Below are positions 1 to 64,000 of a stretch of DNA of 64,000 bases, piece by piece. The translations under genes were made by a program, and so were the position numbers. The notes beneath the pieces are model-generated. The model made no database searches and had not been told where the DNA came from. It saw nothing but the letters and a program-made list of their open reading frames with translations. Numbering within the stretch: position 1 is the first letter of the stretch; the number at the start of each line of letters is the position of its first letter. The stretch is from Escherichia coli (lineage in GTDB: Bacteria > Pseudomonadota > Gammaproteobacteria > Enterobacterales > Enterobacteriaceae). The DNA lies in assembly GCF_003334815.1 (NCBI RefSeq), contig NZ_QOWO01000017.1; one strand, written 5' to 3'.

Positions 1-482
1 TACAGCCTGGGGCGCAAATTAGCCCAACGACGCCGCTGATGGCGGTCGTTCCAGCCACCAATATGTGGGTGGATGCCAACTTTAAAGAGACGCAGATTGC
101 CAATATGCGTATCGGTCAGCCGGTCACTATCACCACGGATATTTACGGCGATGATGTGAAATACACCGGTAAAGTGGTTGGTCTGGATATGGGCACAGGT
201 AGCGCGTTCTCACTGCTTCCAGCGCAAAATGCGACCGGTAACTGGATCAAAGTCGTTCAGCGTCTGCCTGTGCGTATCGAACTGGACCAGAAACAGCTGG
301 AGCAATATCCGCTGCGTATCGGTTTGTCCACGCTGGTGAGCGTCAATACCACTAACCGTGACGGTCAGGTACTGGCAAATAAAGTACGTTCCACTCCGGT
401 AGCGGTAAGCACCGCGCGTGAAATCAGCCTGGCACCTGTCAATAAACTGATCGACGATATCGTAAAAGCTAACGCTGGCTAA
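1..482 (+). CDS. emrA: Multidrug efflux pump membrane-fusion protein EmrA, C-terminal part (5' end lies upstream of the window)
   Basis: ORF track 39..482 translation matches EmrA C-terminus; frame stays open to the window edge; followed 17 nt later by emrB. Confidence 0.9.
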   Translation, partial: QPGAQISPTTPLMAVVPATNMWVDANFKETQIANMRIGQPVTITTDIYGDDVKYTGKVVGLDMGTGSAFSLLPAQNATGNWIKVVQRLPVRIELDQKQLEQYPLRIGLSTLVSVNTTNRDGQVLANKVRSTPVAVSTAREISLAPVNKLIDDIVKANAG

Positions 483-498
483 TCCAGAGGTGCGTGTG

Positions 499-2037
499 AT
501 GCAACAGCAAAAACCGCTGGAAGGCGCGCAACTGGTCATTATGACGATTGCGCTGTCACTGGCGACATTCATGCAGGTGCTGGACTCCACCATTGCTAAC
601 GTGGCGATCCCCACTATCGCCGGGAATCTGGGCTCATCGCTCAGCCAGGGAACGTGGGTAATCACTTCTTTCGGGGTGGCGAATGCCATCTCGATCCCGC
701 TTACCGGCTGGCTGGCAAAGCGCGTCGGGGAAGTGAAACTGTTCCTTTGGTCCACCATCGCCTTTGCTATTGCGTCGTGGGCGTGTGGTGTCTCCAGCAG
801 CCTGAATATGCTGATCTTCTTCCGCGTGATTCAGGGGATTGTCGCCGGGCCGTTGATCCCGCTTTCGCAAAGTCTATTGCTGAATAACTACCCGCCAGCC
901 AAACGCTCGATCGCGCTGGCGTTGTGGTCGATGACGGTGATTGTCGCGCCAATTTGCGGCCCGATCCTCGGCGGTTATATCAGCGATAATTACCACTGGG
1001 GCTGGATATTCTTCATCAACGTGCCGATTGGCGTGGCGGTGGTGTTGATGACACTGCAAACTCTGCGCGGACGTGAAACCCGCACCGAACGGCGGCGGAT
1101 TGATGCCGTGGGGCTGGCACTGCTGGTTATTGGTATCGGCAGCCTGCAGATTATGCTCGACCGCGGTAAAGAGCTGGACTGGTTTTCATCACAGGAAATT
1201 ATCATCCTTACCGTGGTGGCGGTGGTGGCTATCTGCTTCCTGATTGTCTGGGAGCTGACCGACGATAACCCGATAGTCGATCTGTCGTTGTTTAAGTCGC
1301 GCAACTTCACCATCGGCTGCTTGTGTATCAGCCTCGCGTATATGCTCTACTTCGGCGCTATTGTTCTGCTGCCGCAGTTGTTGCAGGAGGTCTACGGTTA
1401 CACGGCGACCTGGGCAGGTTTGGCCTCTGCGCCGGTAGGGATTATTCCGGTGATCCTGTCGCCGATTATCGGCCGCTTCGCGCATAAACTGGATATGCGG
1501 CGGCTGGTAACCTTCAGCTTTATTATGTATGCCGTCTGCTTCTACTGGCGTGCCTATACCTTTGAACCAGGTATGGATTTTGGCGCGTCGGCCTGGCCGC
1601 AGTTTATCCAGGGGTTTGCGGTGGCCTGCTTCTTTATGCCGCTGACCACCATTACGCTGTCTGGTTTGCCACCGGAACGACTGGCGGCGGCATCGAGCCT
1701 CTCTAACTTTACGCGAACGCTGGCGGGGTCTATCGGCACGTCGATAACCACGACCATGTGGACCAACCGCGAGTCGATGCACCATGCGCAGTTGACTGAG
1801 TCGGTAAACCCGTTCAACCCGAATGCCCAGGCGATGTACAGTCAACTGGAAGGGCTTGGGATGACGCAACAGCAGGCATCAGGCTGGATTGCCCAGCAGA
1901 TCACCAATCAGGGGCTGATTATTTCCGCCAATGAGATCTTCTGGATGTCAGCCGGGATATTCCTCGTCCTGCTGGGGCTGGTGTGGTTTGCTAAACCGCC
2001 ATTTGGCGCAGGTGGCGGCGGAGGCGGTGCGCACTAA
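499..2037 (+). CDS. emrB: Multidrug efflux MFS transporter EmrB (512 aa)
   Basis: Translation MQQQKPLEGAQLVIMTIALS... with C-terminal Gly-run; ORF track start 490 (GTG) trimmed to ATG at 499. Confidence 0.93.
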   Translation: MQQQKPLEGAQLVIMTIALSLATFMQVLDSTIANVAIPTIAGNLGSSLSQGTWVITSFGVANAISIPLTGWLAKRVGEVKLFLWSTIAFAIASWACGVSSSLNMLIFFRVIQGIVAGPLIPLSQSLLLNNYPPAKRSIALALWSMTVIVAPICGPILGGYISDNYHWGWIFFINVPIGVAVVLMTLQTLRGRETRTERRRIDAVGLALLVIGIGSLQIMLDRGKELDWFSSQEIIILTVVAVVAICFLIVWELTDDNPIVDLSLFKSRNFTIGCLCISLAYMLYFGAIVLLPQLLQEVYGYTATWAGLASAPVGIIPVILSPIIGRFAHKLDMRRLVTFSFIMYAVCFYWRAYTFEPGMDFGASAWPQFIQGFAVACFFMPLTTITLSGLPPERLAAASSLSNFTRTLAGSIGTSITTTMWTNRESMHHAQLTESVNPFNPNAQAMYSQLEGLGMTQQQASGWIAQQITNQGLIISANEIFWMSAGIFLVLLGLVWFAKPPFGAGGGGGGAH

Positions 2038-2046
2038 GTACAACTA

Positions 2047-2074
2047 AGCCAGTTCATTTGAACTGGCTTTTTTC
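2047..2074 (+). terminator. Rho-independent terminator hairpin (agccagttca/gaactggct) with T-run, between convergent emrB and luxS
   Basis: Perfect inverted repeat followed by tttttt, read directly from sequence. Confidence 0.7.
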
Positions 2075-2100
2075 AATTAATTGTGAAGATAGTTTACTGA

Positions 2101-2616
2101 CTAGATGTGCAGTTCCTGCAACTTCTCTTTCGGCAGTGCCAGTTCTTCGTTGCTGTTGATGCGTACGTCACGTTCCAGAATGCTACGCGCAATATCCTGC
2201 GCTTCCTGCAACGAGTGCATCTGGTAAGTGCCACACTGGTAGACGTTCAGTTCCGGGATCTGATTCTGATCCTGCACTTTCAGCACGTCTTCCATTGCCG
2301 CTTTCCAGGCATCAGCAACACGCTGCTCATCTGGCGTACCAATCAGACTCATATAAAAACCGGTGCGGCAGCCCATTGGCGAGATATCGATAATCTCTAC
2401 ACCATTACCGTTAAGATGGTTACGCATAAAACCAGCAAACAGGTGCTCCAGGGTATGGATCCCTCTTTCTGGCATCACTTCTTTGTTCGGCACGCAGAAG
2501 CGCAGATCGAACACGGTGATTGCGTCGCCATGCGGGGTGTTCATTGTTTTCGCCACCCGAACTGCAGGCGCTTCCATCCGGGTATGATCGACTGTGAAGC
2601 TATCTAACAACGGCAT
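2101..2616 (-). CDS. luxS: S-ribosylhomocysteine lyase LuxS (autoinducer-2 synthase), 171 aa
   Basis: Full-length translation recognised as LuxS. Confidence 0.95.
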
Positions 2617-2650
2617 TTAGCCACCTCCGGTAATTTTTTTAAAAATTTTC

Positions 2651-2680
2651 TGAACTCTTTCTTCCCAGGCGAGTCTGAGT
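2651..2680 (+). promoter_or_regulatory. Candidate sigma-E type promoter for micA (-35 gaactc, -10 tctga, 16-nt spacer)
   Basis: Motifs lie immediately upstream of the micA 5' end at 2685. Confidence 0.5.
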
Positions 2681-2684
2681 ATAT

Positions 2685-2757
2685 GAAAGACGCGCATTTG
2701 TTATCATCATCCCTGAATTCAGAGATGAAATTTTGGCCACTCACGAGTGGCCTTTTT
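2685..2757 (+). ncRNA. micA: MicA (SraD) small regulatory RNA
   Basis: Sequence GAAAGACGCGCATTTGTTATCATCATCCCTGAATTCAGAGATGAAATTTTGGCCACTCACGAGTGGCCTTTTT in the luxS-gshA intergenic region, ending in a terminator hairpin plus T-run. Confidence 0.85.
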
Positions 2758-2765
2758 CTTTTCTG

Positions 2766-4349
<1,584 letters not shown>

Positions 4350-4394
4350 TTAATTAGCATAACTGTAATGGTGACCATATGTGCAGGCCTACAA

Positions 4395-4823
4395 TTAGTG
4401 CCACCACATCATGCCCTGAACGGTCGCTGCTGCAACTGCAACATAGCGTAACGCTTTACCAAGGCACAAAAAAAAGATTACCGGTCCCCACGAGATGCGC
4501 ATCCATCCCGCTAACAGACACAGTAAATCGCCAACCACGGGCATCCAGCTTAATAATAGCGTGACTGCACCATAGCGTTTCAGCCAGCCGGTAGCTTTCT
4601 CTTGCCAGCGCGATGTTTTACGCAATGGAAAGAAACGCCCAAGGATAACGTTAGTTAACCCTCCAAGGCTATTACCCATTGTTGCTGTTAAAACTAAAAC
4701 CCAGGGATGACTGATCCCGGAAAGCAACATTGCCACCAGCACGACTTCGGAGTTGCCGGGTAATAGTGTAGCGCTGAGAAAACTACTGGCAAACAACGAG
4801 AAAAGCGATAACGCTTCACTCAC
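4395..4823 (-). CDS. yqaA: Inner membrane protein YqaA (DedA/SNARE-associated-like family)
   Basis: 142-aa hydrophobic ORF; synteny with gshA/yqaB; 4-nt overlap with yqaB. Confidence 0.85.
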   Translation of the reverse strand: MSEALSLFSLFASSFLSATLLPGNSEVVLVAMLLSGISHPWVLVLTATMGNSLGGLTNVILGRFFPLRKTSRWQEKATGWLKRYGAVTLLLSWMPVVGDLLCLLAGWMRISWGPVIFFLCLGKALRYVAVAAATVQGMMWWH

Positions 4824-5386
4824 AGCAAGCGAACATCCACGGCGTCCATGCCTGCTGCACGGGCCGCCTGAATACCGAAATCGGCATCTTCAAAGACCAC
4901 ACACTGCGTCGGTTGCACGCCCATACGCTGCGCGCACAACAAAAATGTGTCTGGCGCGGGTTTATGGTGTTTGACGTGATCGGCAGCGACGACGGCGTCA
5001 AAATAATGGCGTAATCCCAGGTGCGCCAGCAATGCCTCAGCGATGGCGCTTTCACTCCCCGTTCCTACAGCCATTGGGCGACGACCATGCCAACTTTTCA
5101 CCACATCAACAAGAGGAAGCGGTTCGACGCTATCCAGCAGCATACTTCTTACTGCTTCTGTTTTTTCACGCGCTAACGCATGCGGGTCGAGATCGGCCTG
5201 ATTCAGCTCAATAATTGCCTGAGCAATACGCCAGGTGGGCGATCCATTAAGCGCAATCATCGCCTGAATATCGTACTGAAGACCGTAGTGCCCTAATACT
5301 TCGCGCCACGCTTTACGGTGCGTAGGCTCCGTATCCAGGATTGTGCCATCCATATCAAAAATTAAACCTGCATAACGCTCGTACAT
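4820..5386 (-). CDS. yqaB: HAD-superfamily sugar phosphatase YqaB
   Basis: N-terminal DxDGT HAD motif (LIFDMDGTILDTE); 188 aa. Confidence 0.88.
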   Translation of the reverse strand: MYERYAGLIFDMDGTILDTEPTHRKAWREVLGHYGLQYDIQAMIALNGSPTWRIAQAIIELNQADLDPHALAREKTEAVRSMLLDSVEPLPLVDVVKSWHGRRPMAVGTGSESAIAEALLAHLGLRHYFDAVVAADHVKHHKPAPDTFLLCAQRMGVQPTQCVVFEDADFGIQAARAAGMDAVDVRLL

Positions 5387-5666
5387 GGTCTTCTCGCAAG
5401 TCGAAAAATATGACGCTACTTTAGCGTAATTGCTTGATTTTGTCGCTGATGGCGAAGGAGAAGAAAATTCAGGAAATGGATAAAGGAGTTATTTAGAAAT
5501 GAGATATTTTTGAAGGAAATTTTTTGGAGAAGATGGTGCATCCGGGAGGATGACTCACTGACGTTCGCCCTTCGGGCCGTTGCTGGCGCAACGTTATCCT
5601 TCCTGGTGCCTGCGGTTAATACCGCTATCTCTTCGATACCTTCATTGCTGAAGGTTACGGAGAATA

Positions 5667-5743
5667 TGGTGCATCCGGGAGGATTCGAACCTCCGACCGC
5701 TCGGTTCGTAGCCGAGTACTCTATCCAGCTGAGCTACGGATGC
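5667..5743 (-). tRNA. tRNA-Arg (anticodon ACG), 77 nt
   Basis: Reverse complement reads GCATCCGTAGCTCAGCTGGATAGAGTACTCGGCTACGAACCGAGCGGTCGGAGGTTCGAATCCTCCCGGATGCACCA. Confidence 0.95.
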
Positions 5744-5941
5744 ATCGGGAAAACTTATTCTACTGCTGATATTGATACCGCTACTAAAGCCATATCAATT
5801 AAGAGATGGTGCATCCGGGAGGATTACTCGCCTTGCGGCTCGCCCTTCGGGCCGTTGCTAAAGCAACGTTATCATCCCTAGTGCCTGCGGTTAATACCGC
5901 TATCTCTTCGATACCTTCATTGCTGAAGGTTACGGAGAATA

Positions 5942-6018
5942 TGGTGCATCCGGGAGGATTCGAACCTCCGACCGCTCGGTTCGTAGCCGAGTACTCTATC
6001 CAGCTGAGCTACGGATGC
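5942..6018 (-). tRNA. tRNA-Arg (anticodon ACG), 77 nt, identical to the copy at 5667..5743
   Basis: Identical 77-nt sequence. Confidence 0.95.
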
Positions 6019-6021
6019 AAA

Positions 6022-6114
6022 TGGCGGTGAGGCGGGGATTCGAACCCCGGATGCAGCTTTTGACCGCATACTCCCTTAGCAGGGGAGCGCCTTCAGCCTC
6101 TCGGCCACCTCACC
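6022..6114 (-). tRNA. serV: tRNA-Ser (anticodon GCU), 93 nt with long variable arm
   Basis: Reverse complement reads GGTGAGGTGGCCGAGAGGCTGAAGGCGCTCCCCTGCTAAGGGAGTATGCGG...CGCCTCACCGCCA. Confidence 0.93.
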
Positions 6115-6396
6115 ACACGCCTCTTACGAGTGCTTCGAAGAACTTGTTTATCGCTCATCGTCGCTGCGTGGCGCACATATTACTTTCTGAGACTTATAAG
6201 TCAAACAATTTTTCCTACACTTTTATCGTTTGCACACTTCACGTTCAATTAGTCTGTAAAAACGTCAAAAAGAGTGTTTTATCAACAGAAGAATGGAGGT
6301 CTGACAGATAGTAGTAATGCAAAAAAATGGAGACTTAAGTTGAATGAACGGGAGTAAAGCGAAAAGACTATAGAGTGAAGGAGAAATTTTGAGGGT

Positions 6397-6422
6397 GCGT
6401 CTCACCGATAAAGATGAGACGC
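6397..6422 (-). terminator. Stem-loop (gcgtctca/tgagacgc) downstream of csrA, candidate csrA terminator
   Basis: Perfect 8-bp inverted repeat 8 nt after the csrA stop; only a modest U-tract. Confidence 0.5.
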
Positions 6423-6429
6423 GGAAAGA

Positions 6430-6615
6430 TTAGTAACTGGACTGCTGGGATTTTTCAGCCTGGATACGCTGGTAGATCTCTTCACGGTGAACAGAAACTT
6501 CCTTCGGGGCATTTACGCCAATACGTACCTGGTTGCCCTTTACCCCTAAAACTGTCACGGTGACCTCATCCCCAATCATGAGGGTCTCACCAACTCGACG
6601 AGTCAGAATCAGCAT
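6430..6615 (-). CDS. csrA: Carbon storage regulator CsrA (61 aa)
   Basis: Translation [61 protein letters not shown]. Confidence 0.97.
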
Positions 6616-6849
6616 TCTTTGCTCCTTGAAAGATTAAAAGAGTCGGGTCTCTCTGTATCCCGGCATTATCCATCATATAACGCCAAAAAGTAAGCAATGA
6701 CAAACACATTACATCTAAGCAGTCATGGCATTACATTCTGTTAAACCTAAGTTTAGCCGATATACACAACTTCAACCTGACTTTATCGTTGTCGATAGCG
6801 TTAATGCGAATGCCGTGAAGCGAGTCCACGGCATTGCCTGACGCTTATA

Positions 6850-9480
6850 TTATTGCAATTTCGCGCTGACCCAGCCTTTCACACTGGCTAACGCTGCAGG
6901 TAAGGCCGCAGCATCCGTACCACCGGCTTGCGCCATGTCAGGACGTCCACCACCCTTGCCGCCCACCTGCTGAGCGACCATACCAATCAGTTCCCCTGCT
7001 TTCACACGATCTGTGACGTCCTTAGATACGCCTGCAATCAGAGAAACCTTACCTTCGACTACCGTTGCCAGCACGATAATTGTCGACCCCAGCTGATTTT
7101 TTAAATCGTCAACCATGGTACGCAACATTTTCGGCTCAACACCGCTAAGCTCGCTAACCAACAGCTTAACACCATTAACATCAATTGCCTTACTGGAAAG
7201 ATTTGCGCTCTCCTGTGCGGCAGCTTGTTCTTTAAGCTGTTGTAACTCTTTTTCCAGCTGACGCGTACGTTCCAGTACTGAGCGCACTTTATCAGCCAGA
7301 TTATTGCTATCGCCTTTCAGCAGATGCGCGACTTCGCTTAAGCGATCGCTGTCTGCATGAACGGTGGCGATAGCACCTTCTCCGGTTACCGCTTCGATAC
7401 GACGAACGCCTGCAGCAGTACCCGATTCAGAGATGATGCGGAACAGACCAATATCACCAGTGCGGCTGGCGTGAGTACCGCCACACAACTCGGTAGAGAA
7501 ATCGCCCATGCTCAGCACGCGTACGCGCTCATCATACTTCTCGCCGAACAGCGCCATCGCACCTTTCGCTTTCGCCGCTTCGAGATCCATGATGTTGGTT
7601 TCGATCGGCAAATTGCGACGAATCTGTGTGTTCACCAGGTCTTCGACCGCACGAATCTCTTCTGGTTTCATCGCTTCGTTGTGTGAGAAGTCGAAGCGCA
7701 GCACCTTGTCGTTAACCAGTGAACCTTTCTGCGATACATGAGTACCCAGAACCTGGCGCAGCGCAGCGTGCATCAGGTGCGTTGCGGAGTGATTCAGACG
7801 AATACGGGCGCGACGAGCCTCATCAACATCAGCCTGCACCGCGTCGCCCACTTTCAGAGAACCCGCAGCAAGTTTACCGATGTGACCAATCGCCTGGCCG
7901 TATTTCTGCGTATCTTCCACCGCAAAGGAGAAGTTAGCGCCTTTCAGTTCGCCTTTATCGCCAACCTGACCGCCGGATTCCGCATAGAATGGCGTTTGAT
8001 CCAGCACGACCACAGCTTCCTGGCCTGCATTGATGGCATCAACCGCTTTACCATCAACAAACAGCGCAGTCACTTTGCCGTTCAGTTCCAGATGGTCATA
8101 GCCTTTAAATTCAGATGCACTGTCAACACGGATCATTGCGTTGTAATCGGCACCAAAGCCGCTGGCTTCGCGCGCGCGACGACGCTGCTCTTCCATTGCA
8201 GCTTCAAAACCAGCTTCGTCAACTTTGATGTTGCGCTCACGACAAACATCAGCCGTCAGGTCAACCGGGAAGCCATAGGTGTCGTACAGACGGAAAGCAG
8301 TTTCACCATCCAGCGTATCACCAGAAAGTTTTGCCAGCTCTTCATCCAGCAACGCCAGACCGCGCTCCAGAGTACGAGCAAACTGCTCTTCTTCAGTCTT
8401 CAGCACCTGCTCAACCTGCGCCTGCTGGCGTTTCAGGTCTTCACCCGCAGAGCCCATAACGTCGATCAGCGGACCAACCAGTTTGTAGAAGAAGGTTTCT
8501 TTCGCGCCGAGCATATTACCGTGACGCACTGCGCGACGAATGATACGACGCAGTACATAACCACGGTTTTCATTGGACGGCATTACGCCATCCGCGATCA
8601 GGAACGCACAAGAACGAATGTGGTCAGCGATTACGCGCAGCGATTTATTGCTCAGATCGGTTGCGCCAGTGACTTTCGCTACCGCCTGGATCAGCGTGCG
8701 GAACAGGTCGATGTCATAGTTAGAGTTAACGTGTTGCAGCACCGCAGCAATACGCTCCAGACCCATACCGGTATCTACAGACGGCTTCGGCAGCGGTTCC
8801 ATCGTGCCATCGGCCTGGCGGTTGAACTGCATGAAGACGATGTTCCAGATCTCAATGTAGCGGTCGCCGTCTTCTTCCGGGCTTCCCGGAGGGCCCCCCC
8901 AAATGTGGTCGCCGTGATCGTAGAAGATTTCGGTGCACGGGCCGCACGGACCAGTGTCACCCATCTGCCAGAAGTTGTCAGATGCGTATGGCGCACCTTT
9001 GTTATCGCCGATGCGAATAATACGTTCGCGCGGGATCCCTACTTCTTTTTCCCAGATTTCGTAGGCTTCGTCGTCGCTTTCATAGACGGTAACCCACAGA
9101 CGCTCTTTCGGCAGGGCAAACCATTTTTCGCTGGTCAGCAGTTCCCATGCAAACTGAATGGCATCGTGTTTGAAATAGTCGCCGAAGCTGAAGTTGCCCA
9201 GCATTTCGAAGAAGGTATGGTGACGCGCGGTGTAACCGACGTTTTCCAGGTCGTTGTGTTTACCACCCGCACGCACGCAGCGTTGGGAAGTGGTAGCGCG
9301 GGAATAATTACGCTTGTCGAGCCCAAGGAACACATCCTTGAACTGGTTCATCCCGGCGTTGGTAAACAACAAAGTTGGGTCGTTATGGGGTACCAGGGAG
9401 CTGCTGGCAACTACCTGATGTCCCTTACTATGGAAAAAGTCGAGAAACGCCTGACGGATCTCAGCGGTGCTCTTGCTCAT
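6850..9480 (-). CDS. alaS: Alanine-tRNA ligase AlaS (876 aa)
   Basis: Full-length translation recognised. Confidence 0.96.
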
Positions 9481-9607
9481 AATTATCCTGAAATCAAGCT
9501 AACGAAATATCGCCACCAGCTCCAGCGTGTCTTAACCGCCGGGCTGGTAACTGAAAAGTGGGAATAAGATAAGTTTTCTTGACTGGGAAGTAAAATACCG
9601 TATGCGT

Positions 9608-10108
9608 TCAGTCGGCAAAATTTCGCCAAATCTCCTGGATATCTTCCATCAGATAGCCACGATAGAGCAGAAAACGCTGGATCTTAACTTTTTCTGAAAA
9701 GACAGTTGGCAAAGGTTCGCCATATTTTCGCGTCGCCTGATCGCGCGCCAGTGCGCACCAGTCGATGTCACATTCACGCATCGCTTTTTCTGTCGCTTCG
9801 CGGGAAATACCTTTCTGATTCAGTTCCTGGCGAATACGCGCAGGTCCATAACCTTTGCGGCTACGGCTGGCGATAAAGCGCGCAACAAATCGGCTGTCAT
9901 CGAGATAGCCATGTTCATGGCACCAGGCAATAACGCGCTCGTAATCTTCTGCCGTAGCATCAATCTCTTCTGGGCCATTTTTGCCCATAATCGGTGCCGC
10001 GAGTTTACGTCGCAGTTCTTGCTCACTGTGATCGCGCACCGCCAGAATGCGTACCGCACGATCCAACAGGCGAGCATATGCCGGGCGACGGGATGTTGAT
10101 TCTGTCAT
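9608..10108 (-). CDS. recX: RecA regulator RecX (166 aa)
   Basis: Translation and position immediately downstream of recA. Confidence 0.93.
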
Positions 10109-10125
10109 GGCATATCCTTACAACT

Positions 10126-10161
10126 TAAAAAAGCAAAAGGGCCGCAGATGCGACCCTTGTG
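10126..10161 (-). terminator. recA-recX intergenic hairpin with U-tract (partial terminator downstream of recA)
   Basis: GC-rich stem (gggtcgc/gcggccc with one G-U pair) followed by UUUUGCUUUUUU on the transcribed strand. Confidence 0.6.
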
Positions 10162-10176
10162 TATCAAACAAGACGA

Positions 10177-11317
<1,141 letters not shown>

Positions 11318-11815
11318 TCAAGTGTTTTGTAGAAATTGTTGCCACAAGGTCTGCAATGCATACGCAGTAGCCTGACGACGCACCGCATCACGGTCGCCGC
11401 TGAAGCATTCCCGCCGGGTAATGCCTTCACCGCGGGCAGTGGCAAAAGCAAACCAGACGGTGCCGACAGGCTTCTCTTCACTGCCGCCATCCGGCCCGGC
11501 GATACCACTAATAGACACGGCATAATCAGCACGAGCCGCTTTCAGTGCGCCTATCGCCATTTCCACCACGACGGGTTCACTCACCGCGCCATGCTGCGCC
11601 AGCGTCTCTTCGCGTACGCCGATCATCTGCGCTTTGGCTTCGTTACTGTAGGTGACAAATCCGCGTTCAAACCAGGCGGAGCTACCGGCAATATCGGTAA
11701 TCACTTTCGCTACCCAACCACCGGTACAAGACTCGGCAGTTGTTACGGTTGCGCCACGGGCTTTCAGCGCCTGCCCAACCTGTTCACTTAACTGCATCAG
11801 TTCACTGTCAGTCAT
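11318..11815 (-). CDS. pncC: NMN amidohydrolase PncC (CinA-like; formerly YgaD), 165 aa
   Basis: Translation MTDSELMQLSEQVGQALKARGATVTTAESCTGG... (competence-damage CinA C-terminal domain motif); ATG at 11815. Confidence 0.88.
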   Translation of the reverse strand: MTDSELMQLSEQVGQALKARGATVTTAESCTGGWVAKVITDIAGSSAWFERGFVTYSNEAKAQMIGVREETLAQHGAVSEPVVVEMAIGALKAARADYAVSISGIAGPDGGSEEKPVGTVWFAFATARGEGITRRECFSGDRDAVRRQATAYALQTLWQQFLQNT

Positions 11816-11959
11816 CACAACCTCTGTCAGTCAAAAATTTATGCCGGACAAGATAGCACTTTCGTCAGGAAGATGGTGTTGGCGTTGCAATTTTACGAGG
11901 AGGATTCAGAAAAAAGCTGATTAGCCAGAGGGAAGCTCACGCCCCCCTCTTGTAAATAG

Positions 11960-13045
11960 CTACTGTACTCGCGCCAGCGCCACGGCTTGTCCTAACTGCC
12001 AGACCGCCATTGCGTAATGGGTGCTGTGGTTGTAACGGGTGATGGTGTAGAAGTTCGGCAGACCGTACCAGTACTGGTAGCCGGTGCCAACATCCAGACG
12101 CAGCAGGCTGGCTTGTTGATGGTTGCCCAGCGGCTGCTGTGGCGTTAAACCTGCGGCGGCAAGCTGCGAAATGCTGTACTTAGTTTTGAAGCCATTTGGC
12201 AAGCCTGGAGCCTGACCGTTTGCCATTACCGCGACCTGATCGCCTTTCACCCAGCCGTGCGCTTTGAAATAGTTCGCCACGCTACCGATCGCATCAACCG
12301 GATCCCACAGGTTGATATGCCCGTCGCCGCTGAAATCTACCGCATATTGTTTGTAAGACGACGGCATAAACTGTCCGTAGCCCATCGCCCCGGCAAAGGA
12401 ACCTTTCAGATTGAGCGGATCGTCCTGCTCGTCGCGCGCCATCAACAGGAAGGTTTCCAGCTCGCCAGAGAAATACTCCGCGCGGCGTGGGTAGTTAAAT
12501 GACAGCGTTGCCAGCGCATCGAGGATGCGAGTTTTCCCCATCACGCGCCCCCAGCGGGTTTCAACGCCGATAATCCCGACGATAATTTCCGGCGGTACTC
12601 CATACACCTGCCACGCGCGATTCAACGCATCTTCATACTGATTCCAGAAAACCACACCGTTCTGCACGTTGTCCGGCGTAATAAATTTTTTGCGATAACG
12701 GAGCCATGCGCCGTTCGGACCTGATGGCGGTTTCACCGATGTGGTTGGTGCCTGGTTATCCATCAGCCGCAGTACCGAATCCAGACGCTTCGCCTGGGAG
12801 AGAATTTCCTGCAACTGCTGACGATCGAAACCGTGTTTGTTCACCATTTTGTCGATGAACTGCTGGGCATTCGGGTTATTAGCGAAATCGCCGCCCATCT
12901 GCATCACATTGTGCTGCGGCTCAAGCAGGAAGCCGCCAGACGGCGTTCCGGTGGTCGTATCAGTCTCAGTAGGTTTTGGCTTGCTGCTACAGGCGGCAAG
13001 CAACACAAAAAGGGGAAGCAATGTTACATAACGACGCTTGAACAT
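11960..13045 (-). CDS. mltB: Membrane-bound lytic murein transglycosylase B (MltB), 361 aa lipoprotein
   Basis: Start moved to MFKRRYVTLLPLFVLLAACSS (lipobox LAAC); ORF track is extended 35 codons upstream. Confidence 0.92.
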   Translation of the reverse strand: MFKRRYVTLLPLFVLLAACSSKPKPTETDTTTGTPSGGFLLEPQHNVMQMGGDFANNPNAQQFIDKMVNKHGFDRQQLQEILSQAKRLDSVLRLMDNQAPTTSVKPPSGPNGAWLRYRKKFITPDNVQNGVVFWNQYEDALNRAWQVYGVPPEIIVGIIGVETRWGRVMGKTRILDALATLSFNYPRRAEYFSGELETFLLMARDEQDDPLNLKGSFAGAMGYGQFMPSSYKQYAVDFSGDGHINLWDPVDAIGSVANYFKAHGWVKGDQVAVMANGQAPGLPNGFKTKYSISQLAAAGLTPQQPLGNHQQASLLRLDVGTGYQYWYGLPNFYTITRYNHSTHYAMAVWQLGQAVALARVQ

Positions 13046-13282
13046 GAGGGGTCCATTTAACAGATTCAACCAGGGGCAAGTATGGTAAAGCATCACGCCC
13101 CGCACAAGGAAGCGGTAGTCACTGCCCGATACGGACTTTACATAACTCAACTCATTCCCCTCGCTATCCTTTTATTCAAACTTTCAAATTAAAATATTTA
13201 TCTTTCATTTTGCGATCAAAATAACACTTTTAAATCTTTCAATCTGATTAGATTAGGTTGCCGTTTGGTAATAAAACAATAA

Positions 13283-14820
<1,538 letters not shown>

Positions 14821-14830
14821 AGGCTGAAAC

Positions 14831-15985
<1,155 letters not shown>

Positions 15986-15991
15986 TCAACA

Positions 15992-16058
15992 GCGGAGATC
16001 CATTAAGGATCTCCGTGAGACTATAGAATGCCTGATGCGCTACGCTCATCAGGCATAC
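15992..16058. repeat. Perfect palindrome (cggagatcc atta aggatctccg) followed by a REP-type element (gcctgatgcgctacgctcatcaggc)
   Basis: Inverted repeats read directly in the srlD-gutM intergenic region. Confidence 0.7.
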
Positions 16059-16089
16059 AGGACTTCCGCCACTACATTAAGGAAAAGTT

Positions 16090-16449
16090 ATGGTATCCGC
16101 ACTCATCACCGTCGCCGTTATCGCCTGGTGTGCGCAACTGGCCTTAGGCGGCTGGCAAATTTCTCGTTTTAACCGTGCCTTCGACACACTATGCCAGCAA
16201 GGGCGGGTTGGCGTGGGCCGTTCCAGCGGGCGCTTTAAACCGCGGGTCGTGGTCGCCATCGCGCTGGACGATCAGCAGCGCATCGTCGACACCTTGTTTA
16301 TGAAAGGACTGACCGTCTTCGCCCGACCGCAAAAAATTCCCGCAATTACCGGTATGCATGCGGGTGATTTACAGCCCGATGTGATCTTTCCCCATGATCC
16401 ACTATCACAGAATGCTCTATCATTGGCGCTTAAACTGAAACGTGGATAA
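16090..16449 (+). CDS. gutM: Glucitol operon activator GutM
   Basis: 119-aa ORF in the expected position between srlD and srlR. Confidence 0.88.
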   Translation: MVSALITVAVIAWCAQLALGGWQISRFNRAFDTLCQQGRVGVGRSSGRFKPRVVVAIALDDQQRIVDTLFMKGLTVFARPQKIPAITGMHAGDLQPDVIFPHDPLSQNALSLALKLKRG

Positions 16450-16515
16450 TTTCGTTGTGAATGTTACTTGCTTGCGAAGTTATCATTTTGAAACCTAAAT
16501 CAGGTAATCACGCCC

Positions 16516-17289
16516 ATGAAACCTCGTCAGCGTCAGGCCGCCATTCTGGAGTATCTGCAAAAGCAGGGTAAATGCTCGGTTGAAGAATTGGCGCAATACT
16601 TTGACACCACAGGCACAACCATTCGCAAAGATCTGGTCATTCTGGAACATGCCGGAACCGTCATTCGTACTTATGGCGGAGTGGTGTTGAATAAAGAGGA
16701 ATCCGATCCGCCTATCGATCATAAAACACTCATCAACACCCACAAGAAAGAGCTGATTGCAGAAGCTGCCGTTAGTTTTATCCATGATGGCGATTCGATC
16801 ATTCTTGATGCTGGCAGTACCGTTTTGCAGATGGTTCCCCTGCTCTCGCGCTTTAATAACATCACGGTGATGACCAACAGCCTGCATATCGTCAATGCGC
16901 TATCCGAACTGGATAACGAACAAACTATCCTGATGCCAGGCGGAACGTTTCGCAAAAAATCGGCCTCATTTCACGGGCAACTGGCAGAGAATGCCTTCGA
17001 GCATTTCACCTTCGATAAATTGTTTATGGGCACCGACGGCATCGATCTCAATGCGGGCGTAACCACCTTTAACGAGGTTTATACCGTCAGTAAGGCAATG
17101 TGCAATGCCGCGCGCGAAGTGATTTTGATGGCGGACTCATCAAAGTTTGGCCGTAAAAGCCCCAACGTAGTTTGCAGTCTTGAAAGCGTCGATAAGCTGA
17201 TTACCGACGCAGGTATCGATCCGGCGTTTCGTCAGGCGCTGGAAGAGAAAGGGATCGATGTGATCATAACCGGAGAGAGCAATGAGTGA
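16516..17289 (+). CDS. srlR: Glucitol operon repressor SrlR (DeoR family)
   Basis: N-terminal DeoR HTH ([24 protein letters not shown]), 257 aa. Confidence 0.93.
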
Positions 17290-18247
17290 AGCACTACTGA
17301 ACGCGGGACGTCAGACGTTAATGCTGGAGTTGCAGGAAGCAAGCCGTTTACCGGAACGTCTGGGCGATGATTTTGTTCGCGCCGCCAATATCATCCTGCA
17401 CTGTGAAGGCAAAGTGGTGGTTTCGGGAATTGGCAAATCGGGCCACATTGGTAAGAAAATCGCCGCAACGCTTGCCAGTACCGGCACTCCGGCTTTTTTT
17501 GTCCATCCGGCAGAAGCGCTGCACGGCGATCTGGGGATGATCGAAAGCCGCGATGTGATGCTGTTTATCTCTTACTCCGGTGGCGCGAAGGAACTGGATC
17601 TGATTATTCCGCGTCTGGAAGATAAATCTATCGCGCTGCTGGCGATGACCGGCAAACCGACGTCACCGCTGGGCCTGGCGGCAAAAGCGGTGCTGGATAT
17701 CTCCGTAGAACGCGAAGCCTGCCCGATGCACCTTGCGCCGACCTCCAGCACCGTCAATACCCTGATGATGGGTGACGCGCTGGCGATGGCGGTCATGCAG
17801 GCGCGCGGATTTAATGAAGAAGATTTTGCCCGCTCCCACCCAGCCGGGGCACTGGGCGCTCGCTTGCTGAATAAAGTGCATCATCTGATGCGCCGTGACG
17901 ATGCCATCCCACAGGTGGCGTTAACCGCCAGCGTGATGGATGCGATGCTGGAACTCAGCCGCACCGGTCTGGGGCTGGTGGCGGTATGTGACGCTCAACA
18001 ACAGGTACAAGGCGTCTTTACCGACGGCGATTTACGTCGCTGGCTGGTTGGCGGCGGCGCACTCACCACGCCAGTCAATGAAGCGATGACGGTCGGCGGC
18101 ACCACGTTGCAATCGCAAAGTCGCGCCATCGACGCCAAAGAGATCCTGATGAAGCGCAAAATCACTGCCGCACCGGTGGTGGATGAAAACGGCAAACTCA
18201 CCGGCGCAATAAACCTGCAGGATTTCTATCAGGCCGGGATTATTTAA
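17282..18247 (+). CDS. gutQ: D-arabinose 5-phosphate isomerase GutQ (SIS plus CBS domains)
   Basis: Translation; 8-nt overlap with srlR. Confidence 0.93.
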
Positions 18248-19758
18248 TCCTTCAATCCCAGACGTTTCGCCAGCCGATGCAGGTTGGCGACGTCGGTTTC
18301 CAGCATCCGCGCGCAGGCAGCCCAGTTGTGATGATTTTGTGCCAGTGCCTGACGAATAGTTTCACGCTGGAACGCTTCTGTCGCTTCACGCAGGTTTTGC
18401 TTAACAACGGGCACCGCCGCCACTTCTGGCGTCGGCAACGTCACCTCAGGAAAAGCAAAATGTTGCGCCTCAAGAATCACTTCATCGCCGCTGCGGGTGG
18501 CTCTCGCCAGAACTACCGCCCGATGAATAGCATGTTCCAGTTCGCGCACGTTTCCCGGAAAACTGTAGTGTTGCAGTAAATTTCGCGCTCCGGCACTTAA
18601 TACCACGCGGGAGAGCCCCTGCCGCAAACGACACTGCTCGCAGAAATACCCCGCCAGCAGAATGACATCATCGCCCCGCTCACGCAGCGGCGGCACCGAA
18701 AGTGGAAACACGCTCAGGCGATGAAACAAATCGGCGCGGAATCGCCCTGCCAGCACCTCTTCGCGTAAATCGCGGTTAGTCGCCGCCAGCACGCGCACAT
18801 CGACCCGCAAACAACGGTCATCGCCAACGCGCTGAATATCGCCATACTGCAACACCCTCAGCAGCTTGGCCTGCAATGCCAACGACAACTCGCCGATCTC
18901 ATCCAGAAACAGCGTGCCGTTATCCGCCATTTCAAACTTCCCGCTGCGATTACTGATAGCGCCAGTAAACGCTCCTTTCACATGCCCGAACAACTCACTT
19001 TCCGCCACACTTTCCGGCAGTGCAGCACAGTTGAGATAGACCAGCGGATTCACCGCCCGTGGCGAGGCTTCATGAATCGCTTTCGCCACCAGCTCCTTAC
19101 CGGTTCCAGTCTCACCGCTGATCAGGACGTTGAGATCGGACGCCGCCACAATCTCAATCTCTTTTTTCAGTTGCGTCATGCCAGGGGACAAGCCAATCAT
19201 CTGCGTCTGTTTCACCGCTTCAAACGGCGTGGCATCGCCTGGCAGCATATTCTGGCTTTCCAGTTGTTCAATCAGCAACGCATTGCTTAACGCTCCCGCC
19301 GCCAGCGCAGCAATCAGCCGTAGCTCTTCGTCGCTGAAAACATCGAACTGATCGGGCTGCATCCCGTCGAGCGTCAGTGCGCCGATCAGGTTTTGCCCGG
19401 CAAACAATGGCAGACCAACGCAGGCGTGAACCTTCAGACTCTCCTGCCCAGGAATCAAACCGTCATAGGGATCGGGCAATTCGCTGTCTGCGGGAAAGCG
19501 CACCACATCCCCGGCGCGGGCAATCGCTTCCAGCCGTGGATGCCCTTCCAGCGCAAAGCGTCTACCGAGTACATCCTTTGCCAGACCGTCGATGGCAAGC
19601 GGAATAAACTGCCGCGAATCGTAACGTAGCAACGCAGACGCATCGCACTCCAGCACCTGACGTAGCGTGGTGATCAGGCGCTGAAAACGATCCTGGTGAC
19701 CAATCCCACGCTGCAATTCGATGGCGATATTCGCCAGCACATCAACGGAAAAACTCAT
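18244..19758 (-). CDS. norR: Anaerobic nitric oxide reductase transcription regulator NorR (sigma54 enhancer-binding protein, GAF-AAA+-HTH), 504 aa
   Basis: Start moved to [21 protein letters not shown]+ motifs GETGTGKE and GAFTGA present. Confidence 0.93.
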
Positions 19759-19770
19759 CTTTGCCTCACT

Positions 19771-19826
19771 GTCAATTTGACTATAGATATTGTCATATCG
19801 ACCATTTGATTGATAGTCATTTTGAC
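19771..19826. promoter_or_regulatory. Three NorR enhancer sites of GT-N7-AC type: GTCAATTTGAC (19771..19781), GTCATATCGAC (19792..19802), GTCATTTTGAC (19816..19826)
   Basis: Three closely spaced 11-bp motifs in the norR-norV divergent region. Confidence 0.8.
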
Positions 19827-19881
19827 TACTCATTAATGGGCATAATTTTATTTATAGAGTAAAAACAATCAGATAAAAAAC

Positions 19882-19897
19882 TGGCACGCAATCTGCA
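19882..19897 (+). promoter_or_regulatory. sigma54 promoter of norVW (TGGCAC-N5-tTGCA; GG/GC spaced 12 bp)
   Basis: ctggcacgcaatctgca, 48 bp upstream of the norV ATG. Confidence 0.85.
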
Positions 19898-19944
19898 ATT
19901 AGCAAGACATCTTTTTAGAACACGCTGAATAAATTGAGGTTGCT

Positions 19945-21384
19945 ATGTCTATTGTGGTGAAAAATAACATTCATTGGGTTGGTCAACGTGACTGGGAAGT
20001 GCGTGATTTTCACGGCACGGAATATAAAACGCTGCGCGGCAGCAGCTACAATAGCTACCTCATCCGCGAAGAAAAAAACGTGCTGATCGACACCGTCGAC
20101 CATAAATTCAGCCGCGAATTTGTGCAGAACCTGCGTAATGAAATCGATCTGGCGGATATCGATTACATCGTGATTAACCATGCAGAAGAGGACCACGCTG
20201 GGGCGCTGACCGAACTGATGGCACAAATTCCCGATACGCCGATCTACTGTACTGCCAACGCTATCGACTCGATAAATGGTCATCACCATCATCCGGAGTG
20301 GAATTTTAATGTGGTGAAAACTGGCGACACGCTGGATATCGGCAACGGCAAACAGCTCATTTTTGTCGAAACACCAATGCTGCACTGGCCGGACAGCATG
20401 ATGACTTACCTGACAGGCGACGCGGTGCTGTTCAGTAACGATGCTTTCGGTCAGCACTACTGTGACGAGCATCTGTTCAACGATGAAGTGGATCAGACGG
20501 AGCTTTTCGAGCAGTGCCAGCGTTACTACGCCAATATCCTGACGCCGTTCAGCCGCCTGGTAACGCCGAAAATTACCGAGATCCTGGGCTTTAACTTACC
20601 AGTCGATATGATAGCGACCTCCCACGGCGTGGTCTGGCGCGATAACCCGACGCAAATTGTCGAGCTGTACCTGAAATGGGCGGCTGATTATCAGGAAGAC
20701 AGAATCACCATTTTCTACGACACCATGTCGAATAACACCCGCATGATGGCTGACGCTATCGCCCAGGGGATTGCGGAAACCGACCCACGCGTGGCGGTGA
20801 AAATTTTCAACGTCGCCCGAAGCGATAAAAACGAAATCCTGACCAATGTCTTCCGCTCAAAAGGCGTGCTGGTCGGCACTTCGACGATGAATAACGTGAT
20901 GATGCCGAAAATCGCCGGGCTGGTGGAGGAGATGACTGGTTTACGCTTCCGTAACAAACGCGCCAGTGCTTTCGGCTCTCACGGCTGGAGCGGCGGTGCG
21001 GTGGATCGTCTTTCCACGCGCCTGCAGGATGCGGGTTTCGAAATGTCGCTCAGCCTGAAAGCCAAATGGCGACCAGACCAGGACGCTCTGGAGTTATGCC
21101 GTGAACACGGTCGCGAAATCGCCCGTCAGTGGGCGCTCGCGCCGCTGCCGCAGAGCACGGTGAATACGGTAGTTAAAGAAGAAACCTCTGCCGCCACGAC
21201 GGCTGACCTCGGCCCACGGATGCAGTGCAGCGTCTGCCGGTGGATTTACGATCCGGCAAAAGGCGAGCCAATGCAGGACGTTGCACCAGGAACGCCGTGG
21301 AGTGAAGTCACGGATAACTTCCTGTGCCCGGAATGCTCCCTCGGCAAAGACGTCTTTGACGAACTGGCATCGGAGGCAAAATGA
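19945..21384 (+). CDS. norV: Anaerobic nitric oxide reductase flavorubredoxin NorV (479 aa)
   Basis: Metallo-beta-lactamase/flavodoxin domains and C-terminal rubredoxin CxxC...CxxC. Confidence 0.95.
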
Positions 21385-22514
21385 GCAACGGCATTGTGAT
21401 CATTGGTTCGGGCTTCGCCGCCCGACAACTGGTGAAAAATATTCGCAAACAGGACGCCACTATTCCATTAACCTTGATTGCCGCCGACAGCATAGATGAG
21501 TACAACAAACCTGACCTCAGCCATGTTATCAGTCAGGGGCAACGTGCCGACGACCTTACCCGCCAGACGGCGGGTGAATTTGCCGAGCAGTTTAATCTGC
21601 GCCTGTTTCCGCACACCTGGGTGACGGATATCGATGCCGAAGCCCATGTGGTGAAAAGCCAGAATAATCAGTGGCAATACGACAAGTTAGTGCTGGCAAC
21701 CGGTGCCAGCGCCTTTGTCCCGCCTGTGCCTGGGCGTGAGTTAATGCTGACGTTAAATAGTCAGCAAGAGTATCGCGCCTGTGAAACGCAACTGCGGGAT
21801 GCCCGACGCGTGTTGATTGTTGGCGGTGGTTTGATTGGTAGCGAACTGGCGATGGATTTTTGTCGTGCAGGCAAAGCGGTCACGCTAATCGACAACGCTG
21901 CCAGTATTCTGGCGTCGTTAATGCCACCGGAAGTAAGCAGCCGCTTGCAGCATCGGTTGACGGAGATGGGTGTTCATCTGCTGTTGAAATCTCAGTTGCA
22001 GGGGCTGGAAAAAACGGATTCTGGCATTCTGGCAACGCTGGACCGCCAGCGTAGCATCGAAGTGGATGCGGTAATTGCCGCCACCGGACTGCGCCCGGAA
22101 ACCGCCCTGGCACGACGCGCCGGGCTGACGATTAATCGCGGCGTTTGCGTCGATAGTTATCTGCAAACCAGTAATACCGATATTTACGCGCTGGGCGATT
22201 GCGCGGAAATTAACGGTCAGGTATTGCCGTTCCTCCAGCCGATTCAACTTAGCGCGATGGTGCTGGCAAAAAATCTTCTCGGCAATAACACGCCGCTGAA
22301 ACTCCCGGCGATGCTGGTGAAAATCAAAACGCCGGAATTACCGCTGCATCTGGCAGGCGAAACCCAGCGTCAGGATTTACGCTGGCAAATTAATACCGAA
22401 CGCCAGGGAATGGTGGCGCGCGGCGTTGACGATGCTGACCAGCTTCGCGCCTTTGTGGTCAGTGAGGATCGGATGAAAGAGGCATTTGGATTGTTGAAAA
22501 CATTGCCGATGTAG
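21381..22514 (+). CDS. norW: NADH:flavorubredoxin reductase NorW
   Basis: N-terminal FAD-binding GxGxxA (IIGSGFAA); 4-nt overlap with norV. Confidence 0.93.
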
Positions 22515-22526
22515 GTGGGCTACTGT

Positions 22527-22618
<92 letters not shown>

Positions 22619-22641
22619 ATGGTGTCCAAATGCAACACGTT

Positions 22642-24894
22642 TTATCCGTTCTGGACTTCACCCGCTAACCAACGCGCCGCAGCAATAACCCCCTGCCCCA
22701 GAGACAAACCGCCATCACCCGCCGGTAAACTCTGTGGAAAGAGCAATGTGAAATCAGCGAGATAATGCGCCAGACGTGCACGCAGCAAACGGTTATGAAT
22801 AACCCCGCCGCTAAATACCAGCGTAGTGATACCACGCATCGTGGCCTGCTCACGCATCAACGCGGCAAAACCCTGCGCCAGCGCATCATGAAACGCCCAC
22901 GCGCGTTGATTAACCGGTGCCTGCCAGTTCAGCCACTGCTGCCAGAAAGTGGCGAGATCCAGTTGATTGTCCACCCGCGGCATTGTCACCGGATGCGTCA
23001 CTCCGTGGCATGAGGCTGCGAGCGCCTCCAGAGCACAAGCCGCTTCACCTTCATAACTTAACGTGGCTGGCGCACAGCCCAGTGCCGCCGCCACTGCATC
23101 GAAAAAACGCCCACACGATGACGCCAGCGGCGCGTTAATTCCACGCTCAATGGCCCGCGCCAGCACGCTCCAGTTTTGCTGTTGCACACTTGCTGTTTCA
23201 GAGTAATTCTGCCACTCCGGCACAAAGCGCAGGCACTGCGCCAGCAGGTTTCGCCACGGCTGCTTCGCTGCCAAATCGCCACCCGGAAGCGCCACTGCAG
23301 GCAAGCCGCCCAGGTGCTCACATTCGCGATAGTTCACCCGCAGGCACTCGCCGCCCCACAAAGCGCCGTTCTCCCCCATACCGATACCGTCGAGCGTCAA
23401 AGCAATGACATCACCGCCATCCAGCGGCCACTGATGCTCTGCCAGACACGCCGCTGCATGGGCATGATGATGCAGTACCGTTTGCGTCGGCAGATTCATT
23501 TCACGCGCCCACTGGCTGGAGACATAGCCCGGATGCGCGTCATGCACAACGTATTGCGGGGTAAAATCGTAGATGTTTTGCATCAGGCGTAACGCTTCGC
23601 GCCACTGCATCTGGATGCCATCGTCACTTAAATCGCCCAGATGCTGACTCAACACCGCTTGTTCACCGCGCACCAGGCAGAAGGTATTTTTCAGATCCGC
23701 GCCGAGACACAGCACAGGCGGAACATTTTTAAAGCCCGGAGGCAAAGCCAGCGCATCCGGCACATACCCCCGCGAACGGCGCAGCATTTCGCCGCTTTCG
23801 CGCACCACCGAATCATCCATCCGCTGCACGATGTCGCGGTTATGTATCAAGAATCCGTCGGCAATGCCCTGCAAATCCGCCAGCGCCTGTTCGTTGCTGA
23901 TAGCTGGTGGTTTACCGCTCAGGTTGCCGGAGGTCATCACCAGCGGGCATTGCAGTTCCTGTAACAGCAAATGCTGGAGCGGGTTCGCAGGCAACATTAC
24001 CCCGACTTCGTTAAGGTCAGGGGCGATATCATCACAAAGCTCAGGAACGTATTTTTTATCCACCAGCACAATCGGCGCGGCGGGCGTGGTAAGCAACTGG
24101 CGCGCAGCGTCTGGTAAACCGTCAGCCACTGGCAACATGACCGCCAGCGGTTTCGCCGGGCGATGTTTGCGCGCCCGAAGTGTCGCCACCGCGTTACTGT
24201 TACGTGCATCGCAGGCAAGATGAAATCCGCCAATCCCTTTGATGGCGACAATTTTGCCCATTTTTAACTGTGCGATAGCTGCCTGTAATGCCGCCTCTTG
24301 TTCCGCATGTTCACCATGACTTACCCATTCAAGATGCGGGCCACACTCCGGGCAGGCCACCGGCTGGGCGTGGAAGCGACGATCGAGCGGGTCACGGTAC
24401 TCTTTGTCACAGGCCGGACATAGCGGAAACGCCGCCATCACGGTAAACGGGCGGTCGTAAGGCATGGCGCGAATAATGGTGAAACGCGGGCCGCAGTGGG
24501 TACAGTTGATAAACGGATAACGATAACGCCGTTCGCCTGGGGTATTCATTTCGGCAAGGCAAGCAGGGCAAGTAGCGGCATCGGGAACAATTTGCGTATT
24601 CATGGTGCCGCCTGTGCTCTGGCGTATAGTGAACTCGGTGGGCAGTTGTGACCAGATAAACGGCTCACGCTCGACGCTATCAATACGCGCCAGCGGCGGG
24701 CAGTGCTGATACAATTGAACAAGAAACGTTTCCGGGTCTTCCCGCAGCCGGACTTCTACGCCATCGCCGTCATTACAGACATCGCCGTGAAGATTTAATT
24801 GCTGTGCCAGCTGCCAGACAAACGGACGAAAACCGACGCCCTGCACTTTGCCACGAATACGCAGTTGGACACCGCAAGATGTGTTTTTTGCCAT
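22642..24894 (-). CDS. hypF: [NiFe]-hydrogenase maturation carbamoyltransferase HypF (750 aa)
   Basis: Start moved to [25 protein letters not shown] (acylphosphatase domain), zinc-finger CxxC pairs, YrdC and Kae1-like domains. Confidence 0.93.
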
Positions 24895-25046
24895 TGAGTT
24901 ATTCCCGCCATCATGAATTGCGTAACCCGCCCTGCCGGACACGACAGCGTCGCATCCGGCAGTCACAGGTCGGCGATACCGCCCGCTCCGTATTCTACGA
25001 ATATTTCCGGGAATTCCTTTGATGCCAGAACAGTTCTGTAAGATTT

Positions 25047-25574
25047 TTAGAACATCAGCGCCGTACGGCGGCGTTTTTCTGCGCTCAGTTGTTCAAGTTT
25101 ATTACGATCGACACAAATCAGCGCATGAGTCGGGCAAGCCGCCATACACGCCGGGCCGTCTTCACGATGGTTGCACAGGTCGCATTTATTGGCTTCGGCT
25201 TTGTCAGCCCGTACATTCAGACCCGCGCCGCTGTTGCGGATCACCGGACGTACCACCACTTCCATCGCACCATACGGGCAAGCCACAACGCAGGTTTTGC
25301 AACCAATGCAACGTTCCTGCATCACATGAACAAACCCTTTATCACGGCTGATAGCACCATTCGGGCAGACGTTAGCGCACGGTGCATCTTCACACTGACG
25401 GCAAACTGTCGCCGTGGAAATGTTCACACCTTTAATGACATGGATACGCGGTAAAAAAGTTTCCGGGGTCAGCGATGCACAGTCCTGATTTTCCTGATGA
25501 GAAACCACGCACGCTACTTCACAGGTACGGCAACCAATACATTTACTCGCGTCAGCAATGATGAAACGGTTCAT
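25047..25574 (-). CDS. hydN: 4Fe-4S ferredoxin-type electron transport protein HydN (175 aa)
   Basis: Multiple CxxCxxCxxxCP ferredoxin motifs; start moved to [15 protein letters not shown]. Confidence 0.9.
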
Positions 25575-25722
25575 CAAATTCTCCAGCAATGACAGTTAAT
25601 GCGCCGATACATTCACAAATCATGCCAGTTTTTAATTTACTGTTATTTAAGGAAATTAATTTCTGTAATGCAGGAAAAACGATGTCATCGACACTAGTGA
25701 CGATGACATGTGATGACAATGT

Positions 25723-26736
25723 TTATCGCGAAGGAGCAATGAGTGAGTCGCGGCGGATCAGTTTTCCGCTGAAGGTTTTCGGCGGTGAGAAATCCCCGCC
25801 ATCGAGCATAAAAATCAGCCGTCCAATAATTTCCTGAATCATCTCAGTCACCGGAATTTTTACGCTGGAGAGCGCCGGAACGGTGTAGGGGGCAATAGCG
25901 ATATCATCGAATCCGATAACTGACACCTGCTCTGGCACCGCTACGCCGCGCTCGTGTAACGCTTTCATCGCACCTATCGCCATATCGTCGTTACTGGCAA
26001 CTAACGCGCTAAATTTAGCCCCACGTTCGAGCAACATTTCTACCCCTTCGGCCCCGCTGGCAGGCGTCCATTTACCGTTAGCGATAAGTTTTTCATTGAG
26101 CGCAATACCATGCTGCGCCAGCGCGTCTTTATACCCGGCAAGACGTTCAATGCTGGTGGGGGAATCCATCGAGCCGGTAAGGAAAGCAATCTCCTGATGC
26201 CCGGCGTTTATCAACTCTGCCACGGCGTTAAAACTGGTCTGTTTATGATCGCACCAGACGCTATGGCTGCTGTTTTTGCGCAGGCGGCGATTAAGCACCA
26301 TTATCGGCTGACTGTGCGCGTCAATGATGTCATCGATCTCATCCACGCTTAAAAAACGCGGGTAAATCATGATCGCGTCGCAGCGCAGATCCAGCAGATA
26401 CTGAATCGCCTGGCGCTCTTCTTCTGCGCTGTGTTTACCATCTGCCAATAGCAACTGCCGCCCTTTCTCTTCCGCCATTCGCGCGGCATGAAAGAGTAAT
26501 TCACTAAAATAAATGCCGTGGTAAAGCGTGTTGGTCACTACCAGCCCCAGCGTCTGAGTACTCTTCGCCGACAGATTGCGCGCCAGCAAGTTTGGACGGT
26601 AACCGCTCTCTTCTACCGCCTGAAACACGCGATCTTTAGTCTCCTGGCTGACGTAGCCATTACCTGAAAGCACGCGGGAAACGGTCGCTTTTGAAACCCC
26701 GGCGCGCTTCGCCACTTCCAGCATCGTCGTCATCAT
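25723..26736 (-). CDS. ascG: LacI-family repressor AscG of the cryptic asc (arbutin/salicin/cellobiose) operon; intact, no IS insertion
   Basis: LacI HTH (MTTMLEVAKRAGVSKATVSRVLSG); start assigned to the ATG with the best SD spacing (M22 of the ORF track), one-codon ambiguity. Confidence 0.88.
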   Translation of the reverse strand: MMTTMLEVAKRAGVSKATVSRVLSGNGYVSQETKDRVFQAVEESGYRPNLLARNLSAKSTQTLGLVVTNTLYHGIYFSELLFHAARMAEEKGRQLLLADGKHSAEEERQAIQYLLDLRCDAIMIYPRFLSVDEIDDIIDAHSQPIMVLNRRLRKNSSHSVWCDHKQTSFNAVAELINAGHQEIAFLTGSMDSPTSIERLAGYKDALAQHGIALNEKLIANGKWTPASGAEGVEMLLERGAKFSALVASNDDMAIGAMKALHERGVAVPEQVSVIGFDDIAIAPYTVPALSSVKIPVTEMIQEIIGRLIFMLDGGDFSPPKTFSGKLIRRDSLIAPSR

Positions 26737-26820
26737 TTTCATCCCTTTACACGCAATCAACGCAGTGTACTGCACCGTTTGCCGATTGTCCTTGCACAAT
26801 CGGCGGGAAAAATATTCAGG

Positions 26821-26907
26821 TGACCGGTTTCACAAATATAAAAAATGAACAATTCACTCTCTTGCTTATTTAGTGACAACTATTCATGATTTTGTGAAAC
26901 CGGTTTC
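26821..26907. promoter_or_regulatory. Two palindromic operator-like sites in the ascG-ascF divergent region: tgaccggtttcaca (26821..26834) and tgtgaaaccggtttc (26893..26907)
   Basis: Near-identical GAAACCGGTTTC palindromes spaced about 72 bp apart, typical of paired LacI/GalR-family operators. Confidence 0.7.
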
Positions 26908-26992
26908 TTAATTCCGTTTCAGCATCGGCATTTTTCCGTCACGTCGACTGATAACAACTACATCTACCCTACTGATAACAGGATAAAATCCG

Positions 26993-29883
<2,891 letters not shown>

Positions 29884-29889
29884 GTAACA

Positions 29890-29975
29890 GTGCCGGATGC
29901 GGCGTGAACGCCTTATCCGGCCTACATGTCGCACGAACCATGAAGGCCCGATAAGCGCAGCGCATCGGGCAATTT
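29890..29975. repeat. BIME: two REP elements (gtgccggatgcggcgtgaacgccttatccggcctaca / aaggcccgataagcgcagcgcatcgggcaatt)
   Basis: Canonical REP palindromes between ascB and hycI. Confidence 0.85.
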
Positions 29976-30041
29976 AGCATTTGGCATCAGAGCTGGTTCA
30001 CCCCATCAAGAACATCCCTGTCCTGATTCCTTAATGAAAAA

Positions 30042-30512
30042 CTACTCTTCTTCCACCGCTAACTGCGCGAAGCCGCCATTTCCTTCCCAGCCTTCCAGTC
30101 GTTGATAAACGGTTTCTACCGCATCTTTAATCGGCTGGGTCATCGGGTAGTAAAAGCCGACGATATCCGGCTGAATGCCGAGGAAAATCACTTCGCCAAT
30201 ATCTTCTTTCAACTGGTCGATAAGGTAATTCAACGGCATGTTATGGGTAGTCATCATAAACATCTCGGCGATATCATCCGGGTCGATGATGCGGATCTCG
30301 CCGGGGTTTAGCCCCATATCCGTGGCGTCGACAATCAGCAGTCGTGTCGGGCGCAGTTCACGGATAGCGACGATGTCGTTTTCCGGTGCGCTACCGCCGT
30401 CAATCACCACCCAGTTACCTTTCGGCGCGGCGGCGCACTTTTCCGCCAGCAGCGGACCTGCGCCATCATCGCCCATCATGCTATTGCCAACACAGAGTAA
30501 AACGTCAGTCAC
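30042..30512 (-). CDS. hycI: Hydrogenase 3 maturation endopeptidase HycI
   Basis: Translation and operon position, 156 aa. Confidence 0.93.
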   Translation of the reverse strand: MTDVLLCVGNSMMGDDGAGPLLAEKCAAAPKGNWVVIDGGSAPENDIVAIRELRPTRLLIVDATDMGLNPGEIRIIDPDDIAEMFMMTTHNMPLNYLIDQLKEDIGEVIFLGIQPDIVGFYYPMTQPIKDAVETVYQRLEGWEGNGGFAQLAVEEE

Positions 30513-30915
30513 GCAGTCTCCTCACCATCAAATAGATGGCGTTTTCCTGATGAATATCATGCAGCATACTTAACAGCATTGTACTCCATTCCTGCTGCTG
30601 CGAAGTTTGCGCTGCCCGGGCTTTATCGAATGCGTTGGCCAGCATCGGCACATGGTTAATGTCGATGACGATCTCACCATATTTCGGCACGCCTTCCATT
30701 TTGCGGCGGGCTTCACTGCCTGCCTCCAGAGTGGCAATCCATGCCAGATATTCATCCCACGGGCAGGTGAGCGCCGCTTCCAGGCAATCGATAACCCCAA
30801 GGTGGTGACCAATCGCCAGGCTGTAATAGACCACCTGCTGCGCCTCGGCGGGCGTGGCATCGTTCTCATCAATAAATTTACGGCTCAGTTGACTGAACAC
30901 CACCTTTTCACTCAT
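30505..30915 (-). CDS. hycH: Formate hydrogenlyase maturation protein HycH
   Basis: Translation and operon position, 136 aa. Confidence 0.92.
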
Positions 30916-31679
30916 CGGATACGCGCCTCTTCAACAACATGATTCAGATGGCTGACAATCTCGTTCAGACGCGGATCGTTTTCCGCTTCCAGCCAGCGTG
31001 CAACCTGTTCTTCGCCCTGCCCTAACTGTGTAAGGTAATCATCGGCAATCTGACGACCGTAACGATAACCCGCCAGGCGACGTGCTTCGCGATCCACTTT
31101 CACGCGCAGCGGCTGCACCATATCACCATGCAGGATCTCCGCCGGTTGTTCATCCAGTTCACCCGGCCCACGGGCGTGAATTTTCTGCTCCAGCAGGCCG
31201 AGCGCCATTGCAAAGCCGTACAGCGTGGCGGCAGGCGTTGGCGGGCAGCCAGGGATATAAACATCCACAGGGACAATTTTATCCGTACCGCCCCACACGC
31301 AGTAGAGATCGTGGAAGATCCCGCCACTGTTACCGCAGGCACCGTAGGAGATACAAATTTTCGGGTCCGGCGCGGACTGCCACGCACGCAGCGCAGGGGA
31401 TCGCATTGCACGGGTGACCGCGCCGGTAAACAGTAAAATATCCGCATGACGCGGTGAAGGAACGACTTTAATGCCGAAGCGTTCTGCATCAAACAGCGGC
31501 GAAAGCGTGGCGAAAATTTCGATTTCGCAACCGTTGCAGCCGCCGCAGTCCACGCGGTAAACATAGGCAGAACGTTTGATTTTTTTCAGTAACGACGCCT
31601 TCATGCTGGCGATGGATTCATCCACCGTCATGGGGACCGGAATGCCGTTGGCGTCACGGGGGCCTAATAAATTGCTCAT
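30912..31679 (-). CDS. hycG: Formate hydrogenlyase hydrogenase 3 small subunit HycG
   Basis: NuoB-like Cys motifs, 255 aa. Confidence 0.93.
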
Positions 31680-32221
31680 CAGATGGCCTCTTTCATATGG
31701 CGAGTCAGTTCAATACGGTCGGACGGCACCAGGCATTTCTGGCGCTTACATTCCGGGCAAGTCTCAAAGCTTTCGCGGTGGTTTTCCGCGCGGCTGTCGC
31801 CGTTGTGCTTAAGCAGCGCAATGGCGTAGTCGATCTCTTTCTGGACGGCGAAAGGACGATTGCAGACGCGGCAGTTGCACAGCGCGAAGCGGGACTGTTG
31901 CAGGAAGTCTTCTTTCTTCCACACCGCCAGTTCGTACTCTTGCGACAGTTTGATCGCCGCCGTCGGGCAGACTTCTTCGCAGCGTCCACAGAAGATGCAG
32001 TGCCCAAGATTAAACTCCCAGGCAAGCTCTCCTGTGGCGAGGTCAGTTTCAACCGTTAAGGCGTTTGACGGGCAGGCATTGACGCAGGCCGCGCAGCCGA
32101 TGCACTGCTGCGGGTTCTGCTCTGGCTTACCACGGAAGTTTTTATCAACCGCAATCGGCTCCAGCGGATAAGACGAGGTCGCCGTGCCGGTTTTGATGAC
32201 TTTTTTGATAAAGGTAAACAT
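31679..32221 (-). CDS. hycF: Formate hydrogenlyase Fe-S subunit HycF
   Basis: Two 4Fe-4S CxxCxxCxxxCP motifs, 180 aa. Confidence 0.93.
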
Positions 32222-32230
32222 GGCGATTCC

Positions 32231-33940
32231 TTATTTCAGCGGCGAGTTTTTACGCTCAATGCTGTAACGCTCGAGTTCTTTGTACGGCACCACTTTGCTC
32301 TTCTTCTTACGCACATCGACCACGGTCATGCGGTCGGTACAGGAGTAGCAAGGGTCGAGGCTACCGATAATCAGCGGCGCATCGGAAACGGTGTTGCCGC
32401 GCAGCATGTAGCGCAGGGTCGGCCAGTTCGCGTAGGTCGCGGCACGGCAGCGCCAGCGGTACAGCTTCTGGTTGTCGCCGGTCATGCTCCAGTGGATATC
32501 ATCGCCGCGCGGCGCTTCGGCAAAGCCCAGCGCAAAGCGGTGCGGAATGTAGGTAAAGCCTTCCACCATCAGTGGGCCACCCGGCAGGTTATCCAGACCG
32601 TAGTCGATCATGTTCAGCGCGGTATAGACTTCGTTGATACGCACTTTCAGACGGGAAATAACGTCGCAGCCCTGCTCGCTGTGGACTTCCATTGGCAGCA
32701 GGCCATAGCCGACAAACGGGTGATCGGCGCGGGTATCACGGGCGTGACCGCTGGCACGGACCATCGGGCCGACGTTACTGAAGTCGCGAGCGATTTCCGG
32801 GTCCAGACGACCAATGCCGACAGTGCGCTGTTCCATGTTCGGAGTGCTCAGCAGCACATCCACCAGCTCCTGCACTTCACGACGCATCTGTTGTGCCAGC
32901 TGGCGGGTCTGGATCATGTCGTCTTTCAGCAGATCGCGACGAATCCCGCCGATCAAGTTCAGGCCGTAGGTTTTACGCGCACCGGTAAGGATCTCTGCCA
33001 TTTTCATGGAGGTTTCACGCACGCGGAAGAACTGCATAAAGCCGGAGTCGAAGCCGGTAAAGTGACAGGCCAGGCCAAGGTTGAGCAGATGCGAGTGCAA
33101 GCGTTCTACCTCCAGCAGAATGGCGCGGATCATCTGCGCACGTTCTGGCACCTGAATACCCATCGCGTTTTCCACCGACGTGGTGTAGGCGGTGCTGTGG
33201 GCAAAGCCGCAGATCCCGCACACACGGTCAGAGAGGAAGGTCACTTCGTTATAACCCATACGGGTTTCCGCCAGTTTTTCCATGCCGCGATGGACGTAGA
33301 ACAGACGGTAGTCGGCGTCGATAATGTTTTCGCCATCGACGAACAGACGGAAGTGGCCCGGTTCATCAGAAGTGACGTGCAGCGGACCAATCGGCACGAC
33401 GTTGTTTTTCTTGTCGCCCAGTTCGTTGATGAACTCGTAGGTTTCAGCATCGGTGGTCGGTGCCGGACGCTGACGATAATCCATGCTGTCTTTACGCAGC
33501 GGATAAAGTTCATCCGGCCAGTCATCCGGCAGCACCAGACGACGTTCATCCGGCAGACCAACCGGAATCAAACCGTACATATCGCGCACTTCACGCTCGC
33601 CCCACACCGCCGCCGGAACGCGCGGCGTCACGGACGGATATTCCGGTTTGTTGGCGTCAACTTCGACGCGAACCGTAATCCAACACTTAGTGCCCTTCTC
33701 CATCGACAGCACGTAGTAAACGGCGTAATGACCATTCAGTTTGCGTTCGTCGTTACCAAACAGCACCGACAGCCAGCCACCCTGTTTGTAGTAAAGAAAC
33801 TCCACCACTTCCGGCAGGTAGTTCACCTTTACGGTGACAGTCAGCTGATCTTTGGTCTGCCAGGCGTGGTCCAGCACGACGCCCGGAAATGCCTCATTCA
33901 GCGCGGCGAGATAATGTTGACCTAATTTTTCTTCAGACAT
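32231..33940 (-). CDS. hycE: Hydrogenase 3 large ([NiFe]) subunit HycE (569 aa)
   Basis: Start moved to MSEEKLGQHY; C-terminal DPCYSCTDR nickel-binding motif. Confidence 0.94.
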   Translation of the reverse strand: MSEEKLGQHYLAALNEAFPGVVLDHAWQTKDQLTVTVKVNYLPEVVEFLYYKQGGWLSVLFGNDERKLNGHYAVYYVLSMEKGTKCWITVRVEVDANKPEYPSVTPRVPAAVWGEREVRDMYGLIPVGLPDERRLVLPDDWPDELYPLRKDSMDYRQRPAPTTDAETYEFINELGDKKNNVVPIGPLHVTSDEPGHFRLFVDGENIIDADYRLFYVHRGMEKLAETRMGYNEVTFLSDRVCGICGFAHSTAYTTSVENAMGIQVPERAQMIRAILLEVERLHSHLLNLGLACHFTGFDSGFMQFFRVRETSMKMAEILTGARKTYGLNLIGGIRRDLLKDDMIQTRQLAQQMRREVQELVDVLLSTPNMEQRTVGIGRLDPEIARDFSNVGPMVRASGHARDTRADHPFVGYGLLPMEVHSEQGCDVISRLKVRINEVYTALNMIDYGLDNLPGGPLMVEGFTYIPHRFALGFAEAPRGDDIHWSMTGDNQKLYRWRCRAATYANWPTLRYMLRGNTVSDAPLIIGSLDPCYSCTDRMTVVDVRKKKSKVVPYKELERYSIERKNSPLK

Positions 33941-33957
33941 GCTCAAACTCTCTTTAA

Positions 33958-34881
33958 TCACGCCGCCAGCAAGGAGACGAACGCTAAAAATGCAAAGCCA
34001 AACCCAGCCCAGGTAATGCGCGGAGTAATATCAAGACGCAGACGGGCCATGCTGTTTTCGAACAGCGCGATAACCAGGACGCCGACCACCAGTTTTACGA
34101 TGGCAATCACCAGCGCCAGCAGCAGTCCACCGGCGGTGAAGGTTTCCATTTGTCCCCACGGAATAAACACCCCGACGAACATCTGCAACACCACCAGCTG
34201 TTTCAGGCTGATACCCCATTTCATGACGCCAAAGCCGCTGCCGCTGTATTCAGAGAGCGGGCCTTCCTGCAGCTCCTGCTCGGCTTCCGCCAGGTCGAAC
34301 GGCAGTTTGCCCATTTCGATAAAGGTGGCGAACGCACAGGCACAAAGCGCCAGTACCAGCGGGATGCTCTGGCTCAGCGGCCAGTGATAAACGGTGTCGG
34401 TGATGTTGCTGATGTTGGTGGAACCGGCAACCTGTGCGGCAACCCACAGACCAAGCAGCAGCATCGGTTCGACCAGCACGCCAAGCATCGCTTCACGGCT
34501 CGCGCCGATAGCGGTAAACGGGCTACCGGTATCCAGACCAGAAATGGCAAAGAAGAAACGCGCGATGGCAAAGAGATACAGTAAGGTGATCAAATCACCC
34601 AGTTGCGGCAGCGGAGAACCGACGGTCACCACCGGCAGCGCAGTAGCGATAGTCAGCATGACGCCCACCATCACATACGGCGTCAGGCGGAACACCCAGC
34701 CGGAGGCATCCGGGCCGACGCTCTGACGCCCCAGCAGTTTGATAATGTCGCGATACTCCTGCAACACGCCCGGCCCGCGACGGTTATGCAAGCGGGCGCG
34801 CGCCACGCGGGTTATACCGGAGAGCAGCGGCGCAACGGCAAATAACACCAGCGCCTGAATTAACGGATATAAAACACTCAT
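33958..34881 (-). CDS. hycD: Formate hydrogenlyase membrane subunit HycD (NuoH-like)
   Basis: Polytopic membrane protein in the expected position, 307 aa. Confidence 0.93.
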   Translation of the reverse strand: MSVLYPLIQALVLFAVAPLLSGITRVARARLHNRRGPGVLQEYRDIIKLLGRQSVGPDASGWVFRLTPYVMVGVMLTIATALPVVTVGSPLPQLGDLITLLYLFAIARFFFAISGLDTGSPFTAIGASREAMLGVLVEPMLLLGLWVAAQVAGSTNISNITDTVYHWPLSQSIPLVLALCACAFATFIEMGKLPFDLAEAEQELQEGPLSEYSGSGFGVMKWGISLKQLVVLQMFVGVFIPWGQMETFTAGGLLLALVIAIVKLVVGVLVIALFENSMARLRLDITPRITWAGFGFAFLAFVSLLAA

Positions 34882-34883
34882 TC

Positions 34884-36710
34884 TCAGGCTCCTCGTGAAA
34901 CAATAATCACCACCAGTACCGCCAGTTCAACCAGCGCCATCCGGCGGAACAGCAACGCACTCCCCTCGCACTGCCAGCCCGGCACCAGAGACACCGGATT
35001 CAGCCATTTGCGTAGTTTCAGCACCGGCGCAAACGCCTGTTTCACCGGCATGGCAAAACCGTGAGCGGTAATCACCATTGATTTTTCGTGGTCGTAACCG
35101 CACACCCAGGCCGCACCGCGGGAACGCGATGGCAAACGATCGCCTTTGCAAATCGCCATAATGATGAATGGCAGCAGCGGGCAGGCAATCAGCAGCAACG
35201 TGATCATCGGTTGAGAAACGGTGGTGTTAGCAGGCTCCAGCGGCAGAGGTACAGCAGCAGAGAGCATCGGCAGTAGCCACGGCGCAGCAACACCGCCAAT
35301 TACGCAGCAAATCGCCAGTGCCACTACGCTTACGCTCATCAGGAGCGGCGCACAGGTGGCGTTTTCGGCTTCTTTGGTGCGCGGCGCGCCGAGGAACGTG
35401 ACGCCATAGACTTTCGCCATACACATCACCGCCAGCGCACCGGTAATTGCCAGCCCCACAGCGAGCAGCGGCCCCAGCAGACGGGCAACAAACGCGCCAC
35501 TATTGCTCAGTTTGAAAAATGATTGATAGATAACCCATTCCCCGGCAAAACCATTCAGCGGCGGCAGCGCAGCCATTGCCATCAGCCCGACTAACATGGC
35601 GATGGAGATAACCGGCATTTTCTTGCCAATACCACCGAGTTTTTCGATATCGCGATGACCGGTACGGAACCAGACGCTCCCCGCCCCGAGGAACAGTACG
35701 CTTTTGAACAGGCTATGGTTAAGCAGATGGTACAGACCACCGACCAGGCCAAGAGCAATCAGCGCCGGTTGTTCGAGCGCGATACCCGTTACGCCAGCGC
35801 CCAGCCCCAGCAGGATGATGCCGATATTTTCCAGGGTGTGGTAAGCCAGCAGGCGCTGGATGTTGTGCTCCACCAGCGCATACAGACCACCGACAAACGC
35901 GGTGATCATGCCGAGCACCAGCAGCGCGATCCCCCACCACAGCGGTGCATTACCGCCCAGCAGTGACAGGGTTAAAATGCCCAGCAGGCCAATTTTCATG
36001 ACTACCGTAGAAAACAACGCGGCAGCTGGCGCAGAGGCGTTCGCATGTGCCTGCGGCACCCAGCCGTGCAGCGGAATAATCCCGGCCAGCAGGCCAAAGC
36101 CAATCACTCCGAGCAGCCAGATATCGGAACCGAGCGGCAGCTGTTGCATACGCATATCCAGCAGGCGCAGATCCAGCGTGCCGTAACGCTGCCACAGCAG
36201 CCAGCAAGCAATCGCCAGCAGCAGAGTGCCAAGACGCCCCAGCGCAAACCACAGTTTGCCCTCTTTGCTGTTGCTGGTGAGGAACACCGCGCACAGGGCC
36301 ATGATTTCGGCCATTACCACGAACATGCCGAGGTTGCTGGCAATGACGGCGCAGACGGCGGCAGCCATCAACATATTGATCTGCAAGCCGTTGCACTTCA
36401 CCTGCGCGTGGCGATGCCAGTCAATGTTGTAGAGGCTGACAAACAGACCGCACAGACCGAGCGTAATCAGCCAAATCGCGTTAAGCGGAGAGATTTGCAC
36501 ATCGTAGCTTACCAGCGACAGCGCACCGCTCACGCCAACCGCGCCAGTCAGTACAGTGAAGCCCGCGGCTGCCGTATACAGACTACCAACCGCGCCGCCA
36601 ATTCCAGCTATCCAGCCACTTAACGCTTTTTGAAAAGAAAAGAGAAATGCCAGAACAGCGGCGGCGACAAACCACGCCACGCCGCTATTGATCAGGGAAA
36701 TTGCGCTCAT
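34884..36710 (-). CDS. hycC: Formate hydrogenlyase membrane subunit HycC (NuoL/antiporter-like)
   Basis: 608-aa polytopic membrane protein. Confidence 0.93.
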   Translation of the reverse strand: MSAISLINSGVAWFVAAAVLAFLFSFQKALSGWIAGIGGAVGSLYTAAAGFTVLTGAVGVSGALSLVSYDVQISPLNAIWLITLGLCGLFVSLYNIDWHRHAQVKCNGLQINMLMAAAVCAVIASNLGMFVVMAEIMALCAVFLTSNSKEGKLWFALGRLGTLLLAIACWLLWQRYGTLDLRLLDMRMQQLPLGSDIWLLGVIGFGLLAGIIPLHGWVPQAHANASAPAAALFSTVVMKIGLLGILTLSLLGGNAPLWWGIALLVLGMITAFVGGLYALVEHNIQRLLAYHTLENIGIILLGLGAGVTGIALEQPALIALGLVGGLYHLLNHSLFKSVLFLGAGSVWFRTGHRDIEKLGGIGKKMPVISIAMLVGLMAMAALPPLNGFAGEWVIYQSFFKLSNSGAFVARLLGPLLAVGLAITGALAVMCMAKVYGVTFLGAPRTKEAENATCAPLLMSVSVVALAICCVIGGVAAPWLLPMLSAAVPLPLEPANTTVSQPMITLLLIACPLLPFIIMAICKGDRLPSRSRGAAWVCGYDHEKSMVITAHGFAMPVKQAFAPVLKLRKWLNPVSLVPGWQCEGSALLFRRMALVELAVLVVIIVSRGA

Positions 36711-37318
36711 TTAGCCTCTCCACTTTGAGCCTGCTGAAACAAGGTGAGATCGCCAAAGTCCGTGTTAAAGGTCAGCTCACGCTTACGTTTGCTGACGCGG
36801 GCGATATCGGTGTTATCCACCAGATGCAGGGCTTTAGTCGGGCACATCCGCACGCAGGCCGGACCTTGTTCATCAAAGCTACAAAGGTCACATTTGACGG
36901 CGATCGCGCGAATACCTGGCACCCAGTCAAGCAATGTGCTGACACGCGCCGGAGCAGGCGGTGCCGGTGGCGCTTTCGGGGTATTGGCGTTTGCCGGAAT
37001 ATCCAGCGGACGGCTGCCGGAAAATTCAATTGCGCCAAACGGGCAGGCGATGCCGCACAGCTTGCAGCTTACGCACAGGCTTTCATTCAACTGCACGGCC
37101 CCATCGACGCGGGTGATGGCGTTAACCGGGCAGACCACCGCGCAGGGTGCATCTTCACAGTGGTGACAGAGCTGCGGCGCAGATTCTTTTTCATTCAGCA
37201 TCACTCTCAGGCGCGGCATTGATTGCAGGCCGTGCTGGCGATGCGTCTCTGAACAGGCGGCCTCACAAGTGTGGCAGCCGATACAGAGCGTGGAGTCAGC
37301 AATTACAAAACGATTCAC
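36707..37318 (-). CDS. hycB: Formate hydrogenlyase Fe-S subunit HycB
   Basis: Four ferredoxin-type Cys clusters, 203 aa. Confidence 0.93.
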   Translation of the reverse strand: MNRFVIADSTLCIGCHTCEAACSETHRQHGLQSMPRLRVMLNEKESAPQLCHHCEDAPCAVVCPVNAITRVDGAVQLNESLCVSCKLCGIACPFGAIEFSGSRPLDIPANANTPKAPPAPPAPARVSTLLDWVPGIRAIAVKCDLCSFDEQGPACVRMCPTKALHLVDNTDIARVSKRKRELTFNTDFGDLTLFQQAQSGEAK

Positions 37319-37338
37319 CAGGCATTCCTCAGGTGATT

Positions 37339-37381
37339 GTCATTTTTGACGAAAACATGCCGATGAAATGTCATTTTCGAC
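37339..37381. promoter_or_regulatory. Paired GTCATTTT(T/C)GAC motifs in the hycB-hycA intergenic region, candidate FhlA upstream activating sequence
   Basis: gtcatttttgac (37339..37350) and gtcattttcgac (37370..37381), read directly from sequence. Confidence 0.5.
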
Positions 37382-37442
37382 ACTCATCGACACGCCCATC
37401 CCCAAACAGGCGTAACGCCTGCAAAACGGGCAAAGCCTCAGC

Positions 37443-37904
37443 TCATGCTGCCGGGCTTTGTCCCTTTACCAGTTGGCTTAAATTCACCGGCACATTGTTT
37501 TCAATAGCGGTGTATAAGCTGTCGTAAACGCCAGCGATTTTTTCGAGATAGTGTTCCAGAACCTGTTCGCGATCGCGGATGTTGACCTTGCCATCAATCA
37601 TGCCGTCAATGCTCAGTTGCGCCTGCGCAATCCGCTGTTTGTCTTCGCCATCTTTTGTTTCGACGTAATACTCGATGGTGTGGCTGTTAAAGCCATCCGC
37701 CAGGGTGACGTAAATGCGAAAATGTTCAAAAAGGACGAAACAGAGTTCTTTGTCCGGCGCGCAGCTCATGGCGTGATGCAGGCGCGCTTTCGATAACGTG
37801 ATCCCCTGAACCAGCGAATTGCAGTAGATGTGCCACTGGTCCTGTAGGCGACGATGCCGCTGTGCGATGTAATCGGCTTTCTCGCTTATTTCCCAAATAG
37901 TCAT
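37443..37904 (-). CDS. hycA: Formate hydrogenlyase regulatory protein HycA
   Basis: Translation and operon position, 153 aa. Confidence 0.92.
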   Translation of the reverse strand: MTIWEISEKADYIAQRHRRLQDQWHIYCNSLVQGITLSKARLHHAMSCAPDKELCFVLFEHFRIYVTLADGFNSHTIEYYVETKDGEDKQRIAQAQLSIDGMIDGKVNIRDREQVLEHYLEKIAGVYDSLYTAIENNVPVNLSQLVKGQSPAA

Positions 37905-37940
37905 TGTCAGGTTACCCGTTTAACAGAGATGCCAGCTTTA

Positions 37941-37956
37941 AGCATTTTTTGTGCCA
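37941..37956 (-). promoter_or_regulatory. sigma54 promoter of the hyc operon (TGGCAC-N6-TGCT on the minus strand)
   Basis: Reverse complement ttggcacaaaaaatgct with GG/GC spaced 12 bp, about 35 bp upstream of the hycA ATG. Confidence 0.75.
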
Positions 37957-38002
37957 ACTTTTAATTTATTGTTATTAAAGAGATTTTTAAGCTAAAGATG
38001 AA

Positions 38003-38042
38003 TTTCGTCGCCGTGTCGACGTGTCATTTCGACATCATCGAC
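38003..38042. promoter_or_regulatory. CGAC/GTCG-rich repeat block between the divergent hyc and hyp promoters, candidate FhlA UAS
   Basis: tgtcgacgtgtcatttcgacatcatcgaca contains overlapping direct and inverted repeats. Confidence 0.45.
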
Positions 38043-38069
38043 ATTATTCACCGCAGGGATAATCAACAC

Positions 38070-38085
38070 TGGCACAATTATTGCT
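38070..38085 (+). promoter_or_regulatory. sigma54 promoter of the hyp operon (TGGCAC-N6-TTGCT)
   Basis: tggcacaattattgct with GG/GC spaced 12 bp, about 30 bp upstream of the hypA ATG. Confidence 0.75.
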
Positions 38086-38115
38086 TGTAGCTGGCAATAG
38101 TTAATGGGAGGCGAT

Positions 38116-38466
38116 ATGCACGAAATAACCCTCTGCCAACGGGCACTGGAATTGATCGAACAGCAGGCCGCAAAACACGGCGCAAAACGCGTAACTGGGG
38201 TCTGGCTCAAAATTGGCGCATTTTCTTGTGTCGAAACCAGCTCTCTTGCCTTTTGTTTTGATCTGGTTTGCCGCGGCAGCGTGGCGGAAGGTTGTAAACT
38301 GCACCTCGAAGAACAAGAGGCCGAATGCTGGTGTGAAACATGCCAACAGTATGTGACGCTACTGACCCAGCGCGTCCGCCGCTGTCCACAGTGTCATGGT
38401 GACATGCTGCAGATTGTGGCAGACGACGGTTTACAGATTCGGCGGATAGAAATAGACCAGGAGTGA
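38116..38466 (+). CDS. hypA: Hydrogenase nickel-insertion protein HypA (116 aa)
   Basis: Start moved to MHEITLCQRALELIE; zinc CxxC...CxxC motifs. Confidence 0.93.
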   Translation: MHEITLCQRALELIEQQAAKHGAKRVTGVWLKIGAFSCVETSSLAFCFDLVCRGSVAEGCKLHLEEQEAECWCETCQQYVTLLTQRVRRCPQCHGDMLQIVADDGLQIRRIEIDQE

Positions 38467-38469
38467 GCG

Positions 38470-39342
38470 ATGTGTACAACATGCGGTTGCGGTGAAGGCA
38501 ACCTGTATATCGAGGGTGATGAACATAACCCTCATTCCGCGTTTCGTAGCGCGCCATTTGCCCCGGCGGCACGCCCGAAGATGAAAATCACCGGCATTAA
38601 AGCGCCTGAATTTACCCCCAGCCAGACTGAAGAAGGCGACCTGCATTACGGTCATGGCGAAGCGGGCACTCACGCACCGGGCATGAGCCAGCGTCGGATG
38701 CTGGAAGTCGAAATTGACGTGCTGGACAAAAATAACCGTCTGGCTGAACGCAACCGCGCGCGCTTTGCTGCCCGCAAGCAACTGGTGCTCAACCTGGTTT
38801 CCAGCCCTGGTTCCGGTAAAACCACCCTGCTGACGGAAACCCTAATGCGCCTGAAAGACAGCGTTCCGTGCGCAGTTATTGAAGGCGACCAGCAAACCGT
38901 GAACGATGCCGCACGCATTCGCGCTACCGGCACACCAGCGATTCAGGTGAACACCGGTAAAGGCTGCCATCTTGACGCACAGATGATTGCCGACGCCGCA
39001 CCGCGTCTGCCACTGGACGATAACGGTATTCTGTTTATCGAAAACGTTGGCAACCTCGTATGCCCGGCCAGCTTCGATCTCGGTGAAAAACACAAAGTGG
39101 CGGTGCTTTCCGTTACCGAAGGTGAAGACAAACCGCTGAAATATCCGCATATGTTTGCCGCCGCCTCGCTGATGCTGCTCAACAAAGTTGACCTGTTGCC
39201 GTATCTCAACTTTGACGTTGAAAAGTGCATCGCCTGCGCCCGCGAAGTCAATCCAGAAATTGAAATCATCCTTATTTCCGCCACCAGCGGCGAAGGGATG
39301 GACCAGTGGCTGAACTGGCTGGAGACACAGCGATGTGCATAG
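38470..39342 (+). CDS. hypB: Hydrogenase maturation GTPase/nickel-binding protein HypB
   Basis: N-terminal CTTCGC metal site, G1 motif GSPGSGKTT, 290 aa. Confidence 0.94.
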
Positions 39343-39605
39343 GCGTTCCCGGCCAGATCCGCACCATTGACGGCAACCAGGCGAAAGTCGACGTCTGCGG
39401 CATTCAGCGCGATGTCGATTTAACGTTAGTCGGCAGCTGCGATGAAAACGGTCAGCCGCGCGTGGGCCAGTGGGTACTGGTACACGTTGGCTTTGCCATG
39501 AGCGTAATTAATGAAGCCGAAGCACGCGACACTCTCGACGCCTTACAAAACATGTTTGACGTTGAGCCGGATGTCGGCGCGCTGTTGTATGGCGAGGAAA
39601 AATAA
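39333..39605 (+). CDS. hypC: Hydrogenase maturation chaperone HypC (90 aa)
   Basis: Start moved to the conserved MC(I/L)G N-terminus (MCIGVPGQI); overlaps the hypB 3' end by 10 nt. Confidence 0.92.
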
Positions 39606-40726
39606 TGCGTTTTGTTGATGAATATCGCGCGCCGGAACAGGTGATGCAGTTAATTGAGCATCTGCGCGAACGTGCTTCACATCTCTCTTACACCGCCGAA
39701 CGCCCTCTGCGGATTATGGAAGTGTGTGGCGGTCATACCCACGCTATCTTTAAATTCGGCCTCGACCAGTTACTGCCGGAAAACGTTGAGTTTATCCACG
39801 GTCCGGGGTGCCCGGTGTGCGTACTGCCGATGGGTAGAATCGACACCTGCGTGGAGATTGCCAGCCATCCGGAAGTCATCTTCTGTACCTTTGGCGACGC
39901 CATGCGCGTGCCGGGGAAACAGGGATCGCTGTTGCAGGCAAAAGCACGCGGTGCCGATGTGCGCATCGTTTACTCGCCGATGGATGCGTTGAAACTGGCG
40001 CAGGAGAATCCAACCCGCAAAGTGGTGTTCTTCGGCTTAGGTTTTGAAACCACTATGCCGACCACCGCTATCACTCTGCAACAGGCGAAAGCGCGTGATG
40101 TGCAGAATTTTTACTTCTTCTGCCAGCACATTACGCTTATCCCGACGTTGCGCAGTTTGCTGGAACAGCCGGATAACGGTATCGATGCGTTCCTCGCGCC
40201 GGGTCACGTCAGTATGGTTATCGGCACCGACGCCTATAATTTTATCGCCAGCGATTTTCATCGTCCGCTGGTGGTTGCTGGATTCGAACCCCTTGATCTA
40301 CTACAAGGCGTGGTCATGCTGGTGCAGCAGAAAATAGCGGCCCACAGCAAGGTAGAGAATCAGTATCGTCGAGTGGTACCGGATGCCGGTAACCTGCTGG
40401 CGCAACAGGCGATTGCCGATGTGTTCTGTGTCAACGGCGACAGCGAATGGCGCGGCTTAGGCGTGATTGAATCTTCTGGCGTGCACCTGACGCCGGATTA
40501 TCAACGATTCGATGCCGAAGCACATTTCCGCCCGGCACCGCAGCAGGTCTGCGATGACCCGCGCGCGCGTTGTGGTGAGGTATTAACGGGCAAATGTAAG
40601 CCGCATCAATGCCCGCTGTTTGGTAACACCTGTAATCCTCAAACCGCGTTTGGTGCGCTGATGGTTTCCTCCGAAGGAGCGTGCGCCGCGTGGTATCAGT
40701 ATCGTCAGCAGGAGAGTGAAGCGTGA
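39605..40726 (+). CDS. hypD: Hydrogenase maturation Fe-S protein HypD
   Basis: Translation with CGxH and CPVC motifs, 373 aa. Confidence 0.93.
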   Translation: MRFVDEYRAPEQVMQLIEHLRERASHLSYTAERPLRIMEVCGGHTHAIFKFGLDQLLPENVEFIHGPGCPVCVLPMGRIDTCVEIASHPEVIFCTFGDAMRVPGKQGSLLQAKARGADVRIVYSPMDALKLAQENPTRKVVFFGLGFETTMPTTAITLQQAKARDVQNFYFFCQHITLIPTLRSLLEQPDNGIDAFLAPGHVSMVIGTDAYNFIASDFHRPLVVAGFEPLDLLQGVVMLVQQKIAAHSKVENQYRRVVPDAGNLLAQQAIADVFCVNGDSEWRGLGVIESSGVHLTPDYQRFDAEAHFRPAPQQVCDDPRARCGEVLTGKCKPHQCPLFGNTCNPQTAFGALMVSSEGACAAWYQYRQQESEA

Positions 40727-41733
40727 ATAATATCCAACTCGCCCACGGTAGCGGCGGCCAGGCGATGCAGCAATTAATCAACAGCCTGTTTATGGAAGCC
40801 TTTGCCAACCCGTGGCTGGCAGAGCAGGAAGATCAGGCACGTCTTGATCTGGCGCAGCTGGTAGCGGAAGGCGACCGTCTGGCGTTCTCCACCGACAGTT
40901 ACGTTATTGACCCGCTGTTCTTCCCTGGCGGTAATATCGGCAAGCTGGCGATTTGCGGCACAGCCAATGACGTTGCGGTCAGTGGCGCTATTCCGCGCTA
41001 TCTCTCCTGTGGCTTTATCCTCGAAGAAGGATTGCCGATGGAGACACTGAAAGCCGTAGTGACCAGCATGGCAGAAACCGCCCGCGCGGCAGGCATTGCC
41101 ATCGTTACTGGCGATACTAAAGTGGTGCAGCGCGGCGCGGTAGATAAACTGTTTATCAACACCGCTGGCATGGGCGCAATTCCGGCGAATATTCACTGGG
41201 GCGCACAGACGCTAACCGCAGGCGATGTATTGCTGGTGAGCGGTACACTCGGCGACCACGGGGCGACTATCCTTAACCTGCGTGAGCAGCTGGGGCTGGA
41301 TGGCGAACTGGTCAGCGACTGCGCGGTGCTGACGCCGCTTATTCAGACGCTGCGTGACATTCCCGGCGTGAAAGCGCTGCGTGATGCCACCCGTGGTGGT
41401 GTAAACGCGGTGGTTCATGAGTTCGCGGCAGCCTGCGGTTGTGGTATTGAACTTTCAGAAGCGGCACTGCCTGTTAAACCTGCCGTGCGTGGCGTTTGCG
41501 AATTGCTGGGACTGGACGCCCTGAACTTTGCCAACGAAGGCAAACTAGTAATAGCTGTTGAACGCAACGCGGCAGAGCAAGTGCTGGCAGCGTTACATTC
41601 CCATCCACTGGGGAAAGACGCGGCGCTGATTGGTGAAGTGGTGGAACGTAAAGGTGTTCGTCTTGCCGGTCTGTATGGCGTGAAACGAACCCTCGATTTA
41701 CCACACGCCGAACCGCTTCCGCGTATATGCTAA
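40723..41733 (+). CDS. hypE: Hydrogenase maturation carbamoyl dehydratase HypE
   Basis: PurM-like fold, C-terminal PRIC motif, 336 aa. Confidence 0.93.
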   Translation: MNNIQLAHGSGGQAMQQLINSLFMEAFANPWLAEQEDQARLDLAQLVAEGDRLAFSTDSYVIDPLFFPGGNIGKLAICGTANDVAVSGAIPRYLSCGFILEEGLPMETLKAVVTSMAETARAAGIAIVTGDTKVVQRGAVDKLFINTAGMGAIPANIHWGAQTLTAGDVLLVSGTLGDHGATILNLREQLGLDGELVSDCAVLTPLIQTLRDIPGVKALRDATRGGVNAVVHEFAAACGCGIELSEAALPVKPAVRGVCELLGLDALNFANEGKLVIAVERNAAEQVLAALHSHPLGKDAALIGEVVERKGVRLAGLYGVKRTLDLPHAEPLPRIC

Positions 41734-41772
41734 TAAAATTCTAAATCTCCTATAGTTAGTCAATGACCTTTT

Positions 41773-41789
41773 GCACCGCTTTGCGGTGC
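41773..41789 (+). terminator. Short hairpin (gcaccgc ttt gcggtgc) plus T-run between hypE and fhlA; candidate attenuator or partial terminator
   Basis: Perfect 7-bp inverted repeat followed by tttcc. Confidence 0.45.
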
Positions 41790-41806
41790 TTTCCTGGAAG
41801 AACAAA

Positions 41807-43885
41807 ATGTCATATACACCGATGAGTGATCTCGGACAACAAGGGTTGTTCGACATCACTCGGACACTATTGCAGCAGCCCGATCTGGCCTCGCTGTGTG
41901 AGGCTCTTTCGCAACTGGTAAAGCGTTCTGCGCTCGCCGACAACGCGGCTATTGTGTTGTGGCAAGCGCAGACTCAACGTGCGTCTTATTACGCGTCGCG
42001 TGAAAAAGACACCCCCATTAAATATGAAGACGAAACTGTTCTGGCACACGGTCCGGTACGCAGCATTTTGTCGCGCCCTGATACGCTGCATTGCAGTTAC
42101 GAAGAATTTTGTGAAACCTGGCCGCAGCTGGACGCAGGTGGGCTATACCCAAAATTTGGTCACTATTGCCTGATGCCACTGGCGGCGGAAGGGCATATTT
42201 TTGGTGGCTGTGAATTTATTCGTTATGACGATCGCCCCTGGAGCGAAAAAGAGTTCAATCGTCTGCAAACATTTACGCAGATCGTTTCTGTCGTCACCGA
42301 ACAAATCCAGAGCCGCGTCGTTAACAATGTCGACTATGAGTTGTTATGCCGGGAACGCGATAACTTCCGCATCCTGGTCGCCATCACCAACGCGGTGCTT
42401 TCCCGCCTGGATATGGACGAACTGGTCAGCGAAGTCGCCAAAGAAATCCATTACTATTTCGACATTGACGATATCAGTATCGTCTTACGCAGCCACCGTA
42501 AAAACAAACTCAACATCTACTCCACTCACTATCTTGATAAACAGCATCCCGCCCACGAACAGAGCGAAGTCGATGAAGCCGGAACCCTCACCGAACGCGT
42601 GTTCAAAAGTAAAGAGATGCTGCTGATCAATCTCCACGAGCGGGACGATTTAGCCCCCTATGAACGCATGTTGTTCGACACCTGGGGCAACCAGATTCAA
42701 ACCTTGTGCCTGTTACCGCTGATGTCTGGCGACACCATGCTGGGCGTGCTGAAACTGGCGCAATGCGAAGAGAAAGTGTTTACCACTACCAATCTGAATT
42801 TACTGCGCCAGATTGCCGAACGTGTGGCAATCGCTGTCGATAACGCCCTCGCCTATCAGGAAATCCATCGTCTGAAAGAACGGCTGGTTGATGAAAACCT
42901 CGCCCTGACCGAGCAGCTCAACAATGTTGATAGTGAATTTGGCGAGATTATTGGCCGCAGCGAAGCCATGTACAGCGTGCTTAAACAAGTTGAAATGGTG
43001 GCGCAAAGTGACAGTACCGTGCTGATCCTCGGTGAAACTGGCACGGGTAAAGAGCTGATTGCCCGTGCGATCCATAATCTCAGTGGGCGTAATAATCGCC
43101 GCATGGTCAAAATGAACTGCGCGGCGATGCCTGCCGGATTGCTGGAAAGCGATCTGTTTGGTCATGAGCGTGGGGCTTTTACCGGTGCCAGCGCCCAGCG
43201 TATCGGTCGTTTTGAACTGGCGGATAAAAGCTCCCTGTTCCTCGACGAAGTGGGCGATATGCCACTGGAGTTACAGCCGAAGTTGCTGCGTGTATTGCAG
43301 GAACAGGAGTTTGAACGTCTCGGCAGCAACAAAATCATTCAGACGGACGTGCGTCTAATCGCCGCGACTAACCGCGATCTGAAAAAAATGGTCGCCGACC
43401 GTGAGTTCCGTAGCGATCTCTATTACCGCCTGAACGTATTCCCGATTCACCTGCCGCCACTACGCGAGCGTCCGGAAGATATTCCGCTGCTGGCGAAAGC
43501 CTTTACCTTCAAAATTGCCCGTCGTCTGGGGCGCAATATCGACAGCATTCCTGCCGAGACGCTGCGCACCTTGAGCAACATGGAGTGGCCGGGTAACGTA
43601 CGCGAACTGGAAAACGTCATTGAGCGCGCGGTATTGCTAACACGCGGTAACGTGCTGCAGCTGTCATTGCCAGATATTGTTTTACCGGAACCTGAAACGC
43701 CGCCTGCCGCAACGGTTGTCGCCCTGGAGGGCGAAGATGAATATCAGTTGATTGTGCGCGTGCTGAAAGAAACCAACGGCGTGGTTGCCGGGCCTAAAGG
43801 CGCTGCGCAACGTCTGGGGCTGAAACGCACGACCCTGCTGTCACGGATGAAGCGGCTGGGAATTGATAAATCGGCATTGATTTAA
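41807..43885 (+). CDS. fhlA: Formate hydrogenlyase transcriptional activator FhlA (sigma54 enhancer-binding protein), 692 aa
   Basis: Start moved to MSYTPMSDLGQQGLFDITR; AAA+ motifs GETGTGKE and GAFTGA, C-terminal HTH. Confidence 0.94.
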   Translation: MSYTPMSDLGQQGLFDITRTLLQQPDLASLCEALSQLVKRSALADNAAIVLWQAQTQRASYYASREKDTPIKYEDETVLAHGPVRSILSRPDTLHCSYEEFCETWPQLDAGGLYPKFGHYCLMPLAAEGHIFGGCEFIRYDDRPWSEKEFNRLQTFTQIVSVVTEQIQSRVVNNVDYELLCRERDNFRILVAITNAVLSRLDMDELVSEVAKEIHYYFDIDDISIVLRSHRKNKLNIYSTHYLDKQHPAHEQSEVDEAGTLTERVFKSKEMLLINLHERDDLAPYERMLFDTWGNQIQTLCLLPLMSGDTMLGVLKLAQCEEKVFTTTNLNLLRQIAERVAIAVDNALAYQEIHRLKERLVDENLALTEQLNNVDSEFGEIIGRSEAMYSVLKQVEMVAQSDSTVLILGETGTGKELIARAIHNLSGRNNRRMVKMNCAAMPAGLLESDLFGHERGAFTGASAQRIGRFELADKSSLFLDEVGDMPLELQPKLLRVLQEQEFERLGSNKIIQTDVRLIAATNRDLKKMVADREFRSDLYYRLNVFPIHLPPLRERPEDIPLLAKAFTFKIARRLGRNIDSIPAETLRTLSNMEWPGNVRELENVIERAVLLTRGNVLQLSLPDIVLPEPETPPAATVVALEGEDEYQLIVRVLKETNGVVAGPKGAAQRLGLKRTTLLSRMKRLGIDKSALI

Positions 43886-43894
43886 CTGCAAATT

Positions 43895-43918
43895 GCCGGA
43901 CAGATCTGCCTGTCCGGC
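43895..43918. terminator. Bidirectional hairpin (gccggacag/ctgtccggc) between convergent fhlA and ygbA
   Basis: Perfect 9-bp inverted repeat. Confidence 0.6.
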
Positions 43919-43921
43919 ATA

Positions 43922-44275
43922 CTATTCATGAGGTTTTTTCGGACGATATTTTTCCGGCAGTTCTGGCACCGGACGCTTGTCATCGATGAGATGACGCACG
44001 GTTAAGATCGGATGACGCCACAGCATTCTCGGCCCGGCCCAACGCATAATCTGTTTCATCTCTTCACGCTTTGCAGGCTGGTAACAGTGCACCGGACACT
44101 GCTTACAGGCTGGTTTCTCTTCGCCGAACACACATTTATCCAGCCGCTTTTGCGCGTAAACAAACAACGCCTCGTAATGCTCCGGCTCCGCTGACGCCTG
44201 CGGGCATTTCGCTTGATAAAGATCGATCATTTTTTTAATCGTCAGTTTTTCACGAGAGATACGCTTGCCGGACAT
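43922..44275 (-). CDS. ygbA: Nitrous oxide-stimulated promoter family protein YgbA (117 aa, Cys-rich)
   Basis: Translation; position between fhlA and mutS. Confidence 0.88.
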   Translation of the reverse strand: MSGKRISREKLTIKKMIDLYQAKCPQASAEPEHYEALFVYAQKRLDKCVFGEEKPACKQCPVHCYQPAKREEMKQIMRWAGPRMLWRHPILTVRHLIDDKRPVPELPEKYRPKKPHE

Positions 44276-44290
44276 GCTGCCTCCACCTCA

Positions 44291-44317
44291 TTAAGATGTA
44301 TTTATATTACATCTTAA
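44291..44317. promoter_or_regulatory. NsrR-type operator palindrome upstream of ygbA (ttaagatgta tttatat tacatcttaa)
   Basis: Perfect 10-bp inverted repeat with AAGATGnATTT-like half-sites, 16 bp upstream of the ygbA start codon. Confidence 0.7.
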
Positions 44318-44561
44318 TCTTAAAGGGCACTATGACTCCAAAGAAGAAGGGTTAGCCAACCGATACAATTTTGCGTACTTGCTTCATAAGCATCACGCAA
44401 AAGCTGCAAAACAGCACCTTTCCCGGAACCAGCATCAAGAACTCGCCGTTCGCTTCTTCCCCTGAAATGATTAACTCCGGTATCATGTGCGCCTTATGTG
44501 ATTACAACGAAAATAAAAACCATCACACCCCATTTAATATCAGGGAACCGGACATAACCCC

Positions 44562-47123
44562 ATGAGTGCAATAGAAAATTTCGACGCCCATACGCCCATG
44601 ATGCAGCAGTATCTCAGGCTGAAAGCCCAGCATCCCGAGATCCTGCTGTTTTACCGGATGGGTGATTTTTATGAACTGTTTTATGACGACGCAAAACGCG
44701 CGTCGCAACTGCTGGATATTTCACTGACCAAACGCGGTGCTTCGGCGGGAGAGCCGATCCCGATGGCGGGGATTCCCTACCATGCGGTGGAAAACTATCT
44801 CGCCAAACTGGTGAATCAGGGAGAGTCCGTTGCCATCTGCGAACAAATTGGCGATCCGGCGACCAGCAAAGGTCCGGTTGAGCGCAAAGTTGTGCGTATC
44901 GTTACGCCAGGCACCATCAGCGATGAAGCCCTGTTGCAGGAGCGTCAGGACAACCTGCTGGCGGCTATCTGGCAGGACAGCAAAGGTTTCGGCTACGCGA
45001 CGCTGGATATCAGTTCCGGGCGTTTTCGCCTGAGCGAACCGGCTGACCGCGAAACGATGGCGGCAGAACTGCAACGCACTAATCCTGCGGAACTGCTGTA
45101 TGCAGAAGATTTTGCTGAAATGTCGTTAATTGAAGGCCGTCGCGGCCTGCGCCGTCGCCCGCTGTGGGAGTTTGAAATCGACACCGCGCGCCAGCAGTTG
45201 AATCTGCAATTTGGGACCCGCGATCTGGTCGGTTTTGGCGTCGAGAACGCGCCGCGCGGACTTTGTGCTGCCGGTTGTCTGTTGCAGTATGCGAAAGATA
45301 CCCAACGTACGACTCTGCCGCATATTCGTTCCATCACCATGGAACGTGAGCAGGACAGCATCATTATGGATGCCGCGACGCGTCGTAATCTGGAAATCAC
45401 CCAGAACCTGGCGGGTGGTGCGGAAAATACGCTGGCTTCTGTGCTCGACTGCACCGTCACGCCGATGGGCAGCCGTATGCTGAAACGCTGGCTGCATATG
45501 CCAGTGCGCGATACCCGCGTGTTGCTTGAGCGCCAGCAAACTATTGGCGCATTGCAGGATTTCACCGCCGGGCTACAGCCGGTACTGCGTCAGGTCGGCG
45601 ACCTGGAACGTATTCTGGCACGTCTGGCTTTACGAACTGCTCGCCCACGCGATCTGGCCCGTATGCGCCACGCTTTCCAGCAACTGCCGGAGCTGCGTGC
45701 GCAGTTAGAAACTGTCGATAGTGCACCGGTACAGGCGCTACGTGAGAAGATGGGCGAGTTTGCCGAGCTGCGCGATCTGCTGGAGCGAGCAATCATCGAC
45801 ACACCGCCGGTGCTGGTACGCGACGGTGGTGTTATCGCATCGGGCTATAACGAAGAGCTGGATGAGTGGCGCGCGCTGGCTGACGGCGCGACCGATTATC
45901 TGGAGCGTCTGGAAGTCCGCGAGCGTGAACGTACCGGCCTGGACACGCTGAAAGTTGGCTTTAATGCGGTGCACGGCTACTACATTCAAATCAGCCGTGG
46001 GCAAAGCCATCTGGCACCCATCAACTACATGCGTCGCCAGACGCTGAAAAACGCCGAGCGCTACATCATTCCAGAGCTAAAAGAGTACGAAGATAAAGTT
46101 CTCACCTCAAAAGGCAAAGCACTGGCACTGGAAAAACAGCTTTATGAAGAGCTGTTCGACCTGCTGTTGCCGCATCTGGAAGCGTTGCAACAGAGCGCGA
46201 GCGCGCTGGCGGAACTCGACGTGCTGGTTAACCTGGCGGAACGGGCCTATACCCTGAACTACACCTGCCCGACCTTCATTGATAAACCGGGCATTCGCAT
46301 TACCGAAGGTCGCCATCCGGTAGTTGAACAAGTACTGAATGAGCCATTTATCGCCAACCCGCTGAATCTGTCGCCGCAGCGCCGCATGTTGATCATCACC
46401 GGTCCGAACATGGGCGGTAAAAGTACCTATATGCGCCAGACCGCACTGATTGCGCTGATGGCCTACATCGGCAGCTATGTACCGGCACAAAAAGTCGAGA
46501 TTGGACCTATCGATCGCATCTTTACCCGCGTAGGCGCGGCAGATGACCTGGCGTCCGGGCGCTCAACCTTTATGGTGGAGATGACTGAAACCGCCAATAT
46601 TTTACATAACGCCACCGAATACAGTCTGGTGTTAATGGATGAGATCGGGCGTGGAACGTCCACCTACGATGGTCTGTCGCTGGCGTGGGCGTGCGCGGAA
46701 AATCTGGCGAATAAGATTAAGGCATTGACGTTATTTGCTACCCACTATTTCGAGCTGACCCAGTTACCGGAGAAAATGGAAGGCGTCGCTAACGTGCATC
46801 TCGATGCACTGGAGCACGGCGACACCATTGCCTTTATGCACAGCGTGCAGGATGGCGCGGCGAGCAAAAGCTACGGCCTGGCGGTTGCAGCTCTGGCAGG
46901 CGTGCCAAAAGAGGTTATTAAGCGCGCACGGCAAAAGCTGCGTGAGCTGGAAAGCATTTCGCCGAACGCCGCCGCTACGCAAGTGGATGGTACGCAAATG
47001 TCTTTGCTGTCAGTACCAGAAGAAACTTCGCCTGCGGTCGAAGCTCTGGAAAATCTTGATCCGGATTCACTCACCCCGCGTCAGGCGCTGGAGTGGATTT
47101 ATCGCTTGAAGAGCCTGGTGTAA
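44562..47123 (+). CDS. mutS: DNA mismatch repair protein MutS (853 aa), full length
   Basis: Translation [40 protein letters not shown]..., Walker [10 protein letters not shown]. Confidence 0.97.
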
Positions 47124-47128
47124 TAACA

Positions 47129-47157
47129 ATTCCCGATAGTCTTTTGCTATCGGGAAT
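47129..47157 (+). terminator. mutS terminator hairpin (attcccgatag/ctatcgggaat)
   Basis: Perfect 11-bp inverted repeat 6 nt after the mutS stop. Confidence 0.7.
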
Positions 47158-47228
47158 ATTAACGACAACTGACGAATAAAATAAAAACACCCTGTATAAT
47201 AGGAAAGCTTATTTTACAGGGTAAAACC

Positions 47229-47885
47229 ATGCCATCTACACGCTATCAAAAAATCAATGCCCATCACTATCGCCATATATGGGTCGTTGGTGATATTCAT
47301 GGTGAATATCAGTTATTACAATCCCGCTTACATCAACTCTCTTTTTTCCCCGAAATCGACTTACTTATTTCTGTCGGCGATAATATTGATCGTGGACCGG
47401 AGAGTCTTGACGTCCTGCGCCTGCTAAACCAACCCTGGTTTACGTCGGTTAAAGGCAACCACGAAGCGATGGCGCTTGAGGCATTCGAAACTGGCGATGG
47501 CAATATGTGGCTTGCCAGCGGTGGTGACTGGTTTTTCGATTTAAATGATTCAGAGCAACAAGAGGCAATAGATCTGTTGCTGAAATTCCATCACCTTCCA
47601 CATATTATTGAAATCACTAACGACAACATAAAATATGCCATCGCACATGCAGATTATCCGGGGAGTGAATATCTCTTTGGTAAAGAAATAGCGGAGAGCG
47701 AATTACTCTGGCCTGTTGATCGTGTGCAGAAATCGCTTAATGGCGAGTTACAACAAATAAACGGCGCTGATTATTTTATATTTGGACATATGATGTTTGA
47801 TAACATTCAGACGTTCGCTAACCAGATTTATATTGATACCGGATCGCCGAACAGCGGGCGGCTGTCATTTTATAAAATAAAGTAG
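47229..47885 (+). CDS. pphB: Serine/threonine protein phosphatase 2 (PphB/PrpB)
   Basis: Metallophosphatase motifs GDIHG, GDNIDRG, GNHE; 218 aa. Confidence 0.92.
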   Translation: MPSTRYQKINAHHYRHIWVVGDIHGEYQLLQSRLHQLSFFPEIDLLISVGDNIDRGPESLDVLRLLNQPWFTSVKGNHEAMALEAFETGDGNMWLASGGDWFFDLNDSEQQEAIDLLLKFHHLPHIIEITNDNIKYAIAHADYPGSEYLFGKEIAESELLWPVDRVQKSLNGELQQINGADYFIFGHMMFDNIQTFANQIYIDTGSPNSGRLSFYKIK

Positions 47886-47886
47886 T

Positions 47887-47912
47887 CTCATGCTTCTTCT
47901 GTGAAGCATGAG
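47887..47912. terminator. Bidirectional hairpin (ctcatgcttc/gaagcatgag) between convergent pphB and ygbI
   Basis: Perfect 10-bp inverted repeat. Confidence 0.6.
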
Positions 47913-47935
47913 TAACCCGGTGTTATTGCAGGCCA

Positions 47936-48703
47936 TTATTCATTTTTCGCTACCAGCAAAGAGAGATCCTGCTTCACCAGCGCGCGACTGGCACTCTCCG
48001 GCAAACCGTCGTCTGTAATAATCTGATCAAACTCGCTTAATGGTAACGCCAGCCATGTCGCCACCTGACCATATTTCGTCGCATCACAGACCAAAACTCG
48101 CTGGCGGCTGGCACTGGCAATCGCCCGTTTCACCGTGACTTTATCTTCCGCTGGCGTAGAAATCCCCCGCACACTCCATGACGATGCAGAAATAAAAGCC
48201 TGATCAATCATCAGGCTGCGCAGCATGGTCGCAGCGGCTTCCCCGACACAGGAACGGTTTTCCCGACACACTGCACCGCCAGTGTGAATAATTGTGCAAT
48301 TACTGTTGTCGAGCAAGTAGTCCGCAATAACGAAATCGTTTGTGACCACAGTCAGTGACTCCATGTGAATCAGATGCTGTGCTATCGCTAACGTGGTCGT
48401 TCCCGCATCCAGATAGATACAACTTCCCGGCTGAACAAGACTTGCCGCCAGCTTGCCAATAGCCGCTTTTTGCGTCATTGCCAGCGCAGTTTTTACCTGA
48501 TGAGAAGGTTCATGCGCCACGCGTCCCGGAGACTGGACGCCTCCGGACACCAGCACAACGGCTCCCTGCTGCTCCAGTTTTTGTAAATCCCGACGAATGG
48601 TCATATGTGACACATTCATTCTGTCCGTTAGTTCAGCAATACTGACAATGCCTTTTTCAGCTACCATCTCAAGGATGATTTGGCGACGCTCTACGGGTAT
48701 CAA
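47936..48703 (-). CDS. ygbI: DeoR-family transcriptional regulator YgbI (255 aa with TTG start; alternative ATG at 48733 gives 265 aa)
   Basis: DeoR HTH and sugar-binding domain; the TTG at 48703 is preceded by AAGGAG at ideal spacing, while the upstream ATG has no Shine-Dalgarno. Confidence 0.85.
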   Translation of the reverse strand: MIPVERRQIILEMVAEKGIVSIAELTDRMNVSHMTIRRDLQKLEQQGAVVLVSGGVQSPGRVAHEPSHQVKTALAMTQKAAIGKLAASLVQPGSCIYLDAGTTTLAIAQHLIHMESLTVVTNDFVIADYLLDNSNCTIIHTGGAVCRENRSCVGEAAATMLRSLMIDQAFISASSWSVRGISTPAEDKVTVKRAIASASRQRVLVCDATKYGQVATWLALPLSEFDQIITDDGLPESASRALVKQDLSLLVAKNE

Positions 48704-48898
48704 CTTTTGCTCCTTCCTTTGTCCTGCTGACATTCTACGCTATTTGCCTGCGAAACGTGCGCGGCGCAACTAACGCTTAGTTCACATAAAATAACACACA
48801 ATGTTAATTTATGTGAATCAGATCACCATATCGTTATCTTCCAGCGCTTATATTCACAATATCAAACAAAATATCACTTAAATTAACAAGGAGAGCAG

Positions 48899-49807
48899 AT
48901 GAAAACGGGATCTGAGTTTCATGTCGGTATCGTTGGCTTAGGGTCAATGGGAATGGGAGCAGCACTGTCATGTGTCCGCGCAGGTCTTTCTACCTGGGGC
49001 GCAGACCTGAACAGCAATGCCTGCGCTACGTTGAAAGAGGCAGGTGCTTGCGGGGTTTCTGATAACGCCGCGACGTTTGCCGAAAAACTGGACGCACTGC
49101 TGGTGCTGGTGGTCAATGCGGCCCAGGTTAAACAGGTGCTGTTTGGTGAAACAGGCGTTGCACAACATCTGAAACCCGGTACGGCAGTAATGGTTTCTTC
49201 CACTATCGCTAGTGCTGATGCGCAAGAAATTGCTACCGCTCTGGCTGGATTCGATCTGGAAATGCTGGATGCGCCAGTTTCTGGTGGTGCAGTAAAAGCC
49301 GCTAACGGTGAAATGACTATCATGGCCTCCGGTAGCGATATTGCCTTTGAACGACTGGCACCCGTGCTGGAAGCCGTTGCCGGAAAAGTTTATCGCATAG
49401 GTGCAGAACCGGGACTAGGTTCGACCGTAAAAATTATTCACCAGTTGTTAGCGGGCGTACATATTGCTGCCGGAGCCGAAGCGATGGCACTTGCAGCCCG
49501 TGCGGGGATCCCGCTGGATGTGATGTATGACGTCGTGACCAATGCCGCCGGAAATTCCTGGATGTTCGAAAACCGGATGCGTCATGTGGTGGATGGCGAT
49601 TACACCCCGCATTCAGCCGTCGATATTTTTGTTAAGGATCTTGGTCTGGTTGCCGATACAGCCAAAGCCCTGCACTTCCCGCTGCCATTGGCCTCAACAG
49701 CATTGAATATGTTCACCAGCGCCAGTAACGCGGGTTACGGGAAAGAAGACGATAGCGCAGTTATCAAGATTTTCTCTGGCATCACTCTACCGGGAGCGAA
49801 ATCATGA
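48899..49807 (+). CDS. ygbJ: 3-hydroxyisobutyrate-dehydrogenase-family oxidoreductase YgbJ (L-threonate dehydrogenase LtnD in later nomenclature)
   Basis: N-terminal NAD-binding GLGSMGMG motif, 302 aa. Confidence 0.88.
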   Translation: MKTGSEFHVGIVGLGSMGMGAALSCVRAGLSTWGADLNSNACATLKEAGACGVSDNAATFAEKLDALLVLVVNAAQVKQVLFGETGVAQHLKPGTAVMVSSTIASADAQEIATALAGFDLEMLDAPVSGGAVKAANGEMTIMASGSDIAFERLAPVLEAVAGKVYRIGAEPGLGSTVKIIHQLLAGVHIAAGAEAMALAARAGIPLDVMYDVVTNAAGNSWMFENRMRHVVDGDYTPHSAVDIFVKDLGLVADTAKALHFPLPLASTALNMFTSASNAGYGKEDDSAVIKIFSGITLPGAKS

Positions 49808-51066
49808 TCAAGATTGGCGTTATCGCCGATGATTTTACCGGCGCGACGGATATCGCCAGTTTTCTGGTGGAAAACGGTCTACCAACGGTACAAATTAACG
49901 GTGTTCCAACAGGTAAAATGCCGGAAGCAATCGACGCACTGGTGATCAGCCTGAAAACGCGCTCCTGTCCAGTGGTTGAAGCCACACAGCAATCGCTGGC
50001 GGCTCTGAGCTGGTTGCAACAGCAAGGTTGCAAACAGATCTATTTCAAATACTGCTCTACTTTCGACAGTACGGCGAAAGGTAATATTGGCCCGGTTACC
50101 GATGCCTTAATGGATGCTCTCGACACGCCGTTTACGGTCTTCTCTCCGGCCCTGCCGGTCAACGGACGTACGGTTTATCAGGGGTATTTGTTCGTAATGA
50201 ATCAACTGCTGGCCGAATCCGGGATGCGCCATCACCCGGTAAATCCCATGACCGACAGCTATCTTCCCCGTCTGGTTGAAGCGCAATCCACAGGGCGCTG
50301 CGGCGTCGTTTCGGCACATGTTTTCGAACAAGGTGTGGATGCCGTTCGTCAAGAGCTGGCTCGCTTACAGCAAGAGGGCTACCGCTACGCGGTGCTTGAT
50401 GCGCTGACCGAACACCATCTGGAAATTCAGGGAGAAGCCTTGCGCGATGCCCCACTGGTAACGGGCGGTTCTGGTCTGGCGATTGGCCTGGCCCGGCAGT
50501 GGGCGCAAGAAAACGGTAACCAGGCTCGCAAAGCAGGGCGTCCGCTCGCTGGGCGCGGCGTAGTGCTCTCCGGTTCATGCTCTCAAATGACCAACCGCCA
50601 GGTAGCACATTACCGTCAAATTGCACCAGCCCGTGAAGTTGATGTGGCACGCTGCCTCTCAATTGAAACTCTGGCCGCTTATGCACACGAACTGGCAGAG
50701 TGGGTTCTGGGCCAGGAAAGTGTACTTGCTCCACTGGTTTTTGCCACCGCCAGCACTGACGCATTGGCAGCAATTCAACAGCAATACGGTGCACAAAAAG
50801 CCAGTCAGGCAGTAGAAACACTGTTTTCTCAACTAGCGGCGCGGTTAGCAGCGGAAGGCGTGACACGCTTTATTGTCGCAGGCGGTGAGACCTCCGGCGT
50901 AGTCACACAGAGCCTGGGAATAAAAGGGTTTCATATTGGCCCAACCATTTCCCCCGGCGTGCCGTGGGTAAACGCACTGGATAAGCCTGTCTCACTCGCC
51001 CTTAAATCTGGCAACTTCGGTGATGACGCCTTTTTTTCACGAGCCCAAAGAGAGTTTTTATCATGA
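49804..51066 (+). CDS. ygbK: DUF1537-family four-carbon acid sugar kinase YgbK (OtnK)
   Basis: Conserved IGVIADDFTGA N-terminus; ATGA overlap with the ygbJ stop. Confidence 0.85.
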   Translation: MIKIGVIADDFTGATDIASFLVENGLPTVQINGVPTGKMPEAIDALVISLKTRSCPVVEATQQSLAALSWLQQQGCKQIYFKYCSTFDSTAKGNIGPVTDALMDALDTPFTVFSPALPVNGRTVYQGYLFVMNQLLAESGMRHHPVNPMTDSYLPRLVEAQSTGRCGVVSAHVFEQGVDAVRQELARLQQEGYRYAVLDALTEHHLEIQGEALRDAPLVTGGSGLAIGLARQWAQENGNQARKAGRPLAGRGVVLSGSCSQMTNRQVAHYRQIAPAREVDVARCLSIETLAAYAHELAEWVLGQESVLAPLVFATASTDALAAIQQQYGAQKASQAVETLFSQLAARLAAEGVTRFIVAGGETSGVVTQSLGIKGFHIGPTISPGVPWVNALDKPVSLALKSGNFGDDAFFSRAQREFLS

Positions 51067-51701
51067 GCGATTTCGCAAAAGTAGAGCAGTCTTTGCGAGA
51101 GGAGATGACGCGGATTGCCAGTTCATTCTTTCAGCGCGGCTATGCAACCGGTTCGGCTGGCAATCTGTCGCTGCTTTTACCTGACGGGAATTTACTGGCG
51201 ACACCGACAGGTTCATGCCTGGGCAATCTCGATCCGCAGCGGCTTTCCAAAGTCGCCGCGGATGGCGAATGGTTAAGTGGTGACAAACCCTCGAAAGAGG
51301 TGCTCTTTCATCTGGCGCTGTATCGCAACAATCCGCGTTGTAAAGCGGTGGTGCATTTGCACAGCACATGGTCGACGGCGCTTTCCTGCCTGCAAGGGCT
51401 GGACAGCAGCAACGTTATTCGTCCGTTCACACCATACGTGGTGATGCGGATGGGAAATGTCCCGCTGGTGCCTTATTACCGACCGGGCGATAAACGCATC
51501 GCACAGGATCTGGCGGAACTGGCAGCAGACAATCAGGCTTTTTTACTGGCAAATCATGGCCCAGTGGTTTGCGGTGAAAGCCTGCAAGAAGCCGCCAACA
51601 ATATGGAAGAGCTGGAGGAAACGGCAAAGCTGATTTTTATTCTCGGTGACCGCCCGATCCGTTATCTGACCGCAGGTGAAATTGCGGAATTAAGGAGTTA
51701 A
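51063..51701 (+). CDS. ygbL: Class II aldolase/adducin-family protein YgbL (OtnC-type decarboxylase)
   Basis: Translation, 212 aa; 4-nt overlap with ygbK. Confidence 0.85.
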
Positions 51702-51705
51702 TGCA

Positions 51706-64000: not shown

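Follow-up and report, generated by a model that had tools for sequence, protein, structure and literature searches.

The window analysed here, which is the whole stretch of 64,000 nucleotides from Escherichia coli contig NZ_QOWO01000017.1, almost certainly contains at 2685..2756/2757 (+) the canonical E. coli micA gene, encoding a sigma-E-driven, ompA-pairing small RNA (sRNA), whose function in this strain is presumed from its identity with the K-12 allele that has been studied. MicA is a classic component of the envelope-stress response governed by sigma-E, and reduces the synthesis of outer-membrane proteins. The gene is an already known one, neither a new member nor a variant of its family, and all of this is published; the sole added value of the present analysis is a corrected orientation relative to luxS and gshA. 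The intact MicA marks an ordinary E. coli chromosome segment with the envelope-stress circuit in place.

The gene and its neighbours

The whole 64-kb window was scanned with all 4227 Rfam families, a check that had been proposed in a preliminary description of the locus. Four matches at gathering level were returned, namely MicA (RF00078) and three tRNAs. The MicA match at 2685..2756 (+) reached 83.9 bits (E = 1.4e-11) against a gathering score of 41 bits, and extended untruncated over model positions 1-75 of 75. Once in register, 2685..2757 is exactly the RefSeq micA gene of MG1655 (b4442, 2814802..2814874; 73 nt), and the 301 bases at 2560-2860 show 100% identity to MG1655. The full-length match and the identity to K-12 micA thus bear out the claim that the MicA sequence is intact at 2685..2757, while the length of 72 nt that accompanied it does not fit these coordinates, which span 73 nt. 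The same 301-base stretch was found in 5424 of 5426 complete E. coli genomes (in 4687 of them at 99% identity or more), and its copies are chromosomal without exception and located between annotated gshA and luxS genes. A chance match to MicA is excluded by the Rfam score, the rarity of the promoter pattern (see below) and the 100% identity with MG1655.

The features of the locus, with their coordinates in the window, are the following:

490..2037, plus strand: emrB, with order and annotation as in MG1655
2101..2616, minus strand: luxS coding sequence, with ATG at 2616 and stop at 2101
2634..2649, plus strand: AT-rich upstream element T7 A5 T4, with the T-tract at -51..-45
2652..2657, plus strand: -35 element GAACTC, positions -33..-28
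2658..2673, plus strand: spacer of 16 bp, unconserved in sequence at -24..-17
2674..2678, plus strand: -10 element TCTGA, positions -11..-7
2685..2757, plus strand: micA gene (MicA/SraD sRNA); Rfam end at 2756 (72 nt), RefSeq-equivalent end at 2757 (73 nt), 3' end within the U-run
2691..2708, plus strand: 5' target-pairing region (nt 7-24), complementary to ompA mRNA -22..-5 and covering the Shine-Dalgarno sequence
2707..2728, plus strand: stem-loop 1 (nt 23-44), from the minimum-free-energy fold and the Rfam consensus structure
2729..2734, plus strand: AU-rich single-stranded linker AAUUUU (nt 45-50), unpaired in the fold; Hfq-protected site according to PMC4618604
2735..2757, plus strand: intrinsic terminator with a 7-bp GC-rich stem and a 4-nt loop (2735-2752) followed by a U-run, from the fold and a consensus scan
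2766..4322, minus strand: gshA coding sequence, stop codon at 2766-2768
2948..2987, minus strand: published luxS P1 promoter fragment (-371..-332), start at G2948, inside gshA; the primers of PMC2956633 map exactly

The location of micA in the spacer between luxS and gshA, as described previously, agrees with these coordinates and with the MG1655 annotation. The gene had also been described as transcribed opposite to and immediately downstream of luxS, which is right for the strand and wrong for the side. Because luxS is read from the minus strand and begins at 2616, micA lies upstream of luxS and the two genes are divergent: the luxS start codon faces the micA promoter, with 68 bp from the luxS ATG to micA +1, and the micA -35 element is only 35 bp from the luxS ATG, within the DNA encoding the luxS 5' UTR. 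Nor does micA overlap the luxS 3' region, as had been stated, since neither the coding sequence nor the 3' end of luxS is overlapped, and the latter is about 580 bp away, facing emrB. This corrected arrangement is that of the literature, where micA is 'positioned at 5' of luxS and at 3' of gshA', 'overlapping with its 5'UTR' (PMC4618604). With gshA, micA is convergent, the gshA stop being located 8-9 bp past the MicA 3' end.

The element that does lie at the luxS 3' end is not micA, but a perfect 10-bp hairpin (2046..2069, AAGCCAGTTCA-TT-TGAACTGGCTT) placed in the gap between the stops of the convergent emrB (2037) and luxS (2101) and followed by a T-run on the plus strand only. It is likely the emrB terminator, and possibly serves both emrB and luxS.

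For comparison, 120 loci were retrieved from a collection containing one genome per species by means of an exact 25-nt word inside MicA (+3..+27). They include loci from Citrobacter, Salmonella, Enterobacter, Yersinia, Serratia, Pantoea, Erwinia, Rahnella, Hafnia and Edwardsiella, and their gapless alignment on the transcription start yielded 110 distinct sequences over -60..+80. The 5' part of MicA, which holds the retrieval word, is conserved in this set by construction, and only the promoter and the 3' part are independent. On the strand opposite to micA, LuxS begins approximately 68-200 bp upstream of micA +1 in all the 116 loci that reach luxS, and the GshA C-terminus is found just past the MicA terminator in 114. 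The luxS(-)/micA(+)/gshA(-) synteny is complete in 110 of the 120 loci; the remaining 10 lack one flank because the locus ends short.

The first 6.6 kb of the window contain, in this order, emrA' (partial), emrB, luxS, micA, gshA, yqaA, yqaB, tRNA genes and csrA. Positions 1..6019 are 99.93% identical to MG1655, with four mismatches, none of which is within 2560-2860; judged by its sequence, the window is from a close relative of K-12 and not from MG1655 itself. About 3 kb from micA, a tRNA array at 5667..6114 (-) comprises tRNA-Arg(ACG) at 5667-5743 and 5942-6018, and tRNA-Ser(GCU) at 6022-6114. The corresponding MG1655 array has four Arg genes (argQ, argZ, argY and argV) and serV, and the window is short by one repeat unit of about 414 bp. 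When positions 5390-6420 were used as a query, at least 80% was covered in one piece in 3558 of 5426 complete E. coli genomes; the eight top matches listed have the two-Arg array, and none of these eight is identical, the best being MC1061 at 99.5%. The difference is probably a repeat-mediated variation in copy number.

The promoter

A -35 gaactc and a -10 tctga spaced by 16 bp had been reported for micA, and this reading is exact (2652-2657 and 2674-2678); the position 2651 from which the earlier feature started is one base ahead of the -35 element. When positions 2600-2800 were read directly, the RNA was seen to begin with GAAAGACGCGCATTTGTTATCATCATCCCTGAATTCAGAGATGAAATTTTGGCCACTCACGAGTGGCCTTTTT at G2685, six bases past TCTGA, so that the discriminator between the -10 element and G2685 (+1) is 6 bp long. 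The pattern GAACT-N17-TCTGA occurs once on the two strands of the 64 kb, compared with 0.03 occurrences expected from dinucleotide-preserving shuffles. The region has the anatomy of a sigma-E promoter, in which a GGAACTT-like -35 element with an AAC core is separated by about 16 bp from a TCNAA-like -10 element containing an invariant C, and the start follows after a discriminator of 5-6 bp.

The promoter region lies outside the word used for retrieval, and yet the 110 distinct Enterobacterales sequences show a clear conservation footprint there. In the -35 element, A, A and C at -32, -31 and -30 are kept in 109-110 of the 110 sequences; the two T at -27 and -26 are kept in 109; in the -10 element, T, C and T at -11, -10 and -9 are kept in 109, and A at -7 in all 110. 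Farther upstream, T is kept at -50 to -45 in 93-109 sequences. The spacer at -24..-17 is nearly random (0.13-0.53 bits per position in the same 110 sequences). The ungapped register is kept in nearly all the loci, one listed promoter sequence being off by a base, and because it holds, the lengths of the 16-bp spacer and of the 6-bp discriminator are conserved as well.

The promoter of the same gene was studied by Udekwu and Wagner (PMC1851643), who described the 16-bp spacer, the 6-bp discriminator, the invariant C in the -10 element, the AA of the -35 element and a conserved AT-rich element 5' of the latter, and noted that the micA -10 element is identical to that of rpoH P3. In their experiments, MicA was induced by ethanol, hyperosmolarity and heat, and by overexpression of rpoE; it was undetectable in a delta-rpoE strain, and the sigma-70 holoenzyme did not transcribe micA (PMC1851643). 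Parallel work on MicA and sigma-E has been performed in Salmonella (PMC1804206). The assignment of a sigma-E-type promoter is thus supported both by the conservation of the -35 and -10 elements in Enterobacterales and by published genetics on an identical sequence (PMC1851643), and it is on the latter experiments that the presumed sigma-E dependence of micA in the present strain rests.

The position of the transcription start also bears on an open reading frame, listed mechanically at 2683..2829 (+), which has 48 codons and an ATG start. If this frame encoded a small protein, the 'sRNA' would be a short mRNA, and the ATG, at -2..+1, is indeed present in 91 of 114 distinct homologous contexts. 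However, the mapped start G2685 is the third base of this ATG (PMC1851643), and the RNA is therefore devoid of the start codon. In addition, there is no Shine-Dalgarno sequence, and the frame crosses the terminator into gshA antisense; the ATG is missing in 23 of the 114 contexts, stops occur within 30 codons in 44, and loop indels of 1-2 nt in relatives shift the frame after about 11 codons. A coding function for 2683..2829 is scarcely credible, and this candidate was rejected because its start straddles +1, it has no ribosome-binding site and its frame is not conserved.

RNA structure and pairing with ompA

The 72-nt MicA folds with a free energy of -20.5 kcal/mol (z = -2.7 against shuffled sequences) into two stem-loops, leaving the 5' third weakly structured. 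It is built like an Hfq-binding sRNA: a stem-loop is followed by an AU-rich linker, and the RNA ends in a Rho-independent terminator with its U tail. An Hfq footprint on the linker between the stem-loops has been published, and Hfq is probably bound to the U tail too (PMC4618604). The related loci supplied 78 distinct MicA variants, in which both stems are almost unchanged, while the linker and both loops differ in sequence and also, by 1-5 nt, in length. The pair that closes the terminator loop is U-A in Escherichia, Salmonella and some Citrobacter, and A-U in most others; covariation in the stems is sparse, as they hardly vary among the 78 variants. Stems that are kept and loops that vary give these sequences the look of a structured RNA under selection.

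Small insertions just past the MicA seed were observed in four loci of the comparative set (L115, L017, L025 and L112), such as an additional TCA or TCTCA repeat within the ATCATCATC tract, bringing the RNA to 76-78 nt. In one of them, L115, the LuxS match begins only at residue 43 and is 60% identical; luxS may be diverged or rearranged there.

The hairpin at 2735-2752 was independently listed as a terminator by the consensus scan, on the plus strand and with the T-run next to it. Being located 14 bp past the gshA stop and able to form on both strands, it might be thought of as a terminator for gshA only, with the rest of the MicA match being an inactive relic, and no gshA-luxS polycistronic message has been reported (PMC2956633). 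On the minus strand, however, the hairpin is followed by AAAATTTC, without a T-run, and the scan lists a terminator on the plus strand only; moreover, the promoter elements and the 5' seed are strongly conserved, and the RNA has been detected experimentally from this very sequence (PMC1851643). This makes the relic reading highly improbable. A bidirectional role of the hairpin as gshA terminator is likewise unsupported, given the missing T-run on the minus strand, and a weak terminator is possible.

As for the target of the RNA, nt 7-24 of MicA form with ompA -22..-5 a near-continuous duplex across the Shine-Dalgarno sequence with an energy of -21.7 kcal/mol, a value reached by 6 of 2000 shuffled seeds (mean -13.8 ± 2.3 kcal/mol). 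The duplex was computed from the 24 nt at the MicA 5' end only, using the ompA leader of MG1655. The ompA-complementary region is mostly unpaired in the MicA fold. An unconstrained calculation with full-length MicA and the whole ompA leader gave a loop-ridden duplex of -44.5 kcal/mol, which was matched by 16 of 500 shuffles and was discarded as physically meaningless. The computed ompA duplex agrees with the published pairing, an Hfq-dependent interaction for which gel shifts and compensatory mutations have provided proof (Rasmussen 2005; Udekwu 2005; summarised in PMC4618604). Other direct targets of MicA include lamB, ompX and phoPQ (PMC4618604). Hfq binding and repression of ompA in vivo have been published for the identical K-12 sequence (PMC4618604), and would be expected to hold here too.

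All the features of the MicA family that can be tested on a sequence, namely model score, synteny, seed complementarity, the build of an Hfq-dependent sRNA and sigma-E promoter anatomy, were therefore found at this locus, which identifies the gene as the known one.

Overlap with the luxS leader

A luxS promoter of the sigma-S type, P1, was reported by Udekwu to start at a G located 332 nt upstream of the luxS AUG (PMC2956633). The primer sequences of that study have unique sites in the window at 2948-2966 and 2967-2986, and the position calculated from the luxS start codon (2616 + 332 = 2948) is a G on the minus strand, in agreement with the published start. By these coordinates, RNAs made from P1 would run across 2757..2685 and be antisense to MicA over its whole length. 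In the same study, a shorter luxS species was shown to be made by a processing that needs MicA and RNase III, and the LuxS protein was unchanged on MicA overexpression (PMC2956633).

These data raise the question of whether micA is mainly a cis-encoded antisense RNA for luxS, acting through RNase III cleavage or transcription collision and linking envelope stress to AI-2 quorum sensing, with its trans targets being secondary. The overlap is unavoidable for any luxS transcript starting upstream of 2685, including those from the published P1 start at G2948 (-); a luxS RNA species that depends on MicA and RNase III has been reported (PMC2956633), and the divergent luxS/micA layout is kept across Enterobacterales. 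On the other hand, the unaffected level of LuxS protein on MicA overexpression (PMC2956633) argues against such a main role, as does the conservation of MicA, which is highest in the 5' seed matching the trans target ompA; sigma-E control and Hfq dependence also suit a trans role. A primarily antisense function is therefore unlikely, and the effect on the luxS leader is best seen as an extra, weaker and secondary activity of MicA, besides its action in trans.

A sigma-70-like site (ATGATA-18-TATACT, 9/12 matches) is present inside the micA 5' region at 2707..2678 (-); it is the only one, where chance alone would give 0.9. Transcription from it is predicted to begin at about 2671, which disagrees with the proximal luxS 5' end in the literature, known to have an overlap of about 14 nt with MicA; the site was therefore treated as probably due to chance and rejected.

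Discussion

The mode of action that the locus would support is the one established for K-12. When the envelope is stressed or the cells are in stationary phase, RNA polymerase containing sigma-E would start at G2685 from GAACTC-16 bp-TCTGA (2652-2678), and transcription would stop at the intrinsic terminator at 2735-2757, yielding an RNA of about 72 nt. Hfq would sit on the AU-rich linker and on the U tail, and the unstructured 5' part of MicA (about nt 7-24) would pair with the ribosome-binding regions of ompA, lamB, ompX, phoPQ and other envelope mRNAs. The pairing is expected to block translation and to accelerate mRNA decay, so that fewer outer-membrane proteins would enter the stressed envelope. 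In addition, the long luxS transcripts with starts inside gshA would carry a 5' leader to which MicA is perfectly complementary, and MicA may direct their processing by RNase III.

It is conceivable, though improbable, that the fixed luxS/micA/gshA arrangement is itself functional, with sigma-E-driven micA transcription and the duplex of MicA with the luxS leader gating the access of another sRNA, CyaR, to the luxS start, and with the shared hairpin helping to end gshA transcripts. This hypothesis was put forward by Udekwu (PMC2956633), and the gene order is kept across Enterobacterales. If this were true, envelope stress would tune AI-2 and glutathione synthesis in cis.

The corrected orientation has a practical side. 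A deletion or insertion placed at the luxS start or upstream of it can remove or disturb MicA, since micA lies at this end of luxS, and 'luxS' phenotypes misattributed in this way, such as biofilm defects, have been documented from such constructs (PMC4618604).

Compared with known systems, the locus is closest to MicA of K-12 (SraD, b4442, RF00078), from which it does not differ: the RNA, the promoter, the 301-base context, the neighbours, the strands, the terminator and the ompA seed are the same. MicL is a sigma-E-dependent, Hfq-binding enterobacterial sRNA. Like MicA, RybB (PMC1804206) and MicL combine a sigma-E promoter with a short Hfq-dependent RNA whose 5' end represses mRNAs of outer-membrane proteins or lipoproteins, but they differ from MicA in sequence, locus and target set, and are outside RF00078. 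Of these three RNAs, only MicA is also antisense to the leader of a neighbouring gene (luxS). As for the promoter, micA has in common with rpoH P3 and rpoE P2 a -35 element with an AAC core, a 16-bp spacer, a TCTGA -10 element with the invariant C, a 6-bp discriminator and an AT-rich upstream tract; the identity with rpoH P3 is 85% in the -35 element and 100% in the -10 element (PMC1851643). The first position of the micA -35 element is T and not G (TGAACTC compared with the consensus GGAACTT), and, unlike rpoH P3 and rpoE P2, the micA promoter drives a non-coding RNA.

Follow-up and report, generated by a model that had tools for sequence, protein, structure and literature searches.

The closest described relatives of the locus analysed here are repeats of 178 bp that reportedly occur in the tyrT operon and are known as RtT, or rttR, repeats (Rfam RF00391; Egan and Landy 1978; Rossi et al. 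1981; Bosl and Kersten 1991). Like the trailers of the serV-arg operon described below, these repeats lie directly after a tRNA within a tRNA operon, vary in unit number, and end in the last 19 nt of the tRNA including the CCA, followed by U-rich sequence. The two also have in common a core composed of CGUUGC-loop-GCAACG, GRCCCGAAGGGY, a variable third hairpin and GAGUAAUCC, and a closing helix that uses the 3′-end copy. Other RNAs are known that take the form of tRNA minihelices or by-products, namely acceptor/T-arm minihelices cut by RNase P, the mascRNA of MALAT1 and the tRNA-like domain of tmRNA. Within E. coli tRNA operons, the leuZ 3′ETS and the metZ-metW-metV spacers reportedly act as sponges of small RNAs (Lalaouna et al. 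2015).

The window, i.e. the whole 64-kb stretch of E. coli DNA that was analysed, contains serV followed by two tRNA-Arg(ACG) genes, flanked by yqaB and csrA as in the four-copy operon (Table 1). The two Arg genes are identical, as had been noted from the sequence (a 77-nt exact match, found twice), and the direct repeat proposed to contain them is present as 180 ungapped nt of 97% identity at a spacing of 275 nt, or ∼213-215 nt in total with a 2-nt indel. The predicted promoter implies a leader of ∼56 nt ahead of serV, in agreement with the reported length of 52-56 nt (PMC7049720). Additional Rfam matches on or opposite the tRNA genes (Plastid-ycf2, Plastid-psbI-rps4, HPnc0260, YrlA, mascRNA and others) were far below threshold and were rejected as tRNA look-alikes.

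Table 1. Features of the serV-arg operon, in window coordinates and in order of transcription.
Feature	Positions	Strand	Basis and remarks
Sigma-70-like promoter of the serV-arg operon, TTGACT-16-TAATAT	6177-6204	minus	Consensus match alone
serV, tRNA-Ser(GCU)	6022-6114	minus	ARAGORN; Rfam tRNA 56.8 bits
tRNA-Arg(ACG) copy 1	5942-6018	minus	ARAGORN, Rfam; probable argV/argZ-position recombinant of the four-copy array
RtT-like element 1, 135 nt	5807-5941	minus	Begins right after the tRNA CCA; Rfam RF00391 27.1 bits
Element 1, 5′ domain, two hairpins	5914-5929, 5887-5900	minus	Consensus structure
Element 1, P1 5′ strand, GCACUAGGGAUGAU	5871-5884	minus	Consensus structure
Element 1, hairpins hp1, hp2, hp3	5853-5868, 5842-5852, 5830-5839	minus	Consensus structure
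Element 1, P1 3′ strand and ACCA tail (3′-end copy 1)	5807-5825	minus	19 nt, AATCCTCCCGGATGCACCA / AAUCCUCCCGGAUGCACCA, identical to the tRNA-Arg 3′ end
Leader of tRNA-Arg copy 2, 63 nt	5744-5806	minus	Homologous to the entire 62-nt argY-argZ short spacer of four-copy arrays
tRNA-Arg(ACG) copy 2, argQ position	5667-5743	minus	ARAGORN, Rfam
RtT-like element 2, 133 nt, operon trailer	5534-5666	minus	Rfam RF00391 22.8 bits; plan as element 1
Element 2, P1 5′ strand, GCACCAGGAAGGAU	5596-5609	minus	Plan as element 1
Element 2, hairpins hp1, hp2 (hp3 reduced)	5578-5593, 5567-5577	minus	Plan as element 1
Element 2, P1 3′ strand and ACCA	5534-5552	minus	Plan as element 1
tRNA 3′-end copy 2, 17 nt, UCCUCCCGGAUGCACCA	5534-5550	minus	Repeat search
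Intrinsic-terminator-like hairpin ACGCUAAAGUAGCGU, then CAUAUUUUU	5405-5427	minus	Consensus match alone; ∼105 nt past element 2

Relation of the trailers to the RtT family

The original prediction drew attention to the ends of the two trailers, each of which was said to reproduce the tRNA 3′ end next to two conserved small hairpins. Both copies (19 and 17 nt) were found where they had been placed, and together with the two real tRNA ends they form a four-member family of 26-nt repeats; the CCA is followed by UAUUCU behind the tRNAs and by UCUCUUAAUU or UCUUCUCC behind the copies. Both hairpins are likewise present in each element, as CGTTGC-N4-GCAACG (hp1) and GCCCGAAGGGC (hp2), although the loop of the first, given as four or five nt, is four nt in both copies (UUUA versus GCCA). 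The compensatory-looking differences attributed to these two hairpins did not hold up, as the first differs only in its loop and the second is identical between the copies. The sole double change that preserves a stem lies in the third hairpin (GCC-GCAA-GGC versus AC-GUCA-GU; pair 104-113, G-C to A-U). Element 2 is identical to the argQ trailer of K-12.

Both elements matched the RtT model over its full length with scores (Table 1) below the gathering threshold of 45 bits, and the arg elements of K-12 scored 22.8-31 bits with this model versus 133-137 bits for the tyrT repeats. A search with a model derived from 22 elements of the Tyr, Lys and Pro types and zero Arg sequences identified element 1 at 47.3 bits (E = 6.9e-11) and element 2 at 35.2 bits (E = 1.4e-7), E-values that are rough because the calibration was shortened, and gave no further match elsewhere in the 64-kb window. 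As in RtT, both elements are located directly downstream of a tRNA and end in its own 3′ end plus CCA, and in both the upstream strand pairs with the 3′-end copy and encloses the core hairpins. Unlike its Tyr, Lys and Pro counterparts, the Arg type has neither of the inner 5′ hairpins in the RtT model (GAGAACC..GGUUCGA and CGAGCG..CGAG); two unrelated hairpins outside the closing helix (P1) are present instead, and the P1 5′ strand stands only 2 nt before hp1 (a gap value of 4, counted from 8 nt upstream of the core match, versus 41-47 in the long forms). The Arg type further differs from RtT in that P1 extends along the whole acceptor strand, so that ACCA alone is unpaired, and in that its 3′ end is that of tRNA-Arg and not of tRNA-Tyr.

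We conclude from these sequence comparisons that the trailers in the window are diverged, shortened members of the RtT family and not isolated mimics of a tRNA end. The NCBI PGAP pipeline annotates an RtT sRNA three times after lysQ and zero times in the arg array, and the elements are unannotated in RefSeq. The assignment fills an annotation gap: two or three RtT-type elements missed by current pipelines lie in the arg operon, both in E. coli and in its relatives. A similarity between rtT and BIME repeats has been reported (PMC2965389), which in all likelihood relates to the REP sequence that follows the tyrT repeats and not to the core.

The P1 closing helix and its distribution

The two elements are predicted to fold with minimum free energies of −51.7 kcal/mol (z = −4.1, element 1) and −49.9 kcal/mol (z = −4.8, element 2), and none of 200 shuffles folded as well. 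In an alignment of the Arg type from six genera, 97% of the cells were paired, compared with 27-47% when the partners were slid, and P1 comprised 12 pairs; the corresponding values for the Tyr, Lys and Pro types were 95.6% and 36-50%. In the latter alignment, four of the nine P1 pairs vary in both partners according to tRNA type, and the P1 5′ strand pairs with the copy of its own type at 5.2 of 6 type-specific positions versus 3.4 of 6 for other types. The Arg-type P1 shows zero two-sided changes, because its 3′ strand is fixed, and three one-sided changes, all of which keep G-U pairs. In the window, P1 contains a single mismatch in each element, U-C in the case of element 1 and A-C in that of element 2.

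In the structure modelled from these data, the mimic provides the 3′ strand of a closing helix, which resembles the stack of acceptor and T stem and from which ACCA protrudes unpaired. The copy of the T-stem and acceptor 3′ strands would pair with an upstream strand that resembles the acceptor/T-stem 5′ strands (GCACCAG-GGAGG-AU), three small hairpins would stand in place of the T loop, and with only ACCA single-stranded the module would be a look-alike of a tRNA minihelix. This description is restricted to the Arg type, since a full acceptor-strand match in P1 was rejected for the Tyr, Lys and Pro types, in which P1 covers the T stem plus only 3-4 acceptor pairs and a tail of 7-8 nt is left; only Arg-type elements have the complete minihelix. 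With minihelix substrates, mascRNA and tmRNA the Arg-type element shares a stacked acceptor/T-stem-like helix (12-14 pairs), a 3′ ACCA overhang and a position inside a longer transcript, but it has three hairpins in place of a T loop and lacks D and anticodon arms. It is called neither by ARAGORN, which reports only the three tRNAs, nor by the Rfam tRNA model even at E up to 10, and RNase P cleavage and CCA repair would be hypothetical here. The 35-year-old puzzle of RtT is thereby given a testable form, as a helix that would imitate the top half of the host tRNA and co-vary with that tRNA.

Across genera, such elements follow tRNA-Tyr, -Lys, -Pro and -Arg as well as 5S rRNA, each with the host RNA's own 3′ end. 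A contig scan gave at least 120 loci, and because ∼75 of the 120 listed were chance 16-mer matches in unrelated phyla, this census is a sample and not a survey. Of the 73 matches listed for the Tyr, Lys, Pro and Arg(ACG) types, 59 share their last 16 nt with the tRNA ahead of them, and four further matches follow 5S rRNA and carry the 5S 3′ end. The copy tracks lineage-specific changes of the tRNA (L039, L063), and the element is found at the same locus across genera. Copies that decay, such as a Salmonella trailer without CCA and the first Klebsiella spacer, which is degenerate, indicate that constraint is not uniform. We tentatively propose that the RtT-like elements might constitute one superfamily, present in Enterobacterales, Orbales and Oceanospirillales behind 5S rRNA and five or more tRNA species, in which each member carries the 3′ end of its own host and a matching complementary strand and the Arg type forms the complete minihelix. 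If so, the elements would have spread to the 3′ ends of stable RNAs by a duplicative, target-copying process, or they would have a role tied to processing, the module being treated as a surrogate tRNA by RNase P, RNase E, RNase T and the CCA enzyme. In the literature searched, neither reading seems to have been put forward for RtT.

These observations bear on the possibility, which we regard as a serious one but doubtful, that the copies and elements are neutral leftovers of partial duplications and unequal crossovers that have no role as RNA, the helix simply hiding a stray tRNA 3′ end that would otherwise misfold the real tRNA. Units do appear to be freely gained, lost and amplified (139 versus 275 spacing; tandem units without a tRNA), some copies decay, no function of RtT has been established since 1991, and deletion of argYZQ together with the elements is viable (PMC13170351). 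However, six or more enterobacterial genera have retained the core hairpins and P1, which also persist between tRNA types with two-sided changes, the elements fold far better than shuffles, and simple local duplication does not explain the same core behind five tRNA species and 5S rRNA.

Copy number of the array

The original prediction assigned four tandem Arg genes to K-12 and regarded the array in the window as contracted. The K-12 count is correct (MG1655 argV, argY, argZ and argQ, whose starts lie 275, 139 and 275 nt apart), and in place of the 275/139/275 arrangement the window has two genes 275 nt apart. Across 5,426 complete E. coli genomes the 77-nt Arg gene occurs 21,504 times (mean 3.96, median 4, range 1-9), with four copies in 53 of 60 genomes of an evenly spaced sample. 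The nearest relatives also have four: 24 kb of the window are 100% identical to FORC064, A14, NCTC9041 and 52F4, all of which are four-copy strains, and positions 5300-6299 equal 52F4 base for base minus exactly 414 bp. Four copies being both the modal state and that of the nearest relatives, the comparison supports a contraction.

The upstream junction of copy 1, after serV, is of the argV type and its downstream spacer is of the argZ type. We consider it probable that the array is a one-step deletion derivative of serV-argV-argY-argZ-argQ and that its long spacers and trailers, as diverged and shortened RtT-family members, are co-transcribed with the tRNAs. The 414 bp (the argV spacer, argY and the short spacer) would have been lost when the argV unit recombined unequally with the homologous argZ unit, the crossover being confined to a perfectly identical tract of 83 nt that comprises the 77-nt tRNA gene and TATTCT. 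Such an event would resemble other copy-number changes of tandem tRNA genes by unequal homologous recombination, in that one repeat register is cleanly lost within an identity tract, the change recurs independently and dosage matters; the only particular point here is the compound 414-bp register (275 + 139). We rejected a unique two-event chimera as the origin of the 198-nt spacer (an argQ-trailer-like 5′ part and an argZ-spacer-like 3′ part), because the four-copy array of 52F4 carries the identical spacer and one deletion therefore suffices. The finding that no genome matched this spacer at 99% or more was an artefact of averaging identity across joined BLAST pieces.

Alternatively, the genome could have four copies, the assembly having passed from serV through the shared 77-nt tRNA node into the argZ-argQ spacer. 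The retained sequence is a legal path in the repeat graph, the nearest finished relatives are all four-copy, and the best match over the locus in complete RefSeq genomes is 99.8%, so the window's genome may be a draft. The two-copy state is also rare: among the best 60 listed of the 5,426 genomes, at least 13 finished genomes of unrelated lineages have the long-spacer form and ∼26 genomes have a short-spacer form. Nevertheless, we judge an assembly artefact to be unlikely. The same clean deletion is present in finished genomes of unrelated lineages, including O104:H4 2011C-3493, S17-1, M8, G1/2 and MC1061, the last of which carries it relative to K-12; the skipped and retained spacers differ at many positions, so near-identical copies were not merged; the locus lies within a contiguous 64-kb window; and most assemblers would be expected to break contigs at such nodes and not to skip. 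That this allele recurs among finished genomes speaks for a real deletion and against assembly collapse.

tRNA-Arg(ACG) decodes the commonest arginine codons. Deletion of argYZQ, three of the four copies, has been reported to reduce tRNA-Arg2 16-fold and to cause a growth defect in LB (PMC13170351), and by analogy halving the gene number probably lowers fitness during fast growth. As a rare yet recurrent state, the two-copy allele would therefore illustrate mutation-selection balance in a tandem array.

Processing and possible roles

The mimics had been suggested to be processing signals, decoys or relics of duplication. Our analysis points to something narrower: as modelled above, the mimic forms the 3′ strand of the conserved helix that closes an RtT-family element, and since it is conserved across genera, a fresh relic of duplication is rejected. 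RNase E cuts 1-3 nt past the encoded CCA of tRNAs in A/U-rich sequence (PMC2190699). In the U-rich sequence past the CCA of the copy, RNase E cleavage and RNase T/PH trimming would proceed exactly as they do behind a genuine tRNA, with a possible further cut by RNase P where P1 begins on its 5′ side. The spacer would then be released as a stable, tRNA-sized by-product and maturation of the neighbouring tRNAs would be undisturbed. At the level of DNA, the 19-nt copies repeat the tRNA 3′ end in direct orientation, and exchange between them could add or remove elements (275 versus 139 spacing) and would keep the copy identical to the tRNA. From sequence features of this kind, we infer that the elements are a by-product of tRNA processing and that the repeats also drive the gain and loss of units. 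Release of a discrete RNA during tRNA processing has been reported for the tyrT unit only (Bosl and Kersten 1991).

A released RNA might also act in trans, as a regulator or sponge (in keeping with the stringent-response proposal for RtT or with the leuZ 3′ETS), as a decoy for factors binding the CCA ends of tRNAs, or as a guide that presents the 5′ strand of the cognate tRNA to RNase P. The tail matches the cognate tRNA 3′ end even where it is unpaired and tracks tRNA variants, the rttR region is stress-responsive, and a connection between RtT and amino-acid starvation responses has been reported (Bosl and Kersten 1991). We consider an action in trans improbable, since only ACCA is free in the Arg type, leaving no guide sequence, and exchange with the tRNA gene can also account for the identity of the tail. 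The leuZ 3′ETS and metZWV spacers resemble the by-product proposed here in being stable RNAs from the processing of a tRNA operon spacer or trailer, a release that for the arg elements is predicted, but they differ in having short RyhB/RybB pairing sites and no tRNA 3′-end copy.

Integrative elements reportedly create a second copy of the 3′ portion of a tRNA gene, starting at the T loop, and can stack in tandem (for example Williams 2002), and the repeat here likewise begins in the T loop. It is nonetheless very improbable that the direct repeats are attachment-site scars of an integrase-driven element once inserted in the tRNA gene, and we rejected a mobile origin: searches of phage and plasmid collections gave it no support, all substantial matches (most of the query covered) being misfiled pieces of chromosome, no integrase or other cargo lies between yqaB and csrA, the element occupies one fixed locus in the various genera, and the 116 nt between the repeats are a conserved, folded RNA module.

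The tRNA-Arg(ACG) array and its probable contraction

The minus strand of the window carries a small stable-RNA operon flanked by csrA and yqaB, in which the direct repeat, the four tRNA 3′-end copies and the small hairpins of the original prediction are real and lie where they had been placed. The promoter-like site implies a serV leader of ∼56 nt, in agreement with the 52–56 nt reported in the literature (PMC7049720).

Features of the operon in the window and 5S-type elements at other loci (coordinates of the latter are local to each locus)
Feature	Location	Coordinates	Strand	Remark
Promoter-like site	window	6204-6177	−	consensus match
serV, tRNA-Ser(GCU)	window	6114-6022	−	
tRNA-Arg(ACG), first copy	window	6018-5942	−	
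Spacer between the two tRNA-Arg(ACG) genes	window		−	198 nt
Element 1, within the spacer	window	5807-5941	−	
tRNA-Arg(ACG), second copy	window	5743-5667	−	identical to first
Element 2, trailer after second tRNA-Arg(ACG)	window	5534-5666	−	133 nt
Putative ORF	window	5416-5541	−	41 codons
Terminator-like hairpin	window	5427-5413	−	consensus match
5S-type element	L026	108-221		Superficieibacter electus or Siccibacter colletis
5S-type element	L103	89-201		Superficieibacter electus or Siccibacter colletis
5S-type element	L105	9972-10084	−	Superficieibacter electus or Siccibacter colletis
5S-type element	L106	232-344		Superficieibacter electus or Siccibacter colletis

The array had been proposed to be contracted from the four-copy state of K-12, and both points hold. 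In MG1655, the starts of argV, argY, argZ and argQ are 275, 139 and 275 nt apart. Across 5,426 complete E. coli genomes the 77-nt gene was counted 21,504 times (mean 3.96, median 4, range 1–9); when 60 of these genomes were sampled at even intervals, four copies were found in 53 genomes, three in 3, five in 2, and two and six in 1 each. Over a further 24 kb, the window matches FORC064, A14, NCTC9041, 52F4 and other strains at 100% identity, and every one of these strains that was checked has four copies.

Dissection of the spacers showed that the normal array consists of a tRNA gene with a 135-nt element and a 63-nt leader, a tRNA gene with a 62-nt leader, a tRNA gene with element and leader, and a tRNA gene with element and terminator region. 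The window spacer and the argZ-argQ spacer of 52F4 have the same sequence, and removing 414 bp from the 52F4 locus yields window positions 5300-6299 base for base. Because the sequences diverge at once on both sides, the crossover must fall in the tRNA gene and the next six bases (83 nt of perfect identity). MC1061 differs from K-12 by the same deletion, and the long-spacer two-copy form is present in at least 13 finished genomes of unrelated lineages, including O104:H4 2011C-3493, S17-1, M8 and G1/2; elsewhere, three copies or a two-copy form with a short spacer were found. Given this recurrence, we conclude that the contraction is a rare, recurring allele of an ordinary type; in this genome recombination is the probable cause of the two copies and an assembly error the less likely one. 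When three of the four copies are deleted, tRNA-Arg2 falls 16-fold and cells grow more slowly in LB (PMC13170351), which would account for the rarity of short alleles.

In MC1061 (locus L002), one of the two remaining tRNA-Arg(ACG) genes has C11 changed to U in the D stem, at the position equivalent to window 5733; the change is absent from all other tRNA-Arg(ACG) genes, would make a U-G pair, and reflects either a sequencing error or a genuine mutation in a strain that had already been reduced to two copies. XL10-Gold (match H121, NZ_CP081008.1, 4656236-4656535) has six tRNA-Arg gene matches, one of them split in two pieces with "hypothetical protein" annotations and far from the normal locus.

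Relationship of the trailer elements to RtT

RF00391, the Rfam model of the tyrT-operon repeat RNA (RtT), covers both window elements at full length with 27.1 and 22.8 bits, below the gathering score of 45; the four tyrT-operon units of K-12 score 133–137 bits and its three arg elements 22.8–31 bits. The likeness lies in the 3′ 70 nt, which comprise AACGUUGC-loop-GCAACG, GRCCCGAAGGGY, a third hairpin, GAGUAAUCC, the host-tRNA 3′ end and then a U-rich stretch. To examine homology independently of Rfam, we built a covariance model from 22 aligned elements that follow tRNA-Tyr, Lys or Pro, gathered by one scan of the genome collection (a sample of loci) and excluding Arg sequences. The only hits of this model in the 64-kb window were the two trailers, which scored 47.3 bits (E = 6.9e-11) and 35.2 bits (E = 1.4e-7), these E-values being rough. 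Thus, the arg elements form a shortened branch of RtT that lacks annotation; the family is already known, as is its link to several tRNA operons, and the tRNA 3′-end "mimic" is its hallmark.

The NCBI annotation pipeline places three "RtT sRNA" features downstream of lysQ in E. coli; no such label was found in the arg array of any annotated genome inspected. At the lysQ locus of EcPNK004 (L134:1225-1659), three tandem units are noted "RtT sRNA, processed from tyrT transcript"; they actually follow tRNA-Lys and carry its 3′ end, and the standard note is misleading there. The tyrT RtT unit has an annotated small ORF (tpr). In the window, a putative 41-codon ORF, which may be a chance occurrence, has its ATG within the tRNA-end copy of the trailer (GGATGCACCA).

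The Tyr/Lys/Pro model identified 88 elements at 53 sampled loci in about 25 species. At the sampled loci, the terminal 16 nt exactly reproduce the 3′ end of the adjoining upstream tRNA in 20 of 25 Tyr, 22 of 28 Lys, 6 of 7 Pro and 11 of 13 Arg(ACG) elements; in marine Oceanospirillales, three elements that follow tRNA-Arg(CCG) agree with the tRNA end at 9–10 of 16 positions. The copy also tracks lineage-specific changes, matching an Enterobacter tRNA-Tyr that ends in CCCCCGCCACCA and a Citrobacter youngae tRNA-Lys that ends in GCACGCCCCACCA. In Superficieibacter and Siccibacter, four elements are located between a 5S rRNA and a tRNA; their terminal sequence, AACUGCCAGGCAU-CAAAUUA, is the 5S rRNA 3′ end and the bases after it. 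Tandem units without an intervening tRNA also occur.

In these elements, from Superficieibacter electus and Siccibacter colletis, the conserved core precedes tRNA-Thr or tRNA-Asp, its DNA end (AACTGCCAGGCAT plus CAAATTA) is a roughly 20-nt copy of the 5S 3′ end and flank, and an upstream GGCAGTT is complementary to that copy; the RtT-like element thus seems to have a 5S counterpart. Beyond Enterobacterales, elements were seen in marine Oceanospirillales, including Marinobacterium lutimaris (L043) and Amphritea (L077, L078, L011, L075), with tRNA-Arg(CCG), tRNA-Lys and tRNA-Tyr as hosts. The CGTATAGGAT of the Amphritea Lys element pairs perfectly with its own variant copy, ATCCTATACG.

A predicted closing helix formed by the tRNA-end copy

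The window elements have predicted folds of −51.7 and −49.9 kcal/mol (z = −4.1 and −4.8), matched by 0 of 200 shuffles. The original prediction described hairpin differences between them as compensatory-looking. In the two hairpins it named this does not stand, the first differing only in its loop (UUUA versus GCCA) and the second being identical; the sole stem-preserving double change is in the third hairpin.

Both in the predicted fold and in a consensus of 15 Arg-type elements (E. coli, Salmonella, two Klebsiella species, Enterobacter and Kosakonia), the tRNA-end copy is paired rather than free, AUCCUCC-CGGAUGC with upstream GCACCAG-GGAGG-AU. The upstream strand is collinear with the 5′ strands of the tRNA acceptor (GCAUCCG) and then T stem (GGAGG), with 10 of 12 positions agreeing for Enterobacter and Kosakonia, and 8 of 12 for the window spacer element. 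The modeled helix of 12–14 pairs would therefore imitate stacked acceptor and T stems, with three hairpins in place of the T loop and exactly ACCA unpaired. In the Arg-type alignment, 97% of cells are paired, versus 27–47% with partners slid by one to three columns. Only one-sided, G-U-preserving changes occur within this type because the 3′ strand is held constant.

Two-sided change is seen when tRNA types are compared. In the Tyr/Lys/Pro alignment, 4 of 9 closing-helix pairs change on both sides with the host tRNA, including 2-115 (GC in 9 sequences, CG in 8), 5-112 (GC in 17, AU in 5) and 6-111 (AU in 8, CG in 7, GC in 3, UA in 1). Paired cells amount to 95.6%, versus 36–50% when slid, no shuffle matched the covariation score, and upstream strands pair with copies of their own type at 5.2 of 6 type-specific positions versus 3.4 of 6 for other types. 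The Tyr, Lys and Pro helices end after three or four acceptor pairs, leaving a 7–8-nt tail, and in long forms an inner hairpin contains the T-stem 5′ strand of the host tRNA and UUCGA. Among the types compared, only Arg elements have the complete minihelix, and their predicted tRNA-minihelix fold is unusually complete for the RtT family.

Possible roles in processing and exchange

These analyses point to conserved, folded elements within the transcription unit, in which the copy is predicted to form the closing helix. Downstream of the copy comes a U-rich stretch resembling the one that follows genuine tRNAs. Maturation of 5S rRNA likewise involves RNase T, and RNase P accepts minihelices made of an acceptor/T arm and a 3′ CCA. 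Where CCA is encoded, RNase E cuts 1–3 nt beyond it in A/U-rich sequence, and RNase T and RNase PH trim next (PMC2190699). We propose that the copy turns the distal end of each inserted unit into a normal 3′ processing site, so that clean excision would release the unit as a stable by-product and leave the following tRNA with its usual leader; an additional RNase P cut, made where the helix begins on its 5′ side, may yield a tRNA-sized RNA from Arg-type elements. RtT function becomes testable because the closing helix co-varies with the host RNA and the family extends to 5S rRNA. A trans-acting role and a purely neutral history are rival explanations.

In the DNA, the copies repeat the tRNA end directly over 19 nt. 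Recombination of copies with one another and with tRNA genes would explain presence or absence of the element (275- versus 139-nt spacing), tandem amplification and lasting identity of copy and tRNA, and the same kind of exchange between the longer tRNA-gene repeats probably produced the 414-bp loss. That these repeats are instead an attachment-site scar is poorly supported, because in the phage and plasmid collections searched the element was absent from real phages and plasmids, and it has no cargo. These collections include chromosomes or chromosome contigs (CP125156.1, 5.37 Mb; NZ_OL790696.1, 4.8 Mb; AGRM01000002.1; and others), and the record behind a match should be checked before it is read as evidence of mobility.

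Decayed elements were also observed. In the Klebsiella spacer after the first tRNA-Arg (L132:481-630 and L133:358-507) the core is recognizable and the tRNA-end copy eroded (GAGTCACTCTACCGATTAGGCCATCA), and the Salmonella houtenae trailer (L131:1174-1333) has lost its CCA (GGATGCGTCA).

Follow-up and report, generated by a model that had tools for sequence, protein, structure and literature searches.

The control region between the divergent norR and norVW genes of Escherichia coli: a NorR enhancer array facing a sigma-54 promoter

The DNA analysed here, a 64,000-nucleotide stretch that we refer to as the window, is E. coli chromosome, as indicated by a 901-bp query over norR-norV that has a match of at least 95% identity in every one of 5426 complete E. 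coli genomes, with 100% identity to strain 720632 and 99.9% identity to K-12 C600. At the locus of interest, norR and the norVW pair are divergently oriented (Table 1), and the spacer between the norR start codon (CAT on the plus strand, 19756-19758) and the norV ATG at 19945 comprises positions 19759-19944, that is, 186 bp with a GC content of 32%. All three gene products score above the cutoffs of curated NCBIfam equivalogs: NorR with 822 bits against NF003451 (cutoff 476), NorV with 1043 bits against NF003954 (cutoff 711, covering residues 1-479 of 479), and NorW with 685 bits against NF003437 (cutoff 392). By these assignments, norV and norW represent an NO-detoxifying target operon located beside the gene for a NorR-family regulator. 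NorR shows no difference from its K-12 C600 counterpart and contains the Walker A motif at residue 215 and the GAFTGA motif at 262, and residues R75, R81, D96, D99, C113, and D131 are all present, among them the published GAF iron ligands R75, D96, D99, C113, and D131 (PMC4601167). NorV carries 5 substitutions near the C terminus relative to C600, with no truncation, which is ordinary strain variation. The genes rpoN and ihfA/ihfB are located outside the 64-kb window. In the collection of E. coli genomes, one of the norR-norV matches belongs to a plasmid record, and a single genome matches the spacer at three places.

Table 1. Genes and control elements at the norR-norVW locus (window coordinates)
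Feature	Position	Strand	Basis or remark
norR, NO-sensing sigma-54 enhancer-binding protein, GAF + AAA+ + HTH, 504 aa	18244..19758	-	ORF; NCBIfam NF003451
norR Shine-Dalgarno GAGG, putative	19764..19767	-	5 nt before ATG, 3 nt from site 3
NorR site 3, GTCAATTTGAC, nearest to norR	19771..19781		Tucker 2010 Site3 primer; conserved in 8 Enterobacteriaceae
NorR site 2, GTCATATCGAC, middle	19792..19802		Tucker 2010 Site2 primer; conserved in 8 Enterobacteriaceae
NorR site 1, GTCATTTTGAC, nearest to promoter	19816..19826		Tucker 2010 21-mer; conserved in 8 Enterobacteriaceae
A/T-rich 55-bp spacer, published IHF-bending region	19827..19881		~30% GC; IHF-core-like AAACAATCAGATA at 19863-19875
Sigma-54 (-24/-12) promoter of norVW, TGGCACgcaatCTGCA / TGGCACGCAATCTGCA	19882..19897	+	pattern match; TGGCACG invariant in 8 enterics
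norV Shine-Dalgarno GAGG	19936..19939	+	5 nt before ATG; conserved in most aligned enterics
norV, flavorubredoxin NO reductase, 479 aa, full length	19945..21384	+	NF003954
norW, NADH:flavorubredoxin reductase, 377 aa	21381..22514	+	NF003437; norW annotation in matching genomes

The original prediction, made from the letters of the sequence, had placed three GT-N7-AC motifs at 19771, 19792, and 19816, starting 13 bp upstream of the norR start codon and lying about 60-110 bp upstream of a sigma-54 promoter, and this layout is borne out by the sequence. Between the A of the norR start codon and the start of the nearest motif the distance is 13 nt, and the three centres are located 107.5, 86.5, and 62.5 bp upstream of the GG of the -24 element, with a mutual spacing of 21 and 24 bp. 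All three sites conform to a longer form, GTCA-N3-YGAC, that surrounds the GT-N7-AC core. We adopt the numbering of the literature, which counts from the promoter side, such that 19816 is site 1, whereas the original prediction listed the motifs from the norR side.

The bare GT-N7-AC core is low in information: the window contains 203 matches against 198 expected, which is no enrichment, and a triplet within 45 bp turned up somewhere in the 64 kb in 444 of 500 whole-window shuffles, so that the loose motif is not distinguished by the 64-kb triplet test alone. Significance was therefore judged by the extended motif and by shuffling the spacer alone, in place of the bare core. Dinucleotide-preserving shuffles of the 186 bp yielded three or more GT-N7-AC matches in 26 of 20000 cases and three GTCA-N3-YGAC matches in 0 of 20000, and the extended triplet was likewise recovered in 0 of 500 whole-window shuffles. 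The window holds one other GT-N7-AC triplet, at 9230-9266 (9230, 9253, and 9256), which is overlapping, lacks the GTCA/TGAC extension, and was taken as chance. A fourth GTCA-N3-TGAC, GTCAACGTGAC, at 19982-19992 within codons 13-16 of norV, was considered as an extra NorR site and rejected because its GT belongs to a glycine codon that, in other enterics, has a varying third base (GGT, GGC, GGA), which makes a coincidence of the coding sequence the likelier origin.

On the other side of the spacer, 48 nt before the norV ATG and facing norV, lies the -24/-12 promoter, where cTGGCACgcaatCTGCA spans 19881-19897, with GG at 19883-84 and GC at 19895-96. This promoter had been described as canonical, which holds for the GG-N10-GC arrangement and for the TGGCACG box but not for the -12 element, which is CTGCA rather than TTGCA, so that the term appears slightly generous. 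The norVW transcription start is predicted, from the usual spacing to the -12 element, near 19907-19909. Exact matches to TGGCAC-N5-YTGCW number 3 in the window compared to 0.31 expected, a count reached in 0 of 100 shuffles, and the other two are found in the hycA/hypA region, another sigma-54 locus. In K-12, binding of the sigma-54 (RpoN) holoenzyme to the norR/norV spacer has been detected as a genomic SELEX peak (PMC8743547).

The hycA-hypA divergent region (37820-38116) has features of its own. It includes a sigma-54 promoter directed towards hycA (TGGCACAAAAAATGCT, 37941-56, minus strand) and another one directed towards hypA (TGGCACAATTATTGCT, 38070-85, plus strand), and, within the coding sequence of hycA, the sigma-54 consensus is matched exactly once more (37820-35, minus strand). 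Between the two promoters, a TCGAC/GTCGAC-rich block at about 38005-38045, presumably the FhlA upstream activating sequence, holds GTCATTTCGAC at 38023 and resembles NorR half-sites.

The identity of the three sites can be traced directly to published experiments on K-12. The site-1 21-mer of Tucker et al. 2010 (PMC2831303), GATAGTCATTTTGACTACTCA, matches 19812-19832 exactly; the mutagenic primers for sites 1, 2, and 3 from the same study map to 19808-19835, 19785-19810, and 19759-19788, respectively, with the two engineered mismatches in each and no others; and the flanking primers match 19677-19696 and 19987-20006. Hence, the motifs at 19816, 19792, and 19771 are sites 1, 2, and 3 of the literature. 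When any one of these sites is changed to GG-N7-CC, norV-lacZ is no longer induced in vivo (Tucker et al., NAR 2010, PMC2831303), and the same change in any one site blocks stimulation of the NorR ATPase and open-complex formation; a hexameric ring is built from three NorR dimers, seated on the three sites (PMC2831303). NO binds to the non-haem iron in the GAF domain of NorR, so that the AAA+ domain is freed from repression (Bush et al. PMC2941729; review PMC4601167), and in genomic SELEX with K-12, NorR binds only the norR/norV spacer (PMC8249747). The enhancer architecture that the original prediction had proposed for NorR and norVW is thus supported by the concordance of the gene families with the exact match to the published NorR sites, and its assertion that the switch is intact stands as well, given that the spacer agrees with that of K-12 C600 at every base and that NorR has the same sequence as in K-12. 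The NO-, NorR-, and RpoN-dependent induction of norV has been published for K-12, with this identical spacer and NorR (PMC2831303).

Each of the 5426 complete E. coli genomes has the spacer, and among five divergent E. coli strains, the three sites are unchanged and the promoter is the same except for one base in O121 WL1277, located between the -24 and -12 elements. The substitutions in these five strains cluster at 19836-19866, within the A/T-rich IHF spacer. A wider alignment, of 8 enteric spacers, reveals islands of conservation at the three sites, at TGGCACG, and at a block in between (19861-19879), where an IHF-consensus element, WATCAANNNNTTR, is located at a constant offset. A single genome out of the 5426, that of the blood isolate AF3 (NZ_OZ547117.1; L002, 389-529), carries a precise 45-bp deletion, corresponding to window positions 19771-19815, that fuses sites 3 and 1, leaving one site. 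Recombination between the GTCA...TTTGAC repeats is the probable origin of the deletion, and given the requirement for all three sites (Tucker 2010), norVW is predicted to be uninducible in AF3.

The stretch between site 1 and the promoter is 55 bp long, without indels, in all 8 enteric species aligned. In E. coli, IHF binds between the NorR sites and the start site (PMC2831303). The IHF-consensus element at the orthologous offset deviates from WATCAANNNNTTR by 0-1 mismatch in 6 of the 7 other enteric loci and by more than one in E. albertii, and the E. coli sequence at 19863-19875 has 2 mismatches; matches to the consensus with one mismatch or fewer occur in the E. coli spacer only between sites 2 and 1 and are absent from the published IHF region. 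With the consensus being this poor at the orthologous position in E. coli, IHF binding there rests on the published footprint. In Pseudomonas and Comamonas, an IHF-consensus element is found on the other strand, at an offset that is fixed in its own right.

The position of the array bears on norR itself. The putative norR Shine-Dalgarno element is only 3 nt away from site 3, which leaves the array itself, or the DNA beyond it, as the place where a norR transcript must begin. A consensus scan for a norR sigma-70 promoter produced one weak match, on the plus strand, which is no more than expected by chance, and the -10-like hexamers inspected by eye on the minus strand (for example, TATAGT at 19785-19780) have no matching -35 element. 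A roughly threefold negative autoregulation of norR in E. coli was reportedly observed by Hutchings et al. in 2002. In Vibrio cholerae, NorR acts as a repressor of its own promoter, and does so irrespective of NO (PMC3345576), and E. coli NorR has been stated to regulate its own gene through the three sites (PMC11334186). The autoregulation of norR that had been proposed from the overlap of the sites with its promoter fits both this geometry and the published statements and, on the strength of these two lines, appears well supported.

Similar arrays are encountered beyond E. coli. We scanned one genome per species, for 100,044 species, for three GTCA-N4-GAC units separated by gaps of 5-25 bp, and obtained at least 120 loci, a sample that is selected by the motif itself. 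High-GC actinomycetes and repeat families contribute most of the 120 matches listed, as background. Among these 120, a norR homologue directly abuts the array in at least 16 loci, and in 16 of 16, the array spans 55-57 bp. In E. albertii, Citrobacter, and Enterobacter, the gaps are 10 and 13 bp, counted from the norR side, and norV lies downstream; in seven Pseudomonas and Mitsuaria, the gaps are 8 and 14-15 bp, and the downstream gene encodes an NO-inducible flavohaemoprotein (NF009805, 530-570 bits); in Comamonas, the gaps are 10 and 14 bp, and the downstream ORF closely resembles the flavohaemoproteins of Pseudomonas and Mitsuaria. A strict regular expression for sigma-54 promoters gave zero matches in the Pseudomonas loci; when these loci are read directly, TGGCACG-N4-CTGA/TTGA is seen at a fixed offset. 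The motif comparison with other Proteobacteria by which the original prediction was to be checked thus recovers the array architecture beside norR in at least 16 loci of the scan and in the alignment of 8 enterics, and these comparisons are in line with an earlier one by Rodionov et al. (PMC1274295).

In three Pseudomonas spp. loci (L024:1716-1772, L051:4448-4503, and L092:3981-4035), three-site arrays of 55-57 bp are followed by an IHF-like element and TGGCA(C/T)G, and norR is absent from the flanking DNA examined. The products of the genes downstream are an 82-aa membrane protein, an SDR oxidoreductase, and a small PAS-domain protein, which may belong to the NorR/FhpR regulon as further members. 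The middle site occupies registers of 21/24 bp in enterics and 19/26 bp in Pseudomonas and Mitsuaria. A family-level generalization, under which the centres of the outer sites lie about 45 bp apart across gamma- and beta-proteobacteria, with the middle site in either of two registers, and the array also marks possible unrecognised NorR targets in some Pseudomonas species, is a tentative proposal to which we assign somewhat worse than even odds. Such family-level geometry leaves the contents of the window unchanged.

We conclude, with a probability of about 0.97, that the feature is the norR-norVW divergent control region of E. coli, composed of a NorR enhancer and a sigma-54 promoter. The elements themselves, their identity to the published sites, their conservation and spacing, and the intact proteins come from the present analysis, and we found nothing that contradicts this explanation. 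In the corresponding mechanism, for which we draw on the literature as regards binding, the need for each site, the part played by IHF, the sensing of NO, and the assembly of the hexamer, each GTCA-N3-YGAC site would bind one NorR dimer, so that the three sites would scaffold a NorR hexamer on the DNA, and the 55-bp A/T-rich spacer, bent by IHF, would bring this hexamer to the sigma-54 RNA polymerase waiting in a closed complex at TGGCAC-N5-CTGCA. The arrival of NO at the non-haem iron of the GAF domain would then relieve the repression of the AAA+ ATPase, and ATP hydrolysis would drive open-complex formation and norVW transcription. Simultaneously, the NorR-occupied array, lying in the path of every norR transcript, would cause NO-independent negative autoregulation. 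For the strain at hand, this mode of autorepression is something we infer, as is the transcription start.

Two other explanations have to be weighed against this one. The three GT-N7-AC motifs could be functionless chance matches in an AT-rich spacer, as might be suspected from the lack of enrichment of the bare motif, the ease with which its triplets arise in shuffled windows, the second triplet at 9230-9256, and the fact that 103 of the 120 scan matches listed have no norR/norV homologue in the flanking DNA examined and are mostly background-like. Against this speak the failure of spacer shuffles to reproduce the three extended motifs, the exact match to sites that have been mutagenised and footprinted, and the islands of conservation with fixed spacing across genera. 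Chance has accordingly been refuted already, by the published mutagenesis (PMC2831303) together with conservation, and the probability that we leave to it is negligible.

It is also conceivable, albeit highly improbable, that the array is mainly an operator that represses norR, or else a site for another regulator, such as an FhlA-like EBP or FNR, with norV being activated by other means. The operator version draws on the immediate proximity of the array to the norR ribosome-binding site in E. coli, on its overlap with the norR start codon in Pseudomonas, Comamonas, and Mitsuaria, and on the NO-independent repression by V. cholerae NorR of its own promoter (PMC3345576), but an operator alone would not account for the necessity of each site for norV activation, ATPase activity, and open complexes (PMC2831303), nor for the distance between the array and the sigma-54 promoter, which is fixed in every genus examined, that is, the geometry of an enhancer. 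The notion of another regulator gains from the presence of the GT-N7-AC-like GTCATTTCGAC in the FhlA-controlled hycA/hypA spacer as well, and is countered by the K-12 SELEX experiment, in which NorR selects only the norR/norV spacer (PMC8249747). Repression and activation are compatible with each other, and the NorR enhancer and sigma-54 promoter reading, as the best explanation, includes both.

The NorR switch of E. coli is already characterised, and in this strain, the element is ordinary and identical to that of K-12. The value of the present findings lies in annotation only, and no open question is advanced: a strain with a complete NO-responsive NorR/sigma-54 switch and full-length norVW is predicted to induce anaerobic NO detoxification. 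The NorR enhancer is a textbook element of bacterial enhancer-binding proteins (bEBPs) and already serves synthetic biology as a component for NO biosensors.

Among known systems, the closest is the norR-norVW region of E. coli K-12 itself (Tucker et al. 2004, 2010; Gardner et al. 2003), with which the locus shares the identical spacer and NorR, and the oligonucleotides published for K-12 map exactly onto the locus; there are zero differences from K-12 C600 in the control region, and only NorV differs, by its 5 substitutions. The next closest are the NorR/FhpR-hmp (fhp) regions of Pseudomonas, Comamonas, and Mitsuaria, which resemble the E. coli locus in having three GTCA-N4-GAC dyads within 55-57 bp beside a divergent norR; after the array come an IHF-consensus element, which has 2 mismatches in E. 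coli, and then, at a distance that is fixed, a TGGCAC(G) -24 box. These regions differ from their E. coli counterpart in several respects. The target is a flavohaemoglobin, as opposed to the flavorubredoxin of E. coli; the distance from the promoter to the last site is 41 bp in Pseudomonas and Comamonas, and longer in Mitsuaria, compared to 55 bp in enterics; the -12 region is CTGA/TTGA, not TTGC, in most of the Pseudomonas loci; and the site proximal to norR includes the norR ATG (GTCAT...; loci L010, L016, L017, L023, L053, L065, L067, L099, and L124).

More distant parallels are provided by NtrC at glnAp2, the TyrR boxes, and the FhlA upstream activating sequence, with which NorR has in common upstream dyads, looping assisted by IHF, and ATP-dependent remodelling of the sigma-54 closed complex, and the requirement of NorR for three sites is reminiscent of the assembly of the TyrR hexamer (PMC2831303). 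What sets NorR apart from other bEBPs is that the DNA array is needed for hexamer assembly and activation of the ATPase, and that NO acts on the NorR oligomer that is already bound rather than on oligomerisation (PMC2831303, PMC2941729).

Follow-up and report, generated by a model that had tools for sequence, protein, structure and literature searches.

The 64-kb window of E. coli DNA analysed here (that is, the whole stretch of 64,000 nucleotides) carries the genes of two sigma54 activators, fhlA (41807-43885, plus strand) and norR (18244-19758, minus strand). GTCA...GAC motifs in the control region of the hyc and hyp genes look much like the NorR sites upstream of norV (from 19945, plus strand). 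What does this likeness mean? A first-pass annotation of the DNA raised two possibilities, namely that FhlA and NorR recognize each other's sites, or that the enhancer sites of the two activators share an ancestry.

The region in question is defined by hycB (36707-37318, minus strand), hycA (37443-37904, minus strand), and hypA (38116-38466, plus strand). These gene names, like those of fhlA, norR, and norV, match the annotation. A 1-kb stretch around the hyc/hyp region matches E. coli K-12 MG1655 with 100% identity and was found in all 5,426 complete E. coli genomes. The hyc/hyp control region is already known as a textbook sigma54 system, and the probability that the region examined here is this divergent control region of the formate regulon is about 0.9.

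Divergent sigma54 promoters between hycA and hypA

The promoter of hycABCDEFGHI (TTGGCACAAAAAATGCT, 37941-37957, minus strand) has the exact sequence of the sigma54 ChIP-seq site OS27, and the promoter of hypABCDE-fhlA (TGGCACAATTATTGCT, 38070-38085, plus strand) corresponds to site OS28. The published E. coli sigma54 ChIP-seq table lists TTGGCACAAAAAATGCT for hycA, CTGGCACAATTATTGCT for hypA, CTGGCACGCAATCTGCA for norV, and CTGGCATGATTTGTGAA for hydN. The distance of 12 bp from GG to GC that had been described for both the hyc and hyp promoters can be read directly in the sequence. In other words, both have the GG-N10-GC arrangement of -24/-12 elements together with reported sigma54 occupancy. 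Further evidence comes from genomic SELEX with the sigma54 holoenzyme, which recovers the hycA/hypA spacer, and from Salmonella, whose orthologous hyc/hyp promoters are sigma54-bound in ChIP-chip and sigma54-dependent. Annotation, ChIP-seq, and genomic SELEX thus agree on a hyc/hyp control region with divergent sigma54 promoters, for which the sigma54 mapping papers credit Lutz et al. (1990). Both promoters are conserved in an alignment of hycA-hypA spacers, in which the hyc side keeps TGCCA and AAGCA. A loose sigma54 pattern is not enriched in the window (7 matches versus 7.65 expected). The hyp promoter is the sole zero-mismatch match to TGGCAYN5TTGCW in the 64 kb, and it has the top motif score among the five sigma54 ChIP-seq sites of the window.

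The hyc and hyp promoters also form a 27-nt inverted repeat (37930-37956 and 38070-38096, 81% complementary). The repeat runs beyond the -12 element into the start regions, with TGGCACAA....TGCTT..AGCTGGCA on each side, and its downstream part on the hyp side is not kept in Salmonella or Citrobacter. A separate sigma54-like motif, TGGCACATCTACTGCA, is located within hycA on the coding strand (37820-37835, minus strand). This motif ends in CTGCA, like the norV promoter, and is absent under hycA in the published sigma54 ChIP-seq table.

Potential RNA structures occur at the other end of hycA. A 19-nt inverted repeat (37419-37472; 79% complementary, with a 16-nt loop) extends across the hycA stop codon, and a smaller hairpin, CAGGCG-TAA-CGCCTG (37408-37422), lies between hycA and hycB. 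Hairpins of other sequence occupy the hycA-end position in other genera. The hairpins at 37408-37472 may serve in the processing or stability of the mRNA between hycA and hycB. An Rfam scan of 36500-39000 returned nothing relevant (a single sub-threshold microRNA match), and a scan of 37250-38200 for sigma70 promoters and terminators gave none above shuffles.

Two predicted FhlA enhancers

For FhlA footprinting at the hyc/hyp operons, reviews cite Schlensog (1994), Hopper (1994), and Leonhartsberger (2000). Published models of the FhlA site disagree. A matrix derived from 13 characterised sites has the consensus TG(A/T)C-(A/G)A(A/T)(A/G)AT-G(A/T)CA, another published consensus is CATTTCGTACGAAATG, and the site is modelled either as a 16-bp palindrome or as a 14-bp TGWC-N6-GWCA. 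The consensus CATTTCGTACGAAATG includes CATTTCG, which recurs in both the hyc and hyp enhancer blocks. The two top matches of the FhlA matrix in the 64 kb fall in these two motif blocks. Conservation of the blocks was assessed in an orthologue sample obtained by a HycI scan with one genome per species, which gave 80 loci from about 20 enterobacterial genera. After tblastn placement of the flanking genes, 66 hycB-hycA and 65 hycA-hypA spacers were cut out, and the motif blocks are kept beside the orthologous hyc/hyp genes in these spacers. The published matrix and this conservation place the GTCA...GAC motifs, which had been proposed as enhancer elements, in an FhlA enhancer.

The hyp enhancer is located in the hycB-hycA spacer. 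Two motifs of the form GTCATTTT(T/C)GAC had been flagged there, correctly in both sequence and coordinates: GTCATTTTTGAC at 37339-37350 and GTCATTTTCGAC at 37370-37381. Predicted FhlA site 1 (37339-37354) consists of GTCATTTTTGAC and a conserved GAAA, and sits 20 nt upstream of the hycB start codon. It scores 12.1 by the published FhlA matrix (rank about 8 in the window), and [G/A]TCAWTTWTGAC followed by GAAA, with 12-bp spacing, is present in 66 of 66 enterobacterial loci. Predicted FhlA site 2 (TGTCATTTTCGACA, 37369-37382) is the best match of the 64 kb by the same matrix (17.1-17.6 bits, the maximum being 17.7). In orthologues this site reads TGYC...CGACA, with a length of 13 bp in 34 loci and of 14 bp in 30; it switches between 11- and 12-bp forms across genera. 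The orthologue alignment also identified a second CGACA (37388-37392), which repeats the right arm of site 2 directly at a period of 10 bp. The gap from CGACA to the next TCGACA is invariant in 65 of 65 loci. Within the 64 kb, 3 places match the 12-bp pattern GTCAWWWWYGAC, with 4 strand-counted matches versus 0.24 expected, and none of 100 shuffles reached 4. The third place, GTCGAAATTGAC at 38707-38718, is inside the hypB coding sequence, where it codes for the residues VEID, and probably matches by chance.

How are the sites of the hyp enhancer arranged? The distance from the start of site 1 to the start of site 2 is 31 bp in the window, 30-31 bp in 63 of the hycB-hycA spacers, and 20-21 bp in two Enterobacter loci (L067 and L079). 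These distances equal three or two helical turns. Compared with the other loci, the two Enterobacter loci have lost one full helical turn and retain the same DNA face. The 31- or 21-bp distance, together with the 10-bp direct repeat, therefore suggests that the hyp-enhancer sites lie on one side of the helix. FhlA has been reported as an oligomer that touches one DNA face, and the two- or three-turn spacing agrees with that report. The hyp enhancer thus appears to have a one-face arrangement, as would suit an oligomer.

The hyp enhancer also contains an NsrR operator. The 23-mer AAATGACATTTCATCGGCATGTT named in an NsrR ChIP-seq study of strain CFT073 is identical in the window (37353-37375, minus strand). 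That study reports the second strongest peak by fold enrichment at this place (16-fold, with its summit 59 bp upstream of hycB) and nowhere mentions FhlA. The operator lies between the two FhlA sites and overlaps both: it starts 3 bp after the site 1 motif and reaches 6 bases into the second flagged motif (37370-37381). It matches the ideal ytfE site at 13 of 23 positions, and its left half is conserved in Escherichia, Salmonella, and Citrobacter only. Based on the CFT073 data, the NO sensor that binds at the hyp enhancer is NsrR, not NorR.

The second block, the hyc enhancer (38003-38043), is defined by FhlA matrix matches and conservation and is putatively bound by FhlA. It had been described as a CGAC/GTCG-rich repeat block, and it does contain 2 GTCG and 3 CGAC. 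Its conserved core GACGTGTCATTTCGACA (38018-34) is followed by a second CGACA (38039-43), and positions 38030-38043 are the second-best FhlA matrix match of the 64 kb (16.1 bits). The consensus GACaTGTCATttCG.Ca...tcG.CAt is kept across genera, and the block GACRTGTCATTTCGWCA...TCGWCAT is conserved in the hycA-hypA spacers. Pattern and matrix scans locate within it the hyc core (TGTCATTTCGACA, 38022-38034), which is an FhlA core site whose geometry, GT-N7-AC, is that of NorR. Of the 65 hycA-hypA loci, 55 contain the core TGTCAWHTCGWCA; its right arm is GTC in 41 of these 55 and GAC in the other 14, E. coli having GAC. An IHF-like site (TAACAATAAATTA, 37962-37974, minus strand) lies in an AT-rich stretch between the hyc promoter and the hyc enhancer, and its TTGAT core is conserved in orthologues. 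It has one mismatch to WATCARNNNNTTR, and the IHF consensus is weak, with 112 matches in the window versus 74 expected. The hyc promoter reportedly uses IHF.

FhlA is a sigma54 activator that responds to formate and has GAF, AAA+, and Fis-type HTH domains. The features described above fit a model in which it would bind two clusters of TGTC/GACA-type elements. One cluster, which precedes the hyc start by about 100 bp and lies between the promoters, would drive hyc, and IHF would bend the DNA there. Likewise, the other, which precedes the hyp promoter by about 700 bp and lies in the hycB-hycA spacer, would drive hyp. This is the assignment of enhancers to promoters that we infer, and work from the Böck laboratory reportedly found that the hycA-hycB spacer enhances hyp and the inter-promoter block enhances hyc. 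A full-text search of the literature gave no usable statement making the hycA-hycB spacer the hyp enhancer. An FhlA site can have an arm spacing of 11 or 12 bp, and one of its arms can be GAC or GTC, whereas neither the 10-bp direct repeat nor the helical phasing of the sites varies. As a result, the FhlA consensus sequences in the literature under-describe the site, and neither published model covers the 13/14-bp switching of hyp site 2.

Likeness of the FhlA and NorR sites

The NorR region of the window has the same sequence as the 66-bp probe that Tucker et al. (2010) used for NorR. It contains three NorR sites, GTCAATTTGAC (19771-81), GTCATATCGAC (19792-802), and GTCATTTTGAC (19816-19826), the third of which had been given with the right sequence and coordinates. 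The norV sigma54 promoter (19881-19897, ChIP-seq site OS25) lies downstream of them. In the norR-norV spacers of 10 genomes, three GTC-N5-GAC sites are arranged in 21- and 24-bp steps with zero indels, and the AT(A/T) flanks of the sites are conserved. Activation of norV requires all three sites, and the published NorR core is GT-N7-AC. NorR reads three 11-bp dyads, flanked by AT(A/T) and invariant in their array, via a recognition helix very different from that of FhlA.

The likeness noted in the first-pass annotation is real and is closer than was claimed. The pattern GTCAWWWYGAC occurs at 5 places in the 64 kb (8 strand-counted matches versus 0.44 expected; none of 100 shuffles reached 8), of which three are the NorR sites and the other two are in the hyc enhancer (38023-33) and in the emrB coding sequence (535). 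The match in emrB (GTCATTATGAC, 535-545) is the fourth-best NorR matrix match at 12.8 bits, with no sigma54 promoter noted nearby; it is treated as chance rather than as a NorR element because it lies inside coding sequence. The hyc core TGTCATTTCGACA has NorR spacing and is identical to NorR sites 1, 2, and 3 at 10, 11, and 10 of 13 positions. It had also been claimed that the FhlA-type motifs differ from the third NorR site by a single extra base in the spacer. This holds for the two flagged 12-bp motifs (GT-N8-AC), but not as a consistent difference, the hyc core being 11 bp and site 2 being 13 or 14 bp. Since the hyc core has NorR spacing and site 2 is 13 bp long in half of the species, the extra base is not what separates the two kinds of site, and the orthologue counts (34 versus 30 loci) rule out a one-base spacer as the FhlA/NorR discriminator. 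The separation comes from flanks, site number, and array geometry instead. A NorR-type three-site array was looked for in the hyc and hyp enhancers, and none was present. The two flagged motifs do not have the NorR core GT-N7-AC, which among these enhancers occurs at the hyc core (38023-33) only.

Could NorR bind the FHL enhancers, above all at 38022-34, or FhlA bind NorR site 2, so that NO and formate signals are mixed? The fit of the hyc core to GT-N7-AC and its identity with NorR site 2 at 11 of 13 positions speak for such cross-talk, as do the findings that one NorR site suffices in vitro to bind NorR and stimulate its ATPase and that FhlA tolerates both 11- and 12-bp spacing across species. 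However, a 17-bp NorR matrix built from the sites of ten related genomes gives the true sites 20.3-24.7 bits, whereas the score falls to 4.98 bits (rank 18) for the hyc core and to between -3.4 and -13.8 for the 12-bp motifs, even if a matrix made from ten related genomes may over-penalise flanks. In other words, the extended NorR site including its flanks is not matched at the hyc core or the 12-bp motifs. Conversely, the best FhlA matrix score within the NorR region is 7.1 bits (rank 168). The recognition helix of FhlA (KRTTLLSRMKR) and that of NorR differ at base-contacting positions, and NorR needs all three of its sites for activation. In 41 of 55 loci the hyc core has a GTC arm, which is incompatible with the AC of the NorR core; the NorR-compatible GAC arm is not conserved (14 of 55 loci) and, as the minority state, is not under selection for NorR. 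Furthermore, norVW is the sole NorR target in E. coli known from the literature, genomic SELEX ranks NorR as a local regulator with few targets, and comparative genomics places NorR sites at NO-detoxification genes only. The suggested cross-recognition thus finds no support and is highly improbable. We infer that cross-binding is absent, although, judged by sequence alone, a NorR dimer could bind weakly to the hyc core as a single site. A likelier way for NO to reach these enhancers than cross-wiring of NorR and FhlA would be competition of NsrR with FhlA at 37353-75, which is a reasonable idea. If true, the NsrR site atop the FhlA sites of the hyp enhancer would provide a concrete route for NO control of hydrogenase maturation genes.

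The idea of a common ancestry holds that there was one ancestral GAF-type activator, and that both descendants kept a TGTCA...TGACA site whose spacing drifted by one base. FhlA and NorR are both GAF-type activators, as had been stated, with a GAF-AAA+-HTH architecture by Pfam. They are 39% identical over the GAF linker and AAA+ domain, their alignment extends into the GAF domain, which other paralogues are without, and their half-sites are identical. However, an all-against-all BLAST of 11 E. coli sigma54 activators (the nine beyond FhlA and NorR taken from the MG1655 record) ruled out NorR as the nearest paralogue of FhlA, which is HyfR (520 bits). NorR versus FhlA scores 243-259 bits, level with ZraR, AtoC, and GlrR, and the FhlA-NorR alignment ends before the DNA-binding domain, whereas those with ZraR, AtoC, GlrR, and NtrC cross it. 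In the 22-residue HTH core, FhlA agrees with HyfR at 19 of 22 residues but with NorR at 7 of 22, equal to its agreement with PspF or AtoC. Pfam HTH_8 covers FhlA 645-684 (E = 4e-4) and is partial in NorR, without the recognition helix (E = 0.15); the NorR HTH is an outlier of the Fis family. In a comparative study, the consensus for the NorR family as a whole is just GT-N7-AC and a Vibrio paralogue has GATGT-N7-ACATC, which makes the GTCA arm a detail of the enterobacteria. Nor is the half-site confined to FhlA and NorR, as GlrR recognizes TGTC-N10-GACA. A special common ancestry of the sites is accordingly without support, the HTH likeness being at paralogue level only, and such an ancestry is unlikely. 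There is a somewhat better, still small, chance that other readers of the DNA shape part of the sequence, the NsrR operator (AAATGTCATTT) keeping TCATTT of site 2 and the translation-initiation region of hycB keeping site 1. The NsrR ChIP-seq site does span 37353-75, and site 1, the most conserved block of the spacer, ends right before the 20 nt that precede the hycB start codon. However, Klebsiella, Kluyvera, Kosakonia, and Buttiauxella retain TGTCAYTT(T)CGACA although they have lost the left NsrR half (AACATG...AAATG), and this core is also found at fdhF and in the hyc enhancer, which is not transcribed. NsrR and translation would therefore be only a local, additional constraint on what is read here as an FhlA enhancer of the formate regulon.

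The likeness between the FhlA and NorR sites is thus shallow, consisting of a short common half-site and an A/T-rich spacer. We regard it as a chance agreement between half-sites that are widespread among sigma54 activators, and not as shared specificity. All this matters little beyond housekeeping, and the site details could aid the modelling or engineering of FhlA enhancers.

Comparison with related enhancer systems

How does the region compare with known systems? It is that of the E. coli formate regulon (fdhF, hyc, hyp, and hydN-hypF), with the same genes, the same promoters, and the same TGTC/GACA and TTTCGWC units, and there is no difference in kind. The fdhF enhancer of the same genome carries TTTCGTCA three times and GTCAAAACTGAC, which are units common to the hyc/hyp enhancers. 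Upstream of hydN, another enhancer (25680-25730, minus strand) contains a near-perfect 28-bp palindrome, ATGTCATCGTCACTAGTGTCGATGACAT, with TGTC/GACA and CATCG units as in the hyc/hyp enhancers in a different arrangement. The hyc enhancers of Klebsiella and Raoultella have a similar GACATGTCGATGAC form. Relative to the published formate-regulon site models, the orthologues add the 13/14-bp switching of site 2, the GAC/GTC switching of the hyc core, and the invariant 10-bp repeat.

The NorR enhancer of norVW is alike in its TGTCA-(A/T)-YGACA core, its sigma54 promoter, and its GAF-type activator. IHF has been reported between enhancer and promoter at norVW. The norVW enhancer differs in its three fixed-step sites, its invariant 11-bp spacing, its AT(A/T) flanks, and the recognition helix that reads it. 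NsrR operators (AAGATGCATTT-N-AAATGCATCTT) are represented by the 23-bp site with a strong ChIP-seq peak inside the hyp enhancer, and NsrR is an Rrf2-type repressor, unlike the sigma54 activators FhlA and NorR. GlrR enhancers contain the same TGT(C) half-site, read by the Fis-type HTH of a sigma54 activator. NifA enhancers (TGT-N10-ACA) likewise contain the TGT(C) half-site. The spacer of GlrR and NifA enhancers is 10 bp, whereas that of NorR and FhlA sites is 5 or 6 bp, which shows that the TGT(C) half-site is common and that spacing carries the specificity.

Follow-up and report, generated by a model that had tools for sequence, protein, structure and literature searches.

The ygbA-mutS spacer and its palindrome

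The analysed window is a 64-kb stretch of Escherichia coli DNA, in which the annotated gene order around the site of interest runs hypE, fhlA, ygbA (minus strand), mutS (plus strand) and pphB. Positions 43900-44600 are matched in 5,420 of 5,426 complete E. coli genomes, with 99.9% identity to K-12 MG1655. The divergent ygbA and mutS genes are separated by a spacer of 286 bp (44276..44561), a length that an earlier note on this DNA had given and that the open reading frame coordinates bear out. The features needed here are listed below.

43922..44275, minus strand: ygbA coding sequence, 117 aa, the regulated gene (Pfam PF11756 YgbA_NO, E = 1.4e-40)
44280-44284, minus strand: ygbA Shine-Dalgarno sequence GGAGG, read directly from the bases; the G-rich block at this place is kept across genera
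44291..44317, no strand: perfect palindrome TTAAGATGTA-TTTATAT-TACATCTTAA, with 10-bp arms, a 7-bp centre and full complementarity
44293..44315, no strand: assigned NsrR operator, 23 bp, an 11-1-11 inverted repeat AAGATGTATTT-A-TATTACATCTT (weight matrix, pattern, conservation, published table)
44488..44561, plus strand: mutS 5' UTR, 74 nt, stopping short of the palindrome (PMC5580658; coordinates checked on the sequence)
44562..47123, plus strand: mutS coding sequence, from the open reading frame list

The perfect 10-bp-arm inverted repeat that the earlier note had described at 44291..44317 is exact in the window, its arms fully complementary, and a repeat search extends the arms to 11 nt (44290-44300 and 44308-44318). 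The palindrome is separated from the A of the ygbA ATG by 15 nt, which corresponds to the reported offset of 16, and the GGAGG sequence sits inside that gap. The palindrome by itself is merely mildly unusual, because first-order Markov simulations give a chance expectation of about 0.63 perfect inverted repeats per 64 kb (arms of at least 10, spacer of at most 10). About nine distinct repeats of this kind are actually present in the window, mostly G+C-rich hairpins of the terminator type. One such hairpin, TGCCGGACAGATCTGCCTGTCCGGCA at 43894-43919, is perfect and G+C-rich, separates the convergent 3' ends of fhlA and ygbA, and is probably a bidirectional terminator; hairpins resembling it are found at 47129-47157 (after mutS) and at 53944-53971. 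The product of ygbA carries the name "nitrous oxide-stimulated promoter family protein" in both RefSeq and Pfam, which looks like a propagated misnomer, as the literature examined concerns nitric oxide (NO) and the name describes a promoter, not a protein.

On the other side of the spacer, the mutS transcription start has been placed at -74, with an (AAN)3 Hfq site spanning -50 to -42 (PMC5580658). In the window this Hfq site is AATAAAAAC at 44512-44520, which fixes the numbering and therefore sets the mutS transcription start at about 44488. The spacer was thus rightly said to hold the mutS promoter, given this published start (PMC5580658), but its description as a "long mutS leader region" has to be dropped. 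The mutS 5' UTR is just 74 nt long, and the palindrome, which ends at 44317, lies about 171-197 bp upstream of the mutS transcription start (184 bp from the centre of the site) and outside any mutS transcript.

In many strains, K-12 and O157 among them, a minus-strand "hypothetical protein" of 44 aa is annotated at 44352-44486 by RefSeq/PGAP. The CAT in TATCAT, directly upstream of the mutS start, gives its ATG in reverse complement; the frame is unannotated in the B2 strain SYNB1934, frameshifted in JNE120442, and called in 120899 as a 59-aa version that overlaps the palindrome. This open reading frame is probably a spurious call.

Variation is unevenly distributed over the spacer. Across nine aligned E. 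coli strains, 24% of columns vary between the operator and the mutS promoter (44316-44440), where the K-12-like window and strain Nissle show 27 differences, and just 6-7% vary in the mutS promoter and 5' UTR. Over 44230-44600, roughly 1,050 genomes are only about 88.7% identical to the window and no genome in the collection reaches 100% identity; the sole difference from K-12 in this interval is at 44417, which is C in the window and T in K-12 and seven other aligned E. coli. In one strain from a platypus (E. coli A2, L009), an IS3-family element lies about 60 bp beyond the operator, at the equivalent of about 44379, and parts the ygbA promoter from mutS.

The NsrR site, its conservation and its alleles

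NsrR is an Rrf2-family iron-sulfur repressor that senses nitric oxide, and its gene, nsrR (yjeB), is located outside the 64-kb window, at another place on the E. coli chromosome. Within the palindrome, the 23-mer at 44293-44315 (AAGATGTATTTATATTACATCTT, the K-12 allele) is composed of two 11-bp half-sites resembling AAGATGCATTT with a 1-bp gap, as in NsrR operators of the E. coli type. Half-site AAGATGTATTT (44293-44303) agrees with AAGATGyATTT at 11 of 11 positions, and the other half-site, read as its reverse complement AAGATGTAATA, agrees at 9 of 11.

The earlier note had proposed a fit to the AAGATGnATTT-type NsrR operator, to be checked against NsrR weight matrices. The matrix used here was symmetrised, had 23 columns and drew on the other 25 sites of the 11-1-11 type that Table 4 of PMC5320621 lists for NsrR, which are ChIP-supported or predicted; ygbA itself was excluded. 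With this matrix, 44293-44315 ranks first in the 64-kb window at 23.05 bits, about 5 SD over the mean. Training sites score 12.6-32.2 bits and the best non-training match in the window scores 12.74, so that the ygbA site falls inside the range of accepted sites with a matrix that had been built without it. A degenerate NsrR pattern allowing at most 3 mismatches gave one match in the window against 0.23 expected. Both the half-site agreement and the matrix rank thus bear the proposal out.

Two other places in the window were noted during these scans. The second-best matrix match, AACATGCCGATGAAATGTCATTT at 37354-37376, scores 16.9 bits, a value that is not independent as the site is a member of the training set; it is the reverse complement of the published CFT073 "hycB" ChIP-seq site and falls between the minus-strand open reading frames taken as hycA (37443..37904) and hycB (36707..37318). 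At 2046-2069, AAGCCAGTTCATTTGAACTGGCTT is a perfect palindrome with arms of 10-12 bp and a short spacer, and it overlaps a weak match to the NsrR matrix (9.5 bits, 2049-2071).

The ygbA upstream regions of related species were collected through a YgbA protein search, keeping one genome per species, which gave 80 loci from about 25 genera. These genera include Escherichia, Citrobacter, Salmonella, Enterobacter, Klebsiella, Raoultella, Kluyvera, Lelliottia, Leclercia, Pluralibacter, Phytobacter, Rahnella and Hafnia. Over the 80 species, the median score of the best matrix match within 150 nt upstream of ygbA is 19.9 bits; in the remaining ~3.2 kb of each locus, which served as the control, the best match has a median of 6.05 bits and a maximum of 13.8. 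The distance from the end of the site to the ygbA start codon is 12-22 nt in 79 of 80 species, so that the site is conserved upstream of the orthologues, as expected of an NsrR operator; the site is also present at two loci (L065 and L072) where the assumed start codons (ACG/ACA) are off and the distances to the ATG are unreliable. In an alignment of 24 genera, the site is the only conserved block besides an RBS-like G-rich patch by the start codon, and the remainder of the ygbA upstream region is unalignable. At the level of sequence, the matrix rank together with the recurrence of the site at the corresponding place in 79 of 80 other species is the decisive evidence for it.

The comparison across species also bears on which gene the site serves. 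As a mere 286 bp separates the divergent genes ygbA and mutS in Escherichia, one operator might be shared, with NsrR or NO also controlling mutS transcription. Against this, mutS is the divergent upstream neighbor of ygbA in only 23 of the 80 species (the spacer measures 283-286 bp in Escherichia, while in the Enterobacter/Lelliottia/Leclercia group it is about 510-533 bp long), and the site is retained at ygbA in the 57 of 80 species that have no mutS within 1.5 kb upstream. The site follows ygbA even though mutS adjoins it in so few species, and the operator therefore belongs to ygbA, not to the ygbA-mutS pair. In addition, the centre of the site is 184 bp from the published mutS start, and conservation of the mutS promoter and leader does not depend on the variable spacer. 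In the NsrR literature that was examined, no report of mutS as an NsrR target was found. On distance and synteny, mutS was rejected as the gene served by the site, which makes joint control of the two genes very unlikely; an action of NsrR bound at the ygbA site on the mutS promoter 184 bp away is a more remote possibility.

The NsrR operator of ygbA is already known, NsrR control of the gene having been reported in 2005-2006 and followed by ChIP-chip, ChIP-seq and the listing of the site in published tables. The NsrR motif was derived in 2005 in a paper that also mentions, as a personal communication, that hmp, ytfE and ygbA are repressed by YjeB/NsrR (PMC1274295). A later study treats ygbA as a known NsrR target, citing Bodenmiller and Spiro 2006, and cites Partridge et al. 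2009 for K-12 ChIP-chip data in which NsrR was bound at the ygbA promoter (PMC5320621). In CFT073, ygbA was among the genes most induced by nitrate/NO (PMC5320621, 2015), and the CFT073 allele of its NsrR site, AAGGTGCATTTATATTACAACTT, is listed in Table 4 of that paper. ChIP-seq in CFT073 did not detect NsrR at ygbA, which the authors regarded as a probable false negative, and the NsrR proteins of K-12 and CFT073 are identical (PMC5320621). In a Salmonella nsrR mutant, ygbA mRNA was up 31.8-fold (PMC2884951, 2007).

Although the palindrome is indeed perfect in the window, as the earlier note had stated, this perfection is not conserved: of 5,426 E. coli genomes, 2,111 (39%) have the exact 33-mer containing it. 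Other lineages carry 1-3 changes at positions that the matrix tolerates. Among the nine aligned strains, the plus-strand alternatives are at positions 4 (A/G), 7 (T/C), 15 (T/C) and 20 (T/A), so that K-12-type genomes have a symmetric GATG...CATC and the B2 strains (CFT073, Nissle) have GGTG...CAAC, the B2 allele being identical to the published CFT073 site. The four observed changes sum to +0.98 bits, as opposed to a mean of -2.6 bits for a random substitution (P ~0.01), and the alleles therefore keep a good site rather than perfect symmetry. In the nine strains, 4 of the operator's 23 columns are variable compared with 24% of columns in the spacer, so polymorphism is not much lower in the site than around it. 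Natural alleles could conceivably differ in NsrR occupancy, with the basal level of ygbA and its NO threshold then differing by phylogroup, and while we consider this doubtful, such a difference would account for the positive ChIP-chip result in K-12 and the ChIP-seq miss in CFT073.

A predicted ygbA promoter beneath the operator

The operator was read in the ygbA sense over 66 distinct sequences, and an ungapped profile anchored on the site was made from 81 sequences. In this orientation, positions 7, 8 and 12 are invariant (T, A and T), and position 11 is A in 65 of 66; the NsrR matrix, by contrast, favours C and T at positions 7 and 11, respectively, and is neutral at position 12. Positions 7-12 spell TAnnAT, as TATTAT in 52 species and as TAATAT in 7 of 80, the Escherichia loci among them. 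A second peak of information lies 17 bp upstream of this hexamer, at -35/-34/-33 (T or C, then T, A or G, then G), and G is present at -33 in 74 of 81 sequences. Downstream, a C is found 6 nt past the hexamer in 80 of 81 sequences (-1) and an A 7 nt past it in 77 of 81 (+1). These conserved elements would constitute a standard sigma-70 promoter embedded in the operator, with the following parts in the window.

44327..44332, minus strand: predicted weak ygbA -35 element TAGTGC, from the anchored profile, 17 bp upstream of the -10
44304..44309, minus strand: predicted ygbA -10 element TAATAT, from TAnnAT conservation, within the half-site farther from ygbA
44297 +/-2 nt, minus strand: predicted ygbA transcription start, from the C/A at -1/+1; the 5' UTR would then be about 22 nt long

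If the operator and the -10 hexamer occupy the same bases in this way, the overlap explains why the site departs from the NsrR consensus at these three positions in essentially every genus. A scan of 43880-44620 with strict sigma-70 and terminator consensus sequences found no promoter; as the ygbA -35 is weak, this is no proof of absence. The openly readable literature yielded neither a mapped ygbA transcription start nor a statement that the repeat lies over the -10. The abstract of Bodenmiller and Spiro (2006) reportedly describes an inverted repeat lying across the -10 element in the promoters of ytfE, hmpA and ygbA, and the geometry predicted here agrees with that description.

The operator would in this arrangement span about -18 to +5 and so lie on the core promoter of the gene that it represses, with the -10 TAATAT contained in its gene-distal half-site and the predicted start at about 44297 covered. 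From this span it follows that bound NsrR would occlude RNA polymerase: a dimer at 44293-44315 would either exclude the polymerase or block open-complex formation, and ygbA would be off. Steric occlusion as the mode of repression depends on the assignment of the -35, -10 and +1 positions and is put forward on that footing. The repressor would be released when NO nitrosylates the NsrR cluster or when the cluster is lost under iron limitation, and the freed promoter would then produce a transcript with a short leader of about 22 nt. The NO and iron-sulfur chemistry that this scheme invokes is established for NsrR in general and is not drawn from the window.

The palindrome could instead act as a nucleic-acid hairpin rather than as a protein operator, either as a stem-loop that masks the ribosome binding site in a longer ygbA leader or as a DNA cruciform. 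Minus-strand RNA from 44330 to 44273 does fold stably, at -19.4 kcal/mol (z = -4.73), and the fold includes an 11-bp stem, with an outer helix that pairs the Shine-Dalgarno region. The orthologous sites do not preserve such a structure: over 70 distinct sites, pairing amounts to 76.5% where shuffled sites give 74.2%, 31-44% of species lack pairing at the symmetric positions that vary, and perfect arms are confined to 39% of E. coli genomes. A functional hairpin was rejected on this covariation test. The predicted ygbA start also falls within the palindrome, and if transcription begins at about 44297 the stem is not transcribed and the fold of the longer leader is probably irrelevant. On the mutS side, the palindrome is far upstream (about 171-197 bp) of the transcription start, and a scan of 43900-44700 against Rfam (E<=1) gave no family match. 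A hairpin function is accordingly most improbable. A chance AT-rich palindrome, or the site of another regulator that resembles the NsrR motif, can be given practically no weight, for although about 0.6 perfect repeats with 10-bp arms are expected per 64 kb and CFT073 ChIP-seq was negative at ygbA (PMC5320621), this reading is effectively refuted by the conservation data, with the top matrix rank and the fixed position in 79 of 80 species standing beside nsrR-dependent ygbA expression published for two genera (PMC5320621, PMC2884951).

We therefore regard the palindrome, with high confidence, as the operator through which NsrR acts on the ygbA promoter, the 23-bp site sitting atop the predicted ygbA core promoter. 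The NO-responsive repression of ygbA through this palindrome that the earlier note had put forward is supported by the matrix rank, the footprint across genera, the overlap with the predicted core promoter and the literature. What the present analysis adds is the anatomy of the predicted overlap between operator and -10, the ownership of the site by ygbA whatever gene lies upstream, and the recognition that perfect symmetry is an allele and not a requirement.

Comparison with known operators

In comparison with the E. coli 11-1-11 NsrR operators of ytfE, hmp and hcp (consensus AAGATGCATTT-N-AAATGCATCTT), the ygbA site has the same 23-bp geometry. Like them, it appears to overlap a core promoter and serves a nitrosative-stress gene, and one of its halves equals AAGATGyATTT. 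Unlike their consensus, the gene-distal half at ygbA appears bent to the -10: A replaces T at position 11, T replaces C at position 7, and the central position 12, which is otherwise free, is always T. The mean score of this gene-distal half-site is 7.1 bits, as opposed to 11.3 bits for the gene-proximal one, and the lower value arises because the distal half is bent towards the -10 hexamer.

Other operators of the Rrf2 family, such as those of IscR, are palindromes of about 23-25 bp that are bound by a dimer and overlap promoters. The ygbA site is like these in general form, and of its two half-sites one fits the NsrR consensus at all 11 positions and the other at 9 of 11. The window also contains ATACTGTATGCTCATACAGTAT at 11297-11318, a perfect AT-rich palindrome of the form CTGT-N8-ACAG adjoining a promoter, which looks like the LexA (SOS) box of recA, judged by the LexA consensus. 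The ygbA operator differs from this putative LexA box in motif, regulator and signal, and the two have in common that both are perfect AT-rich palindromes of the operator type.
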